Positions 1 through 32,000 of a DNA stretch of 32,000 nt are shown here, piece by piece. A program made the position numbers and the translations under genes. Numbering within the stretch: the stretch's first letter is position 1; each line of letters begins with the position of its first letter. The notes beneath the pieces were generated by a model that worked only from the letters and a program-made list of their open reading frames with translations, ran no database searches and had not been told where the DNA came from. The DNA is taken from the NCBI RefSeq assembly GCF_001644705.1, contig NZ_CP015137.1, positions 150,001 through 182,000 of the forward strand, read 5' to 3'. Origin of the DNA: Dickeya solani IPO 2222. GTDB lineage: Bacteria > Pseudomonadota > Gammaproteobacteria > Enterobacterales > Enterobacteriaceae.

Positions 1-2969
1 AGACAGCGCGCCTGCGGCAACCGTTGCAGGGACGGCAGCCAGGAGAGAGCATAGATCCCCTGAGAGTGCGCCAGATTGCGGGTTTCATGGCCGTAGGTGC
101 CCGCCATGCCGCAACAGCCGACGCTGACGTTTTCCAGCCGGGCGCCGAAATGGGCGAAAATAGCCGACCACTGTTGCCCGCTGACAGGCAGCGCCGTGGT
201 TTCGGTGCAGTGACCGAACAGATACCACGGCTCGTCGCGCAGTGCCGCAGCGCGATCGTCGCGGCCGGTCAATAGCGCCGTCAGCCACTCATGCACCAGC
301 TGCACCTGAAAATCGCCGCGCCGATCGCCCAACACTTCCCGGTATTCATCCCGGTAGCACAGCACCAGCGCCGGATCCACCCCCACCATCGGCAGCCCAA
401 GACGAGCCACCCGGTTGAGGAATTCCGAGGTTTTGCCGGCGGTTTTGGCGAAGCGCTGCAGGAAGCCTTTGATATGCTGCGGCTTGCCGTTCGGCGAAAA
501 CGGCAGCAGCACCGGCCGCAATCCCAGTTTTTCCACCAGCCGGACAAAATCCGCCACCACCTGCGCGTCGTAATAGCTGGTAAACGGGTCCTGCACGATC
601 AGCACATGATCGGCGCGTGCCTGCGGCGACATCTGTTCCAGCTGCTCCAGCGTGGTGGTCATCACCCGGTGGCCGACAAATTGCTGGCGCAGCGACGGCG
701 TCGACAGCAACGGCAAATCCACCATGCCGATGAACTTGCGGCTGACCGCATTGACCCACGGCTGGCGCAGGAAAAAGTTGAAGGTTTTCGGGCTATGCGC
801 CATCAGCGGGGCGTAACTTTCCACGCCGGCCACCAGATAGTCCCGCGCCGGCCGCAGATAGCGGGTGTGGTACAACTGCAGGAAACGGGCGCGAAAACCG
901 GGAACGTCAATCTTGATCGGGCACTGGGTGGAACAGGCTTTGCAGGCCAGACAGCCGGACATCGCCTCCTTAACCTCGTGCGAGAAATCATATACGCCCT
1001 GACGCGCGGCCAGCGTATTACGGGTTTTGGCGATCAGCCCGCGGAAACTGACGCGCTGATGCGGCAACGCGTTTTCCAACGCCAGCGGATCCACGCCCTG
1101 TTCCGATAGCAGACGCAACCACTCGCGCACCAGCGTGGCGCGGCCTTTGGGCGAATGGATACGATTGCCGGTGATTTTCATCGACGGGCACATCGGGCTG
1201 CGAGTGTCGAAGTTGAAGCACAGACCGTTGCCGTTGCACTCCATCGCGCCGCGGTACGCGGTGCGCACCGTCAGCGGAATCTGCCGATCGTAGGTGCCGC
1301 GTTTCACCGCATCCACCTTCATCATCGGCGCATCTACCCCCAGCGGCGCACAGATCTTGCCGGGGTTAAGGCGGTTGTCCGGGTCGAACGCCGCCTTGAC
1401 CCGGCGCAGCTCCTCATACAGTTCCGGCCCGAAGAATGCCGGGCTGTATTCGGCGCGGAAACCTTTGCCGTGCTCGCCCCACAGCAAACCGCCATATTTG
1501 GCGGTCAGCGCCACGATCTGATCGGACAGTTGCTTCATCAGCACTTCCTGCTGCGGGTCGCACATATCCAGCGCCGGACGCACATGCAACACACCGGCGT
1601 CCACATGGCCGAACATGCCGTAACTCAGATTGTGGCTGTCCAACAGCGCACGGAACTCGGTGATATAATCCGCCAGATGCTGAGGCGGTACGCAGGTATC
1701 TTCGGCAAACGGAATCGGTTTTGCCTGCCCTTTGCTGTTGCCCAGCAGGCCGACCGCTTTCTTGCGCATGCCGTAAATACGTTCGATGCCTGCCAGCTCA
1801 CGGCAAACCTGATAGCCGATCACTCCCGCCTCGCGGGCCGCCAGCAGCCCATCCAGGCGTTCGCACAGCGACGCCACCTGGCCGTCGATAAGCGGTTCGT
1901 CGTCGCCGGCGAACTCGACAATGTTCAGCCCCAGCATCTCCTCGCCGGGCACATCGGTAATCAGCTCGCTGACCGAGTGCCACACGATGTCTTCGCGCGC
2001 CAGATTCAGCACCTTCGAGTCCACCGTTTCCACCGACAACGCCCGCGCGTCCACCATAAACGGCGCGCTGCGCAACGCGGAATCGAACGAGTCATATTTG
2101 ACGTTGACCAGCCGCCGCACCTTGGGCAACGGCGTGATATCCAGCTTCGCTTCGGTGATGAACGCCAGCGTCCCTTCGGCACCGGTCAGAATGCGGGTCA
2201 GGTCAAACGTTTGCATGTCATCGCTGAAGACGTGGCGCAGGTCGTAACCGGTCAGGAAACGGTTCAGTTTGGGGAACTTTTCCACGATCAGGTCACGGCG
2301 TTCACGGCAGCGATGCAGTACGGTGTGATAAATACGGCCTATCGGCGAATTGTCCTGCGCCAGCTGTTCCGCCAGCGCCACCGGCATCGCCTGAGTATCC
2401 AGTAGTTCGCCGCCCGGCAGCACCGCACGCAGCCCCAGCACATGGTCTGAGGTTTTGCCATACACCAACGAACCCTGCCCCGAGGCGTCGGTATTGATCA
2501 TGCCGCCCAGCGTGGCGCGGTTGCTGGTGGACAGCTCCGGTGCGAAAAAGTAACCGAACGGTTTCAGGTACTGGTTCAGTTGATCTTTGATGACCCCGGC
2601 TTCCACCCGCACCCAGCCCTGCTCCGGGTTGATTTCCAGAATACGGTTCATGTAGCGGGACATATCCACCACAATCCCGTGATTGAGCGCCTGTCCGTTG
2701 GTACCGGTGCCGCCGCCGCGCGGCGTGAAGACCAGCTCGCGAAAGCGCGCCTCATCCGCCAGGCGGGCCAGCAGCGCCACGTCGGCGGTAGAGCGGGGGA
2801 AAACCACGGCGTCCGGCAGCAGCTGATAGATACTGTTATCCGTCGCCATCGTCAGGCGGTCGGCGTACTGGGTGGCGATATCGCCGGTAAAACCATTTTG
2901 CTTCAAGGCTTCCAAAAAGCTCAGCACCGGTTGAACGATTCCCGGCGCTCGTGTGATCTGTGGGATCAT
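1..2969 (-). CDS. ydiJ: FAD-linked oxidase / Fe-S cluster domain protein YdiJ; the 3' end runs off the window
   Basis: This gene is absent from the ORF track because it has no stop codon inside the window. Hand translation of the minus strand from ATG 2969..2967 stays open to position 1. No other minus-strand ORF is listed in this frame. The product begins MIPQITRAPGIVQPVLSFLEALKQNGFTGDIATQYADRLTMATDNSIYQLLPDAVVFPRS. Later stretches read ...ECNGNGLCFNFDTRSPMCPSMKITGNRIHSPKGRATLVREWLRLL..., ...CLACKACSTQCPIKIDVPGF... and ...VGCCGMAGTYGHE.... These match my recollection of E. coli YdiJ (about 1018 aa). The long + strand ORFs here are R/H/Q-rich shadows. Confidence 0.88.
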   Translation of the reverse strand, partial: MIPQITRAPGIVQPVLSFLEALKQNGFTGDIATQYADRLTMATDNSIYQLLPDAVVFPRSTADVALLARLADEARFRELVFTPRGGGTGTNGQALNHGIVVDMSRYMNRILEINPEQGWVRVEAGVIKDQLNQYLKPFGYFFAPELSTSNRATLGGMINTDASGQGSLVYGKTSDHVLGLRAVLPGGELLDTQAMPVALAEQLAQDNSPIGRIYHTVLHRCRERRDLIVEKFPKLNRFLTGYDLRHVFSDDMQTFDLTRILTGAEGTLAFITEAKLDITPLPKVRRLVNVKYDSFDSALRSAPFMVDARALSVETVDSKVLNLAREDIVWHSVSELITDVPGEEMLGLNIVEFAGDDEPLIDGQVASLCERLDGLLAAREAGVIGYQVCRELAGIERIYGMRKKAVGLLGNSKGQAKPIPFAEDTCVPPQHLADYITEFRALLDSHNLSYGMFGHVDAGVLHVRPALDMCDPQQEVLMKQLSDQIVALTAKYGGLLWGEHGKGFRAEYSPAFFGPELYEELRRVKAAFDPDNRLNPGKICAPLGVDAPMMKVDAVKRGTYDRQIPLTVRTAYRGAMECNGNGLCFNFDTRSPMCPSMKITGNRIHSPKGRATLVREWLRLLSEQGVDPLALENALPHQRVSFRGLIAKTRNTLAARQGVYDFSHEVKEAMSGCLACKACSTQCPIKIDVPGFRARFLQLYHTRYLRPARDYLVAGVESYAPLMAHSPKTFNFFLRQPWVNAVSRKFIGMVDLPLLSTPSLRQQFVGHRVMTTTLEQLEQMSPQARADHVLIVQDPFTSYYDAQVVADFVRLVEKLGLRPVLLPFSPNGKPQHIKGFLQRFAKTAGKTSEFLNRVARLGLPMVGVDPALVLCYRDEYREVLGDRRGDFQVQLVHEWLTALLTGRDDRAAALRDEPWYLFGHCTETTALPVSGQQWSAIFAHFGARLENVSVGCCGMAGTYGHETRNLAHSQGIYALSWLPSLQRLPQARC

Positions 2970-3310
2970 TATGTGTTGACCCTGTCCGTGCGAGAGGTGT
3001 TTGCCAATAAACTAAGTGCCGGCAGGCGGCGCGTCGGCCATCCGCAGCCCCTTCGTTTTATCACATTTCCCCCGGCGATGCGTTAATGGAGCAAGAAAAA
3101 CTTAGGGTTGCGGTAGCAAGCGGCTCCCGCGGCATAGCGCTGACGATTCGCCCTCCCGGTCAGGAATCACTGTGCAAACCGGTGGAAATCACGCATGATA
3201 AATTCTGGCTCAAATCCTTCGTATTATCAGCCATCAGGGACGACAGCCCGCCCCGTTTTCATCATTTTGCATTAGGCCTGTCGCCTGAATTAATGAGGTA
3301 ACCTCTCTTG

Positions 3311-4411
3311 ATGAAACAATCTCCGTCACAGCGATTCGATCTCGCGCGAATCCTGTTCAGTTTGTTGTTTATTGGTATTCTGATTATTGCCTGTTTCTGG
3401 GTGGTGCAACCGTTTATCCTCGGCTTTGCCTGGGCCAGTATGGTGGTGATCGCCACCTGGCCGCTGCTGATCCGTCTGCAGCAGATGCTGTGGGGATCCC
3501 GCTCGTTGGCGGTGCTGGTCATGACCCTGCTGCTGGTGCTGCTGTTCGTGTTCCCAACCTCAATTCTGGTCAGCAGCGTGATTGACAACGCCTCAAATCT
3601 GATCAGTTGGATCGGCGCACAGGGGCGGATTACCCCGCCGGAGCTGGACTGGCTGCAGTCCATCCCGCTGGTGGGCGCCAAGCTGCACAGCAGCTGGCAT
3701 TCGCTGGCGCACAGCGGCGGTCCGGCGCTGATGGCCAAAATCCAACCCTATATCGGTCAGACCGCTTCCTGGGTGGTGTCACAGGCAGCGCATATCGGCC
3801 GTTTCCTGATGCACTGTACCCTGATGGTGCTGTTCAGCGTACTGCTGTACAGCAAAGGGGATCAGGTGGCGCTGGGCGTGCGCCGTTTCGCGATTCGGCT
3901 GGGGCGTCAGGGCGGCGACTCGGCGGTGATTCTGGCGGCGCAAGCCATTCGGGCGGTTGCCCTCGGGGTGGTGGTGACCGCGATTGTACAGTCGGTGCTG
4001 GGCGGCATTGGTCTGACTCTGGCAGGTATTCCCTACACCACGCTGCTCACGGTGCTGATGTTCCTGTCCTGCGTGGCGCAAATCGGCCCGCTGACGGTGC
4101 TGATTCCCGCTATCATCTGGCTTTACTGGAGCGGCGATACCACCTGGGGCACCATCCTGCTGATCTGGAGCGGCGTGGTTGGCACGCTGGACAACATCAT
4201 CCGGCCGTTGCTGATCCGTATGGGCGCTGATTTGCCGATGTTGCTGATTCTGTCCGGCGTGATCGGCGGCCTGTTGGCATTCGGCATGATTGGGCTGTTT
4301 ATCGGCCCGGTAGTGCTGGCGGTATCCTATCGTCTGCTGTCAGCCTGGATGAAAGACTCGCCGGAACCGCCGCCGGTCCGCGTCATTTCCCATCACCACA
4401 AAAAGCCCTGA
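3311..4411 (+). CDS. ydiK: AI-2E family (PerM-like) inner-membrane transporter YdiK
   Basis: Track ORF 3308..4411 starts at a TTG, and I prefer the adjacent ATG at 3311. The protein is highly hydrophobic and multi-pass. Strings such as VQPFILGFAWASMVVIATWPLL, AAQAIRAVALGVVVTAIVQSVLGGIGL, GTLDNIIRPLLIRMGADLP and GMIGLFIGPVVLAVSYRL match recalled E. coli YdiK (about 370 aa). It is divergent from ydiJ, as in E. coli. Confidence 0.9.
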   Translation: MKQSPSQRFDLARILFSLLFIGILIIACFWVVQPFILGFAWASMVVIATWPLLIRLQQMLWGSRSLAVLVMTLLLVLLFVFPTSILVSSVIDNASNLISWIGAQGRITPPELDWLQSIPLVGAKLHSSWHSLAHSGGPALMAKIQPYIGQTASWVVSQAAHIGRFLMHCTLMVLFSVLLYSKGDQVALGVRRFAIRLGRQGGDSAVILAAQAIRAVALGVVVTAIVQSVLGGIGLTLAGIPYTTLLTVLMFLSCVAQIGPLTVLIPAIIWLYWSGDTTWGTILLIWSGVVGTLDNIIRPLLIRMGADLPMLLILSGVIGGLLAFGMIGLFIGPVVLAVSYRLLSAWMKDSPEPPPVRVISHHHKKP

Positions 4412-4425
4412 TTTCCACTTTCATC

Positions 4426-4448
4426 TCCCGGTGCATCACGCACCGGGA
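4426..4448 (+). terminator. Hairpin downstream of ydiK, possibly a weak terminator
   Basis: TCCCGGTGC (4426-4434) pairs perfectly with GCACCGGGA (4440-4448) around the loop ATCAC. It starts 15 nt after the ydiK stop. No U-tract follows, so it is not a canonical intrinsic terminator. Confidence 0.3.
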
Positions 4449-4595
4449 ACATTCCTAATATGTAAGATAATTTTATATTTTTAGGAAACCTCTCAGCCAA
4501 ATTACATTATTTTTGGCAGTTAATTTGCCATTACCCCAGTTTTCCTGACAAAAACTCTTGCATGACAAATCTATTATTCAAAAATAATTAACCAT

Positions 4596-4638
4596 TAGGA
4601 TGATTCCTAATGACTCCGATCGCCCCAAAACCTAGTAT
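4596..4638 (+). promoter_or_regulatory. Putative rprA promoter with an RcsB-box-like inverted repeat
   Basis: TAGGATGATTCCTA (4596-4609) is a near-palindrome. It matches 11 of 14 positions of the recalled Rcs box TAAGAATATTCCTA. It directly abuts a -35-like ATGACT (4610-4615). A 17-nt spacer then leads to a -10-like TAGTAT (4633-4638). This places the transcription start near 4645-4648, which fits the expected RprA 5' end. Confidence 0.5.
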
Positions 4639-4645
4639 TCATACC

Positions 4646-4754
4646 TGGAGCTATTGTTAACGTAATGTTTGTCAGTGAGGTTTCTCCTCGTCAGAGCTAG
4701 TAACGAATTGCTGTGTGTAGTCTTTGCCCATCCCCTGAGGTGGGCTTTTTTTTT
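4646..4754 (+). ncRNA. rprA: RprA small RNA (Hfq-dependent, Rcs-regulated activator of rpoS translation); the 5' end is approximate
   Basis: AACGAATTGCTGTGTGTAGTCTTTGCCCATC (4702-4732) is essentially identical to the 3' half of E. coli RprA as I recall it. A terminator hairpin and a T9 run follow. The location immediately downstream of ydiK is the same as in E. coli. The 5' half has diverged, so the start is inferred from the roughly 105-nt length and the -10 element. Confidence 0.8.
4726..4754 (+). terminator. Rho-independent terminator of rprA
   Basis: GCCCAT (4726-4731) pairs with GTGGGC (4740-4745), including one G-U pair, around the loop CCCCTGAG. Nine consecutive T residues follow (4746-4754). 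Confidence 0.8.
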
Positions 4755-4854
4755 ATCTGCTGCTTTCGCCCTTCCCCAGTGCTGTTGCGCCCGCTCTCTT
4801 TTTCGTTTCCCACCGTCTTCGCTCACCCTATTCCGTATCACAAAACGCGGGCAT

Positions 4855-4886
4855 AAAAAAACCGCCCGGCGCAGTGCGGCGGGCGG
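4855..4886 (-). terminator. Rho-independent terminator of ppsA
   Basis: A GC-rich hairpin spans 4862-4886 (CCGCCCG...CGGGCGG outer stem, inner GCG/CGC pairs, one mismatch). On the minus strand it is followed by T7, seen as the A-run 4855-4861 on the + strand. It lies 33 nt downstream of the ppsA stop. Confidence 0.6.
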
Positions 4887-4919
4887 TGGGTATGATTCAA
4901 TCAACGTCAAATAAACGGC

Positions 4920-7298
4920 TTAGCGCTTCTCCGCCAGGCTTAGCCAGGTCTGCACCACGGTATCCGGGTTCAGCGACAGGCTGTCGATGCCTTCATCCAT
5001 CAGCCAGGCGGCGAAATCCTCATGGTCGGACGGCCCCTGACCACAGATTCCGACGTATTTACCCTGCTTTTTCGCCGCGCGAATCGCCATCGCCAGCAGC
5101 GCTTTCACCGCGTCATTACGCTCGTCAAACAGTTCGGACACCACGCCGGAGTCGCGGTCCAGCCCCAACGCCAGCTGCGTCATGTCATTCGAGCCGATAG
5201 AGAAACCGTCGAAATGTTGCAGGAACTCCTCCGCCAGCAGCGCGTTGGACGGAATTTCGCACATCATGATGATTTTCAGACCGTTCTCGCCACGTTTCAG
5301 CCCCTGACTGGCCAGCTCGGCCACCACGGCTTCCGCCTGCGCCACGGTGCGCACAAACGGGATCATCACTTCCACGTTGCTCAGCCCCATGCCGTTGCGA
5401 ACCCGTTTCACCGCTTCGCACTCCAGCGCAAAGCAGGCGCGGAAGTCCGGCGACACGTAACGACCGGCGCCGCGGAAACCCAGCATCGGGTTTTCTTCTT
5501 CCGGCTCGTAGCGAGCGCCACCCAGCAGGTTGGCGTACTCGTTGGACTTGAAATCGGACAAACGCACGATCACGCGCTTCGGCCAGAATGCCGCCGCCAG
5601 CGTCGCGATGCCTTCCTTCAGCCGTTCGATGTAGAACTCGACCGGGTCGTCGTATCCCTGCATCAGGGTACGGATTTCACGCTGCAGTTCCGGCGTTTGC
5701 TGTGCAAACTCCAGCAAGGCGCGCGGATGCACCCCGATCATACGGTTGATGATGAACTCCAGTCGCGCCAGCCCCACCCCTTCGTTGGGCAGGCAGGCGA
5801 AATCAAACGCCCGATCCGGGTTGCCGACGTTCATCATAATTTTCAGCGGCAGCGACGGCATCGCATCCACCTGCGAACTTTTCACGGTGAAATCCAGCAG
5901 GTCATGATAGACGTAGCCGGTGTCGCCCTCGGCGCAGGATACCGTCACTTTCTGGCCGCTTTGCAACCGTTCGGTGGCATCGCCGCAGCCCACCACCGCC
6001 GGGATACCCAGTTCACGCGCGATGATCGCCGCATGGCAGGTCCGCCCGCCGCGGTTGGTGACGATCGCCGCCGCCTTTTTCATGATCGGTTCCCAGTCCG
6101 GGTCGGTCATGTCGGTCACCAGCACGTCGCCGGCATTCACCCGATGCATTTCGCTAATGTCATGGACGATCTTCACTTCACCCGCACCGATGCGATGGCC
6201 GATGGCGCGCCCTTCCACCAGCACCTTGCCGCCGGCCGGCAAATGATAGCGCTCCATCACCTGACCATTGGAACGCACGGTCTCCGGACGCGCCTGCACG
6301 ATATACAACTTGCCGGTGTGGCCGTCTTTGGCCCATTCGATGTCCATCGGGCGGCCGTAGTGTTTTTCAATCAGCAGCGCCTGATGCGCCAACGCCTGCA
6401 CTTCATCATCGCTCAGGCAGAAACGGGTGCGCTGCGCCTCTTCCACATCCTCTACCCGCACCTGTTTACCGTGCTCCTGCGTGGCGGCGTACACCATGCG
6501 GATTTTTTTCGATCCCATATTGCGGCGCACAATCGACGGTTTGCCATTGAGTAACGTCGGTTTATGCACATAAAACTCATCCGGGTTGACCGCACCCTGC
6601 ACCACCATCTCGCCCAGCCCCCAGGCGGCGGTAATAAACACCACCTGATCGAAGCCCGACTCGGTATCCAGCGTAAACATCACCCCGGAAGACGCCAGAT
6701 CGGAACGCACCATGCGCTGCACCCCGGCGGACAGCGCCACGCCGCGATGGTCATAGCCCTGGTGTACGCGATAGGAAATGGCGCGATCGTTGAACAGCGA
6801 AGCAAACACATGCTTCACCGCCACCATCACGGCATCAATGCCCTGTACGTTAAGAAAGGTTTCCTGCTGACCGGCGAAGGAGGCGTCCGGCATGTCTTCC
6901 GCTGTGGCGGAAGAACGCACGGCGAACGACGCGTCCGGTTCGCCGTCCGCCAGTTGCTGGTACGCGTCGCAGATTGCCTGCTCCAGCTCCGGCTGGAATG
7001 GTGTGTCGATGACCCACTGACGGATCTGCGCGCCGGCCTTAGCCAGTTGGCTGACATCGTCGGCATCGGTGTGGTCCAGCAGCTCATAAATACGCTGGTT
7101 GATGCCGCTTTGGTTGAGAAAGTCATTAAACGCCTGGGCGGTTGTCGCAAAACCATTCGGAACCGACACCCCAAGTTCCGACAGGTTAGTGATCATTTCC
7201 CCCAGAGAGGCATTTTTGCCTCCCACCCGCTCAACGTCGTGCATACCAAGCTGGTTATACCACAGGACATTACGCATATCAGGGCCGTTGTTAGACAT
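4920..7298 (-). CDS. ppsA: Phosphoenolpyruvate synthase (pyruvate, water dikinase)
   Basis: The track ORF (4920..7556, 878 aa) is over-extended at its N-terminus. The internal start [39 protein letters not shown] at ATG 7298 gives 792 aa. From there to the C-terminus (...[19 protein letters not shown]) it is collinear with recalled E. coli PpsA (792 aa). The phosphohistidine region [21 protein letters not shown] is included. An AAGGA SD lies upstream of 7298. Confidence 0.97.
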
Positions 7299-7412
7299 CG
7301 AAAATAATCCTTTTTGCATACAATTAGGGTGTGAAATTAGGGTGTGAAATATTTCGCCATGAATGAGTTTCGGCTTTATGAGCGTAGCACAGGGTTTCAA
7401 AAAGGACGGAAA

Positions 7413-7426
7413 GGTGAATCGATCAA
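7413..7426. promoter_or_regulatory. Putative Cra (FruR) operator in the ppsA-ppsR divergent promoter region
   Basis: GGTGAATCGATCAA fits every position of the recalled Cra consensus RSTGAAWCSNTHHW. It lies about 115 nt upstream of the ppsA ATG in an AT-rich intergenic region. ppsA is a classical Cra-activated gene in E. coli. No binding data are available here. Confidence 0.45.
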
Positions 7427-7612
7427 CCTGGTGAAAAAAAGAGGAATTCAGAGTTTTGGATTGCCAAAAGTCAGAAAAATCCCAATATTGTAAAATAATA
7501 CCATCGTAATCATGAAGATAATGAAATGATGTTTTAATAAAAAAGTCAGGAAACACCTGATTTTCGGCACAAAAGGCTTATGATAGCCAGCGAAGGCATT
7601 GGAGGAGTCTGT

Positions 7613-8434
7613 ATGGAAAGAAGCGTATTTTACGTGTCAGACGGCACCGCCATTACGGCGGAAGTGCTGGGTCACGCCGTCATGTCCCAGTTTCCGGTTA
7701 ACACCGTCAGTTATACCCTGCCGTTCGTCGATAATGAAGCCCGAGCGGCGGCCGTCCGCGAACAGATCGATACCTTGTACCGTCAGAGCGGCATTCGCCC
7801 GCTGGTGTTCTATTCGATTGTCACGCCGGCTATCCGCGATATCATCGTCGGCAGCGAAGGATTCTGCCAGGACATCGTGCAGGCCCTGGTGGCGCCGCTA
7901 CAGCAGGAACTGAACGTGTCGCCGATGCCGGTGGCCAATCGCACCCACGGACTGACCGCCACCAACCTGACCAAATACGACGCGCGTATCGCCGCGATCG
8001 ATTACACGCTGGCCCACGACGACGGCATCTCGTTACGCAACCTCGATCAGGCGCAGGTGATCCTGCTGGGGGTTTCCCGCTGCGGCAAAACCCCGACCAG
8101 CCTCTATCTGGCGATGCAGTTCGGCATCCGGGCCGCTAACTACCCCTTTACCGCCGACGACATGGACAACCTGCTGCTGCCGGAGGCGCTCAAGCCTTAT
8201 CAGCAAAAGCTGTTCGGCCTGACCATCGACGCCGAGCGGCTGGCGGCCATTCGTGAAGAACGGCGCGGCAACAGCCGGTACGCCTCGCTGCGGCAATGCC
8301 GCATAGAACTGAGCGAGGTGGAATCGTTATTCCGCCGTAATCAGATCCGTTACATCAACACCACTAATTATTCGGTGGAAGAGATTTCCGCCCGCATTAT
8401 CGACCTGATGGGCATAAATCGGCGTATGTATTAG
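7613..8434 (+). CDS. ppsR: PEP synthase regulatory protein (bifunctional kinase/pyrophosphorylase, DUF299)
   Basis: The track ORF starts at 7580. I prefer ATG 7613 because GGAGGA (7601-7606) lies 6 nt upstream. That start gives [28 protein letters not shown]..., collinear with recalled E. coli PpsR/YdiA. The P-loop [15 protein letters not shown] and the C-terminus [22 protein letters not shown] are present. The gene is divergent from ppsA. Confidence 0.93.
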
Positions 8435-8743
8435 CTGTTTTTCACTCATCGGAGTAAGGGGTTACCTGTGATAGACTATCGCCATCGCGGCCAGGCGGAC
8501 CCGGAAGAATATCGGTGGCCTCACCACGGCCACCTTCCCGCGCCGTTTCGCCAGACCTGATGGTTATTTCATAATAAATTCTTGTCCCGGCAGGCGTTGC
8601 TAACGCCGCCAGACTGAACGCGGACACCGTGCAACAACCTGAACGTACGCAAACTACGCAAGGATATCGGGCACACCCCGGGCTCAGCCTGACCAATAAA
8701 ATAGCCTAATGAGACAGGTTCCACGTACATTCAGAGACTACAC

Positions 8744-9796
<1,053 letters not shown>

Positions 9797-9828
9797 CGAC
9801 AAGCCATTCGGCGTATCGCTCCGTCCTG

Positions 9829-9869
9829 AAAAAGAAAACCTCCGCCGCGGCGGAGGTCGTTCCCTTTTC
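9829..9869. terminator. Bidirectional hairpin terminator shared by convergent aroH and rmf
   Basis: CCTCCGC (9839-9845) pairs with GCGGAGG (9850-9856) around a CGCG loop. On the minus strand TTTTCTTTTT follows, seen as the A-rich run 9829-9838, which gives a good rmf terminator. On the + strand TCGTTCCCTTTTCG follows, a weaker U-tract for aroH. Confidence 0.6.
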
Positions 9870-9885
9870 GATTGACAAGGTGCGA

Positions 9886-10053
9886 TCAGGCAATCGCCGC
9901 CCTGTCCTCCATGGCCTCTCGCCAACCTCCCAACCAGTTAGACCGGGCATCGATCGATTGATAAGGACAGAGCTCCTTGGACCGGCCAACGATACCAGCC
10001 TGATAGCCCCGTGAATGCGCCCGTGCCAGACGATCTCTTTTCTGTCTCTTCAT
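9886..10053 (-). CDS. rmf: Ribosome modulation factor (55 aa)
   Basis: This gene is below the ORF-track length cut-off. Hand translation from ATG 10053..10051 to TGA 9888..9886 gives MKRQKRDRLARAHSRGYQAGIVGRSKELCPYQSIDARSNWLGGWREAMEDRAAIA. This is nearly identical in length and sequence to recalled E. coli RMF (MKRQKRDRLERAHQRGYQAGIAGRSKEMCPYQ...WLGGWREAM...). It lies downstream of pqiC, as in E. coli. Confidence 0.9.
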   Translation of the reverse strand: MKRQKRDRLARAHSRGYQAGIVGRSKELCPYQSIDARSNWLGGWREAMEDRAAIA

Positions 10054-10324
10054 GCCTTGTTTCCCTCATTTCGACTCTGGTGGAAAGAAAACAGTGGTTA
10101 GTTTTCACGCAACCACACCCTATGAATAGCCATTCGGGAGGCGAAGATCAAGGCGCAAAATTCACGCCATTGTCATATTTGTGAACCAGAATAAAGAATT
10201 TTCTGCGCGACAAAGCCACATTTTGGCCTAACCGGCTGAGACAAAAACAAAACCCCTGAAACCCGATCGCGATCGCAAAAACGGGATCCAAAGGTATTTG
10301 CTATAACTCAATTCATATCGGTAT

Positions 10325-10356
10325 AAAAGCGGCCCGGCTTCCACGTTGGGCCGGGA
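10325..10356 (-). terminator. Possible weak terminator or attenuating hairpin after pqiC
   Basis: CCCGGC (10333-10338) pairs with GCCGGG (10350-10355). On the minus strand CCGCTTTTATAC follows. The hairpin starts directly after the pqiC stop (10357-10359). The stem is short and the U-tract is short. Confidence 0.35.
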
Positions 10357-10920
10357 TCAGACGCCGGTCTGCAAGCGCTGGCGCACCTGTTCCGCCACCT
10401 GCTGCCAGCCTTTGCCGAGCGCGCCGATCAGCGCGTCATAACCGTCCTCGGCCTGCGGTACCTCAATATTGAACGGCTGGGTGACGACGCGTTTACTGCC
10501 CTGCAGCACCCACTCGCCGCGAATAACCGCTTTGCCGTCAAACCGCCCCTGAAACGCCGTCACATTGACCTGCAGGCTGGACGCGCCATCGCTGGCGGCG
10601 CCGGTCGCGGCGACATGCCAGCCCGGCAGGCCGTTGCGCAGCGACGCCACCAGCGCCTGCTGCAACTGCTGGTCCAACGGGCTGGCCCACAGATTATTGG
10701 CCGCAATGGTGTAACGTACCGCCGAAGTCTGGAACACGATGCCGTTCCCTGCCAGCGAATCCACCAGGGTGACCGGGGCCACCCACAGCTGACGCCCGTC
10801 GGTCGACGCTACCGAGAGACTGGTGCTCTGCGTAGCGGCAGGCAGTTGATAATAGACTTTTTGCGGGCTGCTACAGGCGCCCAGCAGCAACACCAGCCAC
10901 AACGGCCATCGTTTCATCAT
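10357..10920 (-). CDS. pqiC: Intermembrane transport lipoprotein PqiC (YmbA)
   Basis: The 187-aa product has a signal peptide with the lipobox LLLGAC|S. NLWASPLDQQL and GYDALI..LG..W align with recalled E. coli PqiC. Its start overlaps the pqiB stop in ATGA (10917-10920), which suggests translational coupling. Confidence 0.9.
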   Translation of the reverse strand: MMKRWPLWLVLLLGACSSPQKVYYQLPAATQSTSLSVASTDGRQLWVAPVTLVDSLAGNGIVFQTSAVRYTIAANNLWASPLDQQLQQALVASLRNGLPGWHVAATGAASDGASSLQVNVTAFQGRFDGKAVIRGEWVLQGSKRVVTQPFNIEVPQAEDGYDALIGALGKGWQQVAEQVRQRLQTGV

Positions 10921-12542
10921 GGTTTCGCCTTCTTCGGTTGTGGATCACGGGCACCCGGTGCCTCGAAGATCAGAGCATTGCTCTTGTCGTTCAGGGTACG
11001 CAGCAACGGCTGCAATTCGCGTAGCGTCTGATCAAGACGCTGCATATCGACCACCATGCGGTTATACGCCGGCGAACCGGGTTGCACGCCTTGCAGGCTG
11101 CGGTTCAATTCGCGCAGCGTACGCTGCAAGTCCTCCGGCAACTTCTGCATCGCATCGCTGTTGGTCAGCGTGTTGAGCGACGACAGTGTTTTCTGCAGTT
11201 CGCGCAGGGTGGACTGGCCTTCCGCCAGTGTCTTCGTCGCCTGTTCCACCATCGGGTTGAGCGGCAGGTTATTGATTTTATCCAGCACCGACATCAGTTT
11301 CTGTTGGATCTGCGTCAGGCCGCCGTTGACGGTTGGCAACACCGGGTAGCCATCCATCGACGCCAGCGACGTCACGCGGCCTTTTTGCTGCGGATAAAAA
11401 TCCAGATCCACGTACAGCGCGCCAGTCAGCAGATTGGCGGTTTTCATCGACGCCCGCATGCCGGATATCGCGCCCTTGCTCAGTTCCTGTTCCAGATTGA
11501 TCTGGTCGCGCAGCCCTTGTTTCAGCCGGCCCGGTTCGATGCGCACCAGCACCGGGATGCGGTAGTCGCTGTCGAAACTCTGCGGCAGATTGTGCGGGAA
11601 GAACGGCACTTCCGCGACGGTTCCCAGCCGGATACCGCGGAATTCGACCGGCGCGCCTGCCTGCAAGCCGCGTACCGACTCATCGAAAAACAGCAGGTAT
11701 TCTTTGTACTCGGTATAGAGCGAATCTTGAATACTGTTCTGATTGTCAAACAACTGGAATTCGTCGCGCTCATGGGACAGGCTGCCCACTTCCCAACCGG
11801 CAGGCACATCAAAGCTGACGCCGCCGCTTAGCAACGTACTGAGCGACCCCATTTCCACTCGCATCCCCTGCGCAGACAGATTCAGCGCCACGCCGCTGTC
11901 TTTCCAGAAACGAACATTCGCCGTAACCAACTGATCATAGGGCGCGGCGACAAACAGCTGATACTGCATCTTTCTGGCTTTAGGATCAAAGTGGCTGGTT
12001 TCCACCGAGCCGACCCGGTAGCCGCGGAACAGCACCGGATCGCCGGCGGTTAATTGCCCGGACTGCTCGCTGTTGAGAATGATGCGAATCCCTTTAGCGT
12101 CGGGCGACGCCAGCGGCGGTGAATCCAGCAGTTTGAAAGCGCGGCTGTCTTCCTTGTTGGACCCCGGCTGGAGCTCGATGAAGGAGCCGGACAACAGCGT
12201 TCCCAACCCGGAGACGCCTTCGCGGCCTATCTGCGGTTTCACCACCCAGAACGCCGAATCTTTACTCAGTAGTTTATCCATGCCGTCGTTAAGACGCGCC
12301 TTGATTTCCACCTGATGCAGGTCTTCGCTCAGCATCACACTTTCCACAATCCCCACGTTCACGCTGCGGCTCTTGATCGCCGTTTTCCCCGCCTCGATCC
12401 CCTCGGCGTTGCTGGTGGTCAGCGTGATTTCCGGCCCCTGATGACTCACGTGATAAAACAGAATCCAGGCGCCAATCAGCACGGTCACAATCGGTACAAT
12501 CCATACCGGCGACCAGCGTTTGATGCTTTCGATCTGCGCCAT
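10917..12542 (-). CDS. pqiB: Intermembrane transport protein PqiB (multi-MCE domain)
   Basis: The product is collinear with recalled E. coli PqiB (546 aa). Matching strings include WSPVWIVPIVTVLIGAWILFYH, FWVVKPQIGREGVSGLGTLLSG, PVEFRGIRLGTV, LTGALYVDLDFYP and MQRLDQTLRELQP. The track start (12617) lies inside pqiA. I chose ATG 12542, giving MAQIESIKRWSP. An alternative is TTG at 12560, preceded by AGGAGAGG and overlapping the pqiA end. That start would give a length closer to the E. coli protein. Confidence 0.92.
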   Translation of the reverse strand: MAQIESIKRWSPVWIVPIVTVLIGAWILFYHVSHQGPEITLTTSNAEGIEAGKTAIKSRSVNVGIVESVMLSEDLHQVEIKARLNDGMDKLLSKDSAFWVVKPQIGREGVSGLGTLLSGSFIELQPGSNKEDSRAFKLLDSPPLASPDAKGIRIILNSEQSGQLTAGDPVLFRGYRVGSVETSHFDPKARKMQYQLFVAAPYDQLVTANVRFWKDSGVALNLSAQGMRVEMGSLSTLLSGGVSFDVPAGWEVGSLSHERDEFQLFDNQNSIQDSLYTEYKEYLLFFDESVRGLQAGAPVEFRGIRLGTVAEVPFFPHNLPQSFDSDYRIPVLVRIEPGRLKQGLRDQINLEQELSKGAISGMRASMKTANLLTGALYVDLDFYPQQKGRVTSLASMDGYPVLPTVNGGLTQIQQKLMSVLDKINNLPLNPMVEQATKTLAEGQSTLRELQKTLSSLNTLTNSDAMQKLPEDLQRTLRELNRSLQGVQPGSPAYNRMVVDMQRLDQTLRELQPLLRTLNDKSNALIFEAPGARDPQPKKAKP

Positions 12543-12549
12543 GCCTTGA

Positions 12550-13818
12550 TTAGTTTTCGTCAACGGAACGCTCCTCTCCTTGCACGTGATGCCGATCCCA
12601 CAGCAAGCGGGGATCAAAGGTCATTGCGGCAATCATGGTCAGTATGACCACGGTGGCAAACAACACCGCGCCGATGGCCGGATAAATGCTCATCAGTCGG
12701 CCCATACGCACCATCGCCGACAATACGGCGATGACAAAGACATCGATCATCGACCAGCGGCCGACAAACTCCACGACCTCATACACCCGATGCAGCCGCT
12801 CAGTATCGTAACGACGCGAGCCGTACGCACACCAGCACAGCCAGCCCATCGCCAGCATTTTCAGCGTCGGCACCATGATACTGGCGATGAAAATTACCAG
12901 CGCCACCGGCCACGAACCAGAATCCCACAGCAGGATCACGCCGGACATGAGCGTCGAGGTGATGCTATGACCCAGCGCTTCGGTGACCATAATCGGCATC
13001 ACGTTGGCAGGCACGTACAGCAGCACCGACGTCAGCAGCAGCGCCAGCGTCCATTGCAGGCTGTGGCGCCGTCGGGCATGGCCGTGGGTATGGCAGCGCG
13101 GGCAGCGGACCTCATCGGCGGGCAGAATAGCGCTGCAGCAGGTGCAGGCGCGCACGCCTTGATCCAGACCGCTGCGGCCGGTTTCCAGCCCCGCCGGCAT
13201 CGGCGGCGGCGGCGCGACGTCATCCCACAACCAGCGCCGATCGAGACTCTGGAATGCCAGCAGTTGCAACAGACAAAAAACGATATAAGGAACAAAACTG
13301 GCGCCGATACCGATATCGCCATACGACATCAGTTTTACAAAACTGACCAGCACGCCCGCCAGAAAGATCTCCGCCATGCCCCAGCTTTTCAACTGGAATA
13401 GCGTCCTGGTGAACAAACGCCGCACCGAGTCAGGCAACGGTGCGCGCATACATAGCAGCAGAATCATCGCCATTGAGCAGGCCGGCACCAGTTGAGAAAA
13501 CAGCAGAAACAGCGTCGCCATGCTGGCATAGTTTTCCGCCACCATCACCCGCGGGATTTCCAGCAGGGTGATTTCGCTGCGAATACCAGCGACGCTCATC
13601 GATACAAAGGGAAATAACATGGACAACAACAGCATGATCAGCGCGCTGAACGCAAAGCTGGTTGGGCGCCAGCGCGGCTCACGCTGACGGCTGGACAACG
13701 CGGTTTTGCACCGCGGACACACCGCCCGCTGCCCATCCTGCAATGTCGGCAGTTCTACCAGCAAGTCACAGTGCGGACACAGCATATGCTGGTCATAATG
13801 GTGGTGATGAACACACAT
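12550..13818 (-). CDS. pqiA: Paraquat-inducible membrane protein PqiA
   Basis: The track ORF (to 13977) is over-extended. ATG 13818, with AGGAGG 6 nt upstream, gives MCVHHHHYDQHMLCPHCDLLVELP..., which parallels recalled E. coli PqiA (MCEHHHAAKHILCSQCDMLVALP...). Two CxxC...CPRC zinc-ribbon-like pairs and WGMAEIFLAGVLVSFVKLM are conserved. The product is 422 aa. Confidence 0.9.
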   Translation of the reverse strand: MCVHHHHYDQHMLCPHCDLLVELPTLQDGQRAVCPRCKTALSSRQREPRWRPTSFAFSALIMLLLSMLFPFVSMSVAGIRSEITLLEIPRVMVAENYASMATLFLLFSQLVPACSMAMILLLCMRAPLPDSVRRLFTRTLFQLKSWGMAEIFLAGVLVSFVKLMSYGDIGIGASFVPYIVFCLLQLLAFQSLDRRWLWDDVAPPPPMPAGLETGRSGLDQGVRACTCCSAILPADEVRCPRCHTHGHARRRHSLQWTLALLLTSVLLYVPANVMPIMVTEALGHSITSTLMSGVILLWDSGSWPVALVIFIASIMVPTLKMLAMGWLCWCAYGSRRYDTERLHRVYEVVEFVGRWSMIDVFVIAVLSAMVRMGRLMSIYPAIGAVLFATVVILTMIAAMTFDPRLLWDRHHVQGEERSVDEN

Positions 13819-14151
13819 TCGCCGCCTCCTGTGGCCTGCGGATACGAAAAATCGTGACGTTGTTGAGACTGGATTGATGGCGACACAGGCAAGATGGCGG
13901 GCGAGATAAGCCAGCCTGCTTGCAACCACCGTGTCTTTGCAACACCCTGCCCGCACGCCAGGGAGAGGCTCAAACACCGCCCCGCCCTGGCATCGGGCTC
14001 ATGGTTAAACGACTCCCGCTTGACGGTTCACCGGCTGACCCGCGCGGCGCCGGCTTTTGCCGCCGCTGGGCGGCCCATCCGGCGAAAGCGTTCGCCTCAG
14101 CACCGCGTTTACGCCGGAAAACAGCCGTTCCCCATCAACACAGGCAATACC

Positions 14152-16086
14152 TTAGCCATTCTTTTGGGCTTCGAGCGTTTCCCAACGTTCGAAGCAGGTT
14201 TCCAGTTGCCGCTCCGCGTCAGCCAGCGCCGTCAGCACCGGTTGGGTTTCATCATGCGACCGGGAAAAGAACGCCGGATCGTTCATCTGCTGCTGCAGGT
14301 TTTCGATCTCCGCCTCAAGCACTTCAATACGTTGCGGTAACTGTTCCAGTTCACGCTGCTGGTTATAACTGAGCTTGCCGCCGCCGCGTTTAGCTGACTG
14401 TGCGGCCGGCGCATTCTGCGCGTTCTCACTGTCGCGCTTTTCTTTCACTGCCGCGTTTTTTACTGGTAAGGACGTTCGCAACGGCGCAGAGGACGCACGC
14501 TGTTGTTGGGCATCATAATAGCCGCCGACATAGCGGCCAATCAGACCATTCCCTTCAAAAATCCAGCACTCGGTTACCGAGTTATCGACGAACTGACGGT
14601 CATGGCTCACCAGCAGCACCGTGCCCTGATAACTGTCCAGCAACTCTTCCAGCAGCTCCAGCGTTTCCACGTCCAGATCGTTGGTGGGTTCGTCGAGGAT
14701 CAGCAGGTTGCTGGGTTTCAGGAACAACCGGGCCAGCAGCAGACGGTTGCGTTCCCCACCGGACAGCGCTTTTACCGGCGTCATGGCGCGTTTCGGGTGA
14801 AACAGGAAGTCCTGTAGATAACCCAACACATGGCGCGGACGGCCGTTGACCATCACCTCTTGCTTGCCTTCGGCGAGGTTGTCCATCACCGTTCTTTCCG
14901 GATCCAACTCGGCGCGATGTTGATCAAAATACGCCACTTCCAGTTTGGTGCCGCAGTGAACGCGTCCTGACGTCGGCGCCAGTTGCCCCAGCATCAGTTT
15001 CAGCAGTGTAGTCTTGCCGCAGCCGTTCGGCCCGACCAGCGCGATTTTATCGCCGCGCTGCACCTGGGCGGAAAAACCGGACACCAGCGTCTTGCCGTCC
15101 ACCTGGTAATGAACATCTTCCAGTTCAAATACAATCTTGCCGGAGCGGGACGCCTCTTCCACCTGCATTTTGGCGTTGCCCATCACTTCGCGACGTTCGG
15201 CGCGTTCCTGACGCATCGTTTTGAGCGCCCGCACGCGGCCTTCGTTGCGGGTGCGACGGGCCTTGATGCCCTGGCGGATCCACACCTCTTCCTGCGCCAG
15301 CTTGCGGTCGAATTCGGCATTCTGCAGTTCTTCCACCCGCAGCGCCTCTTCTTTACCCAGCAGGTATTTGTCGTAATCGCCAGGCCAGGACACCAGCTTA
15401 CCGCGATCGAGATCGACAATACGGGTCGCCATATTGCGGATAAACGAACGGTCATGGGAAATGAACACGATGCTGCCGGAAAACGTCTTGAGGAAACCTT
15501 CCAGCCAGTCGATGGTATCGATGTCCAGGTGGTTGGTGGGTTCATCCAGCAACAACACCCGCGGCGCGCTGACCAGCGCACGCCCCAGCGCCGCTTTACG
15601 CAACCAGCCGCCGGACAGCGCCGACAGCGGCATGTCCGCCGACAATCCCAACTGCTCCAGCACCTCGTTGATGCGGTCCTCCAGCTTCCACAGCCCCTGA
15701 TGGTCCAGCACTTCCTGAATATTCGCCAGCTGGTTCAGGTTTTTCTCGCTGGGGTCTTCCCCCACCAGCCGCAACGCGACATGGTAAGCCTTCAGGTACT
15801 CGGCCTGCGCCGCCACGCCTTCGGCGACGAAATCAAACACCGTGCCGGCCACATCGCGCGGCGGGTCCTGCTGCAAACGCGCCACAATCAGGTCCTGCTC
15901 GTACACCAGCCGGCCGTCATCCAGCGGTATTTCCTTCGCCAGAATTTTCAGCAACGTGGATTTGCCGGCGCCGTTACGCCCGACCAAACACACGCGCTCG
16001 TTGTCTTCAATATGCAGTTCGGTGTTGTCCAACAGCGGCGCATCGCTGAACGACAGCCAGGCGCCGGATAAGCTGATCAATGACAT
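14152..16086 (-). CDS. uup: ABC-F family ATPase Uup (two ABC cassettes and a C-terminal coiled coil)
   Basis: The 644-aa product begins MSLISLSGAWLSFSDAPLLDNTELHIEDNERVCLVGRNGAGKSTL. A second Walker A GPNGCGKTT, two LSGG signature motifs and two LLLDEPTN/LILDEPTN Walker B motifs are present. It is collinear with recalled E. coli Uup. Confidence 0.96.
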   Translation of the reverse strand: MSLISLSGAWLSFSDAPLLDNTELHIEDNERVCLVGRNGAGKSTLLKILAKEIPLDDGRLVYEQDLIVARLQQDPPRDVAGTVFDFVAEGVAAQAEYLKAYHVALRLVGEDPSEKNLNQLANIQEVLDHQGLWKLEDRINEVLEQLGLSADMPLSALSGGWLRKAALGRALVSAPRVLLLDEPTNHLDIDTIDWLEGFLKTFSGSIVFISHDRSFIRNMATRIVDLDRGKLVSWPGDYDKYLLGKEEALRVEELQNAEFDRKLAQEEVWIRQGIKARRTRNEGRVRALKTMRQERAERREVMGNAKMQVEEASRSGKIVFELEDVHYQVDGKTLVSGFSAQVQRGDKIALVGPNGCGKTTLLKLMLGQLAPTSGRVHCGTKLEVAYFDQHRAELDPERTVMDNLAEGKQEVMVNGRPRHVLGYLQDFLFHPKRAMTPVKALSGGERNRLLLARLFLKPSNLLILDEPTNDLDVETLELLEELLDSYQGTVLLVSHDRQFVDNSVTECWIFEGNGLIGRYVGGYYDAQQQRASSAPLRTSLPVKNAAVKEKRDSENAQNAPAAQSAKRGGGKLSYNQQRELEQLPQRIEVLEAEIENLQQQMNDPAFFSRSHDETQPVLTALADAERQLETCFERWETLEAQKNG

Positions 16087-16091
16087 AGTAG

Positions 16092-18215
16092 TTATTTTTC
16101 CTCGCCGGCGTGTTTCAGCAGCCAGCAGTTGTGAATCTGACGGTTACGGGCGAAATCCTGCGACAAGGTTTGTCCGGTAATTTCCTTCGCCTCCAGTCCC
16201 AGCGCGGCCAGTCCGGCCAGGTCCATCTGGAATCCGCGTTTGTTGTTGGAAAACATAATGGTACCGCCGGGGCGCAGCATACGTTTGAGCTGGGTCATCA
16301 GCATCAGGTGATCACGCTGCACATCGAACGACTCGTCCATCCGCTTGGAGTTGGAGAAGGTCGGCGGATCGATAAAAATCAGGTCAAACTGTTCGTGGGT
16401 TTCACGCATCCACGTCAGACAATCGGCGTGGATCAGCCGGTGCTGGCGGCCAGTCAGGCCGTTGAGGCGCAGGTTCTTCTCCGCCCATTCCAGATAAGTA
16501 CGCGACATGTCCACCGTGGTGGTGGAGCGCGCGCCGCCCAACCCGGCATGCACGCTGGCGCTGCCGGTGTAGGCAAACAGGTTGAGGAAATCCTTGCCTT
16601 GGCTCATCTCGCCTAACATACGGCGGGCGATACGATGATCGAGAAACAGCCCGGTGTCCAGATAGTCGGTCAGGTTGACCCACAGTTTGGCGTTGAACTC
16701 CGATACCTGCAGAAACTCGCCTTTCTCGGCCAGTTTTTCGTATTGGCTATTGCCCTTCTGACGTTCGCGGGTTTTCAGCACCAGATGGCTGGCGGGCAAC
16801 TCCAGCACGCTCAGGGTGGCGTTGATCACATCAAACAACCGCTGGCGGGCTTTCTGGGCATCGATGCTTTTCGGCGGCGCGTACTCCTGAATCACCACCC
16901 GCTCGCCGTAACGGTCCACCGCCACGTTATACTCCGGCAGGTCGGCGTCATACAGGCGATAGCACTCGATACCCTGCTGCGCGGCCCATTTATCCAGCTT
17001 ACGCAGGTTCTTGCGCAGGCGATTGGCGAAATCCTCGGCGAACGTCGCCGCGTTTTCCGCGCCGTTTTTCTTTTCCGCCAGTTGATAATTTTTCTGTACG
17101 CACTCCAGCGGGCCGTTCTTGGCCTTAAACTGGCGATCGGCGCGCAGTTGCAGGCAACTGAGCAGTTCTGGCGAGGCGCTAAACAGCGACAGCTTCCAGC
17201 CGCCAAACTCGCTTTTCATTTTGCGGCCAAGCAGGTTATGCAACGCAATCAGCGCCGGCTCACTCTCCAGTCGCTCGCCGTAAGGCGGGTTGCTGACCAC
17301 CGTGCCTGTCGGCCCCTGCGGCAGCGGATTTTTCAGTTGAGTGGCATCGGTGGATTCAAACCGAATCAGGGAACTGACCCCGGCGCGGCGCGCGTTGCTG
17401 CTGGCGATCTCCACCATGCGACGGTCGACATCGGAACCAAAGAACCGGGAAGACGTAGCTTGCAGGCCGGCCTGGGCACGCTCCTGCGCTTCGGTAGTCA
17501 CGCTTTTCCACAGCGTCGGATCATGTTTCTGCCAGGCCAGGAAACCCCAGTGCTGACGGTGCAAACCGGGCGCCCGATCCGCCGCCATCATGGCCGCTTC
17601 AATCAGCAGCGTGCCGGAGCCGCACATCGGATCCACCATCGGCGTGCCGGTTTCCCAGCCGGATCGCAACACGATCGCCGCCGCCAGATTTTCCTTCAGC
17701 GGCGCCTGCCCAGCCATTTCTCGATAGCCGCGCAGGTGCAGGCTATCACCGCTCAGATCCAGCGCCACGCTGGCTTTCTCGCGTTGCAGAAACACATTAA
17801 TACGGATGTCGGGCTGCTGGCGGGCGACGTCAGGACGCTGACCGGTTTTGCGGCTAAAGCTGTCCACAATGGCATCTTTGACCTTGAGCGCGCCGTACTG
17901 GCTATTGCGAATCTCGTCATTGGTGCCGGTAAAATGCACCGCAAAGGTGTGGTTGACGCTGAATACCGAGCTCCAGTCCACCGCCTGCACGCCCAGATAC
18001 AGGTCCAGATCGCTGTAGACTTTAAACTCGTTGAGCGGCAGCAGGATGCGCGACGCCAGTCGGCTCCACATCAGGCTCTGGTACAGCAGCCGATCGTCTC
18101 CCTGAAAGTGCACTCCGCCCTGCACCACCGTGCACTGCTGCGCGCCCAGCGCTTCAAGTTCACTTTTTAACAATTCTTCCAGACCACGCGCCGTGCTGGC
18201 AAACAGAGAGTTCAT
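16092..18215 (-). CDS. rlmL: Bifunctional 23S rRNA methyltransferase RlmKL (m2G2445 / m7G2069)
   Basis: The 707-aa product begins [61 protein letters not shown], almost identical to the recalled E. coli RlmL N-terminus. It has the THUMP/methylase motif [10 protein letters not shown] and a C-terminal SAM-methyltransferase motif [17 protein letters not shown]. Its stop lies 5 nt before the uup start. Confidence 0.96.
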
Positions 18216-18226
18216 ATCGCGACTAT

Positions 18227-18258
18227 TACCTTAATGAAGAACTACCTTAATAAAGAAC
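18227..18258. repeat. Tandem 16-nt direct repeat (x2) in the rlmL-ycbX intergenic region
   Basis: TACCTTAATGAAGAAC (18227-18242) is immediately followed by TACCTTAATAAAGAAC (18243-18258), with one mismatch. Confidence 0.7.
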
Positions 18259-18300
18259 GCCCCTTCAAAAAGAAGACGCCTTGGAAAAACGTACTTTAAG

Positions 18301-18338
18301 GAAAACCGGCAGCCTTAACGAAAACCGGCGGCCTTAAA
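18301..18338. repeat. Tandem 19-nt direct repeat (x2) in the rlmL-ycbX intergenic region
   Basis: GAAAACCGGCAGCCTTAAC (18301-18319) is immediately followed by GAAAACCGGCGGCCTTAAA (18320-18338), with two mismatches. It shares the core CCTTAAnGAAAAC with the 16-nt repeat. Confidence 0.7.
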
Positions 18339-18417
18339 GAAAATTGAGGCGCATTATAGCTAATCCCGGCGGCTTGTCATAAAGTTGCCGCTTTACGTCA
18401 GCAAGGAAACCCTCACT

Positions 18418-19521
18418 GTGATCGTGCTAAGTCGGCTTTTTGCTCACCCGGTCAAATCCATGCGCGGTATCCAGTTGTCGCAGGCGATGGTCAGCGCCAG
18501 CGGCCTGGCGTTTGACCGTATCTTCATGATCACCGAGCCCGATGGCACCTTCATTACCGCCCGCCAGTTTCCACAACTGGTGCTGTTCACGCCGGCGCTG
18601 ACCCACGATGGCGTTTTCCTGTCCGCGCCCGACGGCCGGACATGCCTGGTGCGCTTCGACGATTTCGCCCCCGCCACCGCGCCAACCGAAGTCTGGGGCA
18701 ACCATTTTCAGGCCCGGATCGCGCCGGAAACAGTCAACCGCTGGCTGAGCGATTACCTGCAACGCCCGGTGCAACTGCGCTGGCAAGGTCCGGAGCTATC
18801 GCGCCGCGTCAAACGCCGCCCGGACATCCCGCTGGGGTTTGCCGACGGCTACCCTTTCCTGCTGATCAACGACGCCTCCTTCGGCGATCTGCGCCGCCGT
18901 TGCAGCGCAGGCATCCGCATCGAGCAGTTTCGCCCTAACCTGATCGTCAGCGGCGCCGAGGCTTACGCCGAAGACAGCTGGCAGACCTTGCGGGTCGGCG
19001 AAGTGGTGTTCGATGTGGCCAAGCCCTGCAGCCGCTGCGTCCTGACCACGGTGAGCATAGAACGCGGACGCCGTCATCCGTCCGGTGAGCCGCTGGAGAC
19101 GCTGAAGCAATACCGCACGGCGGAAAACGGCGATGTGGATTTCGGCATGAACCTGATAGCCCGCAACAGCGGCATCATTCGCGCCGGCGACAGCGTCGAG
19201 ATTCTATCCACCAAGCCGCCGCGACCCTATGGCGCGGGTGCCAGCACTGAAAGTTTGACGCCGCCAGTCAGCGCCGTCAAAGCGGTGCAAATCGCCTATC
19301 AGGGCCAGCGTTTTACCGGCAACAACCAGCAAATCCTGCTGGAACAGCTGGAACAACAGGGGATCCGCGTTCCCTACTCCTGCCGGGCCGGGTTGTGCGG
19401 TTGCTGTCGACTGACGCTGACCGATGGCGAGGTGTCGCCGCTGAAAACCAGCGCGCGGGGCGAAGACGGAACGATTCTGGCGTGCAGTTGCATTCCGGCA
19501 GGGGATATTCAACTGGCCTGA
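18418..19521 (+). CDS. ycbX: MOSC-domain / 2Fe-2S ferredoxin-domain protein YcbX (N-hydroxylated base analogue detoxification)
   Basis: The product is collinear with recalled E. coli YcbX. Matching strings include [52 protein letters not shown] and the C-terminal ferredoxin motif [11 protein letters not shown]...GTILACSC. The track start is TTG 18385. I prefer GTG 18418 ([15 protein letters not shown]) because it aligns with the E. coli N-terminus MATLIRLFIHPVKSM. The start codon remains uncertain. Confidence 0.9.
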
Positions 19522-19602
19522 TAACCGCCTGCAAGGTGATGAAATACCGGTGACGTGGTGATAATAGATGCGATGATAATCAATGTATCGCTTCGCCGGG
19601 GT

Positions 19603-20157
19603 TCAGCCGGCGAAAGCGTAATGCGGTGATGCGTCGTCGTTCTTGTCCGCCACGAGACGCAGACGGTCATGCATGATTTTGATGGCATCGCCCAGTTGCA
19701 TGGTCTTGCCGCTGAGCGCCAGTTGCCCCTGCGCCAGCACGCACAGGCTGGCGTTATCACCGGCCTCCACCACCATGAAATTCGCCGCCTCCGGGCGCTC
19801 ATTCAACTGCACGCTAACCTGATCGCCGGTTTGCGGTGATGAATACGCCGCGCCCTGAGCCACAAAGTGCCAGCTTTTCGGCATCATCGGTTTCAGGAAA
19901 CGGTTAGCCACCAGCGCGTTCAACACCAGTTCAGCCTGGACTTCGGCAGGCAACACCAGCGCCTGACATTTCTCCTGATAGGTGAAAAACAGCGCGGCAT
20001 CCTCCACGCAGAATACGCTCGGCGTAAACGCATCCGGCGTCAGCATGGAGGAAGAGAAACGGGAACGGAATACCACGCCGTTGGCCAGATCGAGCATCAG
20101 GCGCGCCTGTTCGGTATCGAAATACCAGCGCCAGCTATCGTCAGGGATTAATTTCAT
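19603..20157 (-). CDS. zapC: Cell-division protein ZapC (FtsZ-ring stabiliser)
   Basis: The 184-aa product begins [34 protein letters not shown]. The recalled E. coli ZapC begins [55 protein letters not shown] and [10 protein letters not shown].DRL are also conserved. Confidence 0.9.
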   Translation of the reverse strand: [184 protein letters not shown]

Positions 20158-20172
20158 CGCATTACCTTTATG

Positions 20173-20297
20173 TATGCCCTACAGATTTCAACGTCCCGGC
20201 AGGCGCGACCGGATGAATCACCAACGGCTTACATCACTAAGCGGCTGGAATGAATAAGAGCAACCAACGCACCTGCAACTCGAATTATTTAGGGTAT
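20173..20297. repeat. Full-length (about 125 bp) ERIC/IRU-like intergenic repeat
   Basis: The central part GATGAATCACCAACGGCTTACAT-CACTAAGCGGCTGGAATGAATAAGAGCAACCAACGCACCTGCAACTCGAA.TAT..AGGGTAT resembles the recalled ERIC consensus (GTGAATCCCCAGGAGCTTACAT AAGTAAGTGACTGGGGTGAGCG AGGAAAGCCAACGCA..TGCAACTTGAAGTATGACGGGTAT). The outer arms form an imperfect palindrome. It lies between the zapC start and the pyrD stop. Confidence 0.6.
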
Positions 20298-20370
20298 TAC
20301 GCTATTCGCCGGGTAATACCGTATTAAAAATAACCCATCAGGCACGACTCTGACGTATTTTTACACAAAC

Positions 20371-20417
20371 GATGAAAATATAGACCAGCGCGGAGGAGAA
20401 ATAAACCCCCAGCGCTG
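20371..20417 (-). terminator. Probable Rho-independent terminator of pyrD
   Basis: On the minus strand CAGCGCTGGGGG pairs with TCCTCCGCGCTG. The stem is 12 bp with one mismatch and two G-U pairs, and the loop is TTTATTTC (stem 20386-20417). GTCTATATTTTCATC follows. It starts 19 nt after the pyrD stop. Confidence 0.5.
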
Positions 20418-20435
20418 TATAACAGGAATGAAAAG

Positions 20436-21443
20436 TCAGATATGGGTAACAATATCTTTAATCAGGCGCGGTCCGCGATAAATAAATCCGCTGTAAATCT
20501 GAACCAGCGTCGCCCCGGCAGCTAATTTCTCTCTGGCGGCGACCACCGAATCAATTCCACCTACGCCAATAATCGGTAACCGCCCCTGCAATTCCTGCGA
20601 CAGACGACGAATGACTTCGGTGCTGCGCGACTGCAATGGACGCCCGCTTAATCCGCCGGTTTGCCCGCAATGATTCAACCCCTGGATCAATTGACGATCC
20701 AACGTGGTATTGGTGGCGATCACGCCGTCGATATTATGGCGCACCAGACTGTCGGCAATTTGGATCAATTCTTCTTCGGAAAGATCCGGCGCAATTTTTA
20801 CCGTGACCGGTACATATTTTTGATAGCGGGTATGCAGCTCAGTCTGTTTATTTTTTACAGCCTGTAACAAATCATCCAGCGCGTCGCCATATTGCAGCGT
20901 CCGTAATCCCGGCGTATTGGGAGAGGAAATATTGATGGCAATATAACCGGCATGGGAATAGACCTTATCCATACAAATCAGGTAATCGTCTTTTCCCTGT
21001 TCCACCGGCGTGTCTTTATTTTTACCGATATTGATGCCGAGCACGCCGCCAAAACGCGACTGTTTGACATTCTCCACCAGATTATCCACCCCGCGATTGT
21101 TGAAGCCCATCCGGTTGATCAACCCTTCGGCCTCCACCACCCGGAACAAACGCGGCTTGTCATTGCCCGGCTGCGGGCGCGGCGTAACGGTGCCCACTTC
21201 AATAAAGCCGAACCCCATGGCGCCGAGCGCATCGATACACTCGCCGTCCTTATCCAGCCCGGCGGCCAGACCCAGCGGATTGCGGAACGACAGCCCCATG
21301 CAGGTCACCGGCTTGGTGGGAACCGACTGACGAACCAGCCATTCAAACGGGGTGTGGGTAATGCGGCGCAGCTGATGCAGGGTAAACTCGTGCGCCTGTT
21401 CAGGGTCGAGCTGGAATAACGCTTTACGAATGAGGGGATACAT
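20436..21443 (-). CDS. pyrD: Dihydroorotate dehydrogenase (quinone), class 2
   Basis: The 335-aa product begins [90 protein letters not shown] and IIGVGGI are also present. It is collinear with recalled E. coli PyrD (336 aa). Confidence 0.96.
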
Positions 21444-21458
21444 GACTTCTCCTGGATT

Positions 21459-21475
21459 CCCGGTTACAAACCGGG
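21459..21475 (-). promoter_or_regulatory. Leader hairpin immediately 5' of the pyrD Shine-Dalgarno sequence
   Basis: On the minus strand CCCGGTT-TGT-AACCGGG forms a 7-bp stem. It ends 5 nt upstream of the SD AGGAG (21453-21449) and about 15 nt upstream of the ATG. E. coli and Salmonella pyrC and pyrD are known to be controlled by 5' leader hairpins coupled to nucleotide-sensitive start-site choice. Whether this hairpin has that role is an inference. Confidence 0.3.
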
Positions 21476-21537
21476 GCGGTATTATCGTCCATCATCAGGC
21501 GAAAGGGAATTGACCTGGGCCAAAAAACGCCGCGACG

Positions 21538-21553
21538 ACGCAATCGTTTTCCT
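21538..21553. promoter_or_regulatory. Putative PurR operator (PUR box) upstream of pyrD
   Basis: ACGCAATCGTTTTCCT matches the recalled 16-bp PUR box ACGCAAACGTTTTCNT at 15 of 16 positions. It lies 95-110 nt upstream of the pyrD ATG. pyrD is a known PurR regulon member in E. coli. Confidence 0.5.
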
Positions 21554-21688
21554 TTATACGCCGCCCATTGCGGATTTTTTATTCGTTTTTTCACTTTCCA
21601 TTCCACAATAAATCATTTTTCGAACCTCCGCCGGCTCTGCCAGACTAACCAAACTGTTATTAAATCGTGATAATTGATAATTTTTGGT

Positions 21689-21754
21689 TATACCCTAAGT
21701 AATTCGAGTTGCAGGAAAGCCAACGCATCTGCAACTTGAAGTATGACGGGTATA
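21689..21754. repeat. Short-form (about 66 bp) ERIC-like hairpin repeat abutting the ssuE ribosome-binding site
   Basis: The sequence is TATACCCTAAGTAATTCGAGTTGCAGGAAAGCCAACGCATCTGCAACTTGAAGTATGACGGGTATA. The right arm matches the recalled ERIC terminus (GCCAACGCA..TGCAACTTGAAGTATGACGGGTATA). The left arm is its imperfect inverted complement. The element ends 2 nt before the ssuE SD AAGGAG (21756-21761). Confidence 0.65.
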
Positions 21755-21766
21755 TAAGGAGTCACT

Positions 21767-22321
21767 ATGCGCGTTATAACGCTGGCAGGCAGCCCACGTT
21801 ACCCTTCCCGTTCAACCGCTTTATTGCATCACGCCGGAAAATGGCTGGAAGCCAAAGGCGCCGAGGTGTTGCCGTGGCACCTGCACAACTTTCCGCCGGA
21901 AGACCTGCTCAATGCCCGCTTCGACAGCCCGGCACTGCAAACCCTGAACGAGCAACTCGCCAGCGCCGACGGCCTGCTGGTCGCCACCCCGATTTACAAA
22001 GCATCGTTTTCCGGCGGCCTGAAAGCCTTGCTGGACGTGTTGCCGGAGCGAGCGCTGGAACACAAAGTGGTGCTACCGCTGTCCACCGCTGGTTCCGTCG
22101 CCCACATGCTGGCGGTGGATTACAGCCTTAAACCGGTGCTGAACGCCCTGAAAGCACAGGAAATCCTGCAAGGCGTATTCGCGGATGACAGCCAGATCAG
22201 CCACTACGACCGTACCCCGATCTTTACCGATGTGCTGGAAGCCCGTCTGCAAGACGCCCTGAATATCTTCTTTCAGGCGTTGATTCGCCGTCAGCCCGAA
22301 CGCTTTCGCCAGAGCGCCTGA
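21767..22321 (+). CDS. ssuE: NADPH-dependent FMN reductase SsuE
   Basis: The 184-aa product begins MRVITLAGSPRYPSRS. PEDLL.ARFDSPAL, ADGLLVATPIYKASFSGGLKALLDVLPERAL and KVVLPL.T.GSVAH.LAVDY.LKPVL.ALKAQEIL.GVFADDSQ align with recalled E. coli SsuE. An SD AAGGAG lies 5 nt upstream. Confidence 0.93.
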   Translation: MRVITLAGSPRYPSRSTALLHHAGKWLEAKGAEVLPWHLHNFPPEDLLNARFDSPALQTLNEQLASADGLLVATPIYKASFSGGLKALLDVLPERALEHKVVLPLSTAGSVAHMLAVDYSLKPVLNALKAQEILQGVFADDSQISHYDRTPIFTDVLEARLQDALNIFFQALIRRQPERFRQSA

Positions 22322-22351
22322 CCCGCTGCTTTATATAAGGAAAGAAATGCT

Positions 22352-23311
22352 ATGTTGTCCCGGATTAAACAAGCCGCCCTGACACTGCTGTTCTCTGGCG
22401 CACTCGGTGTGTCCGCCCTCGCCCATGCGGCCAACGACCCAGAACAGTTGCGCATCGGTTTTCAGAAAGGCTCGGTCAGTCTGATGCTGGCCAAGACCCA
22501 CCAACTGCTGGAAAAGCAGTTCCCGCACACCAAAATCAGCTGGATTGAATTCCCGGCCGGGCCGCAAATGCTGGAAGCGCTCAACATCGGCAGCATTGAT
22601 GTCGGCAGCACCGGCGATATCCCGCCGCTCTTCGCACAGGCCGCCGGCGCCGATCTGGTTTACATCGGCGTTGAACCGCCCAAGCCTAAAGCCGAAGTGA
22701 TTCTGGTCAAGAGCGATAGCCCAGTCAACACCGTGGCCGACCTGAAAGGCCGCAAGGTCGCATTCCAGAAAGGCTCCAGTTCCCACAACCTGCTGCTGCG
22801 CAATCTGCAGAAAGCGGGGCTGACATTCGCCGATATTCAGCCGGCCTACCTGACACCGGCCGACGCCCGCGCCGCGTTCCAGCAGGGCAACGTCGACGCC
22901 TGGACCATCTGGGATCCCTACTACTCCGCCGCGCTGCTGCAAGGCGGCGTGCGGGTACTGGCCGACGGCACCGATCTGAACCTGACCGGTTCGTTTTATC
23001 TGGCCTCTCGCCGTTACGCCGAACAACACGGCATTTTTCTGCAACAGTTACTCAACACCCTGACCCAGGCCGACGCCCTGACCATCAACCAGCGTTCGCA
23101 GAGCGTTACGTTGCTGGCCAACGCGATGGGGTTGCCGGAAGCGGTCATCAGCACCTATTTCGACCATCGTCCGCTGACGGTGATCAAACCGGTGGATGAA
23201 CGCACGCTACAGGCGCAACAGCACACCGCCGACCTGTTTTACGAAAATCGCCTGATTCCTACCAGGCTGGATGTCGCCAGCCGCATCTGGCATGCCCCGG
23301 CAGCACACTGA
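22352..23311 (+). CDS. ssuA: Aliphatic sulfonate ABC transporter periplasmic binding protein SsuA
   Basis: The 319-aa product has a signal peptide (…ALAHAAND). [71 protein letters not shown] and [10 protein letters not shown] are collinear with recalled E. coli SsuA (319 aa). Confidence 0.93.
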
Positions 23312-23340
23312 TCCTGCCTGATTTCACGGAGACGATGACA

Positions 23341-24477
23341 ATGAGTCTGAATATTTTCTGGTTCCTGCCCACTCACGGCGACGGACACTACTTTGGCAAA
23401 GGCGAAAACGCCCGCCCGGTTGATTACGGTTACCTGCAACAGATCGCCCAGGCGGCGGACCGACTGGGTTTCGGCGGTGTACTGATCCCTACCGGCCGCT
23501 CCTGCGAAGATTCCTGGCTGGTGGCCTCGTCGTTGATCCCGGTTACCCAGCGCCTGCGTTTTCTGGTGGCGCTGCGCCCCGGCATTATCTCGCCGACGCT
23601 GGCCGCCCGTCAGGCCGCCACGCTGGACCGGCTGTCCAACGGTCGGGCGCTGTTCAATCTGGTTACCGGCGGCGACCCGGACGAACTGGCCGCCGAAGGG
23701 CTGTTCCTCGATCATGCGGAACGTTATGAAGCGTCCGCCGAATTTACCCGTATCTGGCGGCGGGTGCTGGAGGGTGAAACCGTCGATTACGACGGCAAGC
23801 ATATCCAGGTGAAAGGCGCCAAACTGCACTACCCGCCGGTGCAACAGCCGCGCCCACCGCTCTACTTTGGCGGCTCGTCCGACGCGGCGCTGGATCTGGC
23901 CGCCGAACAGGTAGAACTCTACCTCACCTGGGGCGAACCACCGGCGCAGGTGAAAGAAAAGCTGGATCGCGTACGGGCCAAAGCCGCCGAACAAGGGCGC
24001 AGCGTACGGTTCGGCATCCGCCTGCATGTGGTTGTGCGCGAAACCAATGAAGAAGCCTGGCAGGCCGCCAACCGCCTGATCTCGCGGCTGGACGACGACA
24101 CCATCGCTCAGGCGCAGGCATCGCTGCAACGTTTTGACTCGGTAGGTCAGCAACGTATGGTGGCGCTGCACGGCGGTCGCCGCGACAAACTGGAGATCAG
24201 CCCCAACCTGTGGGCCGGCATCGGTCTGGTACGCGGCGGCGCCGGCACCGCGCTGGTGGGTGACCCGCAAACCGTGGCGCAACGCATTCAGGAATACGCC
24301 GATCTGGGCATCGATACCTTTGTTCTGTCCGGCTACCCGCATCTGGAAGAAGCCTATAAAGTGGGCGAACTGCTGTTTCCGCATCTGGACGTGGCAGTGC
24401 CGGAGGTGCCGCAACCGCAGCCCGGCGAAATCGTCGGCAACGAGTTTGTCCCGCTGCTGAAAGCGGCACAGAGCTGA
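23341..24477 (+). CDS. ssuD: FMNH2-dependent alkanesulfonate monooxygenase SsuD
   Basis: The track start 23335 (MTMSLN...) lies only 3 nt from the GGAG SD (23328-23331). ATG 23341 has 9-nt spacing and gives [17 protein letters not shown], which matches the recalled E. coli N-terminus [17 protein letters not shown]. The rest is collinear, including [46 protein letters not shown] and [18 protein letters not shown]. Confidence 0.95.
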
Positions 24478-24487
24478 GGGCGGCCGC

Positions 24488-25279
24488 ATGCGCAAGAAAC
24501 TGACGCCGATTGTCGAACGCCTGACGCCCTGGTTGCTGCCGCTGCTGCTGGTGATAGTCTGGCAACTCGCGTCCAGCGTCGGCTGGCTCTCCACCCGGAT
24601 CCTGCCTTCGCCGCAAGCGATTGCCGTGACCTTCTGGCGACTAACCCGCAGCGGTGAACTGTGGCAGCACCTCAGTATCAGTACCTGGCGCGCGCTGACC
24701 GGGTTCGCCATCGGCGGCGCGCTGGGGCTGGCGCTCGGTTTTATCACCGGGCTGTCCCGCACCGGCGAGCGCCTGCTGGACACCTCGGTGCAGATGCTGC
24801 GCAACGTGCCGCATCTGGCCTTGATCCCGCTGGTGATCCTGTGGTTCGGCATTGAAGAGAGCGCCAAGATCTTTCTGGTAGCGCTCGGCACCCTGTTCCC
24901 TGTCTACCTCAACACCTACCACGGCATCCGCAATATCGACAGCGGTCTGCTGGAAATGTCGCGCAGTTACGGCCTGTCCGGCTTCCGGCTGTTCCGCGAG
25001 GTGCTGCTGCCCGGCGCGCTGCCCTCGATCATGGTCGGCGTGCGTTTCTCGCTCGGCTTGATGTGGCTGACGCTGATCGTGGCGGAAACCATCTCCGCCA
25101 GTTCCGGCATTGGCTATCTGGCGATGAACGCCCGTGAATTTCTGCAAACCGACGTGGTGATGGTGGCGATCATTCTGTATGCCCTGCTGGGCAAACTGGC
25201 TGACGTCATTGCCCTGACGCTGGAGCGCATCTGGCTGCGTTGGCACCCCAGTTGGCAATTAACGGAGGAACACGCATGA
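24488..25279 (+). CDS. ssuC: Aliphatic sulfonate ABC transporter permease SsuC
   Basis: The 263-aa hydrophobic protein carries a BPD-transporter EAA-like region ([23 protein letters not shown]). Its length equals that of recalled E. coli SsuC. Its stop overlaps the ssuB start in ATGA. Confidence 0.93.
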
Positions 25280-26097
25280 CTTTTAATAACGCGGCGTCCA
25301 ATACCGCTGCGCCGGCCCGCCTTAACGCCGGCACCCCGTTGCTGATCAACGGCGTCACCAAGCGCTATGGTCAGCGCACTATTTTGAGTGACGTGCACCT
25401 GCACATTCCGGCCGGTCAGTTCGTCGCCGTGGTCGGCCGCAGCGGCTGCGGCAAGAGCACCCTGCTGCGCCTGTTGGCCGGTCTGGAGCAGGCAAGCCAC
25501 GGGGAGTTGCTGGCCGGCCGCGCCCCGCTGCATCAGGCGCGCGACGATATCCGGCTGATGTTTCAGGAAGCGCGTTTACTACCGTGGAAGCGAGTGCTCG
25601 ACAACGTCGGACTGGGGTTGCGCGGCGAATGGCGCACGGCCGCGCATCAGGCACTGGACGCCGTCGGGCTATCATCGCGGGCCGCCGACTGGCCCGCCGC
25701 GCTGTCCGGCGGACAAAAACAGCGGGTGGCGCTGGCGCGCGCGCTGATCCATCGCCCCGGTCTGTTATTGCTGGATGAGCCGCTGGGCGCGTTGGATGCG
25801 CTGACCCGTATCGAGATGCAGGGGCTGATTGAATCATTGTGGCTGCAGCAGGGATTTACCGTTCTGCTGGTGACCCACGATGTCAGCGAAGCCGTCGCGC
25901 TTGCCGACCGGGTGATCCTGATCGAAGACGGTCGGGTCGGGCTGGATGTGGCGATTGACCTGCCGCGACCGCGCCGCCGCGGCTCCGCCCGGCTGGCGGA
26001 GCTGGAAGCGCAGGTGCTGGAGCGGATTCTGACGCCAGCCGCCAGTAACACGATAGCAGACATCAGAAGCAGTGAACCTCAGCGTGTTGGCTGGTGA
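25276..26097 (+). CDS. ssuB: Aliphatic sulfonate ABC transporter ATP-binding protein SsuB
   Basis: The track start 25240 is a TTG inside ssuC. I prefer ATG 25276, with GGAGGA at 25264-25269 and an ATGA overlap with the ssuC stop. The product has Walker [10 protein letters not shown], the signature LSGGQKQR and Walker B LLLLDEP. It completes the canonical ssuEADCB order. Confidence 0.93.
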
Positions 26098-26119
26098 AGG
26101 CGAACGCTGATAAAGATAG

Positions 26120-26154
26120 GGTGCGGTATGTCCCATCTCCGCACCTTATTTTTA
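26120..26154 (+). terminator. Rho-independent terminator of the ssu operon, overlapped by the stop codon of the convergent deaminase gene
   Basis: GGTGCGG (20120+6000: 26120-26126) pairs with CCGCACC (26139-26145) around a 12-nt loop. TTATTTTTA follows (26146-26154). The TAA stop of the minus-strand 817-aa ORF is 26154..26152, inside this U-tract. Confidence 0.7.
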
Positions 26155-28605
26155 GAGTGGATAGTCAAAACGGTAAATACGCCCGTTCTCATTTAACGCC
26201 GCCACCTGTGCCAGTGCATCCTGCTCGCTGTAGTGGAACTCGTTCATCAGCACAGTAAACAGATGATAAAACTCCCCTTTCATATCGGTGACAAAAATCC
26301 CCTGATCGTCGGAACCTAATGCCACCGACATAGGATGATCACCTGCAACATAACGCCCAGGAAGATGCATCCAGCGAAACAAATGATGCTGGGTAATATC
26401 ATCGTAATAACTGATCCTGACATTGCTGGTGGGCAGCGTTTCAATCACCACTTGTTTTTCACGCACCCGCTTTTGCACGTATTGCTGTGCAGCCAGCAGG
26501 GCACTGTCAGGCAGAAATGCGGTGTCGAACTCGGCAGAGGCTTCATACCGTTTAATCACCTCTGCATCAAACCAGCGCTGCTTTAATAATGACAGTGCCT
26601 CTTTACCATGATGTTTTGCAAATTCACCCGCCCGATCAAACTCTTCGCCTACCCAATCTACTGGCCGGTCGGTACGATCTTGCAGATAATTTCGCACCTG
26701 TATGGGGTCAAGCCCGCGCCCGTCAAAAAAGTGCTGTAACACGACGGCTGAAGGATGCTGTTCAAAAATCCGGTACGCCAGCATCGCAATTTCGCTATCC
26801 AGTCGTACCAGCGGTAAATCGCTTCCCTCACGCTGTTCCAGCAACAATTTGCGCACAAACAGCAGGTTTTCCAGCCATTCACCTTGCTTAATAAATAATG
26901 TTTCCGGCATTTTCATGCGCCAAAACGCTGGCATGATGCCAATCGCCGTGGCATGACCGATACGATCGCCATTCGATAACTCCAGCAGAGTCAGGCAGTC
27001 GTAGACAGCGCGAATGCCACTGAGCAAGTGTTCAAAATCCTCCCCGGCGTGATAGGTAAAATGGGCGATTCCCTGACGGCGGGCCTGACGAAAAAGCACC
27101 GCAAACACTTCAGGAGCAGCCTCGCGTTCATTAGCTGCGGCATCAAACCCGGTAAGCAGCGAGCGCAACGCCGGAAACTCGTCCAATACTTGAAATAATG
27201 CGTGAGCGCGCTTCAACACATCTTCACGTAGTACGCTGAAATGGGAGGAGCCATCACGATAATCCCAACGACGTTTGATGAAATGCACCACCAGCCGTAA
27301 CGTCGGGCGTGTCGCGGTAAGACAGGCTTGTGCCAACGCATTTAATTCTTGTGGTTTATCAAACGATAAAGCGATGGGGTTCTGGTAGTCCCAAAACCCG
27401 TCGAGGATACGTGTGATCAGTTGCTTATTCTTGCCGGGCGTGTCTTTCGGCGCAAAGCGCCCTTCAATCGTCGCCATCATCGATGCGCCAGCAACCTGCT
27501 CACCATGTAGCTGATAAAAACGTGCAGCATAATGTTCTTCTATCGGCTCACGTGGACCTAACTCGGTAAATTTCTGGAACTGATCAAAACCTATCTGATC
27601 GGTACGCTGCACCAGCAAACGCTGAAACAGGTTCATGCACAACAAATACAGCCAATAGCAGGCATCTTCTGTCGCCGATGGGTTAGCGCGCAATGCATGT
27701 AACACCCGGATATGAAAATGCAACTCGCACAGGCCCTGATACTGTTGCTCCTGAGCATACGCCGCCTGCTCCCAGGCAAAAAAGCCCGCGTCGGGAGCGA
27801 CAATATCGTTACAGCACAGCAAGTCAGCAAAGTGCTGTTTTGCCGGTTTACCCCCACACTCCGGGTGATACCGACCCTCGGCCCAGCGTAGTAGCCACTC
27901 GCGGCAATAACGGGCGATATGCAGCATACGGCTCACTTTAACCGGGGTATCCAGCGAGTGGGCTACGGCATAAAAGCGCCGTAATCGGGTAGGGTCATCC
28001 TTACGGCTTTTCTCCATTTCATTAATCAGCGCATCGGGATGCAGCAGGCTGTGATGCCACATCAGCTCCACGAAGGTCGTACCGTTAAGGTGCATATGCG
28101 CTTCATGCAGTCCTTCGCGCCGTAGATAATCTTCCACCCGTGGATGCCAGGGCGACACAATCGGCCGATACCCCAACGTCTGCTTTAGCCGCGCCAGTAA
28201 TTCAAACAGCGGTGGGCACTCCTTGCCGCACCACATCTGTTCCAGTTGATAAGCGATAACCGGGAAACCGGATTGATTCGCCACCCAGTTTTGCCACTCG
28301 CCAAAGTGCGACAGGCGTACCGCCAGCCGACGCGAATCGTCTTCCAGATGGTAGCGAGCCGCCTGCCCGAGTAGCGCCCGGCACCAACCTTTGGCTTCAT
28401 GTTGACGCGACAGCAAGTGTTCCCAATGGCGCTCAAACATCGGATCGGTATGCGTGAACTGGCGCTGATACCAACTGTTATAAGTCACCGCTTCGATGTC
28501 TTTTTCCGGCAAAGTCGAGCGCTCACCAGACAGCAACAACGGCAGTTGCATCAGCAAAAGCTCATACAGTCGAGGCTCCGAAAGAAGATATTGGTTGATA
28601 AACAT
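26152..28605 (-). CDS. rdrB: Divergent adenosine-deaminase-family protein with large insertions; RADAR RdrB-like effector candidate
   Basis: The ORF encodes 817 aa. An AAGG SD lies 7 nt upstream, 33 nt after the upstream ORF. The full adenosine/AMP-deaminase motif set is present in canonical order:
- H170-M-H172 within EAHMHLNGT (nt 28098..28090)
- H519-A-G-E522 within FTYHAGEDF (nt 27051..27040)
- G550-H551-A within DRIGHATAIG
- E722-TLPTSN-728
- S765-D766-D767 within ALGSDDQGIF
The gene symbol is assigned from architecture (size, ATPase partner, island context). It is not based on a computed alignment. Confidence 0.75.
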   Translation of the reverse strand: MFINQYLLSEPRLYELLLMQLPLLLSGERSTLPEKDIEAVTYNSWYQRQFTHTDPMFERHWEHLLSRQHEAKGWCRALLGQAARYHLEDDSRRLAVRLSHFGEWQNWVANQSGFPVIAYQLEQMWCGKECPPLFELLARLKQTLGYRPIVSPWHPRVEDYLRREGLHEAHMHLNGTTFVELMWHHSLLHPDALINEMEKSRKDDPTRLRRFYAVAHSLDTPVKVSRMLHIARYCREWLLRWAEGRYHPECGGKPAKQHFADLLCCNDIVAPDAGFFAWEQAAYAQEQQYQGLCELHFHIRVLHALRANPSATEDACYWLYLLCMNLFQRLLVQRTDQIGFDQFQKFTELGPREPIEEHYAARFYQLHGEQVAGASMMATIEGRFAPKDTPGKNKQLITRILDGFWDYQNPIALSFDKPQELNALAQACLTATRPTLRLVVHFIKRRWDYRDGSSHFSVLREDVLKRAHALFQVLDEFPALRSLLTGFDAAANEREAAPEVFAVLFRQARRQGIAHFTYHAGEDFEHLLSGIRAVYDCLTLLELSNGDRIGHATAIGIMPAFWRMKMPETLFIKQGEWLENLLFVRKLLLEQREGSDLPLVRLDSEIAMLAYRIFEQHPSAVVLQHFFDGRGLDPIQVRNYLQDRTDRPVDWVGEEFDRAGEFAKHHGKEALSLLKQRWFDAEVIKRYEASAEFDTAFLPDSALLAAQQYVQKRVREKQVVIETLPTSNVRISYYDDITQHHLFRWMHLPGRYVAGDHPMSVALGSDDQGIFVTDMKGEFYHLFTVLMNEFHYSEQDALAQVAALNENGRIYRFDYPL

Positions 28606-28638
28606 GTTGGGGCCTTATTTTTATCTGCTGATAGATTT

Positions 28639-31428
28639 TTATTTTTTTGTAAAACATCCAGAAATAGGCAAACGAGAAATATATAAATACTTATCTCTCG
28701 AAGGTGTGTTACTTTCATGAATTGGTTCAGGTGCCAGATCACCTTGATCTGGTATATTTTTAATTTCATTAATAGAATACAAGCCATCCAATAACCCAGT
28801 AGATAAAATCGCCTGATAGAGTTTTTCTCGATCTGATTTTCCTTCCCCATTAATCTTTAGCAAAGAAACATCACTCCCACCCTCTTTACTTTCCTTACAA
28901 AAAGATGATGGATTTAGATCAGGTAATAAAAATGGCAACATCAATGGACATCGAATAATTGCACTAGTTACAGGAAGTAAATCAAGAAATTTCTTGCCTT
29001 CACTCTCAGCACTCTTAATTAAATCAGCAACGCGATTTATATTATTAACTAATTCCCTTGGGGAAGTGGCCGTGTTTTTAGCAGAATAAAACCTCTCCAC
29101 AAGTTTATCAGGTATATTTTGACTATAGTAAACCTCTTCTATCATAAAGGCATTTATTACCCCGAAGACAAAAAAGGAGAACAAATGACCGAGAAGAATA
29201 TCTTCTTTGTCAGGCACACCCGGATATGAAAATTTACTACTAGCAGAATCTTTGGAAGCAGACAGCAACGTGTATTGTACTCTTTCCCATACTTTTCCCA
29301 TCAGTAACGAGGAGCAGGTTAATTTGCTCATTCCTTTCCACGAATTGATTTTATTGTTTAAAATTTTTATAAATCCATCCTCTGAATATTGCGCACTCCC
29401 TTCACTACCATCATCACCTTCTTCATCCTCTGTCTCCTTTTGTCTATTCAAAAATGCCGGGTAACCAAACGTCAGCACAGAAATAAAACGCTCAATTGAA
29501 TAATCAACATTTTCGTCCAGCAACCGTGCCATCACTGCCAGCAAGCTAAAAACAGAAATATAATCTCTTTTTTCCGCTCCTTCCTGAACACTGTTTGATG
29601 ATACCAAAATAGTTACTGCCGCGACCACATCAACATAATTTCTATCAACTTCTCCTAAATTTCTGGAAAGCCAGTCCAGCGAACTTATCACGTCCTCTTT
29701 TTTCCATTCCGTTATTTTTTCAAAACCAGACTCATCAAACTTTTCGCTTCTCCTTCTGTTAACCTTTATCACCCCACCATGGATTTGCTTTAATTTTTTA
29801 TCATTTCCATGAAAAATAATCGGGTTAAAATGTGCTGCCACACCAGTAACGCTTTCACCACGGGTTAACCCAAGATACTCAATGTATGCCCTTGGCAGGT
29901 TACTTTCTCCATTCTCTTTTTCAGCCAGATAATGCATATAGAGATTGGCTGGCATCGCACTGGTTAACATGAAGGTCAGGGCATTTGATAATGTATTTCT
30001 CTCCAATAACCGGCTAACTAGCATTGCCAGATACATTTTGACAGCGTTATAGGCATTATTGTCATTATCGGGGCGTAAATAAAACCCGGTTTCCAGATCG
30101 CCGTGCTGATGACATAAGCTAAATATCTCACAGGCAATTTTATTAACATCTTTGCCACCTTCCTCCAATAAATAATCACCAGCACCTTTCTCAATTATTT
30201 CATGAATAAAAAGACGTTTTAATGCAGAGATTACCGTATCTGATAATTCAGGAGATTTGAGCAATTTACCTTCTTGATTAACGAGTATCATTTTTAACAA
30301 CTGAACGACAGTTCGTATTGGCTGAGAGAGAATAAAATTATGATAATATTTTTGCTGTGTATCTTTAATCTTTAACGTAAGAGAAATAATATCAAACAAG
30401 AGATCTGGTGATTTTTCACCAGCACTCTGTTCAGAGTCATCAATACCTTGGTACACCTTACCATTTTTTGAAAAAAGCACTTTTCCATTTTTATTTTCAA
30501 ATAACTGAATTAACAATTGTAAGTCGATGCGCTGATAGGCCGGTAAAATTTTTGCCATATATTGTTGGGTTAAATTGCTTACCAAATCCTTGGTCTCTTT
30601 TTCATCATTACCCTGTTTACCACCAGACTGTAATTCAAGTTGTTTTTGGTTTTTTACAATATGGTTATATAACCTTAAGTCACCTGAGATCAGCACAACC
30701 ACTCTGGGGTGGTTCAAATAGCGGCGAATAGTTTCCAGTACCTCATAAGCTTTTTTGGTATGGGTATCAACATCATCAATGGCAATAATAAACAATTTTT
30801 TATTTAAAATTTTGGCAACTGCATTAATAAAGTAATGCAACCGCTCTTCCAAATACTGCCCACTTTTAGCACTTTTAAGCGCCTGATTTAAAAACCAGCC
30901 ATCATCATGTTTGTCATGGTTTGTTTTATGGTGACTGGCTAGTTTCAGCCCTTCCGCCATTTCTTCAAGACATTTATTCAGTCGCTGACTTTTCTCTTCA
31001 TCCGCACAATAGTTAAGCTTGCTGTCATATAGCTGCTTAAATTTCACGACAATATCAATCAGAATATTTTGATGAGTTTCAATTAAGGTCGGGTCTATAA
31101 AAGCCAGTGGGCAAATACCATCACTATTATTTTTTTCCTCAGAGTAGAAATCCAACATCGCTCTTAGGAATGTAGTTTTACCGGTGCCGCGCTGACCATT
31201 AATAAAAATGGTATTGTTACTGCGAAATATATTATTTAGCAATTTATCACTATTCGGTTGACATGATTTCGCTTCACTATAGTTTTCCAGGTTTTTAACA
31301 AAACCTCTCAGTAACTTCTCCAATTGCGCTTTCGCTGCATATTGCAGCATGGTGCTTTCATCGTATCGATTTAAATCAAATACATTATCGAGATCAATAA
31401 TAATCTCACTAATATTATTATCACTCAT
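28639..31428 (-). CDS. rdrA: Large P-loop NTPase (KAP/AAA+-like); RADAR RdrA-like ATPase candidate
   Basis: The ORF encodes 929 aa. A GGAG SD lies 5 nt upstream of ATG 31428. Walker A FINGQRGTGKTTFL places G78-T85 at nt 31197..31174. Walker B KLFIIAIDDVDTH spans aa 211-223. A roughly 700-aa C-terminal region has no motif I recognise, apart from an acidic loop ETEDEEGDDGSEGSAQYSEDG (aa 665-685). The gene is very AT-rich with K/N/I/L-rich codon usage, unlike its neighbours. The symbol is assigned from architecture only. Confidence 0.75.
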   Translation of the reverse strand: MSDNNISEIIIDLDNVFDLNRYDESTMLQYAAKAQLEKLLRGFVKNLENYSEAKSCQPNSDKLLNNIFRSNNTIFINGQRGTGKTTFLRAMLDFYSEEKNNSDGICPLAFIDPTLIETHQNILIDIVVKFKQLYDSKLNYCADEEKSQRLNKCLEEMAEGLKLASHHKTNHDKHDDGWFLNQALKSAKSGQYLEERLHYFINAVAKILNKKLFIIAIDDVDTHTKKAYEVLETIRRYLNHPRVVVLISGDLRLYNHIVKNQKQLELQSGGKQGNDEKETKDLVSNLTQQYMAKILPAYQRIDLQLLIQLFENKNGKVLFSKNGKVYQGIDDSEQSAGEKSPDLLFDIISLTLKIKDTQQKYYHNFILSQPIRTVVQLLKMILVNQEGKLLKSPELSDTVISALKRLFIHEIIEKGAGDYLLEEGGKDVNKIACEIFSLCHQHGDLETGFYLRPDNDNNAYNAVKMYLAMLVSRLLERNTLSNALTFMLTSAMPANLYMHYLAEKENGESNLPRAYIEYLGLTRGESVTGVAAHFNPIIFHGNDKKLKQIHGGVIKVNRRRSEKFDESGFEKITEWKKEDVISSLDWLSRNLGEVDRNYVDVVAAVTILVSSNSVQEGAEKRDYISVFSLLAVMARLLDENVDYSIERFISVLTFGYPAFLNRQKETEDEEGDDGSEGSAQYSEDGFIKILNNKINSWKGMSKLTCSSLLMGKVWERVQYTLLSASKDSASSKFSYPGVPDKEDILLGHLFSFFVFGVINAFMIEEVYYSQNIPDKLVERFYSAKNTATSPRELVNNINRVADLIKSAESEGKKFLDLLPVTSAIIRCPLMLPFLLPDLNPSSFCKESKEGGSDVSLLKINGEGKSDREKLYQAILSTGLLDGLYSINEIKNIPDQGDLAPEPIHESNTPSRDKYLYISRLPISGCFTKK

Positions 31429-31491
31429 AACTGCTCCATGACATTAAATTATATTAAAATAATAAAAAATAATCCGGTTTGACGGCCGAAG

Positions 31492-31519
31492 TTATTACAC
31501 TCAGACAAATGAATGTCAA
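31492..31519 (-). promoter_or_regulatory. Candidate sigma70 promoter of the rdrA-rdrB-like operon
   Basis: On the minus strand a consensus -35 TTGACA (31519..31514) is followed by a 16-nt spacer and a -10 TAATAA (31497..31492). This predicts a 5' UTR of roughly 55 nt in AT-rich DNA. No transcription start site data are available. Confidence 0.45.
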
Positions 31520-31578
31520 TAAAAGCAAGAAAGACGGTAAGCGATATTACTAACCGGATGACAGCGATGTGATGGAAT

Positions 31579-31604
31579 TAAAAAAGCCGGGGTATTTCCC
31601 GGCT
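31579..31604 (-). terminator. Rho-independent terminator of pepN
   Basis: On the minus strand AGCCGGG-AAATAC-CCCGGCT (31604..31585) is followed by TTTTTT, seen as the A-run 31580-31585 on the + strand. It lies 46 nt downstream of the pepN stop. Confidence 0.7.
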
Positions 31605-31650
31605 TCACAAATAACCTGCACAGATAACGCATCCGTGCTTTTCTTTGCGC

Positions 31651-32000
31651 TTACGCTTCCAGCGCCTTGGTGATCTTCTCGAACAGATCGCCCGACAGGT
31701 TTTCCAGCCCTTTCAGCGTTTCCAACGCCTGACGCATCAGCGCCTGACGGCCGCTGTCGTAGCGTTTGAGACGAATCAGCGGTTCAATCAGGCGGGAAGC
31801 CACCTGTGGGTTGCGGGTGTTCAGATCGCTGAGCATCTCCGTCAGGAACTGATAGCCGCTGCCGTCTACCGCGTGGAATGCCGACGGGTTGCCCGCACAG
31901 AACGAGCCGACCAGCGAGCGCAGACGGTTGGGGTTGTTCAGGCTGAAGGAGCGGTGGTTGAGCAATTCACGCACCCGGTTCACCACGTCGCTGGCCGGGC
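31651..32000 (-). CDS. pepN: Aminopeptidase N, C-terminal about 115 aa only; the 5' end runs off the window
   Basis: ...RSFSLNNPNRLRSLVGSFCAGNPSAFHAVDGSGYQFLTEMLSDLNTRNPQVASRLIEPLIRLKRYDSGRQALMRQALETLKGLENLSGDLFEKITKALEA matches the recalled C-terminus of E. coli PepN. The frame is open to the window edge. The M at 31986 in the track is an internal codon. Confidence 0.93.
   Translation of the reverse strand, partial: PASDVVNRVRELLNHRSFSLNNPNRLRSLVGSFCAGNPSAFHAVDGSGYQFLTEMLSDLNTRNPQVASRLIEPLIRLKRYDSGRQALMRQALETLKGLENLSGDLFEKITKALEA

What the first reader, a model, noticed from the sequence alone, without database searches (positions are those of the whole stretch)
26152..31519. AT-rich two-gene island with a large P-loop ATPase and a divergent adenosine deaminase: RADAR-type (rdrA-rdrB) anti-phage defence candidate
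This is a minus-strand operon. The first gene is a 929-aa ORF (31428 to 28639) with Walker A GQRGTGKT (aa 78-85) and Walker B IIAIDDVD (aa 214-221). A 33-nt spacer with its own SD follows. The second gene is an 817-aa ORF (28605 to 26152) carrying the complete adenosine-deaminase metal-binding and catalytic motif set (HxH 170-172, HAGE 519-522, GHA 550-552, ETLPTSN 722-728, SDD 765-767).

Neither gene belongs to the conserved ssuB/pepN neighbourhood. The pair is compositionally foreign and sits among housekeeping genes. An ATPase of about 900 aa followed by an adenosine deaminase of about 800 aa is the defining architecture of RADAR (Gao et al. 2020). For RADAR, the deaminase has been proposed either to edit RNA A-to-I or to convert (d)ATP to (d)ITP during infection. 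No rdrC/rdrD-like accessory gene is present, so this would be the minimal form. The assignment rests on motifs and architecture because I could not run a homology search. If the proteins turn out not to match RdrA/RdrB, the pair would be an undescribed ATPase-deaminase system.
Basis: partly seen in the sequence, partly recalled or inferred. Interest (0 to 1): 0.92.

Follow-up and report, generated by a model that had tools for sequence, protein, structure and literature searches.

The report
RADAR anti-phage system in Dickeya solani
The two genes are a genuine, intact RADAR anti-phage defence system (RdrA ATPase plus RdrB ATP deaminase) inserted between pepN and ssuB of Dickeya solani, already listed in a published RADAR catalogue, and the only fresh point is that the presumed phage-sensing half of RdrA is swapped between strains while RdrB stays constant.

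Summary
Both ORFs and every motif sit at the stated coordinates.

- **RdrA (929 aa):** aligns over nearly its full length to E. coli RdrA (PDB 8HR7/8FNT, E 2e-49). Its AlphaFold model superposes on that structure (TM 0.75/0.83).
- **RdrB (817 aa):** aligns over nearly its full length to E. coli RdrB (8FNW, E 1.6e-132).
- **Catalytic residues:** all published ones are conserved.
- **Insertion:** the pair is a 5.6-kb insertion into a pepN-ssuB junction that is empty in most related genera. It has no accessory gene, integrase or repeats.

It is not new. Table S1 of Duncan-Lowey et al. 2023 already lists this D. solani system, with the same 929/817 aa sizes and the same 5277-bp span.

What I add concerns the seven Dickeya loci that carry the pair at this site:
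- RdrB is 92-97% identical.
- The RdrA N-domain is 78-97% identical.
- The RdrA C-terminal lobe falls into deep allele classes (39-43% identity; dS up to 70 times that of pepN within D. solani; dN/dS about 0.2).
- These classes are shuffled against the species tree.
- rdrA stays 32-37% GC in every genus examined, whereas rdrB ranges from 36% to 52%.

This fits the untested idea that the C-terminal lobe is the phage sensor.

The parts
28639..31428 (-). rdrA, 929-aa AAA+ ATPase of RADAR (36% GC)
   Evidence: ORF. phmmer to E. coli RdrA 8hr7_A/8fnt_B: E 2e-49, aa 70-837 vs 68-858. AF2 model (pLDDT 82) vs E. coli RdrA chains: E 2e-36, TM 0.75/0.83. PADLOC and NCBIfam RdrA hits.
30559..31428 (-). 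rdrA N-domain (aa 1-290): AAA+ core plus the 'crown' helical insertion that docks on RdrB in E. coli. Moderately conserved among Dickeya alleles.
   Evidence: Walker A G83/K84/T85 (31174-31197), Walker B D218/D219 (30766-30789) and sensor 1 D250 map onto E. coli G81/K82/T83, D221/D222 and D253. Identity among Dickeya alleles is 78-97%. This is the only part matched by the PADLOC and NCBIfam profiles.
28642..30558 (-). rdrA C-terminal part (aa 291-929): end of the AAA+ module (sensor 2 R372) plus the alpha-helical lobe. This is the hypervariable, recombining part and the presumed phage sensor.
   Evidence: Two deep allele classes share 39-43% identity, with mosaic blocks inside classes. dS is 0.88 against 0.013 for pepN between two D. 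solani strains, with dN/dS about 0.2. The fold matches the E. coli RdrA lower layer. The sensor role is a hypothesis from PMC9994260, not shown.
28606..28638 (-). 33-nt rdrA-rdrB spacer with a weak SD (AAGG)
   Evidence: Sequence read. DNA identity between alleles returns abruptly to 95-100% at this point.
26152..28605 (-). rdrB, 817-aa adenosine-deaminase-fold (d)ATP deaminase of RADAR (52% GC)
   Evidence: phmmer to E. coli RdrB 8fnw_A: E 1.6e-132, aa 29-813 vs 22-795. Zn tetrad H170/H172 (28090-28098), H519, H551 (26953-26955) and catalytic E522 (27040-27051) correspond to E. coli H152/H154/H498/H530/E501. 92-97% identical across seven Dickeya loci.
31491..31519 (-). Candidate sigma-70 promoter of the operon: -35 TTGACA (31519-31514), 17-nt spacer ending in TGT, -10 AATAAC (31496-31491)
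   Evidence: Conserved in all five RADAR-bearing Dickeya loci aligned, although the surrounding intergenic DNA diverges. Coordinates. Not picked up by the generic scan. Inferred, not shown.
31580..31606 (-). pepN terminator hairpin (GAAGCCGGGAAATACCCCGGCTTTTTT) belonging to the inserted DNA. It replaces the different bidirectional terminator of empty sites.
26120..26145 (.). GC-rich hairpin between the convergent rdrB and ssuB stops. Likely a shared terminator.
   Evidence: Sequence, conserved in the filled loci, coordinates.
26037..31650 (.). Full extent of the inserted DNA relative to empty pepN-ssuB sites. It includes a replaced 3' end of ssuB (last 17-19 codons).
   Evidence: Alignments with D. 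undicola and D. oryzae ZYY5 empty sites. SsuB C-termini differ. No direct repeats, integrase or tRNA.

Best explanation
This is an intact, minimal (two-gene) RADAR anti-phage system of Dickeya solani, of the same subtype as the structurally solved E. coli P0304799.3 system.

By homology, RdrA should form a heptameric two-layer AAA+ ring and RdrB a hollow dodecamer. RdrA rings should dock through their crown over the RdrB active sites. On phage infection the complex should deaminate ATP and dATP to ITP and dITP, poisoning the nucleotide pool and aborting phage replication.

- **Shown here:** gene integrity, homology, fold, conservation of every catalytic residue, insertion into a housekeeping junction, and purifying selection.
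- **Inferred from the E. coli and C. rodentium work:** oligomeric state, (d)ATP substrate and the anti-phage phenotype.

In Dickeya the locus behaves as a fixed chassis with an exchangeable module.
- The chassis is rdrB plus the rdrA AAA+/crown part.
- The module is the rdrA C-terminal lobe. It exists as old, deeply diverged allele classes that are moved between strains and species by homologous, partly intragenic, recombination.
- The most likely meaning is that the lobe determines which phage cue is sensed.
For: - **RdrA homology.** phmmer against PDB gives E 2e-49 over aa 70-837.
- **RdrB homology.** phmmer against PDB gives E 1.6e-132 over aa 29-813.
- **RdrA fold.** The AF2 model has pLDDT 82 and pTM 0.82. 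Foldseek's top 19 hits are all E. coli RdrA chains, with E 2e-36 and TM 0.75/0.83.
- **Catalytic residues.** All are conserved: Walker A and B, sensor 1 and 2, the His tetrad and the catalytic Glu (residue list from PMC9994260).
- **Profile hits.** PADLOC, NCBIfam and Pfam all hit the expected families.
- **Catalogue entry.** The same system (929/817 aa, 5277-bp span) is in the RADAR catalogue of PMC9994260, Table S1.
- **Insertion.** The site is empty in other species.
- **Selection.** dN/dS is 0.1-0.24 in both genes, so both are under selection.
- **Chassis and module pattern.** RdrB is 92-97% identical, the RdrA N-domain 78-97% and the C-domain 39-92%, incongruent with PepN. Breakpoints are sharp, near codon 290 and at the rdrA stop. 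dS of rdrA-C is 0.88 against 0.013 for pepN within D. solani. One allele pair is 97% identical in N and 43% in C.
Against: - No experiment exists for the Dickeya system.
- Identity to the characterised E. coli proteins is only 25% for RdrA and 38% for RdrB.
- Residues shown by mutagenesis to matter for E. coli assembly are not conserved. Crown K150/E151/R162 become S147/Q148/E159, and the 3-fold interface E595-E597 becomes E-Q-H. The interfaces must therefore differ in detail.
- NCBIfam equivalog cut-offs are missed by a wide margin: 203 against 600 bits and 115 against 800 bits.
- For the sensor reading, no window of rdrA reaches dN/dS above 1. Positive selection is not demonstrated, and the phage trigger of RADAR is unknown in any system.
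Confidence: 0.85

Rival explanations
1. It is RADAR, but it defends by A-to-I editing of RNA (the original Gao et al. 2020 model) rather than by deaminating free (d)ATP.
For: PDB holds E. coli RdrA rings described as 'RNA-loading state' (8hra, 8hrb), and these are among the best structural matches of the Dickeya RdrA model. Weak A-to-G signals of about 4% were seen for C. rodentium RADAR (PMC9994260).
Against: RdrB has the ADA/AMP-deaminase His-tetrad site, not an ADAR/cytidine-deaminase site, and this site is conserved here. In PMC9994260, E. coli RADAR protected without detectable RNA editing, and purified RdrB deaminated ATP and dATP but not hairpin RNA.
Confidence: 0.08
2. The extreme diversity of the RdrA C-terminal lobe is not phage-driven specificity. 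It reflects weak constraint on a structural scaffold plus ordinary 'replacing' recombination, which is frequent in Dickeya.
For: No dN/dS window exceeds 1. Replacing HGT is well documented genome-wide in D. solani (PMC4607151). RdrA is poorly conserved outside the ATPase site across all RADAR systems (PMC9994260).
Against: dN/dS in the lobe is still about 0.2, so it is constrained. Divergence is mostly synonymous-saturated old variation (dS 0.9-3.3) that stops exactly at the rdrA stop codon, while the adjacent rdrB is shallow. That points to long-term maintenance of distinct classes rather than drift. The fold is retained at 19-26% identity to E. coli.
Confidence: 0.3
3. The pair is a decaying or silenced remnant with no current function, for example rdrA silenced by H-NS because it is AT-rich.
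For: rdrA is 36% GC in a genome region that is about 59% GC. One catalogued D. solani strain (IFB 0099) has a 411-aa gene A.
Against: Both ORFs are intact in this window and in 55 index blocks of assemblies. All catalytic residues are kept. dN/dS is 0.1-0.24. A promoter-like element is conserved.
Confidence: 0.05
4. It is a housekeeping purine-nucleotide enzyme pair rather than a defence system.
For: It is chromosomal, with no mobility genes, and sits at the same site in seven Dickeya loci.
Against: It is absent from the same site in D. undicola, D. oryzae ZYY5 and all other genera sampled. It sits at different sites in Pectobacterium, Aeromonas and Lonsdalea, in two of these next to an integrase gene. 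Its composition is foreign. It is a direct homologue of experimentally validated defence proteins.
Confidence: 0.02

Closest known systems
E. coli P0304799.3 RADAR (RdrA 947 aa, RdrB 799 aa; PDB 8FNT, 8FNV, 8FNW, 8HR7-8HRC)
   Same: The two-gene rdrA-rdrB order is the same. Both proteins are near-full-length homologues. The RdrA fold matches, including the C-terminal lobe. All ATPase and deaminase catalytic residues are identical. Neither system has an accessory gene.
   Different: Identity is only 25% for RdrA and 38% for RdrB. The crown contact residues and the EEE 3-fold interface motif are not conserved. The genomic site and host differ.
Citrobacter rodentium DBS100 RADAR and the NCBIfam equivalogs NF041743 (RdrA) and NF041744 (RdrB)
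   Same: Same system type and domain content, with significant profile hits (1e-59 and 3e-33).
   Different: Scores are far below the equivalog cut-offs (203 against 600 bits, 115 against 800 bits). The RdrA match is confined to aa 20-314. NCBI therefore names the Dickeya proteins only 'P-loop NTPase fold protein'. This is a different RADAR subtype.
Streptococcus suis RADAR RdrA (PDB 8FNU)
   Same: Same family; Foldseek E 3e-11.
   Different: TM is only 0.38, so it is much more distant than the E. coli type.
RADAR with the RdrD/SLATT accessory gene (e.g. Pluralibacter gergoviae 'RADAR2', PMC11482910)
   Same: The RdrA and RdrB core.
   Different: No third gene here. pepN and ssuB flank the pair directly.
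STAND/NLR-like defence NTPases (Avs) with a conserved NTPase and variable C-terminal sensor
   Same: The logic is the same: a conserved P-loop module with a variable C-terminal sensor. There is a weak structural hit to Avs3 (E 2e-4). The analogy with ROQ1 was drawn in PMC9994260.
   Different: RdrA is a ring-forming AAA+ ATPase, not a STAND protein. Its effector is a separate deaminase. A sensor role for the RdrA lobe is unproven.

Membership tests
RADAR (RdrA/RdrB) | Tandem rdrA then rdrB genes in one operon | tested here: met
   Same strand, 33-nt spacer, rdrA upstream. The same arrangement is found in all related loci.
RADAR (RdrA/RdrB) | RdrA: AAA+ ATPase with Walker A, Walker B, sensor 1 and sensor 2 | tested here: met
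   G83/K84/T85, D218/D219, D250 and R372 align with E. coli G81/K82/T83, D221/D222, D253 and R377. They are invariant or nearly so in 86 homologues.
RADAR (RdrA/RdrB) | RdrA: family-specific C-terminal alpha-helical lobe (lower layer of the heptamer) and the crown insertion | tested here: met
   The AF2 model superposes over its full length on E. coli RdrA chains, TM 0.75/0.83. Crown helices 122-208 are present in the model. The crown contact residues themselves are not conserved.
RADAR (RdrA/RdrB) | RdrB: adenosine-deaminase fold with a Zn-binding His tetrad and a catalytic Glu | tested here: met
   H170, H172, H519, H551 and E522 correspond to E. coli H152, H154, H498, H530 and E501. Pfam A_deaminase 2e-10.
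RADAR (RdrA/RdrB) | RdrB: three large insertions that build the dodecameric shell | tested here: inconclusive
   The alignment to E. coli RdrB is continuous over residues 22-795, so the insertions are present. The functionally tested E595-E597 motif reads E-Q-H here. Oligomeric state was not modelled.
RADAR (RdrA/RdrB) | Curated HMM thresholds (NCBIfam equivalogs NF041743 and NF041744) | tested here: not met
   203 bits against a 600-bit cut-off and 115 bits against an 800-bit cut-off. Scores this far below the cut-offs, together with clear homology to the E. coli proteins, suggest the models do not cover this subtype. Failing them excludes the equivalog subfamily, not the RADAR family.
RADAR (RdrA/RdrB) | Listed in the published RADAR census | tested here: met
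   PMC9994260 Table S1 lists D. solani PPO 9134 with gene A 929 aa, gene B 817 aa and coordinates 171213-176489, a span of 5277 bp. Window 26152-31428 is also 5277 bp.
RADAR (RdrA/RdrB) | Heptamer-dodecamer supramolecular assembly, (d)ATP-to-(d)ITP conversion, protection from phage | not testable with these tools
   Needs biochemistry and plaque assays. Known only for the E. coli, C. rodentium and S. suis systems.
Type III CRISPR-associated CARF-adenosine deaminase | CARF sensor domain fused to the deaminase; CRISPR neighbourhood | tested here: not met
   The PADLOC CARF_ADA hit (9e-11) covers only the deaminase core, aa 418-553. The flanking genes are pepN and the ssu operon, with no cas genes called.

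The most novel reading that the evidence does not exclude
The RdrA C-terminal lobe is RADAR's exchangeable phage-specificity cassette.
- In Dickeya it is maintained as ancient allele classes at one fixed chromosomal site.
- It is shuffled by intragenic recombination onto a constant AAA+/crown-RdrB chassis. Class II lobes are closer to Pectobacterium lobes than to other Dickeya lobes.
- The persistent AT-richness of rdrA, against an rdrB that is 36-52% GC depending on genus, would be the footprint of this continual replacement.

If so, the natural Dickeya allele series is a ready-made tool for finding the still-unknown RADAR trigger.
Probability: 0.4. Interest if true: 0.6.

Novelty: already known. 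Interest (0 to 1): 0.28.

Why it matters
As a system it adds nothing new. RADAR is characterised structurally and biochemically, and this very D. solani locus is in the published census.

Three things have practical value:
1. Standard annotation (NCBI PGAP) does not name these proteins RdrA and RdrB, because they miss the equivalog thresholds. This E. coli-like RADAR subtype may therefore be under-annotated.
2. D. solani is a potato pathogen for which phage biocontrol is being considered. Strains carry different RdrA alleles, which could affect phage susceptibility.
3. The constant-chassis, variable-lobe pattern gives comparative support for the unproven hypothesis that the RdrA C-terminal domain senses phage. 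It also offers a natural allele series for testing it.

Tried and rejected
- **P0080.** I took this 947-aa protein for the E. coli RdrA. It is a different protein, so I used the printed HMMER alignments for residue mapping.
- **Generic promoter scan.** It found no more sites than shuffled sequence and missed the conserved TTGACA element.
- **Rfam on the island.** Only a sub-threshold PsrR1 hit in the rdrA leader (E 0.09, 26.5 against 42 bits), taken as chance.
- **Small ORFs between pepN and rdrA.** Only 23-38-aa ORFs, not followed up and not counted as an accessory gene.
- **Positive selection.** Pairwise sliding dN/dS never exceeds 1, so I do not claim it.
- **Mobile vector for the AT-rich rdrA.** Plasmid hits are distant (at most 30% identity, 7 records), and there are no phage hits.
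- **Literature on Dickeya plus RADAR.** No paper in the library. The D. solani population papers do not mention the locus.
- **pepN-ssuB as a general defence hotspot.** Not supported. Of 80 pepN loci outside the RADAR-bearing Dickeya, nearly all have pepN and ssuB adjacent or no ssu operon there. The one 2-kb insert I inspected (Serratia rubidaea L045) holds a single 605-aa ORF that I did not characterise.
- **Three ORFs without family hits at 291-3086 (+).** These are antisense shadows of a real minus-strand gene.
Full report
**1. Observation**

The two minus-strand ORFs exist exactly as described: 31428..28639 (929 aa) and 28605..26152 (817 aa). All motifs are at the stated residues.

Composition is not uniform. 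rdrA is 36.1% GC (GC3 32%) and rdrB is 52.2% (GC3 56%), against 59-61% for the flanks. 'AT-rich island' therefore fits only the first gene.

The window is Dickeya solani chromosome. The identical RdrA is indexed in 55 blocks of public assemblies, for example CP051459.1. Gene order is pepN, then rdrA-rdrB, then the convergent ssuB (ssuEADCB operon).

**2. Identity**

Profile libraries:
- PADLOC: RdrA 4e-36, RdrB 7e-22.
- NCBIfam: RdrA 1e-59, RdrB 3e-33. Both are far below the equivalog cut-offs, at 203 against 600 bits and 115 against 800 bits.
- Pfam: only KAP_NTPase/AAA_22 and A_deaminase.
- The profile hits to RdrA cover only aa 20-320.

Direct comparison with solved structures is decisive:
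- RdrA aligns to E. coli RdrA (8HR7, 8FNT) over aa 70-837 with E 2e-49.
- RdrB aligns to E. coli RdrB (8FNW, 8FNV) over aa 29-813 with E 1.6e-132.
- Identities are 25% and 38%.
- An AlphaFold2 model of RdrA, built on 86 homologues (pLDDT 82, pTM 0.82), has E. coli RdrA chains as its top 19 Foldseek hits (E 2e-36, TM 0.75/0.83). The C-terminal lobe is therefore the RdrA lobe as well.

Mapping the residues defined in Duncan-Lowey et al. 2023 (PMC9994260) gives:
- RdrA: Walker A G83/K84/T85, Walker B D218/D219, sensor 1 D250, sensor 2 R372.
- RdrB: Zn tetrad H170/H172/H519/H551 and catalytic E522.
- All of these are conserved.
- The E. coli assembly residues are not conserved. Crown K150/E151/R162 become S/Q/E, and the 3-fold motif EEE595-597 becomes EQH.

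**3. Already catalogued**

Table S1 of PMC9994260 lists 'Dickeya solani PPO 9134', with gene A 929 aa, gene B 817 aa and coordinates 171213-176489. That span is 5277 bp, the same as window 26152-31428. Other D. solani strains are listed too. The system is therefore already known as RADAR, though it has never been tested experimentally. NCBI annotation still calls RdrA 'P-loop NTPase fold protein'.

**4. Insertion anatomy**

I used PepN as a single-copy anchor against species-representative genomes.
- pepN and ssuB are adjacent, with a gap of about 100-300 bp, in D. undicola, D. oryzae ZYY5, Lonsdalea, Rahnella, Serratia, Erwinia and others.
- Alignment of filled and empty sites shows that homology ends at the pepN stop and resumes at window position 26036, inside ssuB. 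The last 17-19 codons of ssuB belong to the insert.
- The insert brings its own pepN terminator (31606-31580) and a hairpin between rdrB and ssuB (26145-26120).
- It also carries a promoter-like element conserved in all five filled loci aligned: TTGACA, 17 nt, AATAAC, at 31519-31491.
- There are no direct repeats, no integrase, no tRNA and no accessory gene.
- RADAR relatives in other genera sit at other sites, in two cases next to an integrase gene: Pectobacterium polaris (bamE-rnfH, near smpB), Aeromonas and Lonsdalea.

**5. What is new: a constant chassis and a variable lobe**

Seven Dickeya loci carry the pair at this same site. Amino-acid identity relative to the window is:

| Protein | Identity to the window |
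|---|---|
| PepN | 92-100% |
| RdrB | 92-97% |
| RdrA | 53-92% |

The RdrA pattern contradicts the species tree.
- Two D. solani strains have 100% identical PepN but only 77% identical RdrA.
- D. solani and D. parazeae share 92% in RdrA.
- D. parazeae, D. ananatis and D. zeae share 98-99% in PepN but only 53-69% in RdrA.

Sliding DNA identity shows sharp boundaries. Between the two D. solani strains it runs as follows:
- 100% in pepN;
- 86-94% over the rdrA 5' kilobase;
- 64-82% over the rest of rdrA;
- back to 95-100% exactly at the rdrA stop.

Against D. parazeae, rdrA and most of rdrB are more similar (88-98%) than the flanks (72-92%, mostly 80-88%). This indicates transfer between species.

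At protein level:
- The N-domain (aa 60-290, AAA+ plus crown) is 78-97% identical among 13 Dickeya alleles.
- The C-domain splits into two deep classes sharing 39-43% identity.
- Class II (D. fangzhongdai, D. oryzae, D. zeae) is closer to Pectobacterium lobes (43-49%) than to class I.
- The Secpp1600 and D. fangzhongdai alleles are 97% identical in N and 43% in C.

Nei-Gojobori estimates show that this is old variation moved by recombination, not rapid in-situ change.
- Within D. solani, dS is 0.88 for rdrA-C, 0.31 for rdrA-N, 0.105 for rdrB and 0.013 for pepN.
- Between classes, dS is saturated at 1.9-3.3.
- dN/dS is 0.16-0.24 in the lobe and 0.07-0.18 in the N-domain and rdrB.
- No 60-codon window exceeds 1.
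- dS blocks switch abruptly inside the lobe, so it is an intragenic mosaic.

This matches the 'replacing HGT' described for D. solani (PMC4607151). L086 is the water isolate FVG13-S21A17-D9 (PMC10743776).

**6. GC asymmetry**

GC content of the two genes in the four genera examined:

| Genus | rdrA GC | rdrB GC |
|---|---|---|
| Dickeya | 36% | 52% |
| Pectobacterium | 32% | 44% |
| Aeromonas | 34% | 36% |
| Lonsdalea | 32% | 40% |

- rdrA is 32-37% GC in every genus examined, while rdrB varies from 36% to 52%.
- rdrB is well below the local flanks in Aeromonas and Lonsdalea but close to them in Pectobacterium and Dickeya.
- One reading is that rdrB has been resident longer in Dickeya and has drifted toward host composition, while rdrA is repeatedly replaced from an AT-rich pool.
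- The other is that AT-richness of rdrA is itself selected. I could not decide between them.
- No plasmid or phage vector was found.

**7. Mechanism**

The best-supported mechanism is the published one, applied by homology.
- RdrA heptamers dock by the crown on an RdrB dodecamer.
- On infection the complex converts ATP and dATP to ITP and dITP and aborts phage replication (PMC9994260).
- The trigger is unknown. The authors hypothesise that the RdrA C-terminal domain is the sensor.
- A preprint proposes T7 gp5.7 as a trigger of a three-gene RADAR (PMC11482910).

The Dickeya pattern is what a specificity module under long-term balancing or diversifying pressure would look like. The crown/AAA+ part that must fit RdrB is conserved, and the lobe is deeply polymorphic and recombining. 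This is inference, not proof.

**8. Verdict**

The system is ordinary in kind and already catalogued, so interest is low. The allele-exchange pattern is a modest, testable addition.

Noticed in passing
window 28639-31428 vs 26152-28605; L005, L090, L091: rdrA stays 32-37% GC (GC3 23-32%) in Dickeya, Pectobacterium, Aeromonas and Lonsdalea. rdrB GC varies from 36% to 52% across the same genera. This is an unexplained difference in composition between two genes of one operon.
   Followed up: partly
L005 15232-18688 (Pectobacterium polaris): The Pectobacterium RADAR lies between bamE and rnfH. About 2 kb beyond it, past smpB, come a phage-type integrase and a 1070-aa KAP-family NTPase gene, possibly a defence island at the ssrA/smpB hotspot.
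   Followed up: no
L006 (D. undicola 2B12) 10900-11050: This strain has an empty pepN-ssuB site. Even so, the RADAR census lists it with a different-sized RADAR (857/863 aa) on another contig. Dickeya therefore carries at least two RADAR subtypes at different loci. D. dianthicola (785/862) and D. chrysanthemi L11 (820/854) look like that other type.
   Followed up: no
L086 13194-13430 and L087 13132-13380, the rdrB-ssuB spacer (window equivalent about 26098-26120): A 16-17-nt unit (TTTATCAACGCTTTTCT-like) is present in one or two extra tandem copies in D. solani FVG13 and D. zeae relative to the window allele.
   Followed up: no
window 31467-31551 (-): The rdrA leader gives a sub-threshold Rfam hit to the cyanobacterial sRNA PsrR1 (26.5 bits against 42, E 0.09). 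It also contains a short hairpin plus T-run (31490-31473) downstream of the candidate promoter. Probably chance, but an attenuator-like element is not excluded.
   Followed up: no
window 3-3011 (-) and 291-3086 (+): Three long + strand ORFs (272, 416 and 168 aa) with no family hits are antisense shadows. The real gene is a stop-free minus-strand frame of more than 1000 aa (GC3 0.77) that runs off the left end of the window, so the ORF tool does not list it.
   Followed up: yes
L045 10962-12779 (Serratia rubidaea): This is the only other sizeable insert I inspected in the pepN-ssuB gap among the 80 loci. It is a single 605-aa ORF on the minus strand, which I did not characterise.
   Followed up: partly
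L091 4359-5072 and 11738-13317 (Lonsdalea quercina): The Lonsdalea RADAR is flanked by an integrase-like gene and a hipBA toxin-antitoxin pair, downstream of mnmE. This is a mobile-island context, unlike the Dickeya locus.
   Followed up: no
window 25240-26097 (+), ssuB: The mechanical ORF starts at TTG 25240 (285 aa), but assemblies call a 273-aa product starting at ATG 25276. The C-terminal 17-19 residues of SsuB in RADAR-bearing Dickeya are encoded by the inserted DNA and differ from those of empty-site species.
   Followed up: partly
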